In this document: positions 1 to 64,000 of the stretch, piece after piece
Position numbering within the stretch: the stretch's first letter is position 1
Layout of the letters: each line of letters begins with the position of its first letter
Assembly: GCA_043743995.1 (NCBI GenBank)
Contig: JAYTVM010000219.1
Location: forward strand, 7,094 to 71,093
Origin: Pirellula sp.
GTDB taxonomy: Bacteria > Planctomycetota > Planctomycetia > Pirellulales > Pirellulaceae
Length of the DNA stretch: 64,000 bases
Reading direction: 5' to 3'
The notes under the pieces: model-generated
Database searches by the model: none
Told to the model about the DNA's origin: nothing
The model's input: the letters and a program-made list of their open reading frames with translations, nothing else
Position numbers and translations under genes: made by a program

Positions 1-2
1 TC

Positions 3-3000
3 TTGTTTCAGTTGATTACAACTGCACGAGGTTGGCAGCTATTGCGACGAGCGGCAAGACGAGGCAGTTCGCTTGGTGAACCATCGAGTCGCTTGGTAGA
101 AGACTGCCGGCAGCGACTGAAGATTTCGACCCAGGTCATGGTCTTGCGATCGAACGAGGTGTCGATGCCGCTCACGTTTGGTGTCATGCACCCAGTCGTG
201 CTCTTGCCGGTCGATTTTGAAGAATGGACGGCTCTTGAACAGCGGGCAGTCGCAATGCACGAGTTCTCGCACATCGCACGCCGCGACATTCTTGGCGAAC
301 TACTTGTGCGAAGTATGCAAGCGTTGTACTGGCTTCATCCAGCCAGCCATTGGATTGCCAAGCAAGTACGAGCTGCTCGCGAGGGAGCCACAGATCAACA
401 TGTGATCGCAACCGGTTTTTCGCCGCAAAAATACGCAAGATGCCTCGTGCAGATTCTTGAACGCGAGCACACGCGGAGTACAAAAGGTTTGACTTGCATT
501 CCTTCGGTTGCAATGTCGGCCTATGGAGATATGGAAGTTCGCATCAACTCAATCCTTCGAGGAGAAGAAAAAATGGATTACGCTCGCAAATCGATTTGGA
601 TAGTTTGTTTAGTTCTCTTTATGTCTTTCACCATGGTTCGGCTAGAAGCGGTTCCCTGGCTGGCACCAGAATATGTTTCGGATGAATCATCGACGATGCC
701 AATGGAGAGCAACGAATCCGAGGAGAGTTCAAAGCAGGGCCAGTCATCAACGCTTCTGTCAGATGATTCGAAAGGATCGCAGAGAAACGATCTTCTTGAT
801 TTGATTTTGAATACTCCCGTTGTGGGCAACATCAGCGCCCCGGACGGCGTCGAAATTAGTCTTGCGGGGAGGGTTCTCGGGCCAAACCAAGAGCCGGTCC
901 GCGGATGCACTGTAGTACTGAGTCACCTTGACATGCGGCAACTTGCAACGAAAGGTAGGTTAGAGGCAAGTCTACAAGATTCAGGCAATATTCGACTTCA
1001 GAGCCTACTGGCGCGAACCATAACCGACGAAGACGGCAGATATACGTTTGCTAACGTCGTTGCGCCCAGCGATTTGAGGCTAGCGGGTAGCGAGAAAAAA
1101 TGGACTGGTCAGCTGATTGCCGGCCACAGTGAGTTGGGGATTGGTTGGGAAGGGTTTGAAACGTTACGCGAACATTTAATCAACCGAGAACACAATATTC
1201 ATTTAAGCGAAATGACTTCGGTTGAAGGGCAATGTCTCAATTCGGATGGCACTCCGGCGAAAGAATCAAATGTGATGATTTCTAGTCTGCACAAGAAAGC
1301 TGATGGTCGATCTGGCCTATTTCTGTGTGGCGCACTTCATGTCAATTCGTTAACGGATTCGAACGGTCGAATCCGCTTCTTCCATTTGCCCGGAGATACA
1401 TTAGCTGGCATATCAGCCTCAGGAAGTGGAGGCATAACATTTACGGTTCTCCATATCAAAACAGATCAAGGCTCGAATCTGTCCGATTTTGGACGGATTG
1501 CCCTCCCGCCAGGAGTGCAGATTCAAACGAGCCCCGCCCTATTGAATCTTCGAAAGCCAATCCAGATCCCGGTACGAGTCATCAATACAAACGGAAAACC
1601 TATTTCTGGTGCGAAACTTTTTGGAGATGGACCCTATCAGACAACGGATCACCAAGGAATTGCCCTATGGACATTGAATCCACAAATCGCAGAAGCGAAA
1701 ATAGCGAACACGGCAGCGAATCAAGTTGCTCGCATAGTCGCAATTTTCGATAGTGGCTCGCCTTACTTGCGAACAGAAATCACAGTCCGATGGGATTCAA
1801 TCACGGAAGCCAAGACTATTGAAATCATTGCGGAAAAAGGGACGCGGGTTCGGGGGAAGGTCTTTACGAACGAGGGTTCCGTTGCCTCAGGTGTCTTGAT
1901 CTACGATCCGAAGTCGATTGGGCAATCGGGTAGAGTTGACAAGGAAGGCAATTTCGAAATTACTGTACCAAAGAAGAAGTGCCGCTTGCTCGTTTGTAGA
2001 TCGGAGGGCGGTTATCGAATTCCTAGCGTCAAACAAGTTCAGTCCGTAAACGGATCAACATTCGAAATTCCAGATGATTGGAAATACATTGACGTAGACG
2101 CAACAAGCGGCGACGACATTGAGCTTCCGACGATAACGGTCCAAAGGGCAGAGCCTATTCATTTGTTTGCTCAATTGCCAAATGGCTTACCCGCGATAAA
2201 CGCAACGGCCATTCTCACCGACATCGATATTCGAAAAGTGGAAAGAAACACTTCCTTTAGTAAAGGGTTTCTGTCCACGAATACTTCGACCGACAACAAT
2301 GGATTGGCCACTATTGTAGCGCAAGGGGTACCAAGTAAGCTCGCATCAGTCGAAGTTAGATTGCTATACGAGAATGTTCCTTACCTGGGTATTGCCAGCC
2401 TCGATCAGATTTCGGCTGGGAAATTGTTGGTGCGTCTAAAGCCAGAATGGTTGATTCGGGGTCGCATTTCGCTTGATGGACAACCAGTCCAGGGTGCTTG
2501 GGTGCATGCCATTCGACACGTCTCAACAAATGGGGAAATACTCCGGCCAGACAGCGTGTTGCACTGTCACATGACAACGAATGACTTGGGCGAATACGAG
2601 TTTATTATGCCACGGGACCGGGACTACGAGATCCAAGTCAGTGGTTTGCCTCAAGACAGCTCTTGCCACGGATCCACTCACAAATTGACGCGTCGAAGTG
2701 CAAGCGAGATGGAAGTTCCAGAGTTTCGATATGAACGAGGAACGGAATCCATTGCAGGATCAGTCGTCGATGTGAAGGGCGAACCTATTGCTGGAGCTTT
2801 TGTTTTCATCCAAGGAAATAGAGAACGACTGTGGATTGGCCAATCGAGATCCAGCCCTGTAAAATCTGACAAATCGGGCCGATTTGTAATGCCAAATCTG
2901 CCACGCGGTCCTTTTCGTTTAAAAGCGCAGTGGGGAGAAGGTCCGAGCACGACTGCTTCGAGCAGTGAAGTTATAACAAAGTCGGGCGAAACCGACGTCC

Positions 3001-3035
3001 GCTTAATCGTCCCTGCGATTCAAACGCCCAAGTGA
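3..3035 (+). CDS. BlaR1/MecR1-type peptidase M56 protein with C-terminal carboxypeptidase-regulatory-like beta repeats (5' truncated by window edge)
   Basis: HEFSH (HExxH) zinc motif in AMHEFSHIARRD followed by YWLHP and REGATD, typical of M56; then a TM helix and repeated GRV-(D/N)-xxG-xP units. Confidence 0.85.
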   Translation: MFQLITTARGWQLLRRAARRGSSLGEPSSRLVEDCRQRLKISTQVMVLRSNEVSMPLTFGVMHPVVLLPVDFEEWTALEQRAVAMHEFSHIARRDILGELLVRSMQALYWLHPASHWIAKQVRAAREGATDQHVIATGFSPQKYARCLVQILEREHTRSTKGLTCIPSVAMSAYGDMEVRINSILRGEEKMDYARKSIWIVCLVLFMSFTMVRLEAVPWLAPEYVSDESSTMPMESNESEESSKQGQSSTLLSDDSKGSQRNDLLDLILNTPVVGNISAPDGVEISLAGRVLGPNQEPVRGCTVVLSHLDMRQLATKGRLEASLQDSGNIRLQSLLARTITDEDGRYTFANVVAPSDLRLAGSEKKWTGQLIAGHSELGIGWEGFETLREHLINREHNIHLSEMTSVEGQCLNSDGTPAKESNVMISSLHKKADGRSGLFLCGALHVNSLTDSNGRIRFFHLPGDTLAGISASGSGGITFTVLHIKTDQGSNLSDFGRIALPPGVQIQTSPALLNLRKPIQIPVRVINTNGKPISGAKLFGDGPYQTTDHQGIALWTLNPQIAEAKIANTAANQVARIVAIFDSGSPYLRTEITVRWDSITEAKTIEIIAEKGTRVRGKVFTNEGSVASGVLIYDPKSIGQSGRVDKEGNFEITVPKKKCRLLVCRSEGGYRIPSVKQVQSVNGSTFEIPDDWKYIDVDATSGDDIELPTITVQRAEPIHLFAQLPNGLPAINATAILTDIDIRKVERNTSFSKGFLSTNTSTDNNGLATIVAQGVPSKLASVEVRLLYENVPYLGIASLDQISAGKLLVRLKPEWLIRGRISLDGQPVQGAWVHAIRHVSTNGEILRPDSVLHCHMTTNDLGEYEFIMPRDRDYEIQVSGLPQDSSCHGSTHKLTRRSASEMEVPEFRYERGTESIAGSVVDVKGEPIAGAFVFIQGNRERLWIGQSRSSPVKSDKSGRFVMPNLPRGPFRLKAQWGEGPSTTASSSEVITKSGETDVRLIVPAIQTPK

Positions 3036-3184
3036 CGTTTTGTTTGGATCCATGAGCTGGATACGCAAGCAGGGATCAGGATGCCAACCATTTACCAACA
3101 CCGTTCGTCGACCAAGGACAAACAGACAGTTAGGAGTAAACATGTCCAATACCCAAGATATAGTTGCGTTTCCAACACTCTCTT

Positions 3185-3230
3185 CCCCTCATCCCCAGCC
3201 CTTCTCCCCGGACGACCGGAGAGAAGGGAG
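3185..3230. repeat. CCCTCAyCCCC-family palindromic repeat
   Basis: CCCCTCATCCCCAGCCCTTCTCC...GGAGAGAAGGG hairpin; same family as 9813-9855, 9963-10008 and 16696-16756. Confidence 0.7.
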
Positions 3231-3397
3231 CAAGAATCCATTCGCAGGTGTGACTGATATCACCGCCAGTTGATTGAAATGCAGGTTGGGGACCCGGGAA
3301 GAATACCCTATAGCGCCGCTAGACCTGATATGATTTGAAATACAGCGTACGGTTTTTTCCAACCAGTTTTACTAACAATAGTGTCAAGGGCTTTGTA

Positions 3398-4239
3398 ATG
3401 ACGCAGGATGATCGGCGAACAATTTTGAAACAGGCAGCTGCGGGTATGGCGACTCTCTCGACCCTCAACTGGATGGCTCTGTCAAAGGCAGCGGGAGCAA
3501 ATGAGAAGATCGTTATGGGAGCAATTGGATGCGGTGGTCAAGGGACCGGATTGCTTATGATCTCTGGGTTGGACCTGCTCCGTTTGTTCCGTTCCAACAG
3601 AATCGTCACCACTATTCTTGGTACTGGTGGTACGACTTTGGCACAGGCGACGCGGGGAACGATGGCGTCCATGAAATCGACATCGCGCGTTGGGGGCTTG
3701 GCGTGGAAACTCATCCATCGTGCGTTTCGGCAATGGGTGGTAAACTTTTCTTCGACGACGAGTAACAGTTTCCAGACACCGAGTTTGTTGTGTTTGACTA
3801 TCCCGGCAGCGGCAAAGTGGGAGAACGCCGGCAACTGTGTTTTGAGATGCGGCTCTGGTCTCGCTATGGCCTCGAAAACATTGACAATGGAAACGCATTT
3901 TACGGCACCAAAGGATGGATGCTGTTAAGTAAGCGGGGCGTCTTGAAAGTCTATGGGGAGGACAAGAAGCTGATTCCAATCGAAGGGGAGCCCGCGAAAA
4001 CCCCAGGGCACCGAAACAATTTCATTGACTCCATCCGAAACAATGTGCAGCCAAACGCTCCGATCGAAGTCGGACACTTGTCTTCGTCGCTGTGCCATCT
4101 TGGCAACATCGCTTCGCGAGTCGGTCGTTCTCTTCGCTTTGATCCAGCCACGGAGAAAATTATCGGCGACGAGGAAGCGAATCGACTCGTGAGTCGTATT
4201 TATCGCAAAGACCATTGGGCGATTCCAAAGGGAGTCTAA
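3398..4239 (+). pseudogene. Gfo/Idh/MocA oxidoreductase pseudogene (Tat signal, internal deletion with frameshift, in-frame stop)
   Basis: ATG 3398 gives DRRTILK (Tat) and IVMGAIGCGGQG; near 3550 the frame shifts directly into YDLWVGPAP...DFGTGDAGNDGVHEIDIARWG; TAA at 3763-3765 interrupts DDE*QFPDT; frame continues to GHLSSSLCHLGNIA...YRKDHW. Confidence 0.85.
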
Positions 4240-4245
4240 TAGGAA

Positions 4246-4307
4246 GGGGATAGGCTGCCAGCCTATTGTCATAGTGTCCTTACCAACAGGCTGGAAGCCT
4301 ATCCTAC
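4246..4307. repeat. GTAG-type REP doublet (CAGGCTGGAAGCCTA family)
   Basis: GGATAGGCTGCCAGCCT...AGGCTGGAAGCCTATCCTAC directly after a stop codon. Confidence 0.7.
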
Positions 4308-4328
4308 CTACCCAATCGAGATTAACTC

Positions 4329-5285
4329 ATGACTTTTTTCAAGACGATGGCTCTCCTATTGATCGCTCCCTGTTTTGCGTCCAGCATGGCGATATGTGCG
4401 GACGAGCCTGTGGTGTCGTTTAAGGAGAAACCCGGACAAGTAGAGATCGTCATCGGAGACGAGCCGCTGGCAACTTACTACTACCAAGATGAAAGAATTA
4501 CACGGCCTCACTTCGCGCACCTTCGAGCTCCTGGCGGAGTTCAAGTGACACGCAATCACCCACCTATCGATGGACAAGACGAACCTGATCATGCAACATT
4601 GCACCCAGGTCTATGGCTCGCCTTCGGTGACCTCAGCAAGGCGGACTGCTGGCGAAATAAAGCTCAAGTCCGACACGCGAGTTTTATCGATAAGCCGACC
4701 GGTAGCGCTGGAACAGGATCATTTGCCGTTCGAAATGAGTATTTGGCAAACGATGGCACTCAAATCGTTTGCCAGGAAACCTGTCGCTATTCCTTTATGA
4801 GTCGGCCTGCGGGCCATTTGATTGTTTGGGACTCCGAATTCAAGTCAGCTGAAGCAGACTTCGTATTTGGAGATCAAGAAGAGATGGGGTTAGGAATTCG
4901 AGTAGCGACGCCCCTGAGTGTCAAAAAAGGCGGGCAAATTACGATCAGTTCAGGAGAAAAAAATGAGAAACAAGTCCGCGGCAAGTCGGCAGCTTGGTGT
5001 GACTACAGTGGGAACATAGACGGACGCCATTTAGGCATTACGCTCATGCCGAATGCAGGCAATTTCAGGTCAAGTTGGTATCATGCACGAGATTATGGAT
5101 TTGTGGCTGCCAATCCGTTTGGGCGGAATGCTTTGACGAAAGGAGAGCCAAGCGAGGTTGTGGTCAAGAAAGGCGAATCGTTTCGTTTGCGTTTCGGTGT
5201 ATTGATTCATGCCTCGTCGATTGACAAACCTATCGACATCGCTGAAGCGTACAATGATTACTACCGCATTTCTGCTATTAGGTAG
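4329..5285 (+). CDS. PmoA-like / DUF6807 family secreted protein
   Basis: Signal peptide; DEPDHATLHPGLW, GLGIRVA, WYHARDYGFVAANPFG motifs. Confidence 0.75.
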   Translation: MTFFKTMALLLIAPCFASSMAICADEPVVSFKEKPGQVEIVIGDEPLATYYYQDERITRPHFAHLRAPGGVQVTRNHPPIDGQDEPDHATLHPGLWLAFGDLSKADCWRNKAQVRHASFIDKPTGSAGTGSFAVRNEYLANDGTQIVCQETCRYSFMSRPAGHLIVWDSEFKSAEADFVFGDQEEMGLGIRVATPLSVKKGGQITISSGEKNEKQVRGKSAAWCDYSGNIDGRHLGITLMPNAGNFRSSWYHARDYGFVAANPFGRNALTKGEPSEVVVKKGESFRLRFGVLIHASSIDKPIDIAEAYNDYYRISAIR

Positions 5286-5362
5286 AACGTAGCATAGGCA
5301 TCTTGCCTGTGAGGATTTCTCATGAATACTCAGGCTGGAAGCCTAAGCTACGTCGATGGATG
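5286..5362. repeat. GTAG-type REP element, copy 1
   Basis: 74/77 nt identical to 33144-33220 by manual alignment; GTAGCATAGGC...GCCTAAGCTAC inverted ends. Confidence 0.9.
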
Positions 5363-5475
5363 CTGACTTAAGAAACGGTACCTAGCTTGTTGACGAATCT
5401 TGAGTTACGATTTTAGGTCTTGGTTATTTACCAGTTGCGAGTTGCACTTCTCTCAAACACAAGAAACGAAAACCT

Positions 5476-6534
5476 ATGCTTCGTATATTTTGGCTTTCAA
5501 TTTGTTTAGTGACGTTTTGCCCTTTTGCGAATGGAACCGCTGCGGATCGATTGGTCTTTCAGCCTTCCGACGTAAAGGCATCGAAGCATGCAGTCTTAAT
5601 TGCGGGCGACGAAGAATATCGGACCGAAGAGACCATGCCCATGTTGGCGAAGATCCTTAGCCAGAAGCACGGATTTAAATGCACTGTGGTTTTTTCGTTA
5701 GGTCCGGATGGGGCAGATTACATAGATCCCAACCACTCAGCCGGCCTACGAGGCTTGGAAGCGTTGGCCGATGCCGACTTGATGATCATCGGAACCCGCT
5801 TTCGATCTCCTGTTGCAGAACAAGCGAAACACATCGCAGATTTCTTGAAGGCAGGAAAACCCGTAATCGGAATTCGAACCGCAACCCATGCTTTCAAAGG
5901 GAACGGAAGCTTCGACGGAATTTCGTTTAACGATTTTGGTATGAAAGTGCTCGGAGAGACTTGGGTCAATCATCATGGTCAGCACAAGAAAGATGGGGCT
6001 CGCGGCGTCATCGAATCGGCTCAAACAACGCATCCCATTCTACGCAGCGTTACGGATGTGTTTGCTCCATCGGACGTATATGGCGTGACCCATTTAACGA
6101 GTGCCGATACGATTCTGATGCGTGGTGCCGTGACGGAATCCCTGGATCCCGCTTCGGCCAACAAAGTCAACGACAAGAACAATCCAATGCAACCTTTGGC
6201 ATGGCTGCACACTTATTCGAGACCAAATGGAGAAGGTACTGGGGCATCTTTTTGTACAACTGCGGGTGCATCGGTAGATTTTGTCAACGAAGATCTGCGT
6301 CGAATGATTGTGAATGCAGCATACCATTTAACTGGCCGGGACGTACCTGCGAAGGCTGACGTCGCGTTTGTTGACCCTTTTTATCCGAGCTTCTACGGCT
6401 TCATCAGCGAGCCAAACTATTGGAAGAATGCCAATCTGCATCCCGAGGATTTTGCAATGGGCAAGTCACCGCAACAGCCGGATCCAAAAGGTTCGCCTGA
6501 TTGGCCATTTCGTGATAAGCCCAAGACAAAGTAA
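5476..6534 (+). CDS. ThuA-like (trehalose utilisation, class I glutamine amidotransferase-like) secreted protein
   Basis: Signal peptide; LIAGDEEYRTEETMP, GKPVIGIRTATHAF, LGETWVNHHG. Confidence 0.75.
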   Translation: MLRIFWLSICLVTFCPFANGTAADRLVFQPSDVKASKHAVLIAGDEEYRTEETMPMLAKILSQKHGFKCTVVFSLGPDGADYIDPNHSAGLRGLEALADADLMIIGTRFRSPVAEQAKHIADFLKAGKPVIGIRTATHAFKGNGSFDGISFNDFGMKVLGETWVNHHGQHKKDGARGVIESAQTTHPILRSVTDVFAPSDVYGVTHLTSADTILMRGAVTESLDPASANKVNDKNNPMQPLAWLHTYSRPNGEGTGASFCTTAGASVDFVNEDLRRMIVNAAYHLTGRDVPAKADVAFVDPFYPSFYGFISEPNYWKNANLHPEDFAMGKSPQQPDPKGSPDWPFRDKPKTK

Positions 6535-6578
6535 CGCTGGTGTTCGATTCAATGATCGAGTGCTTTGTCTCAAAACAT

Positions 6579-6633
6579 GTAGTCGCGTCTCTCCGAGACG
6601 CGAATCAACTGAGTCTCGGAGAGACTCAGCTAC
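6579..6633. repeat. GTAG-type REP doublet (GTCTCTCCGAGAC family)
   Basis: GTAGTCGCGTCTCTCCGAGACGCG...CTGAGTCTCGGAGAGACTCAGCTAC. Confidence 0.75.
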
Positions 6634-6709
6634 GTGAAGCGACTCCCATTCCACCCTTGGCTACTGCCGCAGGCAGCGCGCTAAGTCTATTTTGCAAATC
6701 GGATTGATT

Positions 6710-7012
6710 ATGTTTGTCGTTGCTGTTGAATTTGTGATCGATGAAAACCATGTCGAGTCCTTTCGTCAACAGGTGCTTTTACAAGCACAAAACTCGTTGG
6801 AACTGGAAGAGGCATGCCGTGTTTTTGACGTTTGCTTTGATCCAGAGTGCCCAACAGACTGTTTTCTATACGAAGTGTACGATGATCGAGAGGCATTTGA
6901 TCGCCACCGGCAAACAAATCACTTTAGCAATTTCACGGCTGCCGTCACGCCATGGATTATCTCAAAGGACGTTCGATTCTTGGAACGCGTTTCACTTGAT
7001 CGAAATGGTTGA
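6710..7012 (+). CDS. Putative quinol monooxygenase (ABM / LsrG-like)
   Basis: ~100 aa; EEACRVFDV, FLYEVYDDREAFDRHRQTNHF. Confidence 0.8.
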   Translation: MFVVAVEFVIDENHVESFRQQVLLQAQNSLELEEACRVFDVCFDPECPTDCFLYEVYDDREAFDRHRQTNHFSNFTAAVTPWIISKDVRFLERVSLDRNG

Positions 7013-7160
7013 TCGCACGAGATAAGCCTCGTGTGCGGACGTCCCAGACAATGCCCAGGGTCATGTAAACTGCTTGGCGTGGCAGAGTTGGATGCGTGAC
7101 GAGCTGGCAAGCCGCTGCGCGGGTTAAACATAAGCCAGCCGCTGCGCGGCTTAGACGGGG

Positions 7161-8120
7161 TTAAACGTTTGGTACAAGTGCGTTGATTTGTTCGATCACA
7201 TCTTCGTCGAGCTTCATATGCATCGCATGGACGGACTCATTGATTTGGTCAGGGCATTTGGCGCCCACCAACGCGACGCTGATCCCGGGTCTGGTGAGCG
7301 ACCAAGCTAATACTAGTTGAGCGACCGTGCAGTCTAGCTCGCTGGCAAAGAACCTTAGTTTATCAAGTAGGTTTTGAGCGTCTTCCCAAGCTTGGCCTTG
7401 GTAAATCGGGTAGGTTAAGCGACGATCTGTAGGGTCAAAAACGTGGTCTCGTTTTAGTCGACCGGATAGCAAACCCTTCATCAACACCCAATAGCAAACA
7501 AGAGAGATGTTGTTTGGTAAGACAAAAGGAAGCAACTCGCGAACTACCTCTTGCTGGAACATGTTGAAATAGGGCTGAATCGCAACGACTGGACATACTG
7601 CAGCAAACAGTGTTGCTTGCTCAAGATTCACATTGGAAACCGCGGCGTAACGAGCCAAGCCACGCTTACAGATTTCCAAAATGGCGTTGGCGGACTCTTC
7701 GATTGGAACAGTCGGATCGGGCGTATGCAAATACATTACGTCGACGAAATCCATTCCCAAACGTGTTAGGCCTTTCTGCGCGTGAGATATGATCGTCTCG
7801 GGCCGGCCATCAATTACACGCTGTTTTTTTTCGTCCCAGTTTGCGCCAACTTTATGTGCGATGACGACCCGATCCCGGTTGGTTCTGAGTGCTTGACCAA
7901 GTAATCGATCGCTTCGGCCGTCATAACCGTATGAGTAAGCCGTATCGAAAAAGTTGACGCCTTGGTCAAAGGCAGCGTGAATCGTCGCGGTTGACAGCTC
8001 GTCTGTGACTCCTAAAGAGCTAATGCCCGATATTGGCCAGCAACCTAGCCCCACTCGGCTGACGTAAAGGTCGGAATTGCCAAGTCGCGTCAAATGCGCA
8101 GTGTCGATTTGGTCCGGCAT
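7161..8120 (-). CDS. Aldo/keto reductase
   Basis: RLGNSDLYVSRVGLGCW, NFFDTAYSYG, DVMYLHTPD, AQLVLAW; start moved to MPDQ. Confidence 0.9.
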   Translation of the reverse strand: MPDQIDTAHLTRLGNSDLYVSRVGLGCWPISGISSLGVTDELSTATIHAAFDQGVNFFDTAYSYGYDGRSDRLLGQALRTNRDRVVIAHKVGANWDEKKQRVIDGRPETIISHAQKGLTRLGMDFVDVMYLHTPDPTVPIEESANAILEICKRGLARYAAVSNVNLEQATLFAAVCPVVAIQPYFNMFQQEVVRELLPFVLPNNISLVCYWVLMKGLLSGRLKRDHVFDPTDRRLTYPIYQGQAWEDAQNLLDKLRFFASELDCTVAQLVLAWSLTRPGISVALVGAKCPDQINESVHAMHMKLDEDVIEQINALVPNV

Positions 8121-8277
8121 AAAGGGCTCTGCGAATAGGCTGAGAACGGCAGGGAAACAGAAGAATCTGCGATTGTACACGTTCCCCAGCGGATGACACC
8201 AAGTAACTATTGCTATATGCTTTTATGTGCAACATTCGCGGCGACTTAAGAATCCCTCAAATTAACAATTTCTTCCT

Positions 8278-9597
8278 ATGACCGAAATTACAGTTCCGTC
8301 CGTTGGCGAAAGCATTTCAGAGGTCCAGATTGGGCAATGGCTTAAGAAAGAAGGGGACTGGGTAGCCGCAGGTACCGACCTTGTCGATCTAGAAACAGAG
8401 AAGGCTTCGGTCCAAATCTCTGCACCTGAAGACGGGATATTGGTTAAGATTTTCAAGCAGAGTGAGGAGTTTGCTGCAGTTGGCGATGTCATCGCATCCT
8501 TTCAACCGGCTGCTAAGGCGGCTACAGTCCCAGCAGCAACGTCACCTATTCCTGGTCCTTCAATAGTTGCAGCGGGACCGGCCGCGACTGTTTCATCACA
8601 ACCGCAAACCGCTGCGACACGTGTGATGCCGGCAGCTCAGCGAATGCTCGCCGACAACCAACTTTCTGCAGGCCAGATTCCGCCAACTGGCCCTGGCGGT
8701 CGATTGCTCAAAGAAGACGTCGCTCGGTTCGTTTCTCAAACCGCTGCAACCGCTGGCTCCGTCGCGGTTGTTGCTAGTGTTGCGGCAGCAACGCCAGCTT
8801 CCGTTGTGGGGAAAGCTGCTGCCAACGTGACTAGCACTGCAACACCCTCCACGCCGGTTACTCCAGCGCAGTCGCTGATGCAACAGGGGTCGCCGAATCG
8901 AAGCGAAGAGGTCAAGCCGATGAGCATGATCCGCCGCACGATTGCAACACGATTGGTCCAAGCTCAGCATAACGCAGCTTTGCTAACCACGTTCAACGAA
9001 GTTGATATGCAGCCGGTGATGAAACTGCGCACCAAATACAAGGACGCGTTCAATGAAAAGCACGGTGTAAAATTAGGCTTCATGTCGTTTTTTGCAAAAG
9101 CCGCATGCGAGGCTCTGAAACGCTATACATCGGTGAACGCAGAGGTTCGGGGCAACAACGTCGTCTATCGCAACTACTGCGACATCGGGATTGCAATTGG
9201 AGGTGGCAAGGGGCTGGTTGTTCCAGTGCTCCGCAATGTGGAGAAGATGGGCTTTGCCGAGATAGAGCGGACCATTGGCGAATTCGCATCTCGGGCACTC
9301 GCAAACAAATTGATGCCTGACGACCTTGAGGGTGGCACGTTTACGATTAGCAATGGCGGCATCTATGGCTCGTTGCTTTCGACGCCCATAGTGAATCCTC
9401 CTCAAAGCGGCATTCTTGGTCTGCATTCCATCCAAGAGCGTCCAATTGCACTCAACGGCGAAGTCGTTATTCGTCCAATGATGTACTTAGCGTTAACTTA
9501 CGACCACCGCATCGTGGATGGCCGCGAAGCTGTATCGTTCTTGAAAACGATCAAAGACGTCATCGAAGATCCATCGCGACTCTTCTTGGAAATTTAA
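8278..9597 (+). CDS. sucB: 2-oxoglutarate dehydrogenase E2, dihydrolipoyllysine succinyltransferase
   Basis: [10 protein letters not shown] lipoyl domain with LETEKA, E3-binding [12 protein letters not shown], catalytic [12 protein letters not shown]. Confidence 0.95.
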
Positions 9598-9812
9598 TGG
9601 GATAGACTTCCAGCAGGCTGAAGCCTGTCGCTGCTTTCGCTTTTTTGGGAATCGTCTAGCTGTAGGCGCCAGCGCAAGCAACAGACTTTAGCCTGAGTGA
9701 TTATCCAATTTGCAACTATTTATCATGGAATTTTTCGCACACTCAGTGCGAAATCCTGCAACCCAGTTAAACTGGGGTTTCGTCGCAAAACTACCCACAT
9801 CTTTGACTTTGC

Positions 9813-9855
9813 TCCCCTCGCCCCTTTTTAGGGGAGAGGGGCTGGGGGTGAGGGG
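9813..9855. repeat. CCCTCACCCC-family repeat (reverse copy)
   Basis: CCCCTCGCCCCTTTTTAGGGGAGAGGGGCTGGGGGTGAGGGG; inverted relative to 9963-10008. Confidence 0.8.
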
Positions 9856-9962
9856 TTTTGCACTGTGATCTGATTGGATTTTTGATCGTGGATTGAATGC
9901 ATCGACTCGTTTCAGAAAGTATGACAAAACACTGAACCGGAGGCTTGCAACTCTACGCTCAA

Positions 9963-10008
9963 CCCCTCACCCCCCGACCCCCTCTCCCCCTAAAAAAGGG
10001 GAGAGAGG
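9963..10008. repeat. CCCTCACCCC-family repeat (forward copy)
   Basis: CCCCTCACCCCCCGACCCCCTCTCCCCCTAAAAAAGGGGAGAGAGG. Confidence 0.8.
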
Positions 10009-10171
10009 CACGAGGCCGGTGGAGCCAGGAATTTTCGCAAGTCCACTCCATTCGGCCCAAGGCCATAGGGAGCTAGAAGGACGCGCCGCGGGCCTCGACG
10101 AGCTCGATGGAGAGCTTAATTCCACGCCACCATCCAGACAACCTTAATAGGGGTCTTAGGGGATATCTTTC

Positions 10172-10978
10172 ATGATCGATTTTGGGAAAAAAAACTTACT
10201 TGGTGTGCACATTGATGCAGTCGACTACAAAGCAGCTGTGAATCGTTTTGTCGAAGCTGGCAAACAATCGAAACGCTTGACCGTAACCGCTTTGGCCGTT
10301 CACGGCGTGATGACTGGAGCATTCGATGATGAACATCGCCATCGTTTGAACAGCCTCGATATGGTCGTGCCTGACGGCATGCCCGTTCGATGGGGCCTGA
10401 ACCTGCTTCACCGGACGAGGTTGCCAGATCGTGTCTATGGTCCGAACCTTATGCTTAAGGTATGCGAAGCAGCGGCTCAACATGGGCTACCGCTCTATTT
10501 CTTTGGTACTCAACGCGAAACGCTTGATAAATTGATCGCGAACTTGCGCGCTAAGTTCCCAGAAATAATGATTGCGGGTTCAGAACCTTCTCAGTTTCGA
10601 AAGCTAAGCGAAGACGAATCAAGTGCTTTGGTCGAGCGGATTCGAGCAAGTGGTGCCAGAATAACATTTGTGGGATTAGGCTGTCCGAGACAAGAGATTT
10701 GGGCCTACGAGTTGGGGGACGAGTTACGCATGCCGGTCTTTGCGGTGGGTGCTGCGTTCCCATTCCATGCCGGTACATTGCCTCAAGCTCCAACGTGGAT
10801 GCAAAACTATGGCTTGGAATGGTTGTTTCGGCTTGTTTCAGAACCGAGACGACTCTGGAAGCGATATGTTTTCTTGAATCCTGCTTATTTAGGGCTCGTT
10901 GTATTGCAGTTGCTGCAACTGCGAACAGTTGATCCCAAATCGACAAAAGTTCCAAACAAAAAAGAGCGATTTGGATAG
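10172..10978 (+). CDS. WecB/TagA/CpsF family glycosyltransferase
   Basis: VPDGMPVRWG, RVYGPNLM, FVGLGCPRQE, AVGAAF, GLEWLFRLVSEPRRLWKRY. Confidence 0.93.
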   Translation: MIDFGKKNLLGVHIDAVDYKAAVNRFVEAGKQSKRLTVTALAVHGVMTGAFDDEHRHRLNSLDMVVPDGMPVRWGLNLLHRTRLPDRVYGPNLMLKVCEAAAQHGLPLYFFGTQRETLDKLIANLRAKFPEIMIAGSEPSQFRKLSEDESSALVERIRASGARITFVGLGCPRQEIWAYELGDELRMPVFAVGAAFPFHAGTLPQAPTWMQNYGLEWLFRLVSEPRRLWKRYVFLNPAYLGLVVLQLLQLRTVDPKSTKVPNKKERFG

Positions 10979-11046
10979 TCGCACCCTGGAGGTCAGATCA
11001 GCTATACTAGTGCTTTGTCCCAGTTACGAATTAGGGTTGTATTGCA

Positions 11047-11110
11047 GTAGCCGGAGTCGTAAGACTTCGGTCGTTGTTGGGTTCGACTGAATTCTTGCGA
11101 ATCCAGCTAC
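11047..11110. repeat. GTAG-type REP doublet (GGAACTCGyyAAGAsTTCG family)
   Basis: GTAGCCGGAGTCGTAAGACTTCGG...GAATTCTTGCGAATCCAGCTAC; related to 29404-29493. Confidence 0.65.
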
Positions 11111-11275
11111 CAAAAAATTAAGCTGTGACAAAGTTGAGATAGGCATTTTTTTGGATGCAATGAATTAATGGCCCCAGTTGCCTTTGCTGAATTAGTTGAG
11201 TTCTTTCTCCCGATTCTCGCTGCAAGTATTGGACTAACTATAACAATTCGCACTAATCATCTTCTCCTTACCAAC

Positions 11276-12682
11276 ATGCCTACCATGAAAACGTCTTCCC
11301 TGCTTTGCCTGCTCCTCTGTGTTATTCACTTCGACATTCGACTCTGCGCTTTCGAAAATGAGACTTCGTCCAAGCCCAACATCGTCTATTTTCTGATCGA
11401 CGATTTAGGCTACGCGGACTGTGGTTTTAATGGCGGTACTGACATCCGCACACCAAACATCGACAAGCTTGCGAGAGAGGGTGCGATCCTAAAGTCGTTT
11501 TATGTACAACCTGTCTGTTCGCCGACTCGAGCCGCTTTGATGACGGGACGCTACGCAACGCATACGGGTGTTTACAACGTTGTGCGTCCAGGTGCGCCAT
11601 GGGGATTGCCGCTGGCCGAACGCATTTTGCCGCAAGTGCTGAAAGATGCGGGCTACTCGACCGCGATTTGTGGCAAGTGGCACTTGGGAGAGTTTCAACA
11701 AGCGTACCTACCAACCAAGCGAGGCTTCGATCACCAATATGGGCATATGTTCGGAGCACTCGACTACTTCACCCATATCCGCGATGGGAAATCAGATTGG
11801 TACCGAGACGATTTGCCGATCAAGGAAGAAGGCTACACCACTAACTTAGTTGCGAAGGAAGCGTGCCGTTTGATCAAGGATCGGCCTGCAAACAAACCGA
11901 TGTTCCTCTATGTGCCATTCAATGGAATACATGGCCCGCATCAAGTTCCCGAAAGCTACATGCAACCCTATCAGAACTTGCCTAAGCTCCGACAGACCAT
12001 TGCCGGAATGCTGTCGGCAGTTGACGAAGGCATTGGACAAATTACTGCAGCCTTGGTCGCAGCAGGAATGCGCGATAACACTCTCATTATCTTCTCCAGT
12101 GACAATGGCGGACCAGCACCTGGCAAAGCAACGATGAATACGCCACTTCGAGCGGGTAAAGCAACAGTCTATGAAGGAGGTGTTCGGGTTTGTGCTTTTG
12201 CCAACTGGCCTGGAAGAATCAAAGCGGGCATAACGATTCAGGAGCCGATGCACGCGGTCGACTGGTATCCGACACTCACTAAACTTGTTGGAGCACATCT
12301 CGAACAAAAGCTGCCTCCGGACGGGCTAGACATATGGCCTGTGCTCACGCAAAATGCAAAGTCGCCCCACGATGCTATCTTGCTGCTTGGCAACAAGCCA
12401 GGAGTGTCAGCCATTCGGATGGGAGACTGGAAACTGTTAGTAGGTGCTTCGGACACGGATTCCGAGGAGCAAGTCGACAACCCAAAGAACTCGGGCAAGT
12501 TGGAGCTATATAACCTTGCCGATGATATCTCGGAGTCAAAAAACCTCTCGAATGCCCAACCTGAAAGAGTGAACGCGATGCGGACTCGACTCGAAGCCAT
12601 GCTCAAGAACGCTGTACCGCCGGGGGATTCACTTCGCGACTCAAATGTGGAAACAAAAAAACAAAAAAAAGGAAAGCAATGA
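11276..12682 (+). CDS. Arylsulfatase (S1 family)
   Basis: PNIVYFLIDDLGY, CSPTRAALMTG (CxPxR formylglycine motif), GKWHLG, SSDNGG. Confidence 0.95.
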   Translation: MPTMKTSSLLCLLLCVIHFDIRLCAFENETSSKPNIVYFLIDDLGYADCGFNGGTDIRTPNIDKLAREGAILKSFYVQPVCSPTRAALMTGRYATHTGVYNVVRPGAPWGLPLAERILPQVLKDAGYSTAICGKWHLGEFQQAYLPTKRGFDHQYGHMFGALDYFTHIRDGKSDWYRDDLPIKEEGYTTNLVAKEACRLIKDRPANKPMFLYVPFNGIHGPHQVPESYMQPYQNLPKLRQTIAGMLSAVDEGIGQITAALVAAGMRDNTLIIFSSDNGGPAPGKATMNTPLRAGKATVYEGGVRVCAFANWPGRIKAGITIQEPMHAVDWYPTLTKLVGAHLEQKLPPDGLDIWPVLTQNAKSPHDAILLLGNKPGVSAIRMGDWKLLVGASDTDSEEQVDNPKNSGKLELYNLADDISESKNLSNAQPERVNAMRTRLEAMLKNAVPPGDSLRDSNVETKKQKKGKQ

Positions 12683-14274
12683 GAAACAATCTGCAAACCG
12701 CTGCCATTCGGAACAATTTAAGAATGGTGACTCGTATCGCAATACATTTGTCAACTGTTCTGCTCGTGGCAAGCACTTGCGTACCAGCATCGGCTGATAA
12801 GCCAAGCGACAGACCGAACATAGTCTATATCATCTCAGATGATCTTGGTTATGGCGATCTTGGATGCTATGGTGCGAACATAGTAAAAACGCCGAATCTG
12901 GACAAGCTTGCTGCTCAGGGCTGTCGTTTCACCAATGCTCATTCAACCGCAGCCGTTTGCACACCGACGCGATATGCACTTCTGACGGGACGCTATGCGT
13001 GGCGAGAGCCGAATACTGGAATTGCCCGCGGAGACCAATCGCTACTAATCCAACCTGGCACGACGACGATCGCGTCTGTGCTCAAGACTGCCGGTTACAA
13101 GACTGGCGTTGTCGGCAAATGGCATCTCGGTTTGGGATCGCCTCCCAAAACAGATTACAACGTCGAAATCAAACCCGGGCCTCTCGAAATTGGATTCGAC
13201 TATGCGTTCGTCATTCCAGCGACTGGCGATCGGGTCCCATGTGTGTTTGTCGAAAACCGACAAGTTGTTGGTTATGATCGAACAGATCCCATTGAGGTTA
13301 GTTTTGGGGCGAAGATTGGCAATGAACCAACTGGTGTCGACCCTGATATCAAGCTGAAAATCCAAGGTGGGCCTGGGCACAAGGACACTGTCATCAACGG
13401 CATTCCGCGAATCGGTTTTATGACGGGTGGCAAAGCAGCTCGCTGGGTCGACGAGGACATTGCAGACGTCCTCACGAAGAAAGCCGTTGACTTCATTGAG
13501 ACTAACAAGTCGGCACCGTTTTTCTTGTTTTATTCTACGCATGATATTCACGAACCAATGGTGCCTCATCCGCGTTTCCAGGGAACCAGCGAATGTGGAT
13601 GGCGCGGCGACGTGATCCATCAGCTGGATTGGTCAGTTGGACAGTTGATGGCAGTCTTGGAACGCAATGGACTCACCGAAAACACACTCGTCATTTTCAC
13701 GAGTGACAACGGGGGTGCGATCAAGAACACTTACGATGACGGCACAAATGAACTTCATAGCAAACAGCCGCCCAACGGTGTCCTTCGGGCCAGCAAAGGG
13801 TCGCTCTATGAAGGCGGTCATCGCGTTCCGTTCATTGCCCGATGGCCTGGCAAGATTGCACAAGAGAGTCTTTCGGGCGAGTTGATTGGGCATGTAGATG
13901 CACTGGCCAGCTTTGCAGCCCTTACGGACCAAAAACTCGACGAGCGAGCCGGATCGGACAGTTTCAACGTCCTTCCGTTATGGCTTGGGAAAAAACTGGA
14001 GAAGCCCGTTCGCGATCATCTTGTATTACAGAGCAACTCACCTAACCCATTGGCATTGAGAGAGGGAGACTGGATGTTGATCGAGCGAGCAGGAGCGAAA
14101 CAAAATGGCAAAGCAGGCAAGAAATCTGACAACGCGGAAGGTGTTACTTCAGAGCTCTACAACCTTGCAACCGATCTTAGCCAGACTGACGACGTTGCAA
14201 CAAAAGAGACGGCAAGAGTGAAAGCCATGACCGCACGATTAAAAACCATTCGCGAATCAGGGCGAAGCCGATAG
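12679..14274 (+). CDS. Arylsulfatase (S1 family)
   Basis: PNIVYIISDDLGYGD, CTPTRYALLTGR, GKWHLG, TSDNGG; ATGA overlap with upstream sulfatase. Confidence 0.95.
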   Translation: MRNNLQTAAIRNNLRMVTRIAIHLSTVLLVASTCVPASADKPSDRPNIVYIISDDLGYGDLGCYGANIVKTPNLDKLAAQGCRFTNAHSTAAVCTPTRYALLTGRYAWREPNTGIARGDQSLLIQPGTTTIASVLKTAGYKTGVVGKWHLGLGSPPKTDYNVEIKPGPLEIGFDYAFVIPATGDRVPCVFVENRQVVGYDRTDPIEVSFGAKIGNEPTGVDPDIKLKIQGGPGHKDTVINGIPRIGFMTGGKAARWVDEDIADVLTKKAVDFIETNKSAPFFLFYSTHDIHEPMVPHPRFQGTSECGWRGDVIHQLDWSVGQLMAVLERNGLTENTLVIFTSDNGGAIKNTYDDGTNELHSKQPPNGVLRASKGSLYEGGHRVPFIARWPGKIAQESLSGELIGHVDALASFAALTDQKLDERAGSDSFNVLPLWLGKKLEKPVRDHLVLQSNSPNPLALREGDWMLIERAGAKQNGKAGKKSDNAEGVTSELYNLATDLSQTDDVATKETARVKAMTARLKTIRESGRSR

Positions 14275-14480
14275 GGTGAGCGAAAAGTCCAATTTGGAAC
14301 ATTTCGACATAGATGGAAATCTCTAAGTTTTTGAAACCAATGCAGAGCCCATACACCCGATTTCCAATCATGTAGAGCAAAGAAGAACTTGGAGCACCAA
14401 CGAAAACGTTGGATTTCACGATCTCGAGGAAAGGTCGTAACTTGTTGTCGCCTTGTTTGGAATTATTTGACGGACACCAG

Positions 14481-14567
14481 CAATAATTGTAAATTGGGAC
14501 GCTGAGCGTCAATAATCCCGAATTCGGAACATTATTGCCGCTCAGCGTCTTTAATAAATAGTTATGT
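14481..14567 (+). other. attC-like integron recombination site 1
   Basis: GACGCTGAGCG (14498-14508) / CGCTCAGCGTC (14539-14549) inverted arms with inner CAATAAT/ATTATTG; ends in GTTATGT core (14561-14567) 5 nt before the FRG start. Confidence 0.7.
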
Positions 14568-14571
14568 GCCT

Positions 14572-15405
14572 ATGCGAAGCGTTGAACTGAATTCATGGAC
14601 CGATTTCCCTCAGGCCGTAGCGGACATTCGCGGCGAGTTCGGTACTCGCACTGTTGAGGTCCCCGACAAGGGGCCGGTCACGCTCGACAACCAAATCCTG
14701 TTTCGTGGCGACGCGGACAGTACGTGGACGCTTCAAACAACGCTTGAACGTGCAACCGATTCTCCTATAACCGTGCAGCGTTACCTGCAAAGGGCCGATT
14801 CGTGCGTCAACGAAATCGAATCGGTTACCGGACGTCAGTGGAACCTGCAGCCATATCGTGACATCATAAAGGAAATCGAAATTGTACAGGACTTCATGCG
14901 CGTGCATCTACCACACTACGACTACCTCGTCTACCTGCGGCATCACGGCTTTCCATCTCCGCTGCTTGACTGGACTACATCACCGTTCATCGCGGCGTAC
15001 TTCGCATTTGAACCGTCGAGCGACGCTGATCACTCTGCAGTATTCGCGTTCATCGAAACACCCGAAGGCAGTAAAGGCGGTCGTGGCAACTCCAACATGA
15101 TTCACACGCATGGCCCGTACGTGACAACTCACACCCGGCATTTCGCTCAAAAGGCGTGGTACACAACCGCTACACACTGGAATTCAGATGCAAAAACACA
15201 CACATTCTGTTCCCATCACAACGTCACTCCATCGCTCGTTCCCAAGCAAGACTTGCTCGTCAAAATCACGATTCCCCGCCGTGACCGTATTGCTGCCCTC
15301 AAACAGCTCGACGAGTACAATATCAACCACTACACCCTGTTCAATACTGAAGACGCGTTGATCCGCACCATGGGCCTTCGCGCATTCGATATCGACGGCA
15401 CATAA
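14572..15405 (+). CDS. FRG domain protein (integron gene cassette)
   Basis: ILFRGDADSTW and HHGFPSPLLDWTTSPFIAAYFA; stop codon lies inside ACATAAC, the exact complement of the GTTATGT cassette start. Confidence 0.9.
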   Translation: MRSVELNSWTDFPQAVADIRGEFGTRTVEVPDKGPVTLDNQILFRGDADSTWTLQTTLERATDSPITVQRYLQRADSCVNEIESVTGRQWNLQPYRDIIKEIEIVQDFMRVHLPHYDYLVYLRHHGFPSPLLDWTTSPFIAAYFAFEPSSDADHSAVFAFIETPEGSKGGRGNSNMIHTHGPYVTTHTRHFAQKAWYTTATHWNSDAKTHTFCSHHNVTPSLVPKQDLLVKITIPRRDRIAALKQLDEYNINHYTLFNTEDALIRTMGLRAFDIDGT

Positions 15406-15490
15406 CAATCGGTTCAACCGGAGCCGCGGGCCGCGCGGTTTCTGAAGTCAAAGTTGGTTGGCCGCGGCCCGGTTAACCGAATAGTTAGTC
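15400..15490 (+). other. attC integron recombination site 2
   Basis: ACATAAC...TCGGTTcAACCGGaGCCGCGG / CCGCGGCCCGGTTAACCGA...GTTAGTC; 91 bp with two unpaired bases reading G and T on the bottom strand. Confidence 0.9.
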
Positions 15491-15502
15491 GGCTTTTAAA
15501 TT

Positions 15503-15865
15503 ATGAACACCAATCCACGAGAGAATCACATTGATTACGTCGAGTTCCCGGCGCAGTCCGCGCAATCGTTTGCCTCGGTCAAACGTTTCTACAAGGAGGT
15601 TTTCGGTTGGTCTTTCCAGGACTGGGGTGACGACTACTCAGACACTAAGGACAGTGGCACAACTGCTGGGTTCAGCGCGGCTTCAGCACATCGCCCGCCA
15701 GGAACGTTGGTAGTTTTGTTCACCGTTGATTTGGAGGCGGCGAGAGAGCGCGTCATCAACGCTGGCGGGAAGATCGCGAAGGAGATCATTTCATTTCCAG
15801 GCGGTCGCCGATTTGAATACATCGATCCTGCGGGGAATTGGCTTGGAGTTTGGTCCGACAAGTGA
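15503..15865 (+). CDS. VOC/glyoxalase family protein (gene cassette)
   Basis: IDYVEFPA, FYKEVFGWSF, SFPGGRRFEYIDPAGNWLGVWS. Confidence 0.9.
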   Translation: MNTNPRENHIDYVEFPAQSAQSFASVKRFYKEVFGWSFQDWGDDYSDTKDSGTTAGFSAASAHRPPGTLVVLFTVDLEAARERVINAGGKIAKEIISFPGGRRFEYIDPAGNWLGVWSDK

Positions 15866-15887
15866 ATCTACAATCGCTAAACCCGCC

Positions 15888-15980
15888 GCCAAACCATGCG
15901 CTGCAGCGAACCCGGTCAACGCGCTCTGGTTACAATCCACGCGTCCCGCGGGCAACGTCGCTGAGCTTGGGTCGTTAAGC
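15888..15980 (+). other. attC integron recombination site 3
   Basis: GCCAAAC CATGCGCTGCAGCGAAC ... GTCGCTGAGCTTGGGTC GTTAAGC, 93 bp. Confidence 0.85.
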
Positions 15981-16375
15981 GGAACCGACGAACACGGTGG
16001 TCAAAGAGGAATCGACATAGCTTAGCACGCAACGGATTGCGTTCGACGTAGTGCAAGACGGTCAGAAGATGCTCGTCATCTTCGATCGGGAGGGACGATG
16101 CTCAATAAAGGGCTACTGAGCACCGCTTTTTAAACTTCGCCGGTTAGCCACAATGAACGACAGCAAAATTGCGTATTCCTCGTGCGGTCGGCGCAAACAT
16201 CCGCTTCTCGTTAGTCGTGAGATTCGAATCGGGTAGCTCGGCAGGTGCTAGGCTGAACGTAACGATCCGCTGAGATAAACTCAGCGGCTTTCGACGGGTG
16301 TAGAACCAATACCGTCACTTTGCGACTCACGAATTTTGATTTGTACCCCGGCTGAATTCCTTGGAGATCCAGGCG

Positions 16376-16591
16376 ATGACAACTAACCCAATCTTGGACG
16401 AGATACATGAGGCACGTGCTAAAATTCTTGCCGATTACAATGGAGACGTTCATGCATACGTAGTTGATGCTCGCAAGCGAGCTCTAGCATCTGGACGACG
16501 AATCGTAGAACCAAAGCAACGAACAAAGCATTACATCGAAGTCGCCGATCAGCCGCTTCCTGATGGAGGCGCTTCGGCGGCGACTCGATGA
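16376..16591 (+). CDS. Small hypothetical protein (NPILDEIHEAR-type, often found next to PIN toxins)
   Basis: MTTNPILDEIHEARAKILADYNGDVHAY; its 3' end reads into attC4. Confidence 0.55.
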   Translation: MTTNPILDEIHEARAKILADYNGDVHAYVVDARKRALASGRRIVEPKQRTKHYIEVADQPLPDGGASAATR

Positions 16592-16606
16592 GTGCGGTCG
16601 TGGGGG
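16518..16606 (+). other. attC-like site 4 with degenerate R' core
   Basis: AACGAAC AAAGCATTACATCGAAGTCGCCG / CGGCGACTCGATGAGTGC arms with two unpaired bases; right core reads GTG rather than GTT. Confidence 0.7.
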
Positions 16607-16695
16607 TGGACACTGGCATTCCTGAAGCGTAGCTAACGCGAAGTGCAAGCCGCAAAATAAATCGACGAACCAAGCGTTGCAACCGAGTTCCGGTG

Positions 16696-16756
16696 GCCCT
16701 CACCCCCAGCCCCTCTCCCGCGCGCGGGAGAGGGGTGCCGAAGGCGGGGTGAGGGC
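16696..16756. repeat. CCCTCACCCC-family palindrome
   Basis: GCCCTCACCCC...CCCCTCTCCCGCGCGCGGGAGAGGGG...GGGGTGAGGGC nested inverted repeat. Confidence 0.85.
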
Positions 16757-17040
16757 TTGCTCGCACGTCCAGATGGAATGCGTTATTATGTTGCCACGGG
16801 ATCGAAATCCGGACCCAAATGCACGAGACCTGACGGCGGTTCAAAAGGTCTCTCGATAGAGACCGACACGAGTGAACAAAGTGATGCACCGAAGTCGGCT
16901 CCGGTGCGCGACTAACTTTTTATATGTAGTCTCCGACGACCACAGGCGTTCGTCGCAGCTGGGCGTACTGGACCAAATATTTTGTGTTAAGCTATGAAAA
17001 TAAGTATGTTTTTCTATCCGATAGTTTATGGCCATCGCAA

Positions 17041-18519
17041 TCAAATAATCCCTGCGACCAGCTTGCCGTGGACGTCCGTCAGACGATAACGCCGACCCTG
17101 AAACTTGTAGGTGAGCCTTTCATGATCGATCCCGAGGAGGTGCATCATCGTTGCTTGCAAGTCATGAATGTGAACGCCATCACTGGCGATGTTGTAACCA
17201 AATTCACATGTCTCACCATAAACTGAGCCCGCCCTAATTCCGCCGCCTGCCATCCACATCGTGAAGCACCGTGGGTGATGGTCTCGCCCAAAATTGGCTT
17301 GGATCTTTCCCTGGCAATAGTTCGTCCTTCCAAACTCACCTCCCCATACCACAAGCGTGTCTTCAAGAAGTCCGCAACGCTTAAGATCGCTAACCAATGC
17401 AGCGGCTGGTTGGTCGGTCTCCTTGCAAAGCTTTGGCAATCCACCTGGCAGTCCACCATGGTGGTCCCAATCCTGATGGTAAAGCTGGATGAAGCGAACG
17501 CCTCGTTCAGCCAATCTGCGAGCCATTAAGCAATTCGCTGCGAACGATCCTGGCTTCTCCACGTCGGGACCATAACTATCAAGCGTGCTTTGCGATTCGC
17601 TCGTAAGGTCGGCAACTTCTGGTACACTTGACTGCATCTTGAAAGCCATTTCGTAATGTTCGATTCGATTTTGAATCTCGATATCGTGTGCTTCTAATAG
17701 CTTTTGTTCATGAAGCTCTCGAAGCCGATCTAGCATCAACCGTCGACTTTCTCCACTCACGCCGTCTGGATTGCCCAAATAAAGCACCGGGTCTTTGGCG
17801 GCTCGCAACAATACTCCTTGATGCCGAGTAGGAAGGAAACCGCTTCCCCAGAGATGTGCGCCCAGAGGTTGCCCGCCCTTGTCTTTTGTGATCAATACGA
17901 CAAATGAAGGTAGATTCGCGTTATCTTGGCCAAGTCCGTAACTTAGCCAAGATCCGATACTAGGCCGCCCAGCGATCTGTGTCCCTGTTTGAAAGAATGT
18001 AACGCCCGGCCCATGATTGATGGCTTCCGTAAACATGGAACGAACGACACACAGTTCCCCAGCAATGCTCGCGGTATGAGGCAGCAGCTCGCTGACCCAT
18101 GCTCCTGCTGGTCCGTGTTGCTGAAATTTGAAGGGCGATCCGACCAATGGAAGCGAAGATTGATTTCCTGACATGCCGGTCAATCGTTGCGTTCCACGAA
18201 CGGAATCCGGCAATTGCTCCCCTTGCAGCGTATTCAAGGCTGGCTTGTAGTCAAACAAGTCAAGGTGCGACGGCCCGCCTGACATAAAAAGATAAATCAC
18301 TCGTTTCGCTTTGGGTGCAAAATGCGGCGAACCCAAAACACCGTGGTCCACGGCACTTGGTTTTTCTGCCTCATTCGAGTCCGCCGACAGCATTTCTGCC
18401 AGCGCAATCCCACTTAAACCTAAGCCAGCGCAACCCAATCCGGTTTGACCGATAAAGCTTCGTCGAGATGATTCGGGAGGGTGATTCGTTGGGTCGGTCG
18501 AGTTCAATGATGATTTCAT
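17041..18519 (-). CDS. DUF1501 domain protein (planctomycete, Tat-like signal)
   Basis: SRRSFIG; HFAPKAKRVIYLFMSGGPSHLDLFDYKP, DWDHH, TLVVWGGEFGRT, RLTDVHG. Confidence 0.92.
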   Translation of the reverse strand: MKSSLNSTDPTNHPPESSRRSFIGQTGLGCAGLGLSGIALAEMLSADSNEAEKPSAVDHGVLGSPHFAPKAKRVIYLFMSGGPSHLDLFDYKPALNTLQGEQLPDSVRGTQRLTGMSGNQSSLPLVGSPFKFQQHGPAGAWVSELLPHTASIAGELCVVRSMFTEAINHGPGVTFFQTGTQIAGRPSIGSWLSYGLGQDNANLPSFVVLITKDKGGQPLGAHLWGSGFLPTRHQGVLLRAAKDPVLYLGNPDGVSGESRRLMLDRLRELHEQKLLEAHDIEIQNRIEHYEMAFKMQSSVPEVADLTSESQSTLDSYGPDVEKPGSFAANCLMARRLAERGVRFIQLYHQDWDHHGGLPGGLPKLCKETDQPAAALVSDLKRCGLLEDTLVVWGGEFGRTNYCQGKIQANFGRDHHPRCFTMWMAGGGIRAGSVYGETCEFGYNIASDGVHIHDLQATMMHLLGIDHERLTYKFQGRRYRLTDVHGKLVAGII

Positions 18520-18542
18520 AAAGAATCGAGAATTGTGAGAGG

Positions 18543-21500
18543 TTATCGTTTCACAACGCAAAAGTCATGATTGAGCAAAGCTTGCGCGAGTATGGTCACA
18601 GCGGCCGCTTCAGGTATGGGAATCTCCTTGTCGCGTGCTGAATTGCCGATCTTCAATAGTAACTCTGCGTCCGATGGATGGGCGCGAAAATGTAGCAACT
18701 GCTCTTGATAAAGGCGTCCGAGTATTTCCAACTCCTTTTGACTTGGTGGTTGGCTCAAGCAAAGCAGACATCCATTCTCGATCATCTTAGCCACGTCACC
18801 ATGACATTCTCGATGCATCTTTTCACCACAAACGCGAGCGGCTTCAACAAACTGAATTCCATTGAGCAACACCAAGGCCTGAAGCGGCGAGTCCGTTCGT
18901 TCCCTTTTCGCAGTGCAGACTTGCCGGCGCGGCGCATCGAAAGCAACCATCGCTGGCGGCGGGCCAGTTCGCCGCCAATTTGTGTAAAGGCTCCTTCGGT
19001 AGACCGAATCATCGTTGCTCGTCTTAACCGGCTTGAACGACTCAGCCATTTCGTAGGGATTCACTGGCGGGCCACCCATCTTTCGATTCAGTAACCCCGA
19101 TGTGGCCAGGACGTTGTCACGAATCATCTCTGCCGGCAATCGAAAGCGTGGTCCACGAGCCAGCCATTCGTTGTCAGGATCATCTGCCATGGTTCGTTCA
19201 TCTGCGATGCTCCGTTGCTGATAGGTCTGACTCAATACGATCACTTTGAACAACTTCTTCATGTCCCATCGATTTGCGATCAACTCTGAAGCAAGCCAAT
19301 CGAGGAGTTCTGGATACAGCGGCCTCGCCCCCTGGCTTCCGAAGTCCTCCGAAGTTCGCACTAAACCTCGGCCGAACAGACTCTGCCAAACTCGATTAAC
19401 AGTTACGCGCGCGGTCAGTGGATGCTGCGGATCAGTCAACCATAGAGCCAGTCCAAGACGGTTGTTGGGCGCTCCGTACGGAAACGGTGACAAGGCTTTT
19501 GGCGTCCCAGCAAATACTTCGTCTCTCGGTTGGTTGTACTCGCCTCGAATTAGCGTAAAGGCCTTTTTCGGCTCTGGAAGCTCCCTCATCACCATGATCT
19601 CTTCGGTCGCGTCTGCAACCTTGTTGTAGTCTCCTCTGGCCGTGCGCAAGTCGCCCAAATGCGACTTCCATTCGGTGTTTTGCGTCGCAAGATAATAATC
19701 GAATAGGATTTCCCGGTTCTTGTCGCTCACTTCCGAAGTCGACTTCAATAGAACTTCTATCGCAGCCGTCTCATTGAAAAGATACAGAGACTCAAGCGAA
19801 GTCAATTGACGATCGAATACACGGAATTCATCAATGAGTCCGCCCTTGAATCCTCGGTCTCGAAATCGCTCTCCCAACGCTATGTTGTCACCACCACCAC
19901 CCGTGATCTCTTTCGAGAGTTTGTCTTTGACAACAGTTTTTTTTGCTTCTTGGCCGTCTACCAATATATTGAGCCCTTCGGCCCGACTACTTCCATCCGA
20001 AGTAGCGATAACATGGACCCATTTGTTTAGCGGAATTTTATCTTGCGAGGCGATTGAAATCGCATTTCCCGGCCAGAAGTGGATCAAAGACCATTTGAGT
20101 CGACCGTCTTCAACCAAAAGTTCGTAGCCACGACTGGCCGCATCCGTCCACGCACGTGATCGATGGAAGACCACGGCTCGTTCTTTCTCGTCCGGTGTTT
20201 TCAGCCAAAGAGAAATACTAAACGGTTCATGTCGCGAAAAATTGCCGATCGACAAATCAACAGGATCATCTCCGGTAAACTCGATCGCATTGTTGAACTT
20301 CCCAGGCACAATCTTGTTCTCACCTCGAAGCAGCGCTGGTTTGTCTTGTTTGATCTGATTCGCAAGTTTGTCACCATCCTTTCTATCAAACGAAAATCGC
20401 CCAATCTCGCATTGGGACAATCCCTCATTCAATAACAAAATACTAGTCTCATTGTTCGTAGATGAGCTACGAGAATCAAGCCATGCGTCAAAGGAGTCTC
20501 GAAGACTCGTATTCAGTGTTTTTTGACTAGCTTCTTTTTCCGACACCGTTTTCGCCAAGCTGGCTATTTTTTCCTTTCCATTGGAATCGTTTAACCAAAG
20601 TGTTGGCGTTGGTGGTGATCGTGTGAAGTAGGAGTAAAGGCCAGCTTCGTCGATATTCTGAAACATCGAGAAAAGCTGATAGTATTCTTTTTGGGTAATA
20701 GGATCGAATTTGTGATCGTGGCAGCGAGCGCATTCGAACGTCAGCCCGAGAAACGCAGTCGCAAATGTTTGAACTCGATCGCAAACGTACTCGACACGGT
20801 ATTCTTCTTCGACACTACCCCCCTCGGCCTCTTGTTGATGCAAGCGATTGAATGCGGTCGCAAGGATTTGGTCGTCGGTTGCGTTAGGAATCAAATCACC
20901 GGCAATCTGAAACTTGATGAATTCATCGTAGGGGAGATTGTTATTGAACGCTCGAACAACCCAATCTCGCCACGCCCACATGTCTCGTTCGCGATCCACT
21001 TGGAATCCGTAGCTGTCAGCATAGCGAGCCACGTCCAGCCAATCTGTCGCCATCCGTTCGCCATAGGCCACAGACTCCAGCAATCGATCGACTAAATGTT
21101 CGTAAGCGTTGGCCGAAGAATCGGCGACGAAGTCCGCAATCTCCTTTGGCGATGGAGGAAGTCCCGTGATGTCAAAGCTTAGCCGACGAATCAAGGTCGC
21201 ACGATCAGCGGTTGGCTGTTGACGAAGGCCGCGTTCCGAAAGTGAGTCTTGAACAATGGAGTCAATCGGATGAAAGGTCTTCCCTCCTGGAATCACAACG
21301 GGCCGAAGCGATAAAAAGGACCAATGTCCTTCGTAGATCGCACCTTGTTTGATCCATTGTTCCAAAATTTCAATTTCCCTCACATTCAGAGGCTCGATTT
21401 TCGAAGTCGGGGGGGGCATCCGTTGATCGGGATCGTGACTCCTAACTCGCTTGACAAGTTCGCTTTCCTCTGGTTTTCCGGGCGTAAAAACGTCGGCCGA

Positions 21501-21689
21501 AAAAGCAGCGTCACTATCATCCAATCGCAAATCAGCTTCGCGTTTTGCTGCATCAGGTCCATGGCAAAAAAAGCACTTATCGGACAAAATGGGACGAACG
21601 TCTCGATTGAAATGAATTGGGTCTTCGGCGAAGATCGAGAGAGAAAGGAGGATAGCAGCTGGGAAGGAAAGGAGGTTTCGCATGGTCAA
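18543..21689 (-). CDS. PSD1 / planctomycete cytochrome c domain protein (DUF1549 + LamG + DUF1553)
   Basis: FNRDVRPILSDKCFFCHGPD, WLDVARYADSYG, CARCHDHKFDP, LTARVTVNRVWQ, SPLQALVLLN. Confidence 0.92.
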   Translation of the reverse strand: MTMRNLLSFPAAILLSLSIFAEDPIHFNRDVRPILSDKCFFCHGPDAAKREADLRLDDSDAAFSADVFTPGKPEESELVKRVRSHDPDQRMPPPTSKIEPLNVREIEILEQWIKQGAIYEGHWSFLSLRPVVIPGGKTFHPIDSIVQDSLSERGLRQQPTADRATLIRRLSFDITGLPPSPKEIADFVADSSANAYEHLVDRLLESVAYGERMATDWLDVARYADSYGFQVDRERDMWAWRDWVVRAFNNNLPYDEFIKFQIAGDLIPNATDDQILATAFNRLHQQEAEGGSVEEEYRVEYVCDRVQTFATAFLGLTFECARCHDHKFDPITQKEYYQLFSMFQNIDEAGLYSYFTRSPPTPTLWLNDSNGKEKIASLAKTVSEKEASQKTLNTSLRDSFDAWLDSRSSSTNNETSILLLNEGLSQCEIGRFSFDRKDGDKLANQIKQDKPALLRGENKIVPGKFNNAIEFTGDDPVDLSIGNFSRHEPFSISLWLKTPDEKERAVVFHRSRAWTDAASRGYELLVEDGRLKWSLIHFWPGNAISIASQDKIPLNKWVHVIATSDGSSRAEGLNILVDGQEAKKTVVKDKLSKEITGGGGDNIALGERFRDRGFKGGLIDEFRVFDRQLTSLESLYLFNETAAIEVLLKSTSEVSDKNREILFDYYLATQNTEWKSHLGDLRTARGDYNKVADATEEIMVMRELPEPKKAFTLIRGEYNQPRDEVFAGTPKALSPFPYGAPNNRLGLALWLTDPQHPLTARVTVNRVWQSLFGRGLVRTSEDFGSQGARPLYPELLDWLASELIANRWDMKKLFKVIVLSQTYQQRSIADERTMADDPDNEWLARGPRFRLPAEMIRDNVLATSGLLNRKMGGPPVNPYEMAESFKPVKTSNDDSVYRRSLYTNWRRTGPPPAMVAFDAPRRQVCTAKRERTDSPLQALVLLNGIQFVEAARVCGEKMHRECHGDVAKMIENGCLLCLSQPPSQKELEILGRLYQEQLLHFRAHPSDAELLLKIGNSARDKEIPIPEAAAVTILAQALLNHDFCVVKR

Positions 21690-21999
21690 CCTATTCTAGT
21701 CGAATACCGGCTGCAAATGTTGATTTTCACAGGATCTAGCTTTCCGTATCTTAAAATCCAGCAGCCTGATGTTGCGAAAGATTGTTGAAATTTTGGCTCA
21801 CGTCACACTCGCCGAAAAGGTCGAGCAACAACTTACTCAAGATCCGCTATAGTATGGTCGTTTCTGACCAGGGCAAAAAACAGAATTTTGGACACGTCTC
21901 GCTGAACGTCATCAAATCGGCTTTCCGTCGGACTTCAGCGGGGGATTCGTTGTGGCGATAGATGTAACCATCAGTTGCCGTCCCGCTGGCGTAAAGACA

Positions 22000-22119
22000 A
22001 ATGGCACTCACTTTGAGCCGCAACGCGCTAGCGTGCGGGCTGGAAGGCTAGTAATCACTTGCAAATCCGGCCCTCATGCTAGCGCATAGAGGCTCAAGAT
22101 TCACAAAGTGAGTGCCATT
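22000..22119. repeat. MITE-like palindromic element, 16 bp terminal inverted repeats
   Basis: AATGGCACTCACTTTG (22000-22015) / CAAAGTGAGTGCCATT (22104-22119); related copies at 26235-26471 and 29498-29549. Confidence 0.8.
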
Positions 22120-22223
22120 GGGCGTAAAGCCAACGGAAACGATTGCATTCGCAGGAGATGGCGATCAGCTAGAAGTGTCCGATTTCCGACGATAGATTAT
22201 ATTGCACCATTAGAATTGCGGCC

Positions 22224-23111
22224 TTGAACGGCTCCGATATTTCAAAGATTCCAAATTACTTCAACGAGGAGTTTCCAAACTTGCATTTATCGCCTTTGAA
22301 CTATGAAGACAACGCTACTGCCCTGATCATCGGCGTCGGATTGATGGGCCAACATATGGCTTCGAACATTATTCCATGGCTCAATCTCAAAAAACTCATA
22401 TTGGTCGATCATTCAGCGACCATTGGCGTTGGCACGAGCAAGGTGGCTCTGGCGGACTTTGCAAGCTCCATATCGCGACAGTCAAACGACAAAACAGCGG
22501 TGATTGCCGAGACTGTCGATATCACCAGTGAACAAGCAGCACACGAGCTCTTTTTGAGGCATCCCGGCATCCAGTACTTCATGCATACGGCAGGAATATC
22601 TCCTAGACCATTGACGGCTCCCGAGGACTTGACCAAGGAAGATGTGATGGGCGCTTGCGAAGTTAATCTATGGGGAGCCCATAACGTCATCAAGCACGGA
22701 GTTAAGACAGGTGCGTTGGTCCGCGGTTCGCGAGGTGTGATTGTTTTGTCGACTTCGGCGACTGTCGGAGCGGAGGGGAGAGCTAGCGCTGCGTATGAGG
22801 AGTCCAAAGGTGGCTTGCTGAATTTCCTGCGTTTGCAATCGAGGCACTTCGTCGAAAAGTATGGTGTGATTCTGAATGGTTTGGCTCCGTCTCCGTTGCG
22901 AGGGCCAATGGCTGCACAAAATCCGACGAGCGCAGCTCGATTGCAAGCCGTTGCTGATGCGATGCCCATGGGGGCTCTGACTGAACCGAAACACATTTCT
23001 TCTGCGACGATGTTCTTCTGGGCCAAAGAATGCTGGTGCGCAGGTGAAGTGCTCACAACAGACGGTGGTTATACGAAGCATCGACCGATCTACGGACCGT
23101 TGCCAGAATGA
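22224..23111 (+). CDS. Atypical SDR family oxidoreductase
   Basis: LIIGVGLMG dinucleotide motif, MHTAGI, VNLWG, YEESK (YxxxK), LNGLAPS, GEVLTTDGG. Confidence 0.8.
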   Translation: MNGSDISKIPNYFNEEFPNLHLSPLNYEDNATALIIGVGLMGQHMASNIIPWLNLKKLILVDHSATIGVGTSKVALADFASSISRQSNDKTAVIAETVDITSEQAAHELFLRHPGIQYFMHTAGISPRPLTAPEDLTKEDVMGACEVNLWGAHNVIKHGVKTGALVRGSRGVIVLSTSATVGAEGRASAAYEESKGGLLNFLRLQSRHFVEKYGVILNGLAPSPLRGPMAAQNPTSAARLQAVADAMPMGALTEPKHISSATMFFWAKECWCAGEVLTTDGGYTKHRPIYGPLPE

Positions 23112-23878
23112 ACAAGAATGAGGCTAGCGACAATGTCGAGCCAAAAGACGCCCCACTAAGCCATGTTGTCATATATACGGATGGGGCGGCTGAACCAAAC
23201 CCGGGACCGGGGGGATACGGCGTCGTTTTATTGGCCGGCAAGCATCGCAAAGAACTCTCGGGAGGATTTCATCGGACGACCAACAATCGGATGGAATTGA
23301 TGGGCGTTATCGTTGGACTAGAAGCCTTGACCAAGCCATGCCGTGTAACTTTGTACAGCGATTCCAAGTACGTGGTAGAGTCGATCGAGAAAGGTTCTGT
23401 TGAAAAATGGAGCAAAAACAATTGGTATCGAACCAAATCGGACAAGGCGAAGAATGCTGATCTATGGGCAAGGTTCCTGCTGATCTATGCCAAGCATCAA
23501 GTTCGTTTCAAATGGGTTAAAGGGCATGCTGGCGTGCCTGAGAATGAGCGCTGTGATGAGCTTGCTGTTGCTGCTGCACAGTCTTACGATGCGGTACCCG
23601 ATCTAGGGTACATACAAGAAATTCAGGCTAACGGTGGAACTGTACCTGACGTTGGGTTATTGCGGCCGCGAAATGTTGGTCACTCCGCCATTGCTGCAAG
23701 CACGGTGTCGCACAAAGAAGCGGGTGAGCCATGTCGAAAGTGCGGCACGCCGATTGTTAAGAAGCCTACCAAGGCAAAGACGCGTAAGCCCGGCCAGACT
23801 TACTATTACGCTTGGTATCTAAGCTGTCCAGGTTGTAATACTATGTATTTGGTGGATGAAGCCAAACGAAGCCTCTAG
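23108..23878 (+). CDS. rnhA: Ribonuclease HI with C-terminal Cys4 zinc-ribbon extension
   Basis: YTDGAAEPNPGPGGYG, TTNNRMEL, YSDSKYV, WVKGHAG, NERCDELA; tail CRKCG...CPGC. Confidence 0.92.
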   Translation: MNKNEASDNVEPKDAPLSHVVIYTDGAAEPNPGPGGYGVVLLAGKHRKELSGGFHRTTNNRMELMGVIVGLEALTKPCRVTLYSDSKYVVESIEKGSVEKWSKNNWYRTKSDKAKNADLWARFLLIYAKHQVRFKWVKGHAGVPENERCDELAVAAAQSYDAVPDLGYIQEIQANGGTVPDVGLLRPRNVGHSAIAASTVSHKEAGEPCRKCGTPIVKKPTKAKTRKPGQTYYYAWYLSCPGCNTMYLVDEAKRSL

Positions 23879-24004
23879 GTCCGTTCGAGAATCACTTGTC
23901 GTAGTTGGACGACTATTGTAGCTGGACTCGCAAGAGTTCAGTATTGGGCGAGTTTGCTCCGAAGTCTTGCGACTCCGGCTACGATAACAGCAGCGCGTCA
24001 TTTC

Positions 24005-25210
24005 CTAGTCCGCAGCCGATGATTGACCAGACTGCGGACTGTTTCTTTTTACTCCAGGAAAGCTTTGCAATGTTTCGATGCGGCTTCGAGATTGAGTTAC
24101 CTCGTTCGCTGTTGTAAGAGGCTGCAACTTAACTCGAAACGTTTTGGATTCTCCTCCTTGCAATAAAACAACTCGGCCGTTCCTTTCCTCGAAAGAACGG
24201 GTATTAGGGAAGCCTGTCGCAGGCTCCAAACCAACAACGTAACCATCCTCGACAGCGGCAGTGTTCTTCCAAAGACTCATGAACGGCAAAGTTCTCGTAT
24301 CGAAATGGACAGCGAAGCCAAGCGTGCCGTCCGAGGAGGTTAGTAGTGCTTCCGACCAGTATTGGTTATCGGCGATGGGATCAATGAAGTAGACCTGTTC
24401 TTGATAGCCGCTCGCAGGACCATCGCATTGATTCCAAGTCTCTATGGATTCGGCTGCCCGAGCATCACGGGGAGCCAAGCTACGGTGAGCTACATGCACA
24501 GTCGAACCTGACTGCAATATAGGTTGCCCCACGTTGATGTGATACAACAATTGCATGGAACCCGGTTGGCTGGAGCGGTTGGTTACTGCGTCGACAATCT
24601 CAATAACCGGGCTGTCGACTCGAAAGCGATAACGCGTTTGCAATTCCAATGAGCAAACAAGAAATCTTGATTCGCTTACGGCACCGATCACATCCATGAT
24701 GCCGTTTTCAACATCCACTTGAATTTCCAATTTGTGCGCCGGCAGGTTTGCGATTCGGCCATGCAGCGGGTAGCGAACGGTGCCATTTTCAGCAAACTCC
24801 GGGGCGCCATTGCTATGCAATCCGCATCGAACCAAAAGTTCGTCGAACCCTTCAAGCCAGCCGATGCCTGTCGAATCGTGAACCGGAACGAGACTTGGAT
24901 GGACGGGGCCTGCAACCGGACTCTGCCATCCAATCTCCACTTTGTCACTCCAACATTTCCATAGTCCCATTCCGCGATCAGGCAAAATCGTCGCAATGAC
25001 GCTACCGGTATCGATTGTCAAACAATACAGACCTGCGGAACTGCCTGAGCTCAGTTGGTGATACCGAACCTCAAATCGACCGATGCCAGTCTTTATCTTC
25101 TTTGGAATCTTGAGATCCATTGCATCGGCATTGCGGTCTTCATGGATCGATGCCGCAGAATGCGACTCCCGAAGCTGCCAGCAGAGAAGAGTGTTGGTTG
25201 GCTTGTTCAT
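24005..25210 (-). CDS. Aldose 1-epimerase-like / DUF4432 protein
   Basis: ILPDRGMGLW, WLEGFDELLVRCGL, LHGRIAN, LYHINVG, GLEPATGFP. Confidence 0.85.
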   Translation of the reverse strand: MNKPTNTLLCWQLRESHSAASIHEDRNADAMDLKIPKKIKTGIGRFEVRYHQLSSGSSAGLYCLTIDTGSVIATILPDRGMGLWKCWSDKVEIGWQSPVAGPVHPSLVPVHDSTGIGWLEGFDELLVRCGLHSNGAPEFAENGTVRYPLHGRIANLPAHKLEIQVDVENGIMDVIGAVSESRFLVCSLELQTRYRFRVDSPVIEIVDAVTNRSSQPGSMQLLYHINVGQPILQSGSTVHVAHRSLAPRDARAAESIETWNQCDGPASGYQEQVYFIDPIADNQYWSEALLTSSDGTLGFAVHFDTRTLPFMSLWKNTAAVEDGYVVGLEPATGFPNTRSFEERNGRVVLLQGGESKTFRVKLQPLTTANEVTQSRSRIETLQSFPGVKRNSPQSGQSSAAD

Positions 25211-25304
25211 GGCTTAAGTCCTAACTTTTGAATTGGGAAATATTGGGTTCTGCAGAGGGGATGCTTATTCCTCAACAGGCAGCGAACCTGAAATGGGCCA
25301 GCAG

Positions 25305-25700
25305 TCACTGTGTCGTCAGGCTGGAGTGCACTGTTCTCGTGAATTTCGACGATTGGTCAACAGGTGGCGCATGGCCTGACCCTTTTGATTTGCCGCTTTC
25401 TATGGGATTTTCGGAAACGGAGTGCCGATCCGCTGACGAACGAGATTTTTGGCTAAATAACCTAGCAGCTCCGGGGCGTTTAGTGGTAATATCAAAAGGC
25501 CGCACAGAGGAAATTTGTCGCAGTATGAAGTATCGGGTTTGATTCTCGAACATTGCAAAGAAGGAGACCGGAATTGTCCAATCAACTAGCACACTTGCTA
25601 TCCCCAATATGGACGCTTGAACAAAATACAACAACAATCCTGCGTATGTGGAATCTGACAAATACATAACCGAAGAACATGCCAGTCCAGATACTGTCAT
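25305..25700 (-). CDS. Hypothetical membrane protein
   Basis: Two hydrophobic segments then a low-complexity tail; co-oriented downstream of fabZ; start uncertain. Confidence 0.35.
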   Translation of the reverse strand: MTVSGLACSSVMYLSDSTYAGLLLYFVQASILGIASVLVDWTIPVSFFAMFENQTRYFILRQISSVRPFDITTKRPGAARLFSQKSRSSADRHSVSENPIESGKSKGSGHAPPVDQSSKFTRTVHSSLTTQ

Positions 25701-25758
25701 AAGTTCCAAAAGGGTACAGCTCGAAGTCCTTTCGATTTGGTCCGCAGTTAATGCCGAT

Positions 25759-26196
25759 TCAAGTTGTTGGCCTAGCAACACTGCACGCGAAATCAAGTCT
25801 TGCAGCCAGTTTGCCATCTACGGTGACTTTGCCGGTCATGTAATACGCTGTCGATACGACTTCGTTGAGTTTGACATCAATTTCGATTGTTTCACCAGGC
25901 CGCACCATCCTCTTGAACTTGGCGCCATCGATACGCGTAGCAACTGGGACAGATCCATAACTGGGAGTAAATTGACTAAGCAAGATTGCACCGCTTTGCA
26001 AACAACATTCACAAAGAATGACGCCTGGAACAAGCGGAAAACCTGGAAAATGACCTTGTAGGAAAAACTCGTCGCTTGAAAAAGTTTTTCTACAGACAAT
26101 GTGGTTTTCTGTCTGTTCGATCACTTCGTCCACCAACAGCATCGGCTTTCGATGCGGAATCAGCGATTGGATTTGGTCTATGTTTGCGAAAGTCAT
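25759..26196 (-). CDS. fabZ: 3-hydroxyacyl-ACP dehydratase FabZ family
   Basis: LIPHRKPMLLVD, GHFPGFPLVPGVILCE, KFKRMVRPGE. Confidence 0.88.
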   Translation of the reverse strand: MTFANIDQIQSLIPHRKPMLLVDEVIEQTENHIVCRKTFSSDEFFLQGHFPGFPLVPGVILCECCLQSGAILLSQFTPSYGSVPVATRIDGAKFKRMVRPGETIEIDVKLNEVVSTAYYMTGKVTVDGKLAARLDFACSVARPTT

Positions 26197-26234
26197 GATG
26201 GTGGTGGCTAACAATGAACCGCTAGCCTGCGAGT

Positions 26235-26471
26235 AATGGTATTTACTTTGTAAATTTTGAGCCTCCATGCGCTAACATGAGGGCCTGATTTGCAAGCGAT
26301 CGTGGTCTTCCAGCCCGCACGCTAGCGCGGATTATTCACAACCCGACGCATAAGCGAGGGACAAGCAACAAAATCCCTCGCTTACGCAGCGGGTTACGAA
26401 AAACGGTCTACATTTGAACTGCCAATGAATAATCCTCGCTATCGCGTTGCGGCTCAAAAGTAATTACCATT
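26235..26471. repeat. Nested palindromic element (reverse copy of 22000-22119 carrying an internal second element)
   Basis: AATGGTATTTACTTT/AAAGTAATTACCATT ends; internal GGATTATTCA/TGAATAATCC pair enclosing AACCCG...TAAGCGAGGGA/TCCCTCGCTTA...CGGGTT. Confidence 0.8.
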
Positions 26472-26503
26472 CCGATGCGCGTCGCGTTATGGTGCAGCCA
26501 GAA

Positions 26504-27127
26504 CTAGGTCGTTGCATCTAAGACCGCTTGAACACGGTTGCTCGGTTCTTCGCGGCGCTTGGCGGCGACGGAGCCAAAGTTAAGCTCTAATTGGTCGTAT
26601 TCGCGGCAATCGGCAAACTCTTTGTAGAGCATACTCGGCTGAACATCGCGATTGTTTTGGTACTTTTCGCTTGAGTACTCGCGCACTTCGCCTTTGAGCT
26701 CATGGTAGAAAATCTGACAAATCCGAATACCGGCGTAGATGCGAACGGGTTGCACGGCAAACATCTCAATGGTCCAGTGGCCTCGAAAACCCACGTCGCC
26801 GAAACCGGACGAGCAATGCACAAAAAGACCTAGCCGAGCGATTGAACTTCGACCCTCGATCATGGGTACCAAGTTGTGAGTCTCGGTGTGCTCGACAGTC
26901 CGCCCAAGAAATATTTGGCCAGGACTGAGAATGAGTCCCTCATCGGGAATCGTGATTCGGCGAAAACGATTCGGATGCTTAACATCCAATACGACTTCCT
27001 CATAAACCAGAATTTCATTGTGGAGTGTCAAGTTATAACTATTGGGATTGAGACATTTTTCACAAAACGGGGTGATGTGAATATCCGTCCCTTGCCGTGC
27101 TCTGATTTCTTCGCCTGACAAGACCAT
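26504..27127 (-). CDS. dcd: dCTP deaminase
   Basis: LNPNSYNLTL, IEGRSSIARLGL, GDVGFRGHWTIE, RICQIFY, KYQ. Confidence 0.92.
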   Translation of the reverse strand: MVLSGEEIRARQGTDIHITPFCEKCLNPNSYNLTLHNEILVYEEVVLDVKHPNRFRRITIPDEGLILSPGQIFLGRTVEHTETHNLVPMIEGRSSIARLGLFVHCSSGFGDVGFRGHWTIEMFAVQPVRIYAGIRICQIFYHELKGEVREYSSEKYQNNRDVQPSMLYKEFADCREYDQLELNFGSVAAKRREEPSNRVQAVLDATT

Positions 27128-27553
27128 GCCACAACCTACAGAAAGTTTTGGATGACGATCGATCAAAATGGGCGCAGTTGGTGCAGCGTCCCGACGTGAG
27201 ATCAAGATACACAGGAAATTGGATAATGGGATGCTGGATCAGATTTTTTTATCCACATTCCCAGAAATTCATCGATTTGAACGATAAATTAATAAAAAAT
27301 TACTGAGTCGGAACATTTGTTTCAAATGTCGAAAGTTTTTTTCGAATAAGTTCGGGAGAGATCAGGTACCTTGTAATTGGAGTGAGGGAACGAAATCGCC
27401 CCCATGGAAAATTAGCGAACTTTTTGCCGGTTTCGTTCGTCAATAGCTGCAAGAGATTTGCGGCCAGGACACTAGGGTGGAGACTACAATGTTGCCGATA
27501 AGAGTAGCATGAGGCTACCGGAATGAATTCAGGACGGTGGGGTTAGGAACATT

Positions 27554-28117
27554 ATGAAATTTCGAAATCATCAACAGAAAAAGAAAACCGATGCAATTGT
27601 TGCTCATTTCCAGCTCCTTGGTCTTAAACTCGGTGAGTGCCGGTCCAACGTCATCCGGTCCGCCGCTCAAGCGATGGCTGTGGCGTTGAATACGAAAGGG
27701 AACCATTTCGCGAGGGGCGAATACGGTGCATTAAATCATTTTCGCCATTTTGCCGACGATTTAAACCGAGCTAAGATAGCGATAGCCACGTATCGTTTGC
27801 TCGACCCTCGCGAACGGACAGACGCATACGAGCGCGTTCAGCTCTGCTATCCTATCGATCGAGACTATGCTGAATCGCAAGCCACATCAACTGGCAGTTT
27901 GATCCATCAAATGCCTAATTTGTCTATAAAAACGCTTCGCCAAACTTTGTCAATCAAAGCAATTGAGGACGACCAACCTGAAACCCAGGATTCATTCAAA
28001 AAGGTTACTGGCAACCTTTCCATGGAGGAGCGACGCAGTATAGTGCGGTTAATGCGAAAATCAAACGAGTCAACCTTGCGTGGTAATTCGCCATTGGGTT
28101 GGCTCAAATCGCAATAG
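27554..28117 (+). CDS. Hypothetical protein, possible degenerate J-domain-like N-terminus
   Basis: HFQLLGL...IAIATYRLLDPRERTDAY resembles J-domain helices; no HPD motif. Confidence 0.55.
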   Translation: MKFRNHQQKKKTDAIVAHFQLLGLKLGECRSNVIRSAAQAMAVALNTKGNHFARGEYGALNHFRHFADDLNRAKIAIATYRLLDPRERTDAYERVQLCYPIDRDYAESQATSTGSLIHQMPNLSIKTLRQTLSIKAIEDDQPETQDSFKKVTGNLSMEERRSIVRLMRKSNESTLRGNSPLGWLKSQ

Positions 28118-28165
28118 GGGATTCAAATTACGTCATCCCTTGATTCGGGTTCAAATGAGCTGAAC

Positions 28166-29407
28166 TTGACTGGCCAGTCTTCGTCATTCGCTCCCGATTT
28201 CGTTGAATTCCGTTATTTGATGACAGCTTTCGCGTGTTCAACTTTTTGTACGCGCATTTTGTTTTTTCTTATTCCCTTTGAAATAGCCAATAAGTTTCCA
28301 TACGATCCGCTATTTATTGGGCTACTGGGGCTGGTTCAGGCCATTCCCGCGCTCAGCTTGGCTGTCGTGGGTGGCCATTTCGCCGACCGGTTCAATCGCA
28401 GAAACTTACTGCTGTGTACTGTGACCGTTCAAGTTCTATGTGCGACTGGACTTTTGTTGGCGGAGCGATTTGCGGGCGCTTGGTTTCTGGGGTCCGTTTA
28501 TATCATCATGTTTTTTCTTGGCGTGGCGAGAGGTTTTGCCGAACCCGCCTTGCCTAGCCTAGAGGCTCAGCTAGTTCATCGTAGTGCAGCCGTTAGCGCA
28601 GCAACGTGGGGCACATTGGTTTGGCACGCCTGCGCCGTAGTCGCACCCGTCTTAGCAGGTTACCTAGTAAACCTTTCTGGAATGACTGTATCCTTTGGTG
28701 CGAGTATCGTTTTCGGAGTGCTGGCTTGGCTGTTGCTGTTGCGTATCAAACCGAAGCCGATCGTTCGGACCGCCATTGATGAACCAATCATGCAGAGCCT
28801 AACAGCCGGATGGCGATTCGTTGCAAAGAAGCAAATCTTGTGGACCGCCATGGCACTCGATTTGTTTGCCGTATTGTTCGGCGGAGCTGTTGCAATGCTG
28901 CCATTGTTTGCACGGCACGTGCTGCATGTCGACGCAGTGTGGCTTGGGTTTCTGAACGCAGCACCTTATTTTGGTGCGTTGGTTACGGCATTTCTTTGCA
29001 TCAGGTATCCGCCCCATGCCAAAGCGGGTATTAAGCTTCTGGCAAGTGTTTTTGGATTCGGAGTTTGCATGATCGTGTTCGCCCTTTCGGCGAATCTCGC
29101 ACTATCTTTGATGGCGCTTTTTGTTGCTGGTATGCTGGATGGATTAAGCGTGGTCATCCGCAAAGCGATTTTGCGTTTGTATTCCCCGGACCACATGCGA
29201 GGACGCATTGCAGCGGTCAGTTCGATTTTCGTTGGTGCTTCTAATGAACTCGGTGAGTTAGAGAGTGGACTTGCGGCCCACTACTTAGGCCTTGTCCGTA
29301 GCGTTTGGATGGGCGGAATCGCAACTCTCGCCGTCGTATCGGGTGTCACTTTCGTTGGGCGCGAATTGCGAAAGTTCGACATGAAAAGCGAAGCCAATTC
29401 GCAGTAG
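28166..29407 (+). CDS. MFS transporter (EntS / H+ antiporter-like)
   Basis: About 12 hydrophobic segments; GHFADRFNRR, LDLFAVLFGGAVAMLP, DHMRGR, GASNELGELESG. Confidence 0.9.
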   Translation: MTGQSSSFAPDFVEFRYLMTAFACSTFCTRILFFLIPFEIANKFPYDPLFIGLLGLVQAIPALSLAVVGGHFADRFNRRNLLLCTVTVQVLCATGLLLAERFAGAWFLGSVYIIMFFLGVARGFAEPALPSLEAQLVHRSAAVSAATWGTLVWHACAVVAPVLAGYLVNLSGMTVSFGASIVFGVLAWLLLLRIKPKPIVRTAIDEPIMQSLTAGWRFVAKKQILWTAMALDLFAVLFGGAVAMLPLFARHVLHVDAVWLGFLNAAPYFGALVTAFLCIRYPPHAKAGIKLLASVFGFGVCMIVFALSANLALSLMALFVAGMLDGLSVVIRKAILRLYSPDHMRGRIAAVSSIFVGASNELGELESGLAAHYLGLVRSVWMGGIATLAVVSGVTFVGRELRKFDMKSEANSQ

Positions 29408-29493
29408 CAGAAGCCGCCAAGGCTTTCGGTGACTTCATGTCGTAAATTCGAGTGATCTCACTGATACCCGAAACTCTTGGCGAGTTCCGCTAC
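29404..29493. repeat. GTAG-type REP doublet
   Basis: GTAGCAGAAGCCGCCAAGGCTTTCGG...CCGAAACTCTTGGCGAGTTCCGCTAC. Confidence 0.75.
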
Positions 29494-29497
29494 CCTA

Positions 29498-29549
29498 AAT
29501 AATCCGCGCTAGTGCATTAAGGCTCAAAATTCCTAAAGTGAGTGCCATT
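29498..29549. repeat. Partial copy of the 22000-22119 element
   Basis: AATAATCCGCGCTAG...AGGCTCAAAATTCCTAAAGTGAGTGCCATT. Confidence 0.65.
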
Positions 29550-29654
29550 TCACTAGCGCCTCCATCTCAATAAGCGCCAATCTAGCGGAAGGAACTTTGA
29601 ACTAGGCGAATTGTTCAAGTCCGAATATCCTATGATCTTCGTTTCGTTTATCAG

Positions 29655-30338
29655 ATGGACATTAGAGAACTCATGCCGAGAACTATTGCTATTGGAGATA
29701 TTCATGGCTGCTTAGCAGCCTTAAATGCTTTGCTCGATGCAATTCAGCCGACACGCGACGACACCATAATTACCGTCGGCGACTACGTGGATCGAGGCCC
29801 AGATTCAAATGGAGTGTTAGAACGACTGCTTCAGCTGGAGCAAACAACGAACTTGGTGCCTTTGATGGGCAATCACGAAGAAATGCTGATTGCCGTCCTG
29901 GCACGTCAAATAGAGCCTTATAGCTGGCTCAATCACGGTGGCGTTGAAACGATGGATTCATATGGCTTCTCGGGAGATCTCGCCTGCGTTCCGCAATCGC
30001 ATCGAGATTTCCTCAATCGTTTGGAAGACTATTACGAAAACGAAACCCACTTTATCGTCCACGCCAACTACGACCCAATGTTGCCCCTGGCTGAACAGCC
30101 TCAGGATTTGCTCCGATGGATCAAAATTTCAAACTTGCTCCCCGGCCCGCACATCTCTGGCAAGAGAGCAATAGTTGGTCATACTCATGATCGGCAAGGT
30201 GATATATTTGAAATTCCGCACCTCGTTTGCATCGACACTTACTGTTACGGTGGCAAATGGTTGACGGCAATGGAGTTAGAAACTGGCAAAGTGTGGCAGG
30301 CCAATCCAGATGGTTCTATGAAAGATGACATAGAGTAG
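29655..30338 (+). CDS. Metallophosphoesterase, Ser/Thr protein phosphatase family
   Basis: GDIHG, GDYVDRG, GNHE, GHT, CIDT. Confidence 0.92.
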   Translation: MDIRELMPRTIAIGDIHGCLAALNALLDAIQPTRDDTIITVGDYVDRGPDSNGVLERLLQLEQTTNLVPLMGNHEEMLIAVLARQIEPYSWLNHGGVETMDSYGFSGDLACVPQSHRDFLNRLEDYYENETHFIVHANYDPMLPLAEQPQDLLRWIKISNLLPGPHISGKRAIVGHTHDRQGDIFEIPHLVCIDTYCYGGKWLTAMELETGKVWQANPDGSMKDDIE

Positions 30339-30402
30339 CGGGCACAGTCCGTGTGCCGTTCGCGATTGCAACTGAATTTCCGATCCCTTCAAAGGCCTCT
30401 GC

Positions 30403-33138
30403 GTGGCAAAAAAGAATAAAGCAAAACAGGATTCCGTTGAAAAGGAACTTTCTGGCATCAACGATGCTGCCGGTGATCTGATGGAGTCCGCTTTCTGCGC
30501 TTCGGCATACAAATTATACGGTGAGCTTCGATCGAGGGCTCGCTCGGAAGGGCAACTTGGGTTTTACGTTTTTGGCACGTTCTTTCAAATGACACTGTCC
30601 CAGAGGTTGTTGCAATTCGAAACGGTTCGTGAGCGGGCTGTCGAACTGATCGCCATTTTTGAGGACGAAGAGCAGGCACGTAAAATTGAGCCGTCACTGG
30701 ATCTCGATCAATATGAGAACATGATCTATTCGATGGGAGCATGCGCCTACGAGGTTCTCGCCGAAGCGACTGGAGCATTGGACGGATACAACTCAGAAGG
30801 AATGCAAGAATGCCTGACCGGTGGCATAGAAGTTTGTCATCGAATTGGCAAACTCTCATGCATTCAGTGCTTTCGCGAGTATGCCTGCGATACACATACG
30901 GCTGCCGATGACTATGAGCTAGCTCGATACCATTGCAAACAGGTGCTCAGTCAGGATGGCGAATTTCCGGAGCGTGGTGACCGTCGCTGGTTGGCCATGC
31001 TGCGGTTAGCAACCATGGATATTTTTGAGGGCCAGCATGACTCTGCAAGGTCGAAACTCGATCAGGCGAAAGAGCTCGCCCAATTGTCGAGTGTAAATGA
31101 TAGAGCAGGCGCTCAAGTCGCGGCTATGTTCGAGCGTCATACGCTCGATTTGATTGAGAAACGCGAAACGGACGAGCAGACGATCATGATACTAAAAGGA
31201 CTCCCGCCACGAGGGGAATGCCCCGAGTATGATCTCGATGTCGATTTTTTGACTTCCATTGGCCATGTGATGCACCAAGAATGGAACGCGGCCGAAAAAT
31301 TGCTCCTTGCTTGGAACAAAACACTTAAGCAAAACAAGGCCATTACAAAATGGTTGGAGGCCGGAATCCGGCTCACAGCTTTATATCGATTGCGTGGCGA
31401 TATGGCCAAAGCCAAGCGACTAAGTGTGCAATTTGAGGAAGCTGCCACCAAAGCAAACGACTGGCAATCGATCCGTCGACTACATCAGATTCTCGACGAA
31501 TCGATTGAGATTACACCATTGGGAACAGTCGTCCGTAATACGCGTTCTCCAACTGGGTCGCAACAACCCGAACCGTCCTCCGTCGCTACCGACCTGGACG
31601 TCAAGCCGACAGATACTGTTGAAGCAAAAGTCCCCACTCCACTTGGGACTTGGATTGACGATTTTACAGAACGGATGCACTCCGCAGGCAAAGAAGCCGA
31701 AAATGATTCAAAGGAACGTGTCGACGTCGCACCGTTTCGACAAGAACTATTCGATCGAAATATCAAGGACTTTGTACATCCCGAAGATATCGGAAGAGCA
31801 TTGTACCTAATGAACTTCTTGGTAACTCCAGATTCCGACCGGGCTATGGTCTGGAAATGGGCAAACACATTGGTTTCGTCGCATCAAGAGGTGGCTTACT
31901 TGATTTCCTTGCTTGCCCGACTCGGAATGACGATTAGCATGCTTGATCGATTGTCTGCAGAACTGGATTTCGACGCCACGCAGAATGCATTCGACGATGT
32001 GAATGATCTCGATGATCTAGATAGCTTTGATGACTTATTAGCCCATGAGAGAAATCTGCCACCGACCTCTATTAGCAACGATAGGCTCGAACAGCTAGTG
32101 CGCAAATCGTTGCAAATGGATGCAACAGGGGTTAATAACAACTTCCGCGCCGCCGAGGTTTTTGAGTACATTGGAAACGCTGGAGAAGCTGAACGATGCT
32201 ATGCCCGTGCGTTCAAGCTCGATCGTACAAGGGATGATGCAGCGCTCGCCCTTGCGAGAATTTACTCGGAGACGGATCGATTGCAAGACGCTTTGTATGT
32301 ACTGGATCTTTGCATTCGGGAGGGTGGCGACTCAGGCGAACTCCTCTTCGAGGCAGCGTTAAAGGCACATGCACTGACCCAACATGAGTTGCAAGTGAGC
32401 TTCCTACAGAAATTGCATCAACGCCATTCACCAGGCCCTTGGACGAACTACTACCTCAGTTCTGGACTGCTTGAACTCAAAAGGCCGCTCGAGGCTACGG
32501 AAGCCATCGATTGCGAAGTTGCCATGTTTCAGTCGACTGGGCTACACATCGATTCAGTCAGAGCAGCGGCCTATGCCCAACTTGGTCAGTCTCAAGAAGC
32601 TGCTAAAGAGATTAAGATCGCGCTTTCCCGGCCACTTTCCAAAATAAGTGATTTGACTTTGAGCGGCATTTCCGGTGCTTTTGAAAGGTTGATTACCGCT
32701 GCGAAAATGTGTCCCAATGAACGCTCGCTTCAGCTGCAAGTGGAGCATAAAATGCTTGTTGCAGGAATTGCAACGGAAAGCTATTTCGAACAACTTCGAG
32801 CGAACGAAAAACCGTGCGACTTGTATTTGTACCAGTGCTACGTTTCACAGCCACTCGACGCTGCTTGGGCAGACTCGGAAGGTTGCCTGCCTGATCAGTC
32901 CGAATGGCAAACTTATATAGCACAGTGGGGCGTGTTAGCACGAGACTCTGATGAAGCAGAGAATGTGGCCTTGCAATGGCAAGCCAAGTGTTATCCGCTC
33001 GAAGGTACCCTTGTCGACATTGACGGTTCCAACGAGCCGCTTCATGACCGGCCTGGCATCGCCTTCCAAGGCCCCCGATACCCAGAAGACGAATTCGAGG
33101 AAGATGAAGACGATGATGATGATGAGGGTGACTACTAG
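30403..33138 (+). CDS. Large hypothetical TPR-like helical protein with acidic tail
   Basis: 911 aa ORF; TPR-like AERCYARAFKLDRTRDDAALALARIY; ends EFEEDEDDDDDEGDY. Confidence 0.75.
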   Translation: MAKKNKAKQDSVEKELSGINDAAGDLMESAFCASAYKLYGELRSRARSEGQLGFYVFGTFFQMTLSQRLLQFETVRERAVELIAIFEDEEQARKIEPSLDLDQYENMIYSMGACAYEVLAEATGALDGYNSEGMQECLTGGIEVCHRIGKLSCIQCFREYACDTHTAADDYELARYHCKQVLSQDGEFPERGDRRWLAMLRLATMDIFEGQHDSARSKLDQAKELAQLSSVNDRAGAQVAAMFERHTLDLIEKRETDEQTIMILKGLPPRGECPEYDLDVDFLTSIGHVMHQEWNAAEKLLLAWNKTLKQNKAITKWLEAGIRLTALYRLRGDMAKAKRLSVQFEEAATKANDWQSIRRLHQILDESIEITPLGTVVRNTRSPTGSQQPEPSSVATDLDVKPTDTVEAKVPTPLGTWIDDFTERMHSAGKEAENDSKERVDVAPFRQELFDRNIKDFVHPEDIGRALYLMNFLVTPDSDRAMVWKWANTLVSSHQEVAYLISLLARLGMTISMLDRLSAELDFDATQNAFDDVNDLDDLDSFDDLLAHERNLPPTSISNDRLEQLVRKSLQMDATGVNNNFRAAEVFEYIGNAGEAERCYARAFKLDRTRDDAALALARIYSETDRLQDALYVLDLCIREGGDSGELLFEAALKAHALTQHELQVSFLQKLHQRHSPGPWTNYYLSSGLLELKRPLEATEAIDCEVAMFQSTGLHIDSVRAAAYAQLGQSQEAAKEIKIALSRPLSKISDLTLSGISGAFERLITAAKMCPNERSLQLQVEHKMLVAGIATESYFEQLRANEKPCDLYLYQCYVSQPLDAAWADSEGCLPDQSEWQTYIAQWGVLARDSDEAENVALQWQAKCYPLEGTLVDIDGSNEPLHDRPGIAFQGPRYPEDEFEEDEDDDDDEGDY

Positions 33139-33143
33139 GGGAT

Positions 33144-33220
33144 AACGTAGCATAGGCATCTTGCCTGTGGGGATTTCTCATGAGTACTCAGGCTGGAAGC
33201 CTAAGCTACGTCAATGGATG
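33144..33220. repeat. GTAG-type REP element, copy 2
   Basis: 74/77 nt identical to 5286-5362; lies between convergent genes and overlaps the tex stop. Confidence 0.9.
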
Positions 33221-35388
33221 AATCTTCTAGTGACTGCGATTTGCTTCCGGTCTATGTCGATCTCTAACACTTTCACTCTGAGGATATCTCCAACCGCAAC
33301 AATTTCGCTCGGGTCCTTTACATAGACATCGGCCAACTGCGAAATATGAATGAGCGCATCTTGGTGAACACCGATATCGATGAAAGCCCCAAAGTGCGTC
33401 ACATTGGTGATAGACCCTTCTAGCACCATGCCGGGCTTGAGATCCTGCATGCTATGAACACTCTCCGAGAAGTGAACTACACGAAACTCGCGGCGCGGGT
33501 CGCGACCTGGTTTGGCAAGTTCTTGCAGAATATCTATGACGGTCGGCAACCCAAACCGATCGTCAACGAAGTCTTTAGGCGATAGCTTTTGCGATAAAGC
33601 AGCGTTGCCGACCAGGGACGCCGTGTCGGCTTTGAGGTGTTTCGCCATGCGTTCGACGATCTCGTAACTCTCTGGATGGACGGCCGAGTTGTCGAGAGGC
33701 TGTTTGCCCTCCCGAATTCGCAAGAAACCTGCGGCCTGCTCAAATGCTTTGCTGCCAAGTTTCGGGACCTTGAGCAATTGCGATCGGGTTTCGAATCGAC
33801 CTTTTTCGTCTCGATACTGGACGATATTTTCAGCCAGCTTCGGCCCAATTCCAGCGACATGGGACAGCAGCGATGCACTTGCCATATTGAGATCGACCCC
33901 AACGCTATTCACGCAGGACTCGACTTCGCGATCGAGTCGCTTGCGCAATAGTTTTTGGTTGACGTCGTGTTGGTATTGGCCGACACCGATAGATTTTGGA
34001 TCGGCTTTGACTAGTTCCGCAAGCGGATCTTGCAATCGATGAGCGATACTGATGGCTCCACGCACGGTGAGATCAAGATCGGGGTACTCGCGTGCAGCAA
34101 GTTCACTTGCGGAGTAGATGGAAGCACCAGATTCACTGACAAGTACCTTGGTGATTTTCAATTCATGTTGGCGAATAAGACTTGCGACGAACGCATCTGT
34201 TTCTCGCGAAGCGGTACCGTTTCCAATAGCCACGAGTTCGACTTTGTATTTGGTGATCAAGCCCACGAGGACTTTGGCAGCTCCGTCAATGTCGTTTTGC
34301 GGTGGAGTTGGGTAGATGGTTGTATTGGTCAAGAACTTCCCAGTTCCATCTACAACTGCGACTTTGCATCCGGTGCGAAAGCCAGGGTCGATCCCGATAG
34401 TGACTCTCGGTCCCGCTGGAGGAGACAGCAAGAGTTCGCGAAGGTTTTTGCCGAATACGGCGATCGCTTCTTCATCGGCTTTTTCTTTGAGTTCTTGGAG
34501 CACAGTGGTTTCTGTGGCAGGCATCAAGAGTCGTTCACAGCAGTCCTCGACAGCAGTGAGTAGATCGTTATGGAATTCAAACTGGCGATTGGTTACGAGT
34601 TGTTGTTTGAGTCGGGCGACAGTTTGATCTTTATCGACTTCGATACCGATGCGAAGCATGCCTTCGGTTTCGCCGCGAAGCATGGCGAGCAAGCGGTGAG
34701 AAGGGATTTTTGCTGCCGGTTCGCCAAACTCGTAGTACATTTCAAATTTGGTGGCTTCTTCTTTTTTGCCACGTTTAACTTGGGAGGTAACTCGACCTCG
34801 CAATTTGGCTTCTTTGGCGAGCCAAGTGCGCGTGTTGGCTTGATCGGCCCAAGACTCAGCAACAATATCGAGAGCACCTTGCAGAGCTGTGGCCGGGTCG
34901 GGCACTTCCAGTTCCATGTTAACGTACTGCCTTAGAACATCTTGTTTGGGCTGACCGATTACTTTCTGGCTGAGCAGCAAATCTGCCAATGGTTGTAGTC
35001 CTCGTTCACGAGCGATGGTTGCGCGTGTTCGACGTTTGGGTTTGAACGGCAGGTAAATCGCTTCAAGAGTTTGCAGGTCAGTGCAATCGACGATTTGTTG
35101 GCTGAGTGAGTCCGTAAGGAGTCCTTGTTCGTCAATGGTTTTGAGGACGGTTTTTTTGCGAGCTGCCAGTTCTCTAGCTTTTTCGAGGGCATCTTCGATG
35201 GCTCGCAGGGCCATTTCGTCTAGCCCTTGGGTGGCTTCTTTGCGATAGCGAGCGATAAAGGGAATGGTGTTTCCGGCGTCGAGGAGTTCGATGGTCGCTT
35301 GGACCTGTCGTTCGGAAATCGAAAGTGATTGTGCAATTTGTCTGACGAAGGACAAGAGATCTAGGTCGACTGGGATTTCAGAAGTCAT
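33211..35388 (-). CDS. tex: Tex family RNA-binding transcription accessory protein
   Basis: GNTIPFIARYRKEAT, IGIDPGFRTGCK, VSESGASIYSAS, IGVGQYQHDV, C-terminal S1 (FGAFIDIGV). Confidence 0.96.
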   Translation of the reverse strand: MTSEIPVDLDLLSFVRQIAQSLSISERQVQATIELLDAGNTIPFIARYRKEATQGLDEMALRAIEDALEKARELAARKKTVLKTIDEQGLLTDSLSQQIVDCTDLQTLEAIYLPFKPKRRTRATIARERGLQPLADLLLSQKVIGQPKQDVLRQYVNMELEVPDPATALQGALDIVAESWADQANTRTWLAKEAKLRGRVTSQVKRGKKEEATKFEMYYEFGEPAAKIPSHRLLAMLRGETEGMLRIGIEVDKDQTVARLKQQLVTNRQFEFHNDLLTAVEDCCERLLMPATETTVLQELKEKADEEAIAVFGKNLRELLLSPPAGPRVTIGIDPGFRTGCKVAVVDGTGKFLTNTTIYPTPPQNDIDGAAKVLVGLITKYKVELVAIGNGTASRETDAFVASLIRQHELKITKVLVSESGASIYSASELAAREYPDLDLTVRGAISIAHRLQDPLAELVKADPKSIGVGQYQHDVNQKLLRKRLDREVESCVNSVGVDLNMASASLLSHVAGIGPKLAENIVQYRDEKGRFETRSQLLKVPKLGSKAFEQAAGFLRIREGKQPLDNSAVHPESYEIVERMAKHLKADTASLVGNAALSQKLSPKDFVDDRFGLPTVIDILQELAKPGRDPRREFRVVHFSESVHSMQDLKPGMVLEGSITNVTHFGAFIDIGVHQDALIHISQLADVYVKDPSEIVAVGDILRVKVLEIDIDRKQIAVTRRFIH

Positions 35389-35773
35389 ACGATTGGGGCT
35401 GGAAAATGGTACAAAAAAGTAAGCTGAATGATTGTTCGGACGACAATGTGCAATCAACCAATGCCTTTGATAAGCAAATTGGTTCCAAAGCACAAGACTT
35501 TGTGCGAATAACAGGGCGCACGCTGAGCAGCCGTGTTTAACTGATCGAGGCCCTAGAGCCTAGATCGAGGACCTCCGGAAACTTGTGACATAGGAATTGC
35601 GCGCTTTGCAGCGGGCAGTTTTTTGGACCATAGCAAAAAGATCGATGTGTTTCGCTGAGATTTCAGCAATAGTCAGATAAAGCAATGATTCTAGAGAGAA
35701 CCTTGGCGAGCGGATCGATTTCCGTTACACTTCGAGCCATCTGAATGGCCGGAACGGCAATTTAGACCTAAAT

Positions 35774-35848
35774 CGGGCCGTAGCGCAGCCTGGCTAGCGC
35801 GCTACCTTGGGGTGGTAGAGGTCGTGGGTTCGAATCCCGCCGGCCCGA
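35774..35848 (+). tRNA. trnP: tRNA-Pro (anticodon GGG)
   Basis: CGGGCCG/CGGCCCG acceptor stem, CTACC-TTGGGGT-GGTAG anticodon arm, GTTCGAATC T-loop; CCA not encoded. Confidence 0.95.
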
Positions 35849-37118
35849 TTTTATTTTTCTTTGTCAGGAAGCGACAAACAGTGTCATTTCCTTTCGTTTT
35901 GTTGATGGAGTGCGGCACTTGGCCCGTCGATGCATTGTCAGGCAGTGCCCCACTTTGTCCCTCAGCGACGCCTGAAATGCAGCGCCCGTGCAGCGCATGC
36001 TCATTTGCTGCTCTCACTGGCATTTTGATCTTCGCGACCGCTTTGGCCTGATCGTCAATGCCAATATGCGTGTATCTTAGGGTCATCTTAATGTCGGAAT
36101 GGCGCGCCAGCTCTTTGGCTTCTGGCAAAGAAGCTCCATTGCGAAGCAATTCGGTGATGTGCGTATGCCTTCCTGCCGCATGGAAATCGGCAACCCCCTC
36201 TTCGGTTACATAGGGGATCCCGATTCGTTCTAAGTCCTTCTTAACCATCACTGCCCCGGCCCGAATATCCAGTTTTGGAAACAATTTGGCTGTTTGCGAT
36301 AGTCCTGACAGCCAACCGTGCAGTTGTGCCACTAGCTCTGGGTGCAATGGCAACACGTCCTTCCGGCGGTGTTTCGATGCACCCGCCTCAACGGTTATCG
36401 TCGGTGGATTCGCCTGTAGATCAAAACTACGCGGCGTTAAGCTTGCAAGCTCATTCTTTCGTAGCCCAGTCATGTAAGACAGGGTATAAATACGGGCACG
36501 CGTTTCTCCGTCATACCGCTGAATTGACTTTCCGCTGTCTCTAGCTGACCGGACAAGCCTTGAAAATTCCTCTGCCGATAGGGCCCGGCGCTTCCTGCGA
36601 ACGTCCACTTCGGCATTGAGTGGTTTGAGTGTAGCGATTGGCGATCGTGTCAAACGGGCCGTTTGAACGCACCAATTGCAAAACATGCCAAAAGCTTGGA
36701 GATAGTGGTTGTAGGTCCGAAAACCGAAATCGGGTTCCTTCTGAAGGGTTTGCATCACTTCGAGAATTGATTCATCGCCGATATCGGCAAGACATTTCAA
36801 ATTACCAAATTCGACGATCCGCCGAATACGATTCATGACAATCCGCACATACTTTGCGGTATTGTCCTTTATACTCGATTCGAACGCCTTCAGATGCTCT
36901 TCCATGGGCGATTGCTTATGCTCCTGCGCTTTTTCAAGCTCAGGATCTATCAAGCCAGTCTTTCGAAGCAGAGCTTCGTTTTCGAGCTTGGCGGCAAGCT
37001 GCTCGGTGAGCCCTTTATCGGTAAATCCTTGTAGCGTTTTACGCTTGCCACAATGGTCGACGTATTGAATCGTATACGGTTCGTTCTTAACTTTGCGTCG
37101 TTTGAAAATCGATGCCAT
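35802..37118 (-). CDS. Tyrosine recombinase / phage-type integrase
   Basis: MTGLRKNE (R), ASKHRR (K), DFHAAGRH, ARHSDIKMTLRY (H, Y); last codons are antisense to the tRNA. Confidence 0.93.
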   Translation of the reverse strand: MASIFKRRKVKNEPYTIQYVDHCGKRKTLQGFTDKGLTEQLAAKLENEALLRKTGLIDPELEKAQEHKQSPMEEHLKAFESSIKDNTAKYVRIVMNRIRRIVEFGNLKCLADIGDESILEVMQTLQKEPDFGFRTYNHYLQAFGMFCNWCVQTARLTRSPIATLKPLNAEVDVRRKRRALSAEEFSRLVRSARDSGKSIQRYDGETRARIYTLSYMTGLRKNELASLTPRSFDLQANPPTITVEAGASKHRRKDVLPLHPELVAQLHGWLSGLSQTAKLFPKLDIRAGAVMVKKDLERIGIPYVTEEGVADFHAAGRHTHITELLRNGASLPEAKELARHSDIKMTLRYTHIGIDDQAKAVAKIKMPVRAANEHALHGRCISGVAEGQSGALPDNASTGQVPHSINKTKGNDTVCRFLTKKNKIGPAGFEPTTSTTPR

Positions 37119-37120
37119 GG

Positions 37121-37354
37121 TTATGGGTTCCTTGTGCTTCCATTGTCACGCGAAACAATGAACGGGCAACCGTCTGCGATCCATTTTTGAATTTCTTCCA
37201 TGCGCCAACGAACGGCACCGCCAAGCCGTAGGGGATCAGGCAATTGACCTGAACTCTTCATTCGCCAAAGCGTACGTGTTGATATGTGAAGCAGTTTTGC
37301 TAGTTCTGCAGATGTGACTAGCACTGATTCAGTTGTCTGGTTCTCGTATTTCAT
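37121..37354 (-). CDS. AlpA/Xis-like helix-turn-helix protein (probable excisionase)
   Basis: AELAKLLHISTRTLWRMKSSGQLPDPLRLGGAVRWRMEEIQKW; 2 nt upstream of the integrase. Confidence 0.88.
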   Translation of the reverse strand: MKYENQTTESVLVTSAELAKLLHISTRTLWRMKSSGQLPDPLRLGGAVRWRMEEIQKWIADGCPFIVSRDNGSTRNP

Positions 37355-37399
37355 ACCAGTGTCTCATTGAGAGTTTTGGACCGTAAAAAATGGATTCCA

Positions 37400-37672
37400 C
37401 TATCGATCAAGACCTCGCTCGCGCTGATCCTGATCCATTCGCCCTTCGGACTGTTTGACACGATCCGACAACATTGAACCGGTCGATTGTTTCTCTTCGT
37501 CAGGTTCAGCACTTCCTCTCCGTGCCTCCGCCACTTCGCCCGGCGTCTTAGTCCCGTAGATGCCGTATTCCGTTTGCCCTGCAATGTTGGAATTGGGGTA
37601 CACCGCTGCTCGAACCTCGCGTAACCCTTGTCTTAACATCGCTGAAAGATGCCCTTCACCAATTTTTGCCAT
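37400..37672 (-). CDS. Hypothetical protein (element backbone)
   Basis: 90 aa, co-oriented; MLRQGLREVRAAVYP...GTKTPGEV. Confidence 0.65.
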   Translation of the reverse strand: MAKIGEGHLSAMLRQGLREVRAAVYPNSNIAGQTEYGIYGTKTPGEVAEARRGSAEPDEEKQSTGSMLSDRVKQSEGRMDQDQRERGLDR

Positions 37673-37696
37673 GATTGCCCTACTTTCTGATTAAAT

Positions 37697-38281
37697 TTAC
37701 CTACGACCTCGATGGCGGAACCGTTCCTCCAAATGCGACTGCTCGATCATTGCGTCGTTGAGATCCATCACTTTTACGTCGTCCACGCGACTCCAAACAA
37801 AACTTTTAAATCGCAAAGAAGCTGCCCCAAAAATCAAATACCAGCCGAGGGGCTGATTGATCTGGATAACAAGTAGCGCAAATATGAAGACAAGCAGTGG
37901 CTCCTGAAACATTTTGAATTGCAATTCGTCAATGCGAGACTTGGGATTCAATAGTCGAGGAAATCCGTTGTAGTACGAATGACAGATCTCACCGCGAAGG
38001 CGTCTTGTTACGGCTGTAGCACGAGTTACGATGACCATCAGAAAATAGAAGGCCAAGTAACCCATCAATGGTTCCAAATTGTGGCCCTCCCAAAACACTG
38101 CAAAGATCGGGATCAAGCCAAAGACTGCAACTGCAGTAAAGCCCAAGTAACGGGTCCCCATGTTCTTGTGCAGGAACACTTCCAATGAACACGCCCAAGT
38201 GTGAATGAGAAACATGACGATATTCATCGACTGTTCAAAATCATCAAACATATTTCGGTTTTCGTTTGATTGCTGATTCAT
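37697..38281 (-). CDS. Hypothetical membrane protein (element backbone)
   Basis: About 4 TM helices; GGAGA RBS; directly downstream of the coupling protein. Confidence 0.75.
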   Translation of the reverse strand: MNQQSNENRNMFDDFEQSMNIVMFLIHTWACSLEVFLHKNMGTRYLGFTAVAVFGLIPIFAVFWEGHNLEPLMGYLAFYFLMVIVTRATAVTRRLRGEICHSYYNGFPRLLNPKSRIDELQFKMFQEPLLVFIFALLVIQINQPLGWYLIFGAASLRFKSFVWSRVDDVKVMDLNDAMIEQSHLEERFRHRGRR

Positions 38282-38327
38282 CTAATCTCCCTTTCTGATC
38301 CCGTAAATTAATAGTGAAAACAATTGT

Positions 38328-39803
38328 CTAGAACTGTTGCTTAAACGTAACTGGCATCCACGGGCGACCCGTAGTGCTGAATTTGCGGCCGCCCTGATAA
38401 AGAATCCCATCGACACACCAATGAGGTGGCCCACCCTTGCGAAGATCAGCAAAAACCTGAGGCTGTACTTCGTATTCGAAAGTCTCACTCATGCCAGCGC
38501 TTTGCGTCGGGTTGGTGTTTCCCCATAGCGATTGCAACCAAGTGCTTTGATTAGACGAACTATTTGAATTGAACAGGTATTGTCGCGATCTTCCGATTAG
38601 GTCTGCCGCATAGAGATTGGTTTTGATGTCCGCTTGTTGGTGGAAAATATGGCTTTGCAGATTTCCAAGCAGGCTATGGACTTGGGATTCGGCTTGATCG
38701 CCAAAGACGGCAAAATAATTGCTGATGGATTGCGTTGCATTGACAACCGCCGTACGAGTGCTCCGAGCCGTCGTTTGAAATACTTGGTCCTCTTTGACCG
38801 CCGTAAGGTGACTTTCGTCAGTTACGATGAAGACCGGCCTACCATTCTGGGATACGTCGCGTCGCTCCTGGGCACGTTGCATGCAGTATTTCCACTGGAC
38901 CTGTACGAAAACGCCTGTATCACCCCACAGCTTTGTTGCAAGATCGATAATAAATATTTTCCCGTCCTGGGCCATCTCGGGAGCGACGTTCGACGTTGTG
39001 CTGGTTAACTCCCGAATAAGGCCGCGATTGAGCACATCGAGCATGCTCGTAAACACGCTCAAAATGACGGAGCGGGTACGATCCGATAGCCCTGGCCATT
39101 CCTTAAAAAAGAAATCGGCGGTTAATTCCAAGTCTTTGCGACGAACGGGGTCCTTGGTTTTCTTATCGGCCTCCTCAAGGCACTGGCAACAATACGAGTC
39201 CTTCCGCCATTCCTCTGATCGCAATTGTTCGAACGATGTAGGTGCAGAAATTACCAATTTGTAAAGATCCGTCGAACTTAAGCTGCCTTTGGCCAGCACT
39301 TGAAGGTCGACCGAGTTGCGAACAACTTGCTGATTGGTACGCTGCCAATAGCCTTCGTCGCTTCCGCCCCCGCCACTGCTATTGTTGCGCTGGCTGATTT
39401 CAAGCAGGGTCGTCAGTAACGTCACAACCGACTGAGTTTGGCCAGCACCAGCATCAGTTCGGTGAAGCTCCGCATCCAATGCGTTAAATCGGTAGGGATT
39501 TAACGGCGTGAAGACAATCACGTCCTTCTCCCTACCTAGCTTTCTGCACAGTCTCAAGTAATTGCCGCAGTCATCCGGCTTGGAGGTTAAGAATATCCCC
39601 CCGAACCCTGCCATAAGAAATGAACGAATAATGGCTTCCAGACTGCCAGTACTTTTTCCGGAGCCAGTTGATCCAAAGATCTGCGTCCCCTGGCAGGCAT
39701 CGCCTACAGTCCAACTGTCTTGACCGTTCAAATTCAAAATCGGCGTAGTCAGCCCCCACTCCCGATTCTCAGAATTTTGCCGTCGCTTACTTTTCCCCCA
39801 CAT
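38328..39803 (-). CDS. Type IV coupling protein (VirD4/TraD-like ATPase)
   Basis: Walker A GSTGSGKS, Walker B FIVTDESH, ATQSISN, LLGNLQSHIFHQ; no N-terminal TM segment seen. Confidence 0.85.
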   Translation of the reverse strand: MWGKSKRRQNSENREWGLTTPILNLNGQDSWTVGDACQGTQIFGSTGSGKSTGSLEAIIRSFLMAGFGGIFLTSKPDDCGNYLRLCRKLGREKDVIVFTPLNPYRFNALDAELHRTDAGAGQTQSVVTLLTTLLEISQRNNSSGGGGSDEGYWQRTNQQVVRNSVDLQVLAKGSLSSTDLYKLVISAPTSFEQLRSEEWRKDSYCCQCLEEADKKTKDPVRRKDLELTADFFFKEWPGLSDRTRSVILSVFTSMLDVLNRGLIRELTSTTSNVAPEMAQDGKIFIIDLATKLWGDTGVFVQVQWKYCMQRAQERRDVSQNGRPVFIVTDESHLTAVKEDQVFQTTARSTRTAVVNATQSISNYFAVFGDQAESQVHSLLGNLQSHIFHQQADIKTNLYAADLIGRSRQYLFNSNSSSNQSTWLQSLWGNTNPTQSAGMSETFEYEVQPQVFADLRKGGPPHWCVDGILYQGGRKFSTTGRPWMPVTFKQQF

Positions 39804-39821
39804 AACTCATCTCCTAGATGG

Positions 39822-40643
39822 CTAACCAGTAATTCGAGATTGATCACGCAGTACATTGACGAAGGTCGCGAGTTCCACACCTCGAGTACGTTCACGCCGA
39901 GCTTTAGAAAGTAGTTCTTCGAGCCAGGCAATGAAGCTAGCCATGTCGAGCCCAGGGCCGCAAACCGTTACGGTGCGATCGGCATCCAACGACGCAACTG
40001 CTCGACCCGAAGAGGGATTTTTTGGCTTTGGAGCGTCCTTAGAATTGCGTTTGCGAATCGCGCCAATGAGTCCATCGCGGGTCAGTTTTCCTGCCGTGAC
40101 TTGATTCGCTAATTCTGCTTGAGAACTTGTGTCTTTGACCTTTGTCAATTCGTAGGCGCTGCTCGCCGGAATTGTTCCTTGATCAACCTTTTCTAAAATA
40201 TCCTTTGGCAATGTCAAAATTGCCAGGCTTTTGGTGACCGATGCCATAGAAATACAAAGGCGCTTCGCGACCTCCGATGACGACCACATAGTCAACTCCA
40301 TCAGCCGCATAATCGCAAGCGCTTGTTCGCTAACGGTCAAATGCTCATGCTGGCAATTAGCAATAAACTGCCGATGAATCGTTTCGGCATCACTTAGGAT
40401 TGCGTTATCGATCAGGATCGGAACTTTTTCCCAGTTGAGCCTAATTGCAGCCATGCACCGCCGTGCTCCATCGAGAATCAGTAGCCGTGTTTCCACTTGA
40501 CGCACGCGAATGGGTTGCAACATCTTTACTTCCTCAAGGCTTGCCATCAGTCCGACAATCCCTTGCTCGTCAAACGATTGCCTGATGTTGGAATCCGCAA
40601 TCAGATCGCGTGGATTCGCATATTGAAACTTTTCAGTTGTCAT
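39822..40643 (-). CDS. ParB/RepB/Spo0J family protein
   Basis: NIRQSFD, LQPIRV, LDGARRCMAA (GxxR), ANCQHEHLT, HTH SEVAKRLCISMASV. Confidence 0.88.
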   Translation of the reverse strand: MTTEKFQYANPRDLIADSNIRQSFDEQGIVGLMASLEEVKMLQPIRVRQVETRLLILDGARRCMAAIRLNWEKVPILIDNAILSDAETIHRQFIANCQHEHLTVSEQALAIMRLMELTMWSSSEVAKRLCISMASVTKSLAILTLPKDILEKVDQGTIPASSAYELTKVKDTSSQAELANQVTAGKLTRDGLIGAIRKRNSKDAPKPKNPSSGRAVASLDADRTVTVCGPGLDMASFIAWLEELLSKARRERTRGVELATFVNVLRDQSRITG

Positions 40644-40719
40644 TGTTGGTACCTTCGTTGAGAATGGGAATTGAAACATTGCATATTGCTTGAGACATAA
40701 GCGACTCGCGAGGCCGCAC

Positions 40720-41184
40720 CTAATTCGATCGCAAGAAGTCGCTTGCGAATCCCGCACGCTCGTAGCTATCGGCCAACATTCGGCGACAGCGTTCTAATTC
40801 AAAGACAACGAGGTCAACCTTTTGGTAAACGAGTTGTGGTGTCACCGCATCAAGGTTGACTTCAGACTCAACGGTGAAACTGTCAAAGCCAAACTGTTTG
40901 GAGAAGCACCATCGGAGCCCACGCATCGTTCTGTTTCTTCGGATAGCCGCATCAACTACTGTTTTGGGCGCTTGGATTGATGAGAACACAAGTCGAGAGT
41001 GTCCAATAATTCTTAACTCGTTGCGACATATTAACAATGAAACCAAGTGTCTTGATTGCTCAAGCCTGATAACGACTGTGATCATGTCGGTGCACTTGTT
41101 CCTAAACTCAAAGTCGAGTTTCAAAATAATCTTGCGAGCTTTTTCTCGCAGATGTTTTGATGGATGGAAGATCCGTTCAATCAT
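40720..41184 (-). CDS. YbjN/CesT-like chaperone-fold protein, copy 3
   Basis: DAAIRRNRTMRGLRW motif shared with the two upstream ORFs; AAGGAGG upstream. Confidence 0.55.
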   Translation of the reverse strand: MIERIFHPSKHLREKARKIILKLDFEFRNKCTDMITVVIRLEQSRHLVSLLICRNELRIIGHSRLVFSSIQAPKTVVDAAIRRNRTMRGLRWCFSKQFGFDSFTVESEVNLDAVTPQLVYQKVDLVVFELERCRRMLADSYERAGFASDFLRSN

Positions 41185-41230
41185 TCGTTGTAGCACGAGA
41201 GGCCCCCTCCTTAAAAAAGTTGGATTTGAT

Positions 41231-41674
41231 TTACGAACAAATCGGACGGAGGTTTTCGCGGCAGTATTCAAGTTCGCAAACTACTCCGTCCAGTACACTT
41301 TCAAAGCAATTTGTGTTGCAGCTATTTAGTGCTGTATGTGCAGTCACGGCAAAGATCGTGAGTGGTCCATACGCCAGAACCGACCAAGCGGCTCCTTGTA
41401 GGGTGGCGTTGCGGTTCAAGAAAATGCGAGCAATCGAAAAGGGCATCTCGTGGTGTTCCATCACCACATCGGAAATGCCGTATATCGACAGCATGTTCAA
41501 ACGTGACTCGAGCAAAACCCTATACGCCCCTGTTTTCCTTGCCAATAAAAGTTCCGTCGCGTCCTGACACGACTGCTTGGGAACCAGTCCCAAGCAACGG
41601 AGAATTCGACTTAGCTTGCGCTGGTACTTGCTGTTAGGAGTCATTTGGCGTCGTACAACCGTCTCAAAAAACAT
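41231..41674 (-). CDS. YbjN/CesT-like chaperone-fold protein, copy 2
   Basis: RIFLNRNATLQGAAWSV motif; ~147 aa. Confidence 0.6.
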   Translation of the reverse strand: MFFETVVRRQMTPNSKYQRKLSRILRCLGLVPKQSCQDATELLLARKTGAYRVLLESRLNMLSIYGISDVVMEHHEMPFSIARIFLNRNATLQGAAWSVLAYGPLTIFAVTAHTALNSCNTNCFESVLDGVVCELEYCRENLRPICS

Positions 41675-41713
41675 GTGTAAGCCTCGCGTAAAAAGTCCTT
41701 CAATTGTCAGTGG

Positions 41714-42220
41714 CTACTGGCAAAACCCTGCCCTTTGAAGCGCTGCGTACATGGCTGGTATCTCACTTTGCATGTACTTCGCAACATGAGCGAATGACCG
41801 ACCATCAATTGCACCTCGCGTAATCCTTATTTGGAGAAGCAATAGGAATGCATCGTCGCTATTGATGAGGCCCCATGTACCGTATTCCAACGTGGAATTT
41901 CGGGCATTGATCAATGATTCCAGTTCTCGCGTAGTATGGCGGAATCGGACAGGGCACACAGATCCCGTCATTGGCTGGCGGCCTTCGATCGCAAAAATGC
42001 ATCGTACGCCGTCGTATTGAAAGACGATTGTGTCAGCTTCGAGGGAGTCTAAATGTCCTCCAAGCAGTTCGCAAGCATCAAATGCTGCGCCCGCGAGCGG
42101 CGAAAGTCGATGTGCATACGCTTTTTCGGCAGCATGTTTCTTGTGTCTTTCGTGGCGATAATGGTGCAATGCGTGCACCCCAAAGTGAAGCAACGTATGA
42201 AGTAGTTGATTGTGCGACAC
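41714..42220 (-). CDS. YbjN/CesT-like chaperone-fold protein with His-rich N-terminus, copy 1
   Basis: SLINARNSTLEYGTWGL motif; 9 His in the first 29 residues. Confidence 0.65.
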   Translation of the reverse strand: MSHNQLLHTLLHFGVHALHHYRHERHKKHAAEKAYAHRLSPLAGAAFDACELLGGHLDSLEADTIVFQYDGVRCIFAIEGRQPMTGSVCPVRFRHTTRELESLINARNSTLEYGTWGLINSDDAFLLLLQIRITRGAIDGRSFAHVAKYMQSEIPAMYAALQRAGFCQ

Positions 42221-42334
42221 AGGTTTGTCCCCTATGGAAAATGAAAAATGCGAAAAGAAGTAGCTTGAAGAACAGCAACTAATCGGCTGTCCTTCAACGA
42301 TTTTCAGACATCGGCGATCAACTAACCCATGAGG

Positions 42335-42607
42335 TCAGTTCGCCGATAATCGCAATGCCTCGCGGGCAGAAGCGATGCCAACCAACAATGCCCCCAAATC
42401 GTCAATTAAGCCGATTGGCCCAAGGAGAGCTTCCGGCATGAGGTCGACAGGGCTAATCACATAAACAATGCATCCAACCGCCATCAAAGCCTTTTTCATG
42501 ACGTCGCGCATACGACTTTGCGGAAGTGCGAGCACAACCACAAAAACAAGGCCAAAGATGGTAGAACAAACTGCTAAGACGCTGAGAAACCCAAAAAACG
42601 TAGACAT
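42335..42607 (-). CDS. DUF1232 (YkvA) family membrane protein
   Basis: YVISPVDLMPEALLGPIGLIDD. Confidence 0.85.
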   Translation of the reverse strand: MSTFFGFLSVLAVCSTIFGLVFVVVLALPQSRMRDVMKKALMAVGCIVYVISPVDLMPEALLGPIGLIDDLGALLVGIASAREALRLSAN

Positions 42608-42791
42608 CGAACTGCTCCTCGAAATGAGAATCGCTTGGACAATCTGTCCAATACACCTTTTGATTTGCGGCGGGAAACGCTCTCGCCTTGCAAGAAAAGC
42701 AGAATAAGCTCAATTCCAAAAAAGAAAAAACTGCGTTCTTTTTGTGCGCACTCGCTCGGACAGTTCGAGAGGTCGAAAAAATGAAAGTCGA

Positions 42792-43253
42792 TCAGCGTTG
42801 TTTGGTTTCGAAAGGCCTGGCTTGCCTGCGAGCCTGTGCTTCAATCGACTGGATCCATTCCCTGGACTCTGTCTTCCCGGCTGTAATGCCAAGCCGATCA
42901 TAATCTTCGAAAAGAAGCCTCATCACCGTGGGTCCGCGTTCTGAGTATTCTACGCCGGCGTCCGCTTGAGGAATTCCAGCCGCTTGGCAATAAGCGATTT
43001 GTGCAAGTTCACGTTCAAGCTGCATGACGGTTTCAAGCTCATCAAAAATGGAAATGTCCATAATTTCCATTCGCTTGAATCCAAAATCGTCGTCAGACTT
43101 TTCTCGCAACGAGGCAATCGTAACGCGGTCTGTGGCAAAACGCATTTTTGACCAGTCAAAGTGATCCAATTTGCGTTGCGAATCTGGGTGACGAGTTGAC
43201 ATACATTGACCTACAGATTTTTTCTTCCGCAGAATCAATAGTTCAGCTTTCAT
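42792..43253 (-). CDS. Hypothetical protein
   Basis: 153 aa, co-oriented in the minus-strand array; no motif recognised. Confidence 0.6.
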   Translation of the reverse strand: MKAELLILRKKKSVGQCMSTRHPDSQRKLDHFDWSKMRFATDRVTIASLREKSDDDFGFKRMEIMDISIFDELETVMQLERELAQIAYCQAAGIPQADAGVEYSERGPTVMRLLFEDYDRLGITAGKTESREWIQSIEAQARRQARPFETKQR

Positions 43254-43276
43254 AACATGTCCAGCAAAAATGAAGG

Positions 43277-45136
43277 CTACACCTTCATTGAATTCACGAA
43301 TGCTCGCGCTAATTTTGCGAAGGCCCGGCCATCTTCTGTCAAATTTCCAGCCTTGTTGTTACCGCTGTCAATCAAAGTTGTGACCCGATGTCGGCGCTCG
43401 CTGAGCGCATTTTCCAATCCCAGTATTGCCTTGCGGAGGTTTGAATCACTTTGCCCCTTCAAGTTTTTCTGCTTGAGAATGGATGCAATTTTTAACATTC
43501 CCATCGGACCGTACTCTTCAATAGCGTCAACGATCAGAACGAACGATTTAATCCATTTGGGTTGTTTGATCCAACGGAGATCGTCAATCCCGTTACCAAG
43601 CAGTCCTTGTTCCTCCAATCGATATCGAAGAAAGCGGAGTAGTTCATTCCCTGGAAATTGCTCCTCCAAGGCAATGAAGTGGCTTAAGGCAATCGGTCCA
43701 ATGCTTTCGATCACCTTGCATGCAAGATCGGATCGCCAGCGATCACCGGACAAGGCTATTTTTAGCAGACTTGGCGTAAACTTTTCGGCTTCGTGACCCG
43801 CTCTGGACAGTGCGACTAGTAGGTTTGTCACCAAGTCTTGGTCATCTGACTCGAGTAAGTTGCTAAATTCTTCGAACCGGTTGCAGATCTGTAAACTTGA
43901 CAAATGTGCAGAAAACAATCGTGAGGCTTGTGAGCTTGGATTCTCGACGATTGCTCTCAGCATCGCAGCTCTCGCAGTTTCTCCAATATTTCCCAACGCA
44001 AACAGCGAGATCCAATTTCGAAACGTCGTGTCTCGTTTTGCCAATTCAAGCAACGGGCGAATAGAATGCTCACCAGCCTCAACAGCAATCTTGGCAAGTT
44101 TCTCGAGGACTACGATGTCTCTCTCAACGGCCATCCGTTCAACGATAAACTGTGCGTCTCTTCCGACCAATGGGGGACAACACCACAGTAACACGGTTGC
44201 TGCCATGTTGCGAATTCGGACCTTTCTCGACTCTAGTCTCTTTATCAGTATCTGAATTGCATCCGGTGGAAAACCCTCTTTCAACCGCTTGAGATTCTCT
44301 GCGGCTCTAAGCACCACTTCTTGCGAATCTGTACTCAAAAGTTCGATGAGCATTTGTTTGGCATCGAATGAATGCTGGGCCATCGTTCCAATCGTGTACA
44401 CAAGCCTGTCTCTCACTTTCTGAGAGACCGTTGCGTCATTGATACCGCTAAGCAAGAAATCAAACCCGATTTTCGAGCTTGCACCGATTCCAACCAAACG
44501 ATCTGACAAGCAAAGAAAGAAGTCTGCTCTGCCAATTTGCTCTGAGATTCCAATCAAATATTGCCATGCACGTTCACTATGTAGTCCAAAGTGAATCAAC
44601 GCAATCGCCGATTCAAATCGATCCACCTCGTCGCCGCATTCCCCATTCAGCTTTTTCAGGAGTATTTGCAAGGCGATTAACTTAAGACTCTCAATTCGCA
44701 AAGCGACTGCTGGGACGAGGTGGCGAACGACTGACTCGTCATCCGAAAGATGTTTTTCAACGATTGAAAATGCTTCTTGCGGTACAAATGGCAACCACTG
44801 CAAAATCCCATACGCTGTTGACTGCAATTCCTCTGAATCACAATCTAAGTATCGAAGCAAGACACCTATTGCGAGGTGGCATTCCTCTGAAGCATGAAAA
44901 AACAACAAGAACAATCGTGCTGCAAATAGCCTTTCCAATTCGTCAGGGCACTTCAGTTCTTCAAGCAGCGATTCTCTAATTTCCCGCCGCGGAAGGTCGT
45001 CTAGCACCAACAAGAATCGTTCTGGATCAGACGTCGAAGCGCCTTTCGTCATAGCTGTACTTTCTTCGAGAAGACCTCGCACCATGGCTTTGGTCTTTTC
45101 TTTTGAAGGCATAACCCGAAACTCTATACTTGACAT
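43277..45136 (-). CDS. HEAT-repeat protein with C-terminal LysR-type winged HTH
   Basis: Repeated helical pairs (LLSTDSQEVVLRAAENL, RIRNMAATVL); C-terminal SDSNLRKAILGLENAL...LTEDGRAF; GGAGGAG RBS before ATG 45136. Confidence 0.7.
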   Translation of the reverse strand: MSSIEFRVMPSKEKTKAMVRGLLEESTAMTKGASTSDPERFLLVLDDLPRREIRESLLEELKCPDELERLFAARLFLLFFHASEECHLAIGVLLRYLDCDSEELQSTAYGILQWLPFVPQEAFSIVEKHLSDDESVVRHLVPAVALRIESLKLIALQILLKKLNGECGDEVDRFESAIALIHFGLHSERAWQYLIGISEQIGRADFFLCLSDRLVGIGASSKIGFDFLLSGINDATVSQKVRDRLVYTIGTMAQHSFDAKQMLIELLSTDSQEVVLRAAENLKRLKEGFPPDAIQILIKRLESRKVRIRNMAATVLLWCCPPLVGRDAQFIVERMAVERDIVVLEKLAKIAVEAGEHSIRPLLELAKRDTTFRNWISLFALGNIGETARAAMLRAIVENPSSQASRLFSAHLSSLQICNRFEEFSNLLESDDQDLVTNLLVALSRAGHEAEKFTPSLLKIALSGDRWRSDLACKVIESIGPIALSHFIALEEQFPGNELLRFLRYRLEEQGLLGNGIDDLRWIKQPKWIKSFVLIVDAIEEYGPMGMLKIASILKQKNLKGQSDSNLRKAILGLENALSERRHRVTTLIDSGNNKAGNLTEDGRAFAKLARAFVNSMKV

Positions 45137-45389
45137 GACTCCTCCAATTGATCTGAAACGATAACGATTGCCGAATGCGTCGTTCCTGAACCTGTTGCAA
45201 ACTTGCTTGAATGTCCCATTCCAGCCTTTAATTGCTTTTACGCATTGCACTAAACTTGATTCATCCTGCCACAAAATAACTTTGATGTCGGGGCGACACC
45301 GGCAGGATCGCCGCTAGCGTACCTAATTCCAATTTACAGTCAGCGTCGGTGATGCATTCACTAACCCGTCGCCAGCATGCTCCACCTGC

Positions 45390-45668
45390 TCACAAATCAG
45401 TAATGTGATTGTTGTGCGAGCCTTCGGCCATCATAACACAATGAGAAACATCGAATGACGTTTCCTTCACGTTTTGCCACTGCATTGCTTGAAATTCATT
45501 AAGTCGGTTTGTCGCGATCACCCATCCATATTCGGATGCATAATTGTTGAACTGGCTCCACTGCATCCACGCTCCACATTGATCCTTGCGATATTGCTTC
45601 GGATCATTTCCAAGGACTACCAATGTCAAGTCCCAAGCGAGAAGCTTGTCATGTTCATTGTCGGGCAT
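45390..45668 (-). CDS. Small protein resembling a degenerate HNH-family member
   Basis: YRKDQCGAW...EYGW...MQWQN resembles HNH-containing small proteins, but the DHI segment is missing. Confidence 0.45.
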   Translation of the reverse strand: MPDNEHDKLLAWDLTLVVLGNDPKQYRKDQCGAWMQWSQFNNYASEYGWVIATNRLNEFQAMQWQNVKETSFDVSHCVMMAEGSHNNHITDL

Positions 45669-45832
45669 AGGCGCGACCTTTCAGAAAACTAAGACTTCCG
45701 GAAGTAATTCTCCAACAATACACGAAGTATATTAAAGTGTAGCCCGCAAGCAACTATGCACGGGACATTTCCGATAACGCCCCCACCGTCCAACGATTTC
45801 GATCTGCATATTTTTGATCCGACTTTGGATTG

Positions 45833-46234
45833 CTACGAGATCCTAATCTCTTCGATCAATGGCGAATCCTGGCGCCCTTCCAAGTGGCCCGCTTCCTGTA
45901 TCCACGGTACACGGTGTCGGATAATTCCAGCAAATAGGCTTATGCAAGGACGTATTTCTTCGTTTAGTTTCTTGCCGTTAATGCGAATCGTGGTTGCTCC
46001 AAACTGCAATTTAATTCCTTCGGAAGGATCGAACTCGGCGCGTTCTAGCCACGGGTAGCCAATACACGTAATGTTGCCGGTGCGGTGCCTCAGTTCCAGC
46101 ATAAGTGCACGGTCACGCGTACCGCGAAGCCAGCCAAAGGTTTGAAGATTCTCCTCCAACTCGGCTTCTTCCGTTCGGCGACCGGAGTGATCATCATTTC
46201 GCCCAACCAGTCGGTTCAAGATACTATCGTTCAT
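45833..46234 (-). CDS. Hypothetical protein overlapping the relaxase stop
   Basis: FGWLRGTRDRALMLELR...YPWLERAEFDPSEGI; 11 nt overlap with the relaxase end. Confidence 0.7.
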   Translation of the reverse strand: MNDSILNRLVGRNDDHSGRRTEEAELEENLQTFGWLRGTRDRALMLELRHRTGNITCIGYPWLERAEFDPSEGIKLQFGATTIRINGKKLNEEIRPCISLFAGIIRHRVPWIQEAGHLEGRQDSPLIEEIRIS

Positions 46235-48839
46235 TCGCGAGCTCCTCTCGTTTTGTTTCTATTTGAGGTGCGCGATAAGCAAGATCCATGCCGGGGCGAT
46301 AAGGAGGTACCAAGTCGATCGCGGATAAACGTTGTTCGCTTTCAGCGATCGCTTGCCTTAGCAATAGCTTGCTGTCCGTATAAATCGTCGCTCGGTTCTC
46401 ACCCCGCGAGACTGATACATAAAACTGTTCCGGTGAAGATGCCGCGAAGGATTCACTGGACTGTCCGATGAATACCTGCTTGACCGATTTTCCTTGTGAA
46501 GCATAAGAAGTTACTACGTAGCCATGTGTCAAATGCCCAAATTCCCTTGCGATGGTCCAGCCGTTTTCGGCGAGTTGTATGCCGCCACCTTTGGTAAATC
46601 CTTTGATGGTGTAAAGGGCGCCATTGTTCAATCGATGTGCGCCATCGGCAGTTGTGCCATTATGCGTGATCCGAATCCGGTCACCCGCCGCAAACTCTGT
46701 GTGAGATGTGTGGAAGGTCTGAAATCGATCCGCAAACTTTAGGGTTGCGTCTGAGAGATCCTTGGCTTCGAGACGTGCTCCACGTTTTATGCCCGGTGCG
46801 TTTTGATGAAAAACGACTACGTCGGTTGGAGCATAGTTCACCGAATCACCACGTTCCGCTTCGGTAAATCTCGCATTCGTTAGAATCGCAAACTTGTGCG
46901 AGTCCTTTCCTAGGAGCTTAGCCTTTTGCAGCCGCTCACGAATCTCGGCAGTGATGCGTGCTCCTTCTGCATGCGTAGGAGAAACGGCAAGAGCTGTTTG
47001 CCCACTTGTAACGGCTGCAACAAAGTCCGCTGCCATTACTTGATATCGCTCCCTACGATCCAACTCCTTGACCCAATGCATTGAACTGAGCTTGTCGAAA
47101 CCCGCGAGTGTTTTACCTTCACTGAGGAACTTGACTGCGGCTTTGTAGTCACCCGATTGACGCTTGATCTCTTTGACCTCGGCAGGCACAATACCTGCTT
47201 CGGTTTCCAAAAGTTTCAGAGTCGAGCCTCGTTCCACCGAGGCATGCTGCTTTCGATCTCCCGAGAGCAAAACTCGTGCGTTAATGCGTTCTGATAGTTC
47301 GAATAGTATGTTCATGGTCTTTGCACCAAGCAGACCAGCCTCATCTACCCATATCAACTGGCCGCGCGCTTCCTGCTGGAGTTTCTTGTCCACCAATAGC
47401 CGTGCAACTGTGTCTGCTTCATCAAACCCGGCAGCTCGCAATACGCCTCGACTAGCATCCGCCGATGGAGCAAAGGCGAAGACCTTGATGCCGGTATTCT
47501 GGATCGCTTCAACTGTTTCTTGCATAAGCGTTGTTTTGCCCACTCCTGCAGCGCCTCGCAGTAACGTGACACGGTCACGTGAACCCAAAATATGCCTTAC
47601 CGCTGATTTCTGCTCTGCATTCAACCAGTCGCATTTGAATGAATCATAGTTTCCGAGAATCGGTGAGCATTGCCCCCTCCCCTGCCTTGCAAAGCCAATG
47701 ATCTGCCTTTCTTCCGCAAGCACCTCCTGTGTGGTAACAACCATCTGACCATCGCGATCGACTCGTATAAGCGGGAGGCTCTTCGATTGTTCTAGGACAT
47801 CCTCCAACGTTGCCTTACCAACACTTTGACGAAGGGCCAGAGCAATCAACTTGCGTTCGGGAACGACCGATTGTCGTTCAAACGCATGTAGCTTTGCGTA
47901 CTCAAGCCCAGTCGCTGCTGCCGTACCATCGTCTGGCTCCGAATCGCTACCAAATTTTCGTTCTAGCAATTCAAGTTGCTCAAGTTCGGCAGTAGACATC
48001 CGCTCTCGCCATTCGGTTTGTAAATCAGTGAAGCTCAATTCTTTTTGCTTGCGGCTTCGGGTTCTCGCCCCAAGCTCGGATTTGACCTCGGCATTTTCAA
48101 TTCCCTTTTCCCTTGCCAGATCTTCGATCTCTGCGGTACGTCGAGAGAACTTCTTAAGCGTAGATGCATTGATGCCCGCCAACTCCCAGTTTTTGTCCGT
48201 TCGATGAATAGGCAATCCAAGATCACTCAATCGATGCGCAAATCGAGAATGGAACACCGCTTCAAAGTAGGGTGCATCTCGCTTCAGCCCCCGAAATTGT
48301 CCCGCCTTGAAAGTTTTTTCTTGCTCGTCCCAGGTCGTATTAAATACAAAGCAATGTGCATGCAGATGCGGGTCTGGAACTCCGTCGACTGGCCGAGCCG
48401 TAAAGTGAATGAACTCGCCCCAAACCATATTGCCAGTCGTGCGATTCTCGTTCATGCCGTTCTTGCGAACTCGAGTAGCCATTTCGGCTTCCATGTCGTG
48501 CATAGTGTCATCAACAGAATCGCGAAACGCCTCAAGTATGCGATCGTCGCGAGTAACGGCATACATTAGGGACACACTTTTTGGTACATGGAAATTGAAA
48601 TCATAGCCAACGGTTCGATCCGTTTTGTTCCGAAGCGTTAGCGGTGCACCATTACTCGGGTTCTGATTATCGCAGAGCGAATCCCAATCCTTCTTTGCAA
48701 CAGGTCCGGATAAGCCCAATTGTGTTGCCGCCATGCCCCGCCAACGACCCTCCAACTCCTGGCCCTCGGAATAATAGTCGGCAGTGCTGTAATAACTCTT
48801 TGCACCTGCGGCATGTGCGTTTTGGATGATTCGTAACAT
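46224..48839 (-). CDS. MOBF (TrwC/TraI-like) relaxase-helicase
   Basis: N-terminal YYSTADYY catalytic tyrosines, GYDFNFHVPKSVS, HFTARPVDGVPDPHLHAH (HUH), helicase GAAGVGKT, VDEAG, HGYVVTSYASQGKS. Confidence 0.95.
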   Translation of the reverse strand: MLRIIQNAHAAGAKSYYSTADYYSEGQELEGRWRGMAATQLGLSGPVAKKDWDSLCDNQNPSNGAPLTLRNKTDRTVGYDFNFHVPKSVSLMYAVTRDDRILEAFRDSVDDTMHDMEAEMATRVRKNGMNENRTTGNMVWGEFIHFTARPVDGVPDPHLHAHCFVFNTTWDEQEKTFKAGQFRGLKRDAPYFEAVFHSRFAHRLSDLGLPIHRTDKNWELAGINASTLKKFSRRTAEIEDLAREKGIENAEVKSELGARTRSRKQKELSFTDLQTEWRERMSTAELEQLELLERKFGSDSEPDDGTAAATGLEYAKLHAFERQSVVPERKLIALALRQSVGKATLEDVLEQSKSLPLIRVDRDGQMVVTTQEVLAEERQIIGFARQGRGQCSPILGNYDSFKCDWLNAEQKSAVRHILGSRDRVTLLRGAAGVGKTTLMQETVEAIQNTGIKVFAFAPSADASRGVLRAAGFDEADTVARLLVDKKLQQEARGQLIWVDEAGLLGAKTMNILFELSERINARVLLSGDRKQHASVERGSTLKLLETEAGIVPAEVKEIKRQSGDYKAAVKFLSEGKTLAGFDKLSSMHWVKELDRRERYQVMAADFVAAVTSGQTALAVSPTHAEGARITAEIRERLQKAKLLGKDSHKFAILTNARFTEAERGDSVNYAPTDVVVFHQNAPGIKRGARLEAKDLSDATLKFADRFQTFHTSHTEFAAGDRIRITHNGTTADGAHRLNNGALYTIKGFTKGGGIQLAENGWTIAREFGHLTHGYVVTSYASQGKSVKQVFIGQSSESFAASSPEQFYVSVSRGENRATIYTDSKLLLRQAIAESEQRLSAIDLVPPYRPGMDLAYRAPQIETKREELANER

Positions 48840-49297
48840 GCATCATTTTATCCTGCTTGCCCTTTCAAAATCCGTTTGTGGATCGAATTGGCACCGAGTG
48901 ACGCGATAAGTCGTAATGCGACGCTCGAATTGTTGACGACCAACTAAGTGTCCACTTGAAGTAGTGCCGATCACGGGTCGGAAAGTTCATTTCGACTCTG
49001 CTTCTATTCGGCTATGCAAACGCTTGTCAATCGAATTTCTATTTTTGAACTGCGTCTGTGCGGACTTTCCGATTTGCGGTGCGTTCGATCTGTGTCATCA
49101 CTGTCGTCGATCCAAATTGCTGCATCCGCAAACCGTCCTTTGATTTGTGATTTTGAATTGCCGAATCGAATCGGCTTAGGCGAGATTTTTTGAGCGAGGC
49201 AAATCCATTTGCGTGTCAACGTCACGGAAACAAGTCGCCGCGACTTTCGGCGTGAATGAACCTGTCGTGAGTGCAGAAATGTCATTTCCGCCGAATG

Positions 49298-49372
49298 CTT
49301 CCTGGATAGACGACCGGCCAATTTCGCCGTTGTCGGCGGCATGTCCGCCGCGTGACCTGTGCGGGAAGTACT
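49298..49372. repeat. Structured direct repeat, copy 1
   Basis: CTTCCTGGATAGAC ... CTGTGCGGGAAGTACT; the 16 nt box is identical to 52559-52574. Confidence 0.8.
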
Positions 49373-49460
49373 CTTTGGCTCTCCTTTGAATACGGTCTCA
49401 GTCGGCCATAAGTGGAATCTTTTGTTGACACGTTTAGCCGACTAGGTATTTACTACGACA

Positions 49461-49844
49461 ATGCTCGTAAAGGAAATCAACCTCACCCTGATGCTCACGC
49501 CCGATGCAATCGCATGGCTCGAAGTCGAAGCCAACGAATCGGGTGCTTCTGTCACACATTGCATCAGCGGACTATTAAATGCTCTTGCAAGTCCTGAGAC
49601 CAATGAGGATACCTTGGTTGACGCCTTGCTCGAAAAATCCCGATCGTATTTTCCACGCGTCATGACCTTGGATGAACAAGACGAGCTTCAGGAGGAAGTC
49701 ATCGATTTTCTTTGCATGCGAATTATCGAAGTGAACTCAAACTCGGTCTTTGCACAATTGTCGGCGACCGAGGTCCAAGACATTCGCGACAAGCTCGTTC
49801 GTCGAAGCAAAATGGTTTGGATTTCGCAGCCACCGAGGAACTAG
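49461..49844 (+). CDS. Hypothetical protein with ribbon-helix-helix-like N-terminus
   Basis: INLTLML-TPDAIAWLEVEANESG-ASVTHCISGLL strand-helix-helix pattern. Confidence 0.5.
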   Translation: MLVKEINLTLMLTPDAIAWLEVEANESGASVTHCISGLLNALASPETNEDTLVDALLEKSRSYFPRVMTLDEQDELQEEVIDFLCMRIIEVNSNSVFAQLSATEVQDIRDKLVRRSKMVWISQPPRN

Positions 49845-49902
49845 ACAACGACTTCTACGAAGCCTGCCTCCTCCTCGCAATGCAGCACGACCCCTTAAAA
49901 AC

Positions 49903-50049
49903 ATTCCCGAACGGGAATATTTACTCAGCAACATCATATTGTGCTCGCCGTAAGGTAATAATATTCCCTTTCGGGAGTATTTTGTTGAATTCTTATTGAA
50001 ATCATGGTACTATTGTCCATAAACAGCAAATACGTTCCCGAACGGGAAT
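49903..50049 (+). promoter_or_regulatory. Sigma70-type promoter with three palindromic operators upstream of the hip operon
   Basis: TTGAAT (49985-49990)-N17-TACTAT (50008-50013) with TGn extension; operators ATTCCCGAACGGGAAT 49903-49918, ATTCCCTTTCGGGAGT 49963-49978, GTTCCCGAACGGGAAT 50034-50049. Confidence 0.75.
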
Positions 50050-50061
50050 GCTTCATGAGAG

Positions 50062-50292
50062 ATGAACGTGGGATCAATCGGAGAATTCGTCAGAAATCGC
50101 CGGAAGGCAGCCAAAATGACACAGAAGTCCCTGGGCGAACTAGCGGGCGTTGGCACTCGATTTATCTCCGAGTTGGAGCGAGGAAAAACCACTGTTCGGA
50201 TGTCAGAGGTTGAAACTGTCCTTTCCGTCTTTGGCAAAGCGCTTGGTGTTGTCGATCGTGATCGCATCGTGGAGGAACCTGATGACGAATAG
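50062..50292 (+). CDS. HipB-like (y4mF/Xre) HTH antitoxin-regulator
   Basis: FVRNRRKAAKMTQKSLGELAGVGTRFISELERGK. Confidence 0.88.
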   Translation: MNVGSIGEFVRNRRKAAKMTQKSLGELAGVGTRFISELERGKTTVRMSEVETVLSVFGKALGVVDRDRIVEEPDDE

Positions 50293-50620
50293 GCATGGAC
50301 TCGTACGAATCGATGGCAAGGATGCAGGCAAGTTATCCGAAAGCGAGGACGGCTTTGAGTTCGCTTACCTCGCCACATGGTTGGAGACACAGAGCGCCAC
50401 GCCAATTTCACTAACGATGCCACTGCGCGCAGAGCCATACGTTTCTCGCAATCTGCATCCATTTTTTCAAAACTTGTTGCCGGAAGGATGGTTGCTTGAA
50501 CTCGCAACCAAGAAGCTCAAAATATCAAAAGATGATGCCTTTGGATTATTGCTTGCGACTTGTGCCGATTGCATAGGTGCAATTGAAATCCTTGCGATCA
50601 GCAAAGAGGTAGCGTCATGA
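50282..50620 (+). CDS. HipA N-terminal domain protein (HipS-like)
   Basis: GFEFAY, ISLTMPL, LHPFFQNLLPEGW, DCIGAI. Confidence 0.9.
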   Translation: MTNRHGLVRIDGKDAGKLSESEDGFEFAYLATWLETQSATPISLTMPLRAEPYVSRNLHPFFQNLLPEGWLLELATKKLKISKDDAFGLLLATCADCIGAIEILAISKEVAS

Positions 50621-51540
50621 CCAAAACCTGTTTTGTTTGTTTGGGGAGCGGGGCGGACAAAAGTCACTATCATTCCCGGTGTGCGAAAGCGCTCTTTGGC
50701 AGCACAACCGTACCGCGTCTCGACATTGAGGTTGCCAAACTGCATACCGCTGCACTCGCGATGGTGGGGAAAACTACTCTGTCGGGTGCACAGAAAAAAA
50801 TCTCGGTCAACATCTCCGCAGATCGGCAAACACTTCAAGTTGCCACTGGGCGAGGATTCTATATCCTCAAGCCGCCGACAGAAACATATCCACACTTGCC
50901 CGAAAACGAGCATACTACCATGTTGCTCGCGAAGCTGACCGGGTTAAATGTTGGTCAATTCGGACTCGTTCGAATGGAGACGGATCGAATCGCGTTCCTT
51001 TCGAAACGATTTGATCGCAATGAAGATGGCAGCAAGCTCCATCAAGAAGACTTCTGCCAACTGTCGGAAAAATCTCCCTCCGCAAAGTACGATGGATCGG
51101 CAGAACTATGCGCGAGAATTGTCAAACGATTTGCCACCGAGCCCGGTATTGAACTACTGAAGTTATTCGAACAACTCGTCTTTTCATGGTGGGTAGGAAA
51201 TGGCGACCTCCATCTGAAAAATCTGTCGCTGCTGATCGATGCCCAAGGGGCCATAAGACTTACCCCAGCGTACGATCTTGTTTCGACGATCCTAGTCATC
51301 GATGATGATCCGCTTGCTATGCCGATAGGCGGCAGAGACCGCAAACTGCAACGGTCAACCTGGATCAAGTTCGCATCCTATTGCGACATCGGTATCAAGG
51401 CTGCGAACCGAGTGCTCGACCGTCAGATAAGTTTGTTACCAAAGGCAGAGGCGATGTTGGATCAGTGCTTTCTTCCGGCGGAAATGAAAACAACGTTTAA
51501 ACAACACATCACTGATCGCACTGCCGAACTCGATTCTTAG
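50617..51540 (+). CDS. HipA-family kinase toxin (HipT-like)
   Basis: LSGAQKK loop, HLPENEH, HQEDFCQL, GNGDLHLKNLSL, TPAYDL. Confidence 0.92.
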   Translation: MTKTCFVCLGSGADKSHYHSRCAKALFGSTTVPRLDIEVAKLHTAALAMVGKTTLSGAQKKISVNISADRQTLQVATGRGFYILKPPTETYPHLPENEHTTMLLAKLTGLNVGQFGLVRMETDRIAFLSKRFDRNEDGSKLHQEDFCQLSEKSPSAKYDGSAELCARIVKRFATEPGIELLKLFEQLVFSWWVGNGDLHLKNLSLLIDAQGAIRLTPAYDLVSTILVIDDDPLAMPIGGRDRKLQRSTWIKFASYCDIGIKAANRVLDRQISLLPKAEAMLDQCFLPAEMKTTFKQHITDRTAELDS

Positions 51541-51549
51541 CTGATGTCG

Positions 51550-52506
51550 TTAAACCGAAATCCGTTCGACTATATTTCGTGTGACTCGGCGTTGTCGTCG
51601 GTCGTATAGCATGGTCACACGGCTATCGGAATGCCCAAGTAAGTACTGCACATCTTCCAACGGGACGCCTTGCAACAATAGGTCCGTTGCCGTCAGACTT
51701 CGAAAGCTGTGGGGCGAGATGATGGTTGGCAGTCCGGCATTCTTGAGCCGACGCTTGACCATTCGACAAATATCAACGCCCGTAATTGCCATTTCCGAAA
51801 ACAACCCTCGCCGATCCATGGTCGGAAACAATGCCAGCTCCATTGAATTGCCGCGAATCGCAAGATATTCGAGCAACAATAATTGCAGATCGTGCCGCAC
51901 CGGTATTGAACGACTCTTACCACCCTTCTCACTGAATCGTAATGCGTACTGATTGCCCTCATCCACCATGTCTTTCACTCGCAGTTTTGCAACGGCTCCA
52001 GCTCTGGCTGCGGTATAGATCAGAACGGAGAGTAGTACTTTGTCACGAACGTCGATGAGCGATTTGTTGCCGATCGATTCGAGTAACTTCCTCGCTTGAT
52101 CGGTCGAAATCTCCGGAGTCTTGCCCTCGACTGTCGAATATCGCTCGGTGCGAACCGAAGCGGCAGGATTCAGCAGACACACATGTCGAAGTACCAAGCA
52201 GTCAAAGAATCCGCGAATCGCCGACATATGAAGCTTTTTCGAAGGCGGCGACAGTTTGGTAAGTTGATCAAAGTAGTTGCCAACCATTCCGGGCGTGATG
52301 CTAGACAGATTCGACTGGATCGGTTCAACCCATTTCAGAAACGAGCGTACAGCCCGAAGATATGCAGTGCGAGTGTGCGGATTGCGGATTTGGCCAGAGA
52401 AGAACTCATCCCAAGCAAACGTCCCCTGCGAACCTACCGACGAAACCATGATTGGAATCCTAGCCGCACTTGATATCAAAACATTTTTGACTTCCACTTC
52501 CTGCAT
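51550..52506 (-). CDS. Second tyrosine recombinase (XerD/Int family)
   Basis: RNPHTRTAY, TAARAGA (R), EKGGK (K), PHSFR, LLGHS, MLYD; AGGAG RBS before ATG 52506. Confidence 0.92.
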   Translation of the reverse strand: MQEVEVKNVLISSAARIPIMVSSVGSQGTFAWDEFFSGQIRNPHTRTAYLRAVRSFLKWVEPIQSNLSSITPGMVGNYFDQLTKLSPPSKKLHMSAIRGFFDCLVLRHVCLLNPAASVRTERYSTVEGKTPEISTDQARKLLESIGNKSLIDVRDKVLLSVLIYTAARAGAVAKLRVKDMVDEGNQYALRFSEKGGKSRSIPVRHDLQLLLLEYLAIRGNSMELALFPTMDRRGLFSEMAITGVDICRMVKRRLKNAGLPTIISPHSFRSLTATDLLLQGVPLEDVQYLLGHSDSRVTMLYDRRQRRVTRNIVERISV

Positions 52507-52574
52507 AGACAACTTGCTCCTAGCAATTGTCGACGGCAATGCTCTGCCGTCGCGTCATCTGTGCGGGAAGTACT
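52497..52574. repeat. Structured direct repeat, copy 2 (overlaps recombinase RBS and start codon)
   Basis: CTTCCTGCATAGAC ... CTGTGCGGGAAGTACT with two internal hairpins. Confidence 0.8.
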
Positions 52575-52930
52575 TCTCTTCCCTCCAATCGTTCGTATTG
52601 ACTATTGTCTTTTCGATTTGTGAGCCATCGAAGGACGCCGTCCGCGAATGAGGCAATCAAGTGATGCTGTTCGCCGATTAGCTCAATCTCGCTGTCGAGC
52701 ATGATACGAACTGGCGGTCGATCGATTTTCGCAAGCTCCGGCGCATCGATACCGATCTGCATTCGACCCGTTGGTGCGAGTTGCGTTGGCGTTAGCCAGA
52801 TGGTGCCATCTGCGTGAACACGATACTTCTCGAAATAACCGAAGAGCCCATCGGTTTGGTACCACTCCCCGGAATAGGATTCCGAGATTGAGTTGCCGAA
52901 TTCGAAATACAAATAGTCAGGAACGGCCAT
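52520..52930 (-). CDS. Hypothetical protein, phage-like
   Basis: PDYLYFE...YQT...YRVHADG...ASFADGVL resembles a widespread phage hypothetical family (recalled, not searched). Confidence 0.55.
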   Translation of the reverse strand: MAVPDYLYFEFGNSISESYSGEWYQTDGLFGYFEKYRVHADGTIWLTPTQLAPTGRMQIGIDAPELAKIDRPPVRIMLDSEIELIGEQHHLIASFADGVLRWLTNRKDNSQYERLEGREVLPAQMTRRQSIAVDNC

Positions 52931-53021
52931 AATGTTGCCACACGCTTTTAATGTTTATCAAGTCAATCAGCTTCCAGTTCAGGCTAGGATTTGTCTTCGT
53001 CATGTTATTCTCAGTTGCCTT

Positions 53022-53450
53022 TTAGTTTGTCGCGGGTTCGCGAAGAAGTTCGAATGCCAATCCGAGTTGCTTGGCGACTTTGGACAACCGATCATCAAAG
53101 GTAATAAGCGTTGCGTTTGACCTGCGGCAGACAACCAAATAGAAGCAGTCGTAGAGATGGTGTTGCGTCTGGATCGACAGTGCGATCGCATCCTCGAGCA
53201 GTTCATTGTAGTCCCATAGCTCAATGATTCGGTCCTCAACATGCGATAGCCAAAGCTGACACCATGCGGCGCATTCGTCTTTCTTTGCCCGCTTCTCACG
53301 CACCGTTCGCGAAATGGTGCCAAGTACTTCAAGCTTAATGATTTCTGGTGCGATGAGCTTTTCCTGTAGTCTCAGAAATGCTTTTGCTTCCATCGAGCCA
53401 GGTTCACGCACATACCACTTGGCAGCGACATTTGCGTCGATCACCATCAT
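53022..53450 (-). CDS. PIN-domain (VapC/FitB-like) toxin
   Basis: VIDANVAAKW, APEIIKLEV, LYDCFYL, LITFDDRL. Confidence 0.9.
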   Translation of the reverse strand: MMVIDANVAAKWYVREPGSMEAKAFLRLQEKLIAPEIIKLEVLGTISRTVREKRAKKDECAAWCQLWLSHVEDRIIELWDYNELLEDAIALSIQTQHHLYDCFYLVVCRRSNATLITFDDRLSKVAKQLGLAFELLREPATN

Positions 53451-53689
53451 ACGATTCCTTCCCGCATCGCACGGATGTATGCAACGCTGCTTGGGAATAT
53501 GCCATGCTTTGATGCGACCTGATCTAGATGCTGGTCAATCTCTTCCGCCAATCTATGTTGCCTAGCCAATGCCGCTTCTGACAGTACTCGCTTCAACTCA
53601 TGTTCGAGACTGACGCCACATTTCTTGGCGTTGTGTCGATGCTGTTCGACAACCCATTCATCGACGTTTCGGATTCGTAATTCAGTCAT
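53447..53689 (-). CDS. FitA-like ribbon-helix-helix antitoxin
   Basis: MTELRIRNVDEWVVEQHRHNAKKCGVSLEHELKRVL; ATGA overlap with the toxin. Confidence 0.85.
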   Translation of the reverse strand: MTELRIRNVDEWVVEQHRHNAKKCGVSLEHELKRVLSEAALARQHRLAEEIDQHLDQVASKHGIFPSSVAYIRAMREGIV

Positions 53690-53831
53690 GGCAAAACCCC
53701 ATCGTTGTGACTCTACGTTGACTTTGCCACAGACGCCAACCGGTGTCAACGAAAATCAACTCGCCGCATTTGTTCGATTAGTGCGTTGTTGATTGGATTG
53801 ACACACCACCAAGCACGCTAAATAACCTCTT

Positions 53832-54704
53832 TTATTTAGCGTCCGATGATTGCTCCGTTCCTCCTCGCCGTTGGACTAAGTCATCCATCAAGTTTGGGAC
53901 AAATCTCTCACTAAAACCTGATGCAATTGCTATAGCAAACAACGCGAATGAATTGCCTTCGTTATTTACGAATCCAAGGACAATACCCGACTTAACTACG
54001 AAAAAGACAAAAATCGAGCCCACGATTGAAATGAGAATCCGCGAACAACCGACCAAGCAATTCGTTAATTTGTCTGCATCGATATCAATATCTATCCTCT
54101 TGAATCCTGTCGCAACTGACAGAAATCCTCCCATCGCACCGCAACAAGCGATATCCAAGTAGTTGCCCGCCGTATCTGAATCGGGCCAAGCGTTAAAGAA
54201 GAAATACCGCAAGAGCAATACACAGCAAACGACACACAGAGAGCTGAGGGTGTATTGTAATCTGCCTTGTACTGCCCTCGTTCGCAAAACCCGCTGTTCA
54301 GCTTCGTCAAGAATTTTTATGGCTACTTCCTCTAGCCCACGAAGGTTGGTCGCAACCGCTCTTGCCACTTGACTCGTGATTTGTTCGCATTCTCCAAGAT
54401 TGTTGGGTAAATAAGAAGTGACTTTGGAAACGTGTCGAAGCAACTTCGCGTTGCGTTCGTAATACGAGTCAATGCCTGGCATCGAATGATCATACTCAAC
54501 GTAGATTGCATCGATTGTTCTGTAGATAACATATTCGGGACGCTGCACATAAATGCGTTTCACGATTTCACCCGAATTGTCGTTCCCTGCAATCCGAAAT
54601 TGCATTGGCTTTCTCAATCCATCATCGCCGACTGGTGGGGCCGTTTCTCGTCCGACCGGCGTTTCTTCGGGTTGAACACAAGTTTTCTTTTCTTCACTGG
54701 CCAT
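53832..54704 (-). CDS. Hypothetical membrane protein (about 4 TM)
   Basis: C-terminal TM bundle with GAMGGFLS and ASGFSERFVP; start uncertain. Confidence 0.7.
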   Translation of the reverse strand: MASEEKKTCVQPEETPVGRETAPPVGDDGLRKPMQFRIAGNDNSGEIVKRIYVQRPEYVIYRTIDAIYVEYDHSMPGIDSYYERNAKLLRHVSKVTSYLPNNLGECEQITSQVARAVATNLRGLEEVAIKILDEAEQRVLRTRAVQGRLQYTLSSLCVVCCVLLLRYFFFNAWPDSDTAGNYLDIACCGAMGGFLSVATGFKRIDIDIDADKLTNCLVGCSRILISIVGSIFVFFVVKSGIVLGFVNNEGNSFALFAIAIASGFSERFVPNLMDDLVQRRGGTEQSSDAK

Positions 54705-54786
54705 GATCTCACCAAAAGCGACGGAAGTGGAGTGACGTTCAACAAAGATTTTTATACGGAGCAACTTTAATCACGATGATATTACT

Positions 54787-56610
54787 CTAGTTGTAGAACT
54801 CTTTGATTGTAAATGGTTTGGTCAATTGCAAGACACTAGCCCCGACAATCTTACCCAACTCCAGCCCAGCCGCATTGTCGAACGCAAAGTGAATTCCGCC
54901 GTAGATTCGACTCATTCCAGCTTCATCGGCGACTTGGCTGAAGCTCGTGAATTGACGTGTGATGATTTTGTCGTCCGCAAGCGGCCGCTGTGATGGGGCG
55001 TTCTGCGGATCGATTGTGGTTGCGAATGCAATATTGTCACCGAGCAACGAAGTTAAGACCGTGGCGGCGGCCGCGCTGAATGTACTATGGCCGCTGACGT
55101 AGCTTGGGAAGGGTGGCGTCTTGAGGAGCGGCAGCCAATTGGTATCGGCAATTGTTCCCGCATTGCCATCCGTGTCGGCTTCGCGAATGGCGTCGATCGG
55201 GCGCCATAGATTAGTGCTGTACTTCGCATCCCAGGCAGCGATGCCTGCATCCGCCATCGCTAGATTGAGCAAGGCGAACATGCGGGCATTGTCGAGCAAA
55301 CTATGCGATGTCCGCATGCTGACTTCACTCGCGATCCGATTCCAATGTCCTGGCGGCGTGGCCGTTCCGCTACCATCGGCCCAGAACAATGCAATCTCCG
55401 TTTGCTCTGGTGTGCGTTCCGTACTCTGCAAACTGCCCAGTCGCATGACTTCATCAACTGCTGCTGCATACGCTGTACTGGTAAGTTCAGGTGGCGGGGC
55501 GGGCCGTAAATCGCTTAGTGAATCAAGAACGAAGGGCGTTACCGTGGGCCACTGGGGAAGTAATGGTGGCAAGTAGTCGGGATAGGTGCGGTTCCAATCC
55601 CCAGGAGAGCTGCCTGGGGTATAAGTTGCACTAGCCTGTGATCCGTCATTTGCACGCGCTGCAAGCATTGCTTGCCCAACGACTTTGCCAAAGGCAATTC
55701 CGAGATTTCTAGATTGCGAATCGGCGATAGTTGCTAGGCTCTCGGCCATAGTTGCATCCCAGATCAATCGCTCTTTGGCTCCAGAATAAAGCGATGATGC
55801 GACGGTGAAAGCAGCACTTGCGGCAGCAGCGATCCCCGATGCTCCTTGTGGTGCAGTTGGAAGGTTCGCATGATACGGCTTAAATCCACTCTCAATCGCG
55901 TTCAAGGCGTCAAACATTGCCGTTTGGATCATCGCAAGATTGCGAGCTGCCATTGGTGGTTGCGACGGTACGATGCGACCTTCGTAAGGATCATTGGATA
56001 TGGCTGACCAGGCTCGAATGACATTGAGTGCCGAAGCGTTCCAATCATGCGAGACATCTCCGCGTTCCACATGCAATTGCGAGTTGGCCATTCTGCCAAG
56101 TGGATCAATTGACTGGAGGAAAACAATTGACTTCCCCAAGCCAACAGGGAGTTCAATTTTATAATTGCCAAGTTCGTCGGCCAGAGCCGATCCGACGTTG
56201 GATCCTCCAACGCTTGCTGCTAAATTGCTGTTCGCGGTAGTAGTCCCTACAATCTTGATGGTCGGCGAAAGAACTACGCCATTGCCATCAAGATCGCTCT
56301 CAGACATACCAGTGGAAAGCCCGTGTGGCCCACCGAATCGATTGATTAGATTGATAACTACCAGGGCGTCCAGTGGAGTGATGGAACCGTCGTTGTTAAC
56401 GTCGACAGAATGCCGGACCTGAGCTGAATCCAATCTGATTTGACGAGTTCCGTATAGGTTCAAATCATTGATAACGATAAGTGCATCGAGTGGCTCGACC
56501 AAGCCTGAGCTATCTACATCACACGGCAAACTCGCATTGTGCCAATCGGACGCCATAAGATGGCGTGGTTCAAGGAACTGAATTCGTAGTATTCGAAGGA
56601 AGCCGTACAA
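54787..56610 (-). CDS. Secreted vanadium haloperoxidase/PAP2-family protein with LEPR-xLL motif, dockerin-like and Ig-like domains
   Basis: LEPRHLMA; DVDSSGLVEPLDAL and DVNNDGSITPLDAL; KYSTNLWRP, PSYVSGHS, SRIYGGIHF. Confidence 0.85.
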   Translation of the reverse strand: MYGFLRILRIQFLEPRHLMASDWHNASLPCDVDSSGLVEPLDALIVINDLNLYGTRQIRLDSAQVRHSVDVNNDGSITPLDALVVINLINRFGGPHGLSTGMSESDLDGNGVVLSPTIKIVGTTTANSNLAASVGGSNVGSALADELGNYKIELPVGLGKSIVFLQSIDPLGRMANSQLHVERGDVSHDWNASALNVIRAWSAISNDPYEGRIVPSQPPMAARNLAMIQTAMFDALNAIESGFKPYHANLPTAPQGASGIAAAASAAFTVASSLYSGAKERLIWDATMAESLATIADSQSRNLGIAFGKVVGQAMLAARANDGSQASATYTPGSSPGDWNRTYPDYLPPLLPQWPTVTPFVLDSLSDLRPAPPPELTSTAYAAAVDEVMRLGSLQSTERTPEQTEIALFWADGSGTATPPGHWNRIASEVSMRTSHSLLDNARMFALLNLAMADAGIAAWDAKYSTNLWRPIDAIREADTDGNAGTIADTNWLPLLKTPPFPSYVSGHSTFSAAAATVLTSLLGDNIAFATTIDPQNAPSQRPLADDKIITRQFTSFSQVADEAGMSRIYGGIHFAFDNAAGLELGKIVGASVLQLTKPFTIKEFYN

Positions 56611-56727
56611 GAAAAAGACCGCAAATGGTGAGGCGATGCTGGAGTGTTATTCGTTAGAATCTCATTTTCCCTTGCTCCACGGCAGAATGGAAGCCGATTA
56701 CTACGTAATTCCATACGAAAAACTGAT

Positions 56728-58110
56728 ATGAACCAGAAACCAACCGATGATCGCTTTCAGCGAATAGTAGCGGCACCCCAGGAGCGATTGGATACAGAGC
56801 TAAAGCCGTGGCTATCACTCAGGGATAATGCTCACGTTGCCAAAATCGCAAAAGGATGTTTGGCGATGCGAAACAACGGTGGCGGTTTCTTTGTTCTAGG
56901 ATTTGAAGATGACGGCAAGCAAAGCGGAAATCCACCTCCAGATCCTAGGTTGGCATACCCGATCGACGACATCCAGTCGATTGTTTCCAAGTACGCTTCT
57001 GAGCCCTTTGCGATCGAAATAGAGTTCCGGAGCGTAAATGGAATTGAACATCCCATTATTGTTGTGCCTCCAGGTGTGATCAGACCCGTTGCTGCAAAAT
57101 CAAGTCTACCTCACGCAGACTCAACAAAACCAATGCTAATCGAAGACCACGCCATCTACGTGAGATCGATTACATCGAACAACACCGTCTCAAGCAGCAA
57201 ATTACGCAAGCAAGACATCGAACGACTGATGTCTGTCTGTTTTGAAAACAGCGAAGCTGATATCGGCGCGTTCATTCGCCGACATCTCGTTGGGCTGGAC
57301 GTTGCCAATTTGTTGGGATTGTTTCAATCACATTCGACACCGAAGGTCGAACAAAGTGACGCATATTTAGAAGAGAGCCTTCAACGGCTGAAGACAGTGT
57401 TCGCAGACCGGAAAACATCATTTCCAAAGTTCGGATTCCTGGAAGCCTCGGCAGTCTTTGATGTCGAAGGCACTCCCCTCTCAGCCAATCAAGACACTTT
57501 GTTTCGCATGATGGCAAATCGCAGAAACTACAGCGGTTGGTCTCCTTGGACGATCATTCACAACCAGAAACTTAAGGACATGAATCCCTATCATTTTAAC
57601 GGGACTTGGGAGGCACTCATGCATACACCAGAGCCAGCAGACTTTGGAGGAATGTCGGATTATTGGCGTGCAGATCCCAGAGGCAAACTCTATTACTTTC
57701 GCGTCTTCGAAGAAGACCTTGGCTTTCGATCGCTTCCGGCATTGGAGTGCTTTGATTTTTATATTGCCATTTTCAGATTGACTGAAGTGCTCGCAAGCAT
57801 TCTGGAGTTGAGTCGCCTCTTCGCGAAAAACCAAGCCACAACAATCGAACTCACAGTTCGGTGGACTGGCCTCAGAAATCGATTGTTAGGTAGTTGGTCT
57901 AAACCGGAACGGCGACTTCGAGGCAATCATATGGCACAACAAGAGATTGCCATCAAGACTCTAACTTTTCCGAGCGATACGGGCATGAATACAGTCCCCG
58001 TACTTGTGAACCAGACGATTCAGTCGCTGTTCTTGGCCTTCGAAGGTCAAGAGTTCGAAAATCAAGTCATTGAGGGAATTGCGTCCGACGTACTAAACGG
58101 CCGAACATGA
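56728..58110 (+). CDS. AlbA_2 / Schlafen-like domain protein with unknown C-terminal domain
   Basis: QERLDTELKPW (ExxxxExK), AMRNNGGGFFVLGFEDDG. Confidence 0.8.
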   Translation: MNQKPTDDRFQRIVAAPQERLDTELKPWLSLRDNAHVAKIAKGCLAMRNNGGGFFVLGFEDDGKQSGNPPPDPRLAYPIDDIQSIVSKYASEPFAIEIEFRSVNGIEHPIIVVPPGVIRPVAAKSSLPHADSTKPMLIEDHAIYVRSITSNNTVSSSKLRKQDIERLMSVCFENSEADIGAFIRRHLVGLDVANLLGLFQSHSTPKVEQSDAYLEESLQRLKTVFADRKTSFPKFGFLEASAVFDVEGTPLSANQDTLFRMMANRRNYSGWSPWTIIHNQKLKDMNPYHFNGTWEALMHTPEPADFGGMSDYWRADPRGKLYYFRVFEEDLGFRSLPALECFDFYIAIFRLTEVLASILELSRLFAKNQATTIELTVRWTGLRNRLLGSWSKPERRLRGNHMAQQEIAIKTLTFPSDTGMNTVPVLVNQTIQSLFLAFEGQEFENQVIEGIASDVLNGRT

Positions 58111-58137
58111 TTAAACATCGAGTAATCTTTTTTCAGC

Positions 58138-59886
58138 CTAAATCCGCACGCCAAACAACCCGCCGGTCTCGCTCGCATCGTTCAATCGCACCGGATTCAA
58201 GAACCGCTCATGGTCAAACCCCTTCGAAAATTCAGCCACCGGCAACGCATCCGAATTCATCGTCACGATGTACTGAAAATCATGCTCAATCGATTGCTCA
58301 GCCCCAATCTCCAGCGCCTTCGCAATCTGCCTCGAATCCATCCCGTCGAACAGATGGCTATCGTGAATCAAGAACCCAGGCCCAAGCTTGCGCTTCGACC
58401 ATAGAATCGCCAGCATCATATCGAAGCAGAAAATCTGCATGTTGCGAATCCCGACGCTCCGGCCACCTTCAACGACCACTTTAAGCGTCAGGCCATTCTC
58501 CGTCGGATCAACTTGCAGACTCCCCTCGTGGTCGGAGATTCTTCGCGACAGATCCTCGAAGATAATGATCGCTTCACGGATCGCCTCATCGTGATGACGA
58601 AGATCCCGAAACAGTTCCTGCTGAATCCTAGCCCGTTCGATCGTCAGCTCCGTCTTCTTTTCCTCCACCTGCTCAGCCAATTCAAGCCGTTTACGCAGTT
58701 CCAGCACTTCCGCCTGCAACCGGCTCAATTCCGCTTGCAGCTTGAGCAACTGGTCCATCGCACCGTGCGAATGCAGCAGATTCATAATCTCACGCCGACG
58801 CTCATCCAGCTTGTCCATCTGTTTCCGTCGTTCGAGCAATCGCGAGCGAGAATCGTTGATCTCACCCTGCAATTGCGAACGCCGATTGCTGATCACCGCC
58901 TCATGAAACGCTTTCACATCTTCCAGCCGCTTGACCACCAACGATGGCAGCTCGATTTTCGCGCGCTCATACATTGCAACGATCAAATCCGAGGCTGGCT
59001 CGGCTTCTTCGTGAAGCTGATCATTGGTAGCCTTGATCCGTTCCTCATCCAGCGTATTCTCGTTAGCCAGCGACGAAATCTCACGAGCCAGGACCGACGC
59101 TTCCTGCTCCAATTCTCGATACTCAGGCAATACTTGAAACTGTTCCAGTTCCTTTTCCAATCGACGAGCCTTGCTATCCGCCACGGTCAATCGCGTCCGA
59201 AGTTCTGCCGAATTGCCCACCAAGCTCCCAAGCACCCCGGATTTCGCCTCCTTGCGAAGCATCTCCAGCGTTTTCTCCTTATCCCGCAACTGCTGCAGCG
59301 AGAGCGGCACCATCCAGTCCAGTCCCAGCAAGTGCGAAACATTGATCTGGATATCGTAAAGCTGCTGCATCTCCGCCTGTTTTTCAGCATGCTGGAATCC
59401 ACCTGAATTCTCGCGTCTCACGAAGTAAGAGAACATCGAACGAAACGAAGGCGAATAAGCCACCGTTTCATTCGGAACCTCAAACATCACATTCCCCAAG
59501 ACGTGATTCCATTGCTTGGCCGAGAACTTGGTCTCACCCGATTTCTTATCAAGCTCAGGCTGCAAAGGCCATCGATCCGAACTCGCATCCACCACGATGT
59601 CATTCTTCTTGCCCCCGGACCGAGTCACGTTGACTTTGGTATCGCCTACATCCAGAGTCAGCGAAAACGATTCCTTCACCAGCTTCTCACATCGAAAGAT
59701 GGAGTCCGGATCGGCATTCCCCCCGAGAACGAAATGAATCAGCTCGATCAAGCTCGACTTGCCGGTACTATTGCGAGTTTGCCGTTCCGTCGCACCGGGG
59801 CTTTTGTCCGCCAATAGCACATTCAGCCCCGGACCAAACCGGAGTTCCTTGAATGTCGCGAGCGAACTGGAAACCCTTTCAATCAT
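58138..59886 (-). CDS. lmuB: Lamassu LmuB / ABC-3C SMC-like ATPase (DUF2326)
   Basis: NSTGKSS Walker A, long coiled coil, GGRSVG signature, CFDMML, FLIHDSHLFDGMDSRQ, FQYIVTMN. Confidence 0.88.
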   Translation of the reverse strand: MIERVSSSLATFKELRFGPGLNVLLADKSPGATERQTRNSTGKSSLIELIHFVLGGNADPDSIFRCEKLVKESFSLTLDVGDTKVNVTRSGGKKNDIVVDASSDRWPLQPELDKKSGETKFSAKQWNHVLGNVMFEVPNETVAYSPSFRSMFSYFVRRENSGGFQHAEKQAEMQQLYDIQINVSHLLGLDWMVPLSLQQLRDKEKTLEMLRKEAKSGVLGSLVGNSAELRTRLTVADSKARRLEKELEQFQVLPEYRELEQEASVLAREISSLANENTLDEERIKATNDQLHEEAEPASDLIVAMYERAKIELPSLVVKRLEDVKAFHEAVISNRRSQLQGEINDSRSRLLERRKQMDKLDERRREIMNLLHSHGAMDQLLKLQAELSRLQAEVLELRKRLELAEQVEEKKTELTIERARIQQELFRDLRHHDEAIREAIIIFEDLSRRISDHEGSLQVDPTENGLTLKVVVEGGRSVGIRNMQIFCFDMMLAILWSKRKLGPGFLIHDSHLFDGMDSRQIAKALEIGAEQSIEHDFQYIVTMNSDALPVAEFSKGFDHERFLNPVRLNDASETGGLFGVRI

Positions 59887-60125
59887 CGGGCAACCTTTAA
59901 TTGCAGTCGACCCCGGTTCAGTTCCACCGCATCCATCGAGAATAGCAAGTCCAAGGAAAGCACGAACCAATCGAAGCTCAACTTCAAATCATTCTCGCCA
60001 CGACTCTTCTTTAAGTCCGACCAGACCCGAGAAACCGTCTTGGGTTGGTCCAGCAAAGCGATTACTTCAGCACCGACGCCAAGGAGCGTTCGTTGTGTTC
60101 GCATGTGTTTGGTTGGAAGGATCAT
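59883..60125 (-). CDS. lmuC: Lamassu LmuC / ABC-3C middle component
   Basis: MILPTKH...LLGVGAEVI...FDWFVLSLDLLF; ATGA overlap with lmuB. Confidence 0.85.
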   Translation of the reverse strand: MILPTKHMRTQRTLLGVGAEVIALLDQPKTVSRVWSDLKKSRGENDLKLSFDWFVLSLDLLFSMDAVELNRGRLQLKVAR

Positions 60126-60239
60126 GTTCGGATCATGGGTTCGAGTTGCATTCGATAGTCGCCTTTTGCACAGCAAAAGTAAACCAATTTTGCGGAACGA
60201 ACCGCGACCGGTTTTGCGACAATGACATTGTACGAAATC

Positions 60240-61148
60240 TCAGTTCGGTGCATTCTCGAAAATGTCGCAGCTATGGAAGTAGTAGGCAAGGATGGCCGAA
60301 ACGGCTGCTATTTGTAGCGGTTTGGTAAAATGTCCGCCTCCACTCGACTCCCACAAGGCATCCAAGATTCGATCAGGAGCCAAGCCCGACTCGCGAAGCG
60401 AACGGTGCCGCTCGCGAAACGCCTGAGCAATCTGTTCACCAATCTGAGGGTCCGGCAAGCCATCCAGATATTCAGCCACCAATCCGCTTCGACGATTTCC
60501 CGTTACAATGATCGTTCGGTGATCTTCGGACAGTTTGTTGAAATCCAACTTCCTGACGCTCGGTTTGGTAAGATCGGCAACCGCCGGAATCGGAGCCTTG
60601 GCCAAAAATTCGATAACTGGCACGAGTGCCGAAAACTCCAATCGATCCATCGAAGCAGCCGTCGGGCTCGTGAACCCAAATAGCGTCTCAAGCTTGTCGA
60701 GACTCAACTCCTTGATCACATCCCAAATCGCCTCAAAGCCCCATCGATGAACTTCGACACCAGGGTTCTCTTTTCGAAGAGCCGCAAGAGTCAAGGCAAC
60801 TTCGTGCGAAACATCCTGAGGATCGTTATGCACTAACACCCAGCCCTGCATCTCCTGGCCAAACTCTTTAAGCGTTGCTTTCGCTGTTTCGAAGTCCCCA
60901 CGAATCTTCGCCAGAGTTGCAGAGTCCGAACCTACCCTTGGCCCGTAGACTTGGTAGACGTTCGCCGTCGAGAGCCGATAGCCATCGATACCGCCATCAC
61001 CTTTCGAAATTCGGACATTGACGTAGTCTTGGACGAAAGCAGATGCCATCACTCGACCGAACCACCCTTGGAATTCGGTTGCACCAAACTTTAGGAAGTC
61101 GCGTTCAGCGACAACGCGGTAATGACTGAGCTGATAACGATCAAACAA
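60240..61148 (-). CDS. lmuA: Lamassu LmuA effector: restriction-endonuclease-like N-terminus + ABC-3C C-terminal domain
   Basis: GDGGIDGY...VYQVYGP nuclease-like motif; terminal YFHSCDIFE. Confidence 0.8.
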   Translation of the reverse strand: MFDRYQLSHYRVVAERDFLKFGATEFQGWFGRVMASAFVQDYVNVRISKGDGGIDGYRLSTANVYQVYGPRVGSDSATLAKIRGDFETAKATLKEFGQEMQGWVLVHNDPQDVSHEVALTLAALRKENPGVEVHRWGFEAIWDVIKELSLDKLETLFGFTSPTAASMDRLEFSALVPVIEFLAKAPIPAVADLTKPSVRKLDFNKLSEDHRTIIVTGNRRSGLVAEYLDGLPDPQIGEQIAQAFRERHRSLRESGLAPDRILDALWESSGGGHFTKPLQIAAVSAILAYYFHSCDIFENAPN

Positions 61149-61197
61149 CTTAGAACCTACACATCATTTTGGTTGGCGATTTCTAGTACCGATTGTA

Positions 61198-61653
61198 CTA
61201 GGACAAACTCAAAGTAAGAAACGTTGCGCCCGCGTACACGATAAGCATTCCAATTAGGTCCAACAGGCAAAACCACCTTTGCGAAGACTGCAAGTCTTCA
61301 ATTCTCATTCGTTGGAGAGTTTCAACGTACGATCCCCGAAATTCGGCAAATCCTATCCAAAACTTTGGAGTCACGTTCGCACTGCCGTCCAGAAGGTCAT
61401 CTAGCATGCGGGCTAAATCGCTCATCTGCAAAAATGAATCAATCGAAGAGGCAATTGTACGTCGCATCGTGTCTACCAGATCGGCATTGTACTCTCCGTT
61501 GACAAAATGATTGTGCAACTCAAAAGCGACTCTCACGCAACACCGCAAATGCAGAAGGTCATCACTTTCGAAGACTGAAGGGTTCTCCGATTGGAAAATT
61601 TCGACCGTCCTGGTTATTTCCTCATAATCGCACATAAAGTATGCAGCTTGCAT
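61198..61653 (-). CDS. Probable Rhs immunity protein
   Basis: 151 aa ORF starting 18 nt after the Rhs stop, same strand. Confidence 0.6.
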   Translation of the reverse strand: MQAAYFMCDYEEITRTVEIFQSENPSVFESDDLLHLRCCVRVAFELHNHFVNGEYNADLVDTMRRTIASSIDSFLQMSDLARMLDDLLDGSANVTPKFWIGFAEFRGSYVETLQRMRIEDLQSSQRWFCLLDLIGMLIVYAGATFLTLSLS

Positions 61654-61671
61654 TGTGATCCCGATGACTAG

Positions 61672-63996
61672 TTATGAACATGAATTGCAGTGTTTTGCAA
61701 CCTTTTCTTCTGCTTTTCTGACTCTGTTTTTCGCTTGTTCAATCGACTTGTCATGTCCAGGGTCATTTATTTCGCCTCGTTCAATACCCTCTTGTCTTTC
61801 GCGTATTCGATTTGCCAATTTGACTTGTGCGGCAGTAAGCTCAAGTTGGGCCTTTAAGCAATCGACGACTCCGAGGCCGCTCCAGTCAGAGAATCGAATC
61901 GGACTATTGGACACGTAAGTGTATATGTTCCATGACCCTCCTTCAAACCCAATCGGATCTTCGCCGATAAATCGGCCTGTGCCGGGATCGTAGTAACGTG
62001 CTCGGTAGTAATAGAGCCCTGTTTCTTGTTCTGCCTCCCTTCCTGTGAACTGGTAGCGGGTTAGCGGAGCACTGTCAACAATTGCTTTCCCGAAGGCATC
62101 ATAGTCGATGCTTTGCAGCAACACGCCTTGCGACGAGACGATGGCCCGCGTGCTGCCGAGATGATCTTGCAGCACCCACGATGTTTGCTGAGCTTTTTCA
62201 ATCGCAAGCAAGTTATCGATCCCTGGCCCACGAAGATATCGAACGGTCTGCTGCGAAGCTGCTGGTCCCGAACCATCCGGATCAACGAAGTCGAGGATGA
62301 CATCGTCGCCATCATAAACATACTGCTCAAGAGCCGCGTCCACCGCATCCAGCGGCGTCGTGTCCACCGACTTGGCAATCCGTCTGCCGAATGCATCGTA
62401 AGTGTACCGAACCACCTGCTGAAGCACGCCCACTGCGTTCTTTTCCGACACACTCATCAAGCGATTGCGATGGTCCCACTGAAACTCCCGCACATTCCCC
62501 GACGCGATCTCCGCACGCTTCGTCAAGTTGCCTTCATTGTCATAAACGTAGTTGTAAACCCCATCACTCAGCAACCGATTCCCCGGCCCAGTCTTGTAAC
62601 CCGTGCCATGTGCGTTTGATTGAACACGATTGCCATTGGCATCGAACTTGAACGTCTCATCGGTTCGCGTCGCGGCACTGTAATTGGCGGACGTTAACTG
62701 ATCGCGGACGTCATAACCGTAATCAATCGTCTGATTCTTTTCAGCAATTTGCGTGATGCGGCTTGCGGAATCATAGCCGAACCCAAACGAAGCGTAGGCC
62801 GTCCCCGAATCGCTCTTGTGGTCAATTAGGCTTAGGCGGTTCTGTTGGTCGAATGCGTAAGTTGTTGTGACAATGCTTTGCATGTTCGTCAAATCGCTAA
62901 AACGCTTCAAAGCAGTGGTCTGGCCGAGTGAATTGTAGTCGTAGTCGACTCGTTTGGTTTGAACTGTGGTCCCGGACTGGCTGATTCGTTTGACTCGATT
63001 GAGAGCATCGAAGTCATTAACGTTCGTGGCCGCATGTTGGCCATTGATCGCATCGGTAACTGACGTGACGTTTCCAACAGCGTCATAGGAGTATGAGAGA
63101 GCGACGCGAGGAAAGTTCGGCGTCCCGACGTTGTCAGTCGTCTTCACTCGATCAAGCGAATCATAACTGAAAGTCAATGCACTAAATGAGTCGCGAGCTG
63201 AGAGCATATTATCCGCTGAATCATATGTGTAATTGATCGTGTTGCTTCCACCAACCCAGTTCTCCTTCGTCAATCGATCTCGATCATCATACGAGAACTG
63301 AGTCATGCGTGCGTTTCGATCGACCTTCTCGGTCAAATTATTCGCTCCGTCATAAGCGTAGCGAATCGCTTTGCCCAAGGGGTCGGTCTCTTGCGTCTGC
63401 CTATCGCGAGCATCGAATGCAAACTGAGTTACGTTCCCAACCGGATCAGTCAGCTTGACCATGTTGTTGTCGAAGTCATACCCGAAGCGCGTTCGGCCTC
63501 CTTCCGGATCAATTGACTCAATGCGGCGATTGCGAGCATCATAGCGATACTGAGTCTGCTTATTCAACGGATCGGTGATGTTGGTCGTGTTACCAGCGGC
63601 ATCGTAGCTGAACTTCGTCATCGGTGCTGCCAATGGTCCAGTTCCATCTGGATCTGGACCAACCGTTTCAATCAAGCGTCTTCGCGCATCGTAGCGATTC
63701 GCAGTTTTGTGCTGAAGTGCGTCCGTCAGCTCGACCAAGTTGCCATCTTTGTCGTAACTGAACAGTGTAATTGGCGACGTAAGCGGCCCGGCTCCATCTG
63801 GGTCTGCTTCCGTTGTCTTGATCGGTCGATTCATCAAATCAAATTGGTATTCGGTTCGGTTGCCGTTGGCGTCGATCATGACCGTCATGTTGCCAGCGGC
63901 GTTATACTCGTATTGAGTGATGGCTTGATCTGCTGTCCCTTTGGCACGGGTCATTCTCGTCACCCGACCAAATAGGTCATAATCTATGTCAGTCAC
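61672..63996 (-). CDS. Rhs/YD-repeat protein, 3' part with core and toxin tip (5' end outside window)
   Basis: YD repeats, DPDGxGPL units, YYRARYYDPGTGRFIGEDPIG, SPIRFSDWSGL cleavage motif, 66 aa tip. Confidence 0.95.
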   Translation of the reverse strand: MTDIDYDLFGRVTRMTRAKGTADQAITQYEYNAAGNMTVMIDANGNRTEYQFDLMNRPIKTTEADPDGAGPLTSPITLFSYDKDGNLVELTDALQHKTANRYDARRRLIETVGPDPDGTGPLAAPMTKFSYDAAGNTTNITDPLNKQTQYRYDARNRRIESIDPEGGRTRFGYDFDNNMVKLTDPVGNVTQFAFDARDRQTQETDPLGKAIRYAYDGANNLTEKVDRNARMTQFSYDDRDRLTKENWVGGSNTINYTYDSADNMLSARDSFSALTFSYDSLDRVKTTDNVGTPNFPRVALSYSYDAVGNVTSVTDAINGQHAATNVNDFDALNRVKRISQSGTTVQTKRVDYDYNSLGQTTALKRFSDLTNMQSIVTTTYAFDQQNRLSLIDHKSDSGTAYASFGFGYDSASRITQIAEKNQTIDYGYDVRDQLTSANYSAATRTDETFKFDANGNRVQSNAHGTGYKTGPGNRLLSDGVYNYVYDNEGNLTKRAEIASGNVREFQWDHRNRLMSVSEKNAVGVLQQVVRYTYDAFGRRIAKSVDTTPLDAVDAALEQYVYDGDDVILDFVDPDGSGPAASQQTVRYLRGPGIDNLLAIEKAQQTSWVLQDHLGSTRAIVSSQGVLLQSIDYDAFGKAIVDSAPLTRYQFTGREAEQETGLYYYRARYYDPGTGRFIGEDPIGFEGGSWNIYTYVSNSPIRFSDWSGLGVVDCLKAQLELTAAQVKLANRIRERQEGIERGEINDPGHDKSIEQAKNRVRKAEEKVAKHCNSCS

Positions 63997-64000
63997 CCGA

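What the first reader, a model, noticed from the sequence alone, without database searches (positions are those of the whole stretch)
14481..16900. Integron cassette array with no integrase (CALIN) embedded between sulfatase genes
Four attC-type palindromes (14481, 15400, 15888, 16518) separate short promoterless plus-strand ORFs. The FRG cassette begins with GTTATGT and ends with ACATAAC, exact complements, with the stop codon inside the latter. attC2 has the canonical extrahelical G and T on the bottom strand. No intI or attI is adjacent. The attC sites belong to different sequence classes, which suggests capture from several sources. The ORF track alone does not show this.
Basis: partly seen in the sequence, partly recalled or inferred. 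Interest (0 to 1): 0.65.

Follow-up and report, generated by a model that had tools for sequence, protein, structure and literature searches.

The report
Integrase-less integron cassette array, decaying
A 2.4-kb stretch of a planctomycete chromosome is a genuine but partly decayed integron gene-cassette array with no integrase next to it (a CALIN), a known kind of element; its first cassette carries a candidate anti-phage gene.

Summary
The main reading holds. I built a covariance model (R1) from 28 attC-like sites elsewhere in the same genome. Searched over the whole 64-kb window, it hits only inside the finding:
- 15398-15492: 71.5 bits
- 16516-16608: 63.4 bits
- 15886-15982: 26.4 bits

The same model finds the attC sites of aadA1, catB8 and aadB in a class 1 integron. 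In a sister species it finds sites directly beside a true intI gene. So these are real attC sites.

The first "attC" (14481) is not supported. It is a bulge-free 19-bp hairpin with no R'' box, overlapping a promoter-like element that recurs at non-integron loci in a relative.

The FRG cassette is intact. Its start GTTATGT (14561, not 14553) is the exact complement of its R'' box ACATAAC. 29 of 32 cassettes elsewhere in this genome show the same signature.

Downstream the array is decaying:
- The VOC cassette matches its own R'' box at only 5 of 7 positions.
- attC4 has GTG in place of GTT.
- attC5 has lost 9 bp of L'.
- One attC is reduced to its 5' half.
- A toxin-like gene is truncated.

Two intact intI genes lie on other contigs; none is on this 76-kb contig. 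This is a new member of a known kind and of modest interest.

The parts
14447..14515 (+). Conserved intergenic element with a promoter-like TTGACG-17-TAAATT (14467-14495). It is not part of an attC.
   Evidence: Matches 84% over 68 nt, plus two shorter copies, at three non-integron loci of sister species G032. One copy lies 30-100 nt upstream of a gene start. Promoter consensus match. No R1 hits in those G032 loci.
14498..14549 (.). 19-bp hairpin with one mismatch, no bulges and a 14-nt loop.
   Evidence: Inverted repeat I1, 95% complementary. DNA fold -22.7 kcal/mol, z -6.0. R1 gives 9.2 bits, E 5.2. No AAC inverse core upstream. No similarity to the attI-like array heads of the genus.
14561..14567 (+). 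GTTATGT, the left recombination junction (G|TTATGT) and start of the FRG cassette.
   Evidence: Exact complement of the cassette's own R'' ACATAAC at 15400-15406. The same signature is seen in 29 of 32 cassettes elsewhere in the genome; P = 0.11 under random pairing.
14572..15405 (+). Cassette 1 gene: FRG-domain protein, 277 aa, a candidate single-gene anti-phage effector.
   Evidence: Pfam PF08867, E 1e-18. PADLOC PDC-S15, E 8e-33, near full length. dN/dS 0.07 against an 81% homologue. The FRG domain is placed in the ADP-ribosyltransferase superfamily as a possible NADase immunity effector (PMC9503650).
15398..15492 (+). attC2, intact. R'' ACATAAC 15400-15406; R' GTTAGTC 15484-15490.
   Evidence: R1 71.5 bits, E 5e-18, all model pairs standard. 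Bottom strand has bulged G and T. 95% copy at C229:3642-3718 in an array.
15503..15865 (+). Cassette 2 gene: glyoxalase/bleomycin-resistance (VOC) fold protein, 120 aa.
   Evidence: Pfam PF00903, E 2e-6. The same gene order sulfatase-sulfatase-FRG-VOC appears on a separately assembled contig of run SRR23617271.
15886..15982 (+). attC3, second subclass. R'' GCCAAAC 15888-15894; R' GTTAAGC 15974-15980. The R and L boxes with two bulges are kept; the inner stem is broken.
   Evidence: R1 26.4 bits, E 6e-5. Related sites at C563:35220-35325 and G013:C893, both with R'' GCCTAAC. The cassette start GTTAGTC matches its own R'' at only 5 of 7 positions.
16327..16386 (+). Last 19 codons of a PIN-like gene that is full length in relatives; truncated here.
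   Evidence: Alignment with G017, G001 and G014 loci: homology starts at about 16330. Frame ...SRILICTPAEFLGDPGDDN*. The relative's 171-aa ORF hits PIN only weakly, 19 bits, below the cut-off.
16376..16591 (+). Cassette 3 gene: 71-aa protein of unknown function, partner of the PIN-like gene in relatives.
   Evidence: Conserved together with its attC in three sister species. dN/dS 0.13-0.21. No family hit.
16516..16608 (+). attC4, main family. R'' AACGAAC 16518-16524; R' is GTGGGGG (16600-16606) instead of GTT..., so it is probably inactive.
   Evidence: R1 63.4 bits, with two R-box pairs non-standard. The homologous attCs in three relatives have GTTCTGG, GTTCGGC and GTTAGCT.
16659..16694 (+). 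Possible 5' half of an attC (R'' GACGAAC, spacer, L'') with no 3' partner.
   Evidence: Weak nhmmer hit to model positions 2-37, E 0.12. Reading of the sequence. Homology to a different cassette starts immediately after it.
16696..16756 (.). REP-like nested palindrome (GCCCTCACCCC...GGGGTGAGGGC) inside the cassette 4 remnant.
   Evidence: Inverted repeats I6 and I8. Nearly invariant in the homologous cassettes of G014 and G002. Related copies at window 9813-9860 and 9960-10012.
16869..16956 (+). attC5, damaged. R'' AGTGAAC 16871-16877; R' GTTCGTC 16948-16954. A 9-bp deletion removes most of L'.
   Evidence: R1 28.5 bits, E 1e-5, with seven non-standard pairs. The homologous attCs in relatives score 62-75 bits and carry the extra ATCGGTGAC.

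Best explanation
Window 14561-16954 is a cluster of integron gene cassettes lying outside any integron platform, that is, a CALIN.

**How the cassettes arose.** Each cassette was made and inserted by an integron integrase. The integrase recombines the folded bottom strand of an attC site at G|TT. This leaves the cassette's first bases (TTnnnn) complementary to its own R'' box.

**What the array holds.**
- An intact FRG-domain cassette. It is a PDC-S15-type candidate anti-phage effector of the ADP-ribosyltransferase superfamily, possibly an NADase.
- A VOC/glyoxalase cassette with slightly mutated boxes.
- The 3' part of a two-gene cassette (PIN-like gene plus 71-aa gene).
- Further remnants.

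**Likely state now (inferred).**
- Two intact IntI proteins encoded on other contigs could still act in trans on attC2 and attC3, which would excise the VOC cassette.
- attC4 (GTG core), attC5 (L' deletion) and the half site are fossils.
- The left edge is not an attC. The array begins at a plain GTT, 11 nt after a strong hairpin and about 65 nt after a promoter-like element that may transcribe the first cassettes.
- Most likely origin: off-platform insertion or translocation of cassettes, followed by mutational decay.

**Shown:** attC identity, cassette boundaries, absence of intI on the contig, decay. **Inferred:** activity in trans, expression, route of origin.
For: **The attC family is real**
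- 28 non-window sites give 93.8% paired cells, and 14 of 18 L-box pairs carry compensatory changes.
- Model R1 hits the window only at four + strand sites in this region.
- R1 finds 51 sites in the genome, mostly in co-oriented arrays on small contigs.
- R1 finds the attC sites of aadA1, catB8 and aadB in a class 1 integron, on the correct strand.
- In sister genome G014, attC sites lie on the opposite strand about 950 bp from the 5' end of the intI match (434 bits), the classical layout.

**Integrases**
- Own intI genes: C218 at 420 bits and C115 at 384 bits, against a cut-off of 265. The C115 protein is 45% identical to IntI1.
- On contig C219 the only tyrosine-recombinase match is Xer-like, 38 bits, about 35 kb away.

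**Cassette evidence**
- Start/R'' complementarity: 29 of 32 cassettes elsewhere; FRG 7 of 7.
- Cassettes 3 and 4, with their attC sites, recur in arrays of sister species with intact sites.
- FRG and the 71-aa ORF are under purifying selection.
- The left junction is present on a separately assembled contig of run SRR23617271.
Against: - IntegronFinder's own attC model was not run; R1 is a genus-derived model.
- attC3 and attC5 are weak (26-28 bits). Searched over the whole genome, attC5 falls to E 0.002 and attC3 does not reach the 0.01 limit.
- The left boundary has no recognisable att site, so FRG cannot be shown to be excisable.
- No empty site was found in relatives: gene order breaks right after the sulfatase pair. 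Insertion versus in-situ decay therefore cannot be decided.
- The right part (16157-17040) rests on this assembly alone.
Confidence: 0.9

Rival explanations
1. It is the remnant of a once complete integron that sat at this locus. On this view intI and attI were deleted or decayed in place, and the hairpin region is what is left of attI/Pc.
For: - Complete sister genome G011 has two large arrays that keep an attI-like head yet have no intI. Loss of intI with retention of the array therefore does happen in this genus.
- The window array is clearly old and decaying.
- A promoter-like element sits where Pc would be.
Against: - No intI pseudogene was found on the contig by a search that reads through stop codons.
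- The left region has no significant similarity to the attI-like heads of G011 or to the G014 integron: alignment scores fall within the shuffled range.
- The promoter-like element recurs at three non-integron loci in G032.
- Only 287 bp lie between the sulfatase stop and the first cassette.
Confidence: 0.15
2. The palindromes are ordinary intergenic hairpins, such as terminators or REP elements, between small genes and have nothing to do with integrons.
For: - The first hairpin (14498-14549) is such a case.
- A REP-like palindrome is present at 16696-16756.
- The bottom-strand folds of attC2-4 are not much more stable than shuffles (z -0.8 to -2.1).
Against: - The sites match a structure-and-sequence model that also recognises class 1 attC sites and sites beside intI.
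- The family shows strong covariation.
- The G|TT cassette-boundary signature is present.
- No hits occur in 48 kb of control DNA from relatives.
Confidence: 0.03
3. Assembly artefact: array fragments were wrongly joined to this chromosomal contig at repeated attC sites of a metagenome-style assembly.
For: - The genome is in 588 contigs.
- Its arrays and intI genes are shattered onto contigs of 1-9 kb.
- attC2 has a 95% copy elsewhere.
Against: - A separately assembled contig of run SRR23617271 carries sulfatase-sulfatase-FRG-VOC through to window 16156.
- By my reading of the alignment, exact matches between attC2 and its copy are under 30 nt, too short to mislead usual k-mer sizes.
- The other attC sites here have no near-identical copy.
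Confidence: 0.04

Closest known systems
[quoted passage not shown] 2016, NAR, PMC4889954)
   Same: - Two or more co-oriented attC sites less than 4 kb apart, with no intI nearby.
- Small: most CALINs have fewer than six sites.
- Cassettes of mostly unknown function.
- The genome encodes IntI elsewhere, as in half of the published cases.
- No intI pseudogene nearby, as in 95% of cases.
   Different: - Nothing categorical.
- Host is a planctomycete.
- The attC family has R' GTTC(T/G)nn rather than GTTRRRY, and usually a bulged C, not G, on the bottom strand. attC2 has the canonical G and T.
- This copy is visibly decaying.
Sedentary chromosomal integron arrays, such as the Vibrio superintegron
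   Same: - Chromosomal location.
- Cassettes of unknown function, a toxin-antitoxin-like pair and a candidate defence gene.
- The same genome and genus hold arrays of tens of cassettes with a family-specific attC.
   Different: - No intI, attI or recognisable Pc at this locus.
- Only 3-5 cassettes.
- The attC sites belong to three subclasses rather than one homogeneous repeat.
Cassettes inserted at genomic attG sites / SALIN (Loot et al., bioRxiv 10.1101/2022.09.11.507474)
   Same: - The left junction is a bare GTT, which fits the GWT consensus, with no att site.
- It lies just downstream of a promoter-like element.
- That paper suggests small CALINs could arise by this route.
   Different: - That work was done with IntI1 in E. 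coli.
- There is no empty site here to prove insertion.
- This locus holds several cassettes and remnants, not a single one.
Class 1 integron attC sites (aadA1, catB8, aadB; 60-bp type)
   Same: Same order R''-spacer-L''(two bulges)-loop-L'-spacer-R'. The bulges fall in the same model columns. These sites are recognised by the planctomycete-derived model at E 4e-6 to 1e-3.
   Different: Those are about 60 nt long with a 3-nt loop. The sites here are 88-97 nt with a loop of about 34 nt. BLAST finds no sequence similarity to any plasmid attC.

Membership tests
integron attC site | Inverse core R'' ending in AAC and core R' starting with GTT, in that order on the cassette strand. | tested here: met
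   - Met: attC2 ACATAAC/GTTAGTC; attC3 GCCAAAC/GTTAAGC; attC5 AGTGAAC/GTTCGTC.
- Not met: attC4 has R' GTGGGGG, and the site at 14481 has no AAC box.
integron attC site | Imperfect L''/L' stem with extrahelical bases on the R''-L'' arm of the bottom strand. | tested here: met
   - attC2: bulged G and T.
- attC3 and attC4: two bulges in the same model columns, reading C and T on the bottom strand.
- Family-wide: 14 of 18 L-box pairs covary.
- The hairpin at 14498-14549 has no bulge.
integron attC site | Recognised by an attC covariance model. | tested here: met
   Own model R1, cross-validated on class 1 attC sites, scores 71.5, 26.4, 63.4 and 28.5 bits at the four sites. The site at 14481 fails at 9.2 bits. 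IntegronFinder's model was not available.
integron attC site | Lies at the 3' end of a co-oriented ORF, and the cassette's first 7 nt are complementary to its own R'' (crossover at G|TT). | tested here: met
   FRG 7 of 7. 29 of 32 cassettes elsewhere in the genome are perfect. VOC 5 of 7; cassettes 3 and 4 match only in the invariant part or less, so they are rearranged.
integron attC site | The site family is physically linked to an integron integrase gene. | tested here: met
   G014:C83 has intI (434 bits) on the - strand, with two R1 sites and ORFs on the + strand starting about 950 bp from the 5' end of the intI match. In the window's own genome the intI contigs are too short to show this.
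integron attC site | Recombined as a folded bottom strand by IntI. | not testable with these tools
   Needs a suicide-conjugation recombination assay.
CALIN | At least two attC sites no more than 4 kb apart, with no intI within 4 kb. | tested here: met
   Four model hits within 1.6 kb. No TIGR02249 match on contig C219 except a 38-bit Xer-like gene about 35 kb away.
complete integron | intI, attI and Pc adjacent to the first cassette. | tested here: not met
   No intI or pseudogene. The left region is not similar to the attI-like heads of the genus. Only a generic promoter-like match is present.
attG-type off-platform insertion | A cassette joined to non-att chromosomal DNA at a GWT, with an empty site in relatives. 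| tested here: inconclusive
   The junction AATAG|TTATGT fits GWT. No syntenic empty site was found among 61 genomes of the genus.

The most novel reading that the evidence does not exclude
The array may have entered at a plain chromosomal GTT immediately 3' of a conserved promoter-like element and a 19-bp hairpin. That would make it a natural attG-type capture site that also supplies transcription, so a planctomycete would be expressing a captured FRG (ART-superfamily) anti-phage cassette from a host promoter. Two arrays in a sister genome also begin at 'hairpin + AT-rich spacer | GTT' heads. Hairpin-adjacent GTTs might therefore be a recurrent, undescribed kind of array entry site in this genus.
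Probability: 0.25. Interest if true: 0.5.

Novelty: new member of a known kind. Interest (0 to 1): 0.3.

Why it matters
- It is a clean, well-bounded example of an integrase-less cassette cluster in Planctomycetota, a phylum little studied for integrons.
- It shows the stages of decay side by side: an intact cassette, point-mutated boxes, a broken core triplet, an L' deletion, a half site and a truncated gene.
- The first cassette is a candidate single-gene phage-defence effector. This fits recent reports that integron cassettes store defence genes.
- The genus context gives material for asking how such arrays persist and move without a resident integrase. One complete sister genome has at least 127 attC sites in five arrays and no intI at all.
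- None of this changes current concepts.

Tried and rejected
- **Rfam** at gathering thresholds finds only a tRNA in the window.
- **BLAST of attC2 against plasmids:** no attC similarity.
- **Site at 14481 as an attC.** Rejected: R1 9.2 bits, no AAC box in either orientation, no bulges, no related copy in the genome.
- **Site at 14481 as an attI remnant.** Rejected on present evidence: no similarity beyond shuffles to three attI-like heads of the genus.
- **Empty site.** DNA and protein searches of 61 genomes of the genus found the sulfatase pair but no shared downstream genes and no attC there.
- **FRG homologues in other phyla** (Verrucomicrobiales, Anaerolineales, Hydrogenedentales MAGs, 46-65% identity). 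No R1 attC lies beside them. Only the 81% planctomycete homologue keeps ACATAAC plus a 5' half attC.
- **GACTAAC at 16910**, the complement of the VOC cassette start. Judged chance: a 7-mer is expected about 0.18 times in 2.9 kb.
- **Minus-strand fragment 15916-16101** resembles the C-terminus of an IS200-type transposase from memory, but Pfam gave nothing.
- **C420 'integrase'** is a recombinase paired with an IS91-like transposase, not IntI.
Full report
**Setting.** The window is C219:7094-71093 of an 8.07-Mb, 588-contig genome with 51.6% G+C. Gene content is planctomycete-like: sulfatases, DUF1501 and a large gene that I take, from memory only, to be of the PSCyt/DUF1553 type. The best FRG homologues come from Planctomycetota MAGs. 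Upstream of the finding lie two co-oriented sulfatase genes (11168-12682 and 12679-14274). Downstream, convergent, lie a DUF1501 gene (17041-18561) and a 1048-aa gene.

**Are the sites attC sites?**
- BLAST and nhmmer seeded from the second palindrome found a 95% copy on contig C229. They also found many weaker relatives on small contigs, always co-oriented and following ORFs.
- I aligned 28 such sites, none from the window. The alignment shows ...AAC, a 3-4-nt spacer, an 18-bp stem with two single-base bulges on the 5' arm, a loop of about 34 nt, the 3' arm, a 4-5-nt spacer, then GTT....
- On the structure I wrote down, 93.8% of cells pair and 14 of 18 stem pairs carry compensatory changes. 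The covariation score is 0.554, against 0.155 in shuffles and under 0.1 for slid partners.
- The covariance model R1 built from this alignment was run over the full window with filters off. Its only significant + strand hits are 15398-15492 (71.5 bits), 16516-16608 (63.4), 16869-16956 (28.5) and 15886-15982 (26.4). The next best elsewhere is 15.8 bits, E 0.06.
- Genome-wide, R1 finds 51 sites, mostly in arrays on contigs of 1-9 kb. It finds none in 48 kb around the best sulfatase matches (orthology unclear) of six sister species.

**Is this family the integron attC?** Three tests say yes.
- R1 finds the attC sites directly 3' of aadA1, catB8 and aadB in the class 1 integron of pPROV275-2NDM, on the cassette strand. 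The two bulges fall in the same model columns.
- In sister genome G014, an intI gene scoring 434 bits (TIGR02249 cut-off 265) lies on one strand. About 950 bp from the 5' end of the intI match, on the other strand, lie ORF-attC-ORF-attC.
- In this genome's arrays outside the window, 29 of 32 cassettes begin with a 7-mer exactly complementary to their own R''. This is the footprint of crossover at G|TT. Random pairing of the same boxes gives this with P = 0.11.

The genome encodes two full-length IntI proteins (420 and 384 bits). One is 45% identical to IntI1 over its whole length, and the other carries the IntI-specific insertion as I recall that motif. There are also fragments and pseudogenes. 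All sit on other contigs.

**Anatomy of the array.**
- *Cassette 1 (14562-15484).* It starts at G|TTATGT and ends with attC2, whose R'' ACATAAC contains the stop codon: 7 of 7 complementarity. Its gene is an FRG-domain protein matching PADLOC's candidate single-gene defence system PDC-S15 nearly end to end (E 8e-33). The FRG domain has been placed in the ADP-ribosyltransferase superfamily as a possible NADase immunity effector (PMC9503650). dN/dS against an 81% homologue is 0.07. That homologue, in another planctomycete MAG, keeps ACATAAC and the 5' half of the same attC.
- *Cassette 2 (15485-15974).* It encodes a 120-aa VOC/glyoxalase-fold protein and ends with attC3. attC3 belongs to a second subclass shared with C563 and G013. 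There the R'' is GCCTAAC; here it is GCCAAAC, and the cassette start is GTTAGTC. The pair matches at 5 of 7 positions, consistent with point mutations after immobilisation.
- *Cassette 3.* It is the 3' part of a two-gene cassette found intact in G001 and G014, and likewise truncated in G017. That cassette has a PIN-like gene (weak Pfam hit) overlapping a 71-aa gene by 11 nt, followed by an attC. Here only the last 19 codons of the first gene remain. The attC (attC4) has GTG where the relatives have GTT.
- *Remainder.* Next comes a possible 5' half-attC (16659-16694, weak). It is fused to the distal part of a further cassette known from G014 and G002. That cassette includes a REP-like palindrome, and its attC (attC5) has lost 9 bp of L' here.

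So the array runs to 16954, 86 nt from the DUF1501 stop. Only its first one or two cassettes are intact units.

**The left edge.** R1 scores it at 9.2 bits. Its 5' part overlaps a 45-68-nt element that recurs at three loci of sister species G032. None of those loci has attC sites, and at one the element lies just upstream of a gene start. The element contains TTGACG-17-TAAATT. The region is not similar to the attI-like heads I found in the genus. The array therefore begins at a non-att GTT, 11 nt after a host hairpin. This fits insertion at a genomic GWT site as described by Loot et al.. It also fits translocation of a multi-cassette circle. Without an empty site I cannot decide: gene order in all relatives breaks right after the sulfatase pair.

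**Mechanism.**
- *Shown:* attC identity, cassette boundaries, absence of intI on the contig, decay of the distal sites.
- *Inferred:* the cassettes were captured by IntI acting on folded bottom strands. IntI encoded elsewhere can still excise the VOC cassette (attC2 x attC3). FRG lacks an upstream attC and would need the bare GTT. attC4, attC5 and the half site are dead. The first genes may be read from the promoter-like element through or past the hairpin.

**Assembly.** A separately assembled contig of run SRR23617271 carries sulfatase-sulfatase-FRG-VOC up to window 16156. The distal 0.9 kb rests on this assembly only.

**Comparison and verdict.** This meets the published definition of a CALIN (Cury et al. 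2016) and adds nothing categorical. It is a new member of a known kind. The observation needs correction on four points: one false attC, one missed attC, the coordinate of GTTATGT, and the downstream neighbour. Interest is modest. It comes mainly from the candidate defence cassette, the non-att left junction beside a promoter-like element, and the genus context of very large integrase-less arrays.

Noticed in passing
G011:C1 (L063-L072), complete genome of the same genus: 127 R1 attC hits (E <= 1e-3) in 158 kb form five arrays at 1.98, 2.29, 2.73, 3.29 and 5.37 Mb. The genome has no intI: the best TIGR02249 hit is 80 bits, Xer-like and far from the arrays. Two arrays start at homologous attI-like heads with GATAAC/CAATAAC repeats and TTGACA. 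Two others start at 'TACAAT...hairpin TTCTCCGGCGC/GCGCCGGAGAA-TTACTA|GTTC'.
   Followed up: partly
window 16696-16756; also 9813-9860 and 9960-10012: REP-like nested palindromes of the type GGGGAGAGGGG...GGGGTGAGGG. The copy inside the cassette remnant is almost invariant across homologous cassettes of two other species, while its flanks are only about 70-77% identical.
   Followed up: partly
window 14447-14515 and G032:C166:9940-10007, C147:21811-21846, C340:6579-6638: A conserved 45-68-nt intergenic element (TTTGGAATTATTTGACGGnCAnCnGCAATAATTGTAAAnTGG) with a sigma-70-like promoter match, at unrelated loci in two species. In the window, two alternative 5' arms (14469-14487 and 14498-14516) can pair with the same 3' arm (14531-14549).
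   Followed up: partly
own genome C420:1505-3672: A 315-aa tyrosine recombinase followed by an IS91-like transposase (motif HPHIHALVPG), inserted at a cassette boundary GTTC inside an array. The same gene pair sits beside the integron integrase of Pseudoalteromonas plasmid pPBSW1 (L044).
   Followed up: partly
own genome C563:35220-36087: A second small integrase-less cluster on a 39.5-kb contig: one attC of the attC3 subclass and one main-family attC (61 bits), with small ORFs between them.
   Followed up: partly
own genome C54:22555-23681; also C368 and C579: intI pseudogenes with in-frame stops. The one on C54 lies about 700 bp from a strong attC (72 bits), so it looks like a decayed integron platform. 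Together with two intact intI genes and a third cut by a contig end, this genome has an unusually large number of integron integrase genes.
   Followed up: no
L027 (G001:C177) 627-1347; L026; L029: A conserved two-gene cassette in sister species: a 171-aa PIN-like protein (Pfam 19 bits, below the cut-off) overlapping a 71-aa protein by 11 nt, followed by an attC. It is probably a toxin-antitoxin-type cassette with the larger gene first.
   Followed up: partly
L020 (Planctomycetota MAG P01_D01_bin.62) about 3940-3950: The 65% FRG homologue there is also preceded by GTTATGT, directly after the upstream gene's stop codon and about 55 nt before its ATG. No R1 attC follows it. This is either chance or an old cassette boundary.
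   Followed up: no

Follow-up and report, generated by a model that had tools for sequence, protein, structure and literature searches.

The window analysed here, a stretch of 64,000 nucleotides from a Pirellula genome, contains a TA operon and a tyrosine recombinase gene enclosed by two direct repeats, each of which folds into a three-way junction (3WJ). What such repeats contribute to a mobile addiction module is the question raised by this locus. A preliminary description of the sequence proposed either folded recombination sites of an excisable addiction cassette or an antisense RNA pair. The repeats belong to an undescribed family of 54-78 nt elements, which are located on stability and recombination modules of mobile elements in Planctomycetia.

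Structure of the two copies

The two copies lie at 49298-49372 (copy 1) and 52497-52574 (copy 2). Checks of coordinates and sequences confirmed that they are direct repeats sharing a box and a 16-mer, as first described. The box CTTCCTGSATAGAC is present in the window only at 49298 and 52497 (chance expectation 0.62), and a third site at 12167 appears only with 2 mismatches. The 16-mer CTGTGCGGGAAGTACT starts at 49357 and 52559 and occurs nowhere else in the window (chance expectation 0.23). A gapped pattern searched across the 8.07 Mb genome returned 2 matches, copies 1 and 2 alone. Both copies fold alike, with folding energies of -33.8 kcal/mol (z -2.95) for copy 1 and -37.4 kcal/mol (z -6.15) for copy 2 under RNA parameters, and of -16.3 and -20.6 kcal/mol, respectively, under DNA parameters. 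The stems named in the preliminary description are present in both copies, but alternative registers 1 nt apart compete at the junction.

Copy 1 is of the stand-alone type (plus strand, family model score 70 bits) and has a G at position 8, which leads to ATC instead of ATG and to a G8·G mismatch in the outer stem. Copy 2 is of the canonical type (plus strand, 67 bits) and overlaps the SD and ATG of an Xer-like recombinase gene on the minus strand. The AGGAG is the reverse complement of 52518-52522, and the recombinase ATG occupies 52504-52506. The overlap with the translation start and the ATC of copy 1 had both been pointed out earlier and are borne out.

Composition of the module

The recombinase gene (51550-52506, minus strand) encodes a protein of 318 aa starting with MQE, with these codons inside the 3WJ, and is the sole member of its family in the genome. 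Pfam shows the protein to have both the core-binding (Phage_int_SAM_1, residues 42-107) and the catalytic domain of a complete Xer-type recombinase, and its best PDB matches are XerA, XerC and XerD. Judged by these matches, relatedness to Xer is at the family level only (PDB XerA 8e-14). Scores of 115.8 bits against the XerD model (cutoff 329.6) and 103.7 bits against XerC (cutoff 335) do not reach equivalog level. The IntI model TIGR02249 (integrase_gron) gives 59 bits against a cutoff of 265, and the XerD, XerA and XerC models score higher.

Pfam matches agree with the earlier assignment of HipB, HipS, HipT and a tyrosine recombinase to the interval between the copies. The tripartite TA operon HipBST (50062-51540, plus strand) comprises HipB (50062-50292), HipS (50282-50620) and HipT (50617-51540). 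Their order is that of an HTH antitoxin, a HipA N-terminal-domain protein and a HipA C-terminal kinase, with matches to HTH_3 (3.9e-9), Couple_hipA (6.6e-31) and HipA_C (1.2e-48). Three HipB operator palindromes (49897-50049) are situated upstream of HipB. ORF127 (49461-49844, plus strand), previously called RHH-like, has no match in Pfam or NCBIfam and is absent from the closest relative of the window, locus L122.

The canonical unit carrying a 3WJ consists of a dif-like palindrome, TA genes, the 3WJ and the recombinase gene. It occupies the distal end of an integrative mobilizable element (IME) that has tRNA-Pro as its integration site. Within this unit, the recombinase start M-Q-E is encoded by the final 10 nt of the 3WJ. 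A small ORF is often found between the TA operon and the 3WJ. In the window, the unit is composed of the palindrome (53815-53842), VapBC, ORF136, copy 2 and the recombinase, and forms the distal end of the IME. Its TA cassette is VapBC (53022-53749, minus strand), with VapC (PIN, 53022-53450) and VapB (FitA-like RHH, 53447-53749) recognized by Pfam. ORF136 (52520-52930, minus strand) encodes a conserved small protein, 67% identical to the product of an L122 ORF, and its final 18 codons extend into copy 2. The palindrome ACGCTAAATAA CCTCTT TTATTTAGCGT is a perfect 11-6-11, unique in the genome, and marks the outer end of the conserved module. It follows the 28-bp dif format (11-bp arms, 6-bp spacer, inner ATAA/TTAT), which the 3WJ does not show, and it has counterparts in at least 11 loci. 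The palindrome, which completes the module, and the position of the module as distal IME end had both been missed in the preliminary description. The IME backbone includes a TrwC (MOBF) relaxase-helicase gene (46224-48839, minus strand). No attR copy of the tRNA-Pro 3' end of at least 12 nt was found in the window, and a comparison of both IME ends gave no direct repeats.

Loci with homologous recombinases differ in the TA family that occupies the interval from palindrome to 3WJ, which can be VapBC, MazE-PIN or ParDE, a cassette-like pattern. A role of the palindrome as TA operator was considered and rejected, as it is conserved whichever of VapBC, MazE-PIN and ParDE is present and is placed upstream of the -35 region.

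A covarying family in Planctomycetia

Family searches of Planctomycetia genomes and metagenomes yielded 42 matches, of which 40 are distinct copies. The 3WJ was found in 18 of 401 genomes of the class and in none of 4 congeners. The Rfam comparison proposed earlier, run on positions 48500-53500 and including c4 and int-alpA, gave no known RNA family at E<=10. Doubtful members are found among weak model matches, including L118, L149-L151 and some others; L118, which sits within coding sequence, was discarded. When the box pattern was allowed 3 mismatches, its matches in 400 genomes of the phylum were about as frequent as those of the reversed control, hence at noise level.

Covariation, for which a check had been suggested, is strong and present in all three helices. 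Paired cells make up 92.6% of the 3WJ alignment compared to 79.4% in shuffles, a fraction inflated by the fitting of alignments A3 and A4 to the model, and slid registers are 37-52% paired. Double-sided changes affect 18 of 24 pairs (133 cells), a level reached in 0 of 500 shuffles. The outer stem changes from C-G to U-A ten times, and its covariation implies that the boxes are not merely two protein-binding sites. Similarity between loci stops where the outer stem ends, and their left flanks are unrelated.

Approximately 17 copies overlap the ATG of an Xer-like recombinase with the protein start MQE. Another 23 or so stand alone with boxes and helices intact, beside TA operons, other tyrosine recombinases or serine resolvases. 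Certain stand-alone copies adjoin serine resolvase-WGR genes and have no Xer-like gene within 1.5 kb. The expectation that the motif marks the starts of homologous recombinase genes held for most homologues examined. It covers the ATG in 3 of the 4 closest MQE-start homologues (contigs fetched) and in all 3 more distant ones (P0037, P0043 and P0100). The fourth close homologue, L126, lacks the motif, as does L003, although both start with MQE. Searches by blastn-short for second copies of upstream regions at 80 homologue loci returned almost none.

The model strand is more stable in 39 of 40 copies, with a mean difference of 6.2 kcal/mol. The preference for the plus strand through G-T pairs, noted previously for the window, thus extends to nearly the entire family. 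U6·G and U10·G pairs are found in 34 of 40 copies, and the remaining copies have C-G or U-A. These two near-invariant T·G pairs explain why the antisense strand folds better. The better-folding strand runs antisense to adjacent genes, in that most copies are flanked by genes on the opposite strand. For the two window copies, the strand difference is small under DNA energy parameters.

Possible signatures of recombination

Most loci carry a single 3WJ. The window has 2 copies, four other carriers have 1 each, and G551 has single copies within ±7 kb. A second genome, G156, has two direct copies 2.2 kb apart, which bracket a palindrome, ParDE, an ORF and a recombinase. Gene identity between the window and L122 is 50-74%, and their homology is interrupted at the right edge of copy 2. 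The window order 3WJ-Hip-Int-3WJ equals the L122 order Hip-3WJ-Int opened at the 3WJ, hence a circular permutation. The two-copy layout of G156 and the permuted order relative to L122 point to recombination at the 3WJ. A search for an empty site, in which 30 relatives (one genome per species) were compared with the sequence left of the G156 module, gave no match, and no cassette arrays were found around multi-copy genomes. L007 and L010 were considered as different cassettes beside one site and rejected, the two loci being orthologous.

Discussion

We suggest, tentatively and from the comparison of loci and folds, that the 3WJ is best read as a strand-specific folded DNA site for recombination. 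The element would be used as DNA rather than RNA, in a folded single-stranded or extruded form, with the template strand of the neighbouring genes as the acting strand. The tyrosine recombinase would use the 3WJ in much the way that IntI uses attC, or that XerCD uses the folded attP of CTX. A circle of 3WJ, ORF127, HipBST and recombinase could have recombined with a resident stand-alone 3WJ. Such an integration would have produced the present two direct copies, and the 3.2 kb module could excise again. The earlier idea of folded sites of an excisable addiction cassette fits most of the new evidence and is partly supported. The motif at recombinase starts, the covariation in three helices, the antisense-strand preference, the bracketing in G156 and the permuted gene order speak for it, whereas the absence of cassette arrays and boxes that are not attC boxes speak against it. 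A further objection is that the obvious double-stranded site of this recombinase family is the dif-like palindrome, which on plasmids lies directly upstream of the recombinase gene, and the 3WJ may serve another purpose. It is conceivable, if rather doubtful, that Planctomycetia mobile elements harbour a further, integron-independent system of folded single-stranded DNA sites, in which an Xer-like recombinase with its start codon embedded in the site moves itself and TA cassettes between IMEs, plasmids and chromosomes via the template-strand 3WJ.

The 3WJ could instead be an oriT-like site that is nicked or terminated on one strand by a relaxase, which we consider unlikely. Candidates for the enzyme are TrwC, encoded nearby, and the Xer-like protein, which would then work as a relaxase of the tyrosine recombinase type (like MpsA, TcpM and MobK), and the two copies would stem from relaxase-mediated integration or accretion of elements. 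Read as its reverse complement, the 5' box is [A/G]TTGTCTATGCAGGAAG in copy 2, L122, L123 and L140, and provides an octamer match to the nic region of R388, TATTGTCT/ATAG (PMC4814116). However, the GTCTAT motif is on the worse-folding strand, and the putative nic is 2 nt from stem 2 compared to 8 nt 3' of the hairpin in R388. The TrwC start is 460 nt from copy 1, which lies upstream of it, and the related IMEs L124 and L127-L129 carry ParB and a VirD4-like coupling protein, with no TrwC in the stretch covered. In contrast, L126 has TrwC without a 3WJ, and its TrwC gene is preceded by ATTGTCT, a better nic-like sequence. Tyrosine-recombinase-like relaxases (MOB_M) have oriTs with many inverted repeats immediately in front of their genes (PMC6414798, PMC8152469), and the 3WJ resembles these oriTs in position and repeats. 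Yet the window protein has a core-binding domain, unlike the known relaxases of this type (PMC8152469). Low copy number and strand asymmetry are also features of oriTs, and recombination of two oriT copies by TrwC itself (PMC3264647) counts in favour, while plasmid homologues are found near replication genes on plasmids typed as non-mobilizable.

That the element functions as RNA, transcribed in the direction of the flanking genes and placed between the TA operon and the next gene, appears quite improbable. The transcript would sequester the recombinase SD and AUG (fold-back inhibition of read-through translation), or end or stabilise the upstream mRNA. The AUG is indeed within the outer stem in about 17 copies, several of which have an SD-like AGGAG at the tip of stem 2, and stable folding is retained by the sense strand of copy 2 (-33.7 kcal/mol, z -5.1). 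A distance of 0-30 nt separates the motif from the stop codon of the preceding gene, which would suit a terminator, but the 3WJ has no U-tract. Co-directional TA, small ORF and recombinase genes make co-transcription plausible, though copy 1 has no co-directional upstream gene. The sense strand has two C·A mismatches in the 12-bp outer stem in 34 of 40 copies, each repairable by a single substitution, and is the less stable strand in 39 of 40 copies. In addition, some 23 copies keep boxes and helices with no recombinase after them, and a simple occluding hairpin would not require near-invariant boxes of 12 nt.

It is very improbable that the folded transferred strand is an ssi- or Frpo-like initiation signal or single-strand promoter for an IME arriving by conjugation. 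Genes expressed from the transferred strand in F and IncI leading regions have a template-strand orientation, and the favoured strand of the 3WJ is the template for the neighbouring TA and recombinase genes. The 3WJ sits on IMEs with relaxase or coupling-protein genes, and TA genes are typical leading-region cargo. However, a motif covering a start codon cannot be the promoter of that gene, and -35/-10-like boxes were not seen. Frpo hairpins span roughly 300 nt, far more than the ~65 nt of the 3WJ, and copies also occur by resolvase modules with no transfer genes in view.

It is scarcely credible that copy 1 is the degraded start of another recombinase gene since lost, or that the copies encode a pair of plus-strand antisense sRNAs: despite the ATC of copy 1 where copy 2 has ATG and the better folding of the plus strand, copy 1 scores as high as copy 2 in the family model, the sequence left of it has no similarity to the recombinase N-terminus, no promoter-like site was seen on the plus strand, and the 40 copies have unrelated sequences upstream of position 1. 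The relic was rejected on the missing N-terminus similarity and on conserved stand-alone copies under purifying selection. The antisense RNA pair of the preliminary description finds no support, given the lack of a promoter-like site and the unconserved flank, and more than half of the copies are not at a recombinase gene.

To our knowledge, two systems with folded single-stranded substrates of tyrosine recombinases are known, integron attC sites and CTX-type phages. If the 3WJ is a folded recombination site, it would be a third, unrelated system and this solution would have evolved repeatedly. It would combine a three-way junction, an Xer-like enzyme and a cargo of TA genes on elements that transfer by conjugation, account for the swapping of addiction modules among Planctomycete mobile elements, and provide a compact new pair of recombination site and enzyme. 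Whatever its function, the 3WJ is a well-supported new structured motif with 40 copies and covariation in every helix. It marks module boundaries and aids the annotation of IMEs in a poorly studied phylum.

Comparison with known systems

Among transfer origins, the oriTs of MpsA/SGI1, TcpM/pCW3 and MobK/pIGRK are the closest in layout, with a ~60-125 bp inverted-repeat cis site directly upstream of a tyrosine-recombinase-family gene, and the IME context is shared. Those proteins have the catalytic domain only, whereas the window protein keeps the core-binding domain. The R388 MOBF oriT shares the octamer of the nic region, and the IME encodes a coupling protein. The nic-like motif of the 3WJ differs in being on the weaker-folding strand and in another geometry.

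Single-recombinase Xer and plasmid resolution systems (XerS/difSL, XerH/difH, Cre/loxP and RK2 parCBA-parDE) resemble the module in the palindromic site immediately upstream of the recombinase, as on plasmids pEP7_03 and pPL17-1. The inner palindrome arms ATAA/TTAT are those of dif, and a TA operon adjoins the resolution system of RK2 par as well. The 3WJ is an additional structured element without counterpart in these systems, and the IME subfamily differs in the TA cassette placed between palindrome and recombinase gene.

The attP(+) of CTXφ is similar in that a Xer-type recombinase is involved and a branched fold of single-stranded DNA would create the substrate. Both elements have a single-stranded stage, here the conjugative transfer of the IME. 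The recombinase is element-encoded here and not the host XerCD, the 3WJ fold rebuilds no obvious dif-like 11-6-11 duplex, and a separate dif-like palindrome is found ~1 kb from the 3WJ.

Integrons differ from the modules described here in several respects. The recombinase is Xer-like without the IntI signature, arrays are absent with usually one 3WJ per module, and the 3WJ covers the start codon of the recombinase. Boxes of the form CTTCCTGCATAG / CTGTGCGGGAAG (40 copies) stand in place of the RYYYAAC / GTTRRRY of attC, and a three-way junction containing two conserved T·G pairs takes the place of a hairpin with extrahelical bases. The 3WJ and attC share several features. Conserved outer inverted boxes surround a variable interior, so that structure is kept rather than sequence, and folding is strand-specific, the preferred strand running antisense to the cassette genes as the bottom strand of attC does. 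Both sites begin at the stop codon of the preceding gene or extend over it, both typically go with TA cassettes, and both have an adjacent gene for a tyrosine recombinase.

Results

The two direct repeats proposed in the preliminary description are present at 49298-49372 (copy 1) and 52497-52574 (copy 2). Within the window, their 14-nt and 16-nt boxes occur only in these two elements (0.62 and 0.23 matches expected by chance, respectively), and a gapped-pattern search of the 8.07 Mb genome returned only the same two copies. Computed folding gives each copy a three-way junction (3WJ), with an outer stem of 12-13 pairs made by the two boxes and two internal hairpins whose sequences are unlike between copies. 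Folding energies were -33.8 kcal/mol (z -2.95) for copy 1 and -37.4 kcal/mol (z -6.15) for copy 2 with RNA parameters, and -16.3 and -20.6 kcal/mol, respectively, with DNA parameters. The plus strand is favoured, as anticipated, the minus-strand fold of both copies being worse. Copy 2 contains the ATG (52504-52506) and AGGAG of the minus-strand Xer-like recombinase gene (51550..52506), and copy 1 reads ATC in place of the ATG. Comparison with Rfam, which had been proposed as a check, gave zero matches at E<=10.

The 3WJ elements form a structured motif family that is new and well supported. Relatives of the window recombinase number in the thousands in Planctomycetota, and 55 of the 120 closest proteins start with MQE, residues that are encoded inside the 5' box. 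Scanning metagenome contigs for exact boxes yielded five further copies, all with the identical fold, and a covariance-model search added copies in loci L007 and L010 and in G156, a complete genome from another family. The expectation that the motif would sit at the starts of related recombinases held, with the motif lying over the ATG in six of the seven MQE-type proteins whose contigs were checked and missing at locus L126. At L126 and L003, the MQE start (CTTCCTGCAT) is kept and 3WJ similarity ends directly after the ATG; these loci could represent natural site losses or recombination products. When a second model was applied to 401 genomes of the class, 18 proved to carry the motif, at one to three copies each; the four genomes belonging to the same genus as the window all lack it. 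In total there were 42 matches (40 distinct), a few of the weakest (L149-L151) being doubtful.

The covariation claimed from the two copies extends to 40 sequences. Standard pairs occupy 92.6% of cells compared to 79.4% in column shuffles, both-sided changes affect 18 of 24 pairs (133 cells), and none of 500 shuffles matched any of five measures. Shifting the 3' partner by 1-3 columns lowers the paired fraction to 37-52%. A first MAFFT alignment of eight sequences, not fitted to the model, was 95.8% paired with eight double-changed pairs. In the outer stem, C4-G changes to U-A ten times and position 1 occurs as C-G, A-U, U-A and G-C. The boxes therefore pair together rather than being merely two binding sites. 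Two outer-stem positions carry U·G in 34 of the 40 copies and mostly C-G or U-A in the remainder. Because these U·G pairs become C·A mismatches on the complement, 39 of the 40 copies fold more stably on the model strand, the mean advantage being 6.2 kcal/mol, in line with the strand bias first noted. In most cases the model strand is the one antisense to the neighbouring genes. Sequence similarity among loci begins and ends where the outer stem does.

Approximately 17 copies overlap the start of an Xer-like gene and approximately 23 lie elsewhere. Neighbouring genes invariably belong to the mobile-element stability type and include seven kinds of toxin-antitoxin (TA) operon (VapBC, MazE-PIN, ParDE, Phd-ParE, HigBA, AbiE and HipBST), Xer-like or other tyrosine recombinases and, in four loci, a serine resolvase with a WGR protein. 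Upstream genes typically end close by, their stop codons being 0-30 nt from the 3WJ. At L145, L147, L148 and L156, the serine resolvase and small WGR-domain protein end 0-8 nt from a stand-alone 3WJ, with a Phd-type antitoxin gene on the opposite side at L145 and L156; this recurrent module has no Xer-like gene within 1.5 kb. Loci L007 and L010 (6920-10890) are orthologous and ~90% identical, split exactly at the Xer-like stop codon and rejoin ~4 kb on, which makes the 3' end of this gene a boundary of variable cargo. The most array-like case found is L160 (G677:C622), with 3WJ copies at 1585-1644 and 1830-1901 in the same orientation and 245 nt apart.

Between the window copies, Pfam confirmed the proposed HipB, HipS and HipT (50062..51540, plus strand) and the tyrosine recombinase, which has an N-terminal SAM-like core-binding domain and is the single family member in its genome. 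ORF127 (49461..49844, plus strand), put forward as RHH-like, had no family match in domain searches. Pfam further identified TrwC on the left side of the module and ORF136 (52520..52930, minus strand), VapC and a FitA-like VapB on the right. The last 18 codons of ORF136 enter copy 2 (52520-52574), and homology to the orthologue in the related locus L122 stops at residue 101, ~50 nt short of the 3WJ. Three HipB operator palindromes (49897-50049; TTCCCGAACGGGAA) are similar to the outermost 3WJ stem (CTTCCyG ... CGGGAAG), which could be coincidence or reflect HipB cross-binding. SprT-like proteins recur beside the module (L119 4311-4970 and L004 7021-7707; Pfam). Downstream of the recombinase, relatives carry DUF1232, ParB, a VirD4-like coupling protein, AlpA and a large integrase. 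The window shares this backbone, which ends at tRNA-Pro (35773-35849), and the module is thus the distal end of an integrative mobilizable element (IME). The large integrase ORF (35802-37118) runs into the tRNA-Pro(GGG) at its 3' end, probably marking the attL end of the IME; the rest of the window has no repeat of 12 nt or more matching the tRNA 3' terminus. The IMEs at L124, L127, L128 and L129 encode ParB, the VirD4-like coupling protein, AlpA and the large integrase, with no TrwC or other recognisable relaxase within the stretch covered.

A perfect 11-6-11 dif-like palindrome (ACGCTAAATAA CCTCTT TTATTTAGCGT) lies at 53815-53842, the sole one in the window and genome. In canonical loci (at least 11 related loci), an 11-6-11 palindrome, perfect or nearly so, precedes the antitoxin by ~115-125 nt; it has arms RYGMTAAATAA, spacer AAGAGG or AGGAGG, and an inner ATAA/TTAT similar to dif. 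The spacer is Shine-Dalgarno-like on the TA sense strand. Palindrome placement is independent of TA family, and the DNA past it is unrelated among loci. Planctomycete plasmids with this recombinase family carry a single member each, with the palindrome immediately preceding the gene, which fits an ancestral resolution-type role for the palindrome.

Discussion

Gene order points to recombination at the 3WJ. VapB, VapC, ORF136, HipB/S/T, the recombinase (Int) and TrwC are common to the window and its closest relative, L122, whose recombinase is 74% identical. L122 reads palindrome-VapBC-ORF-...-HipTSB(reverse)-3WJ-Int, whereas the window minus strand reads palindrome-VapBC-ORF-3WJ-Int-HipTSB(reverse)-ORF127-3WJ. 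Hip-3WJ-Int is therefore circularly permuted to 3WJ-Int-Hip-3WJ. HipBST is preceded by a 3WJ in identical orientation in both, and their DNA homology ends at the right edge of copy 2. A circle of 3WJ, HipBST and Int might have opened at its 3WJ and recombined with a resident stand-alone 3WJ, which would create the window arrangement in one step. Such an integration would explain why copy 1 carries G8, as in stand-alone copies such as L007, whereas copy 2 retains the ATG, and why their interiors differ as between unrelated family members, copy 2 being similar to L122 and L123. In G156, two direct copies 2.2 kb apart enclose the palindrome, ParD, ParE, ORF124 and the recombinase. TA families vary, in cassette-like fashion, among loci whose palindrome, 3WJ and recombinase are homologous.

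A folded recombination site around an excisable cassette, as proposed in the preliminary description, is the best-supported mechanism given the covariation, the bracketing copies of G156 and the permuted order. It is unproven, and we rate it slightly below an even chance. The most serious rival is that the 3WJ serves as an oriT-like site. Read in reverse complement, the 5' box ([A/G]TTGTCTATG in copy 2, L122, L123 and L140) recalls the R388 nic sequence TATTGTCT/ATAG (PMC4814116), but the geometry differs and the motif falls on the strand that folds less well. TrwC is encoded downstream of copy 1 and, among related IMEs, several encode a coupling protein but no TrwC, which would suit such a role, although L126 carries TrwC without a 3WJ. 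Tyrosine-recombinase-like relaxases have an inverted-repeat-rich oriT just 5' of their own genes (PMC6414798, PMC8152469), a position comparable to that of the 3WJ; the Xer-like protein, however, keeps its core-binding domain. Indirect arguments suggest that the folded molecule is DNA, not RNA. A sense-strand mRNA element is disfavoured because it would contain both conserved C·A mismatches and because so many copies stand alone. A single-stranded DNA promoter and a recombinase-gene relic were weighed as further, less likely rivals. The antisense RNA pair earlier put forward as controlling the recombinase is unlikely, since the favoured strand is antisense to genes, no promoter-like site was found on it and its upstream flank is not conserved.

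The proposed folded recombination site differs from integrons in several respects. No cassette arrays were found in the window, four other carrier genomes or multi-copy genomes, the box sequence is not an attC, and the enzyme is not an IntI. If working as proposed, the 3WJ would add a new variant to the folded-site recombination already described for integrons and CTX phages.
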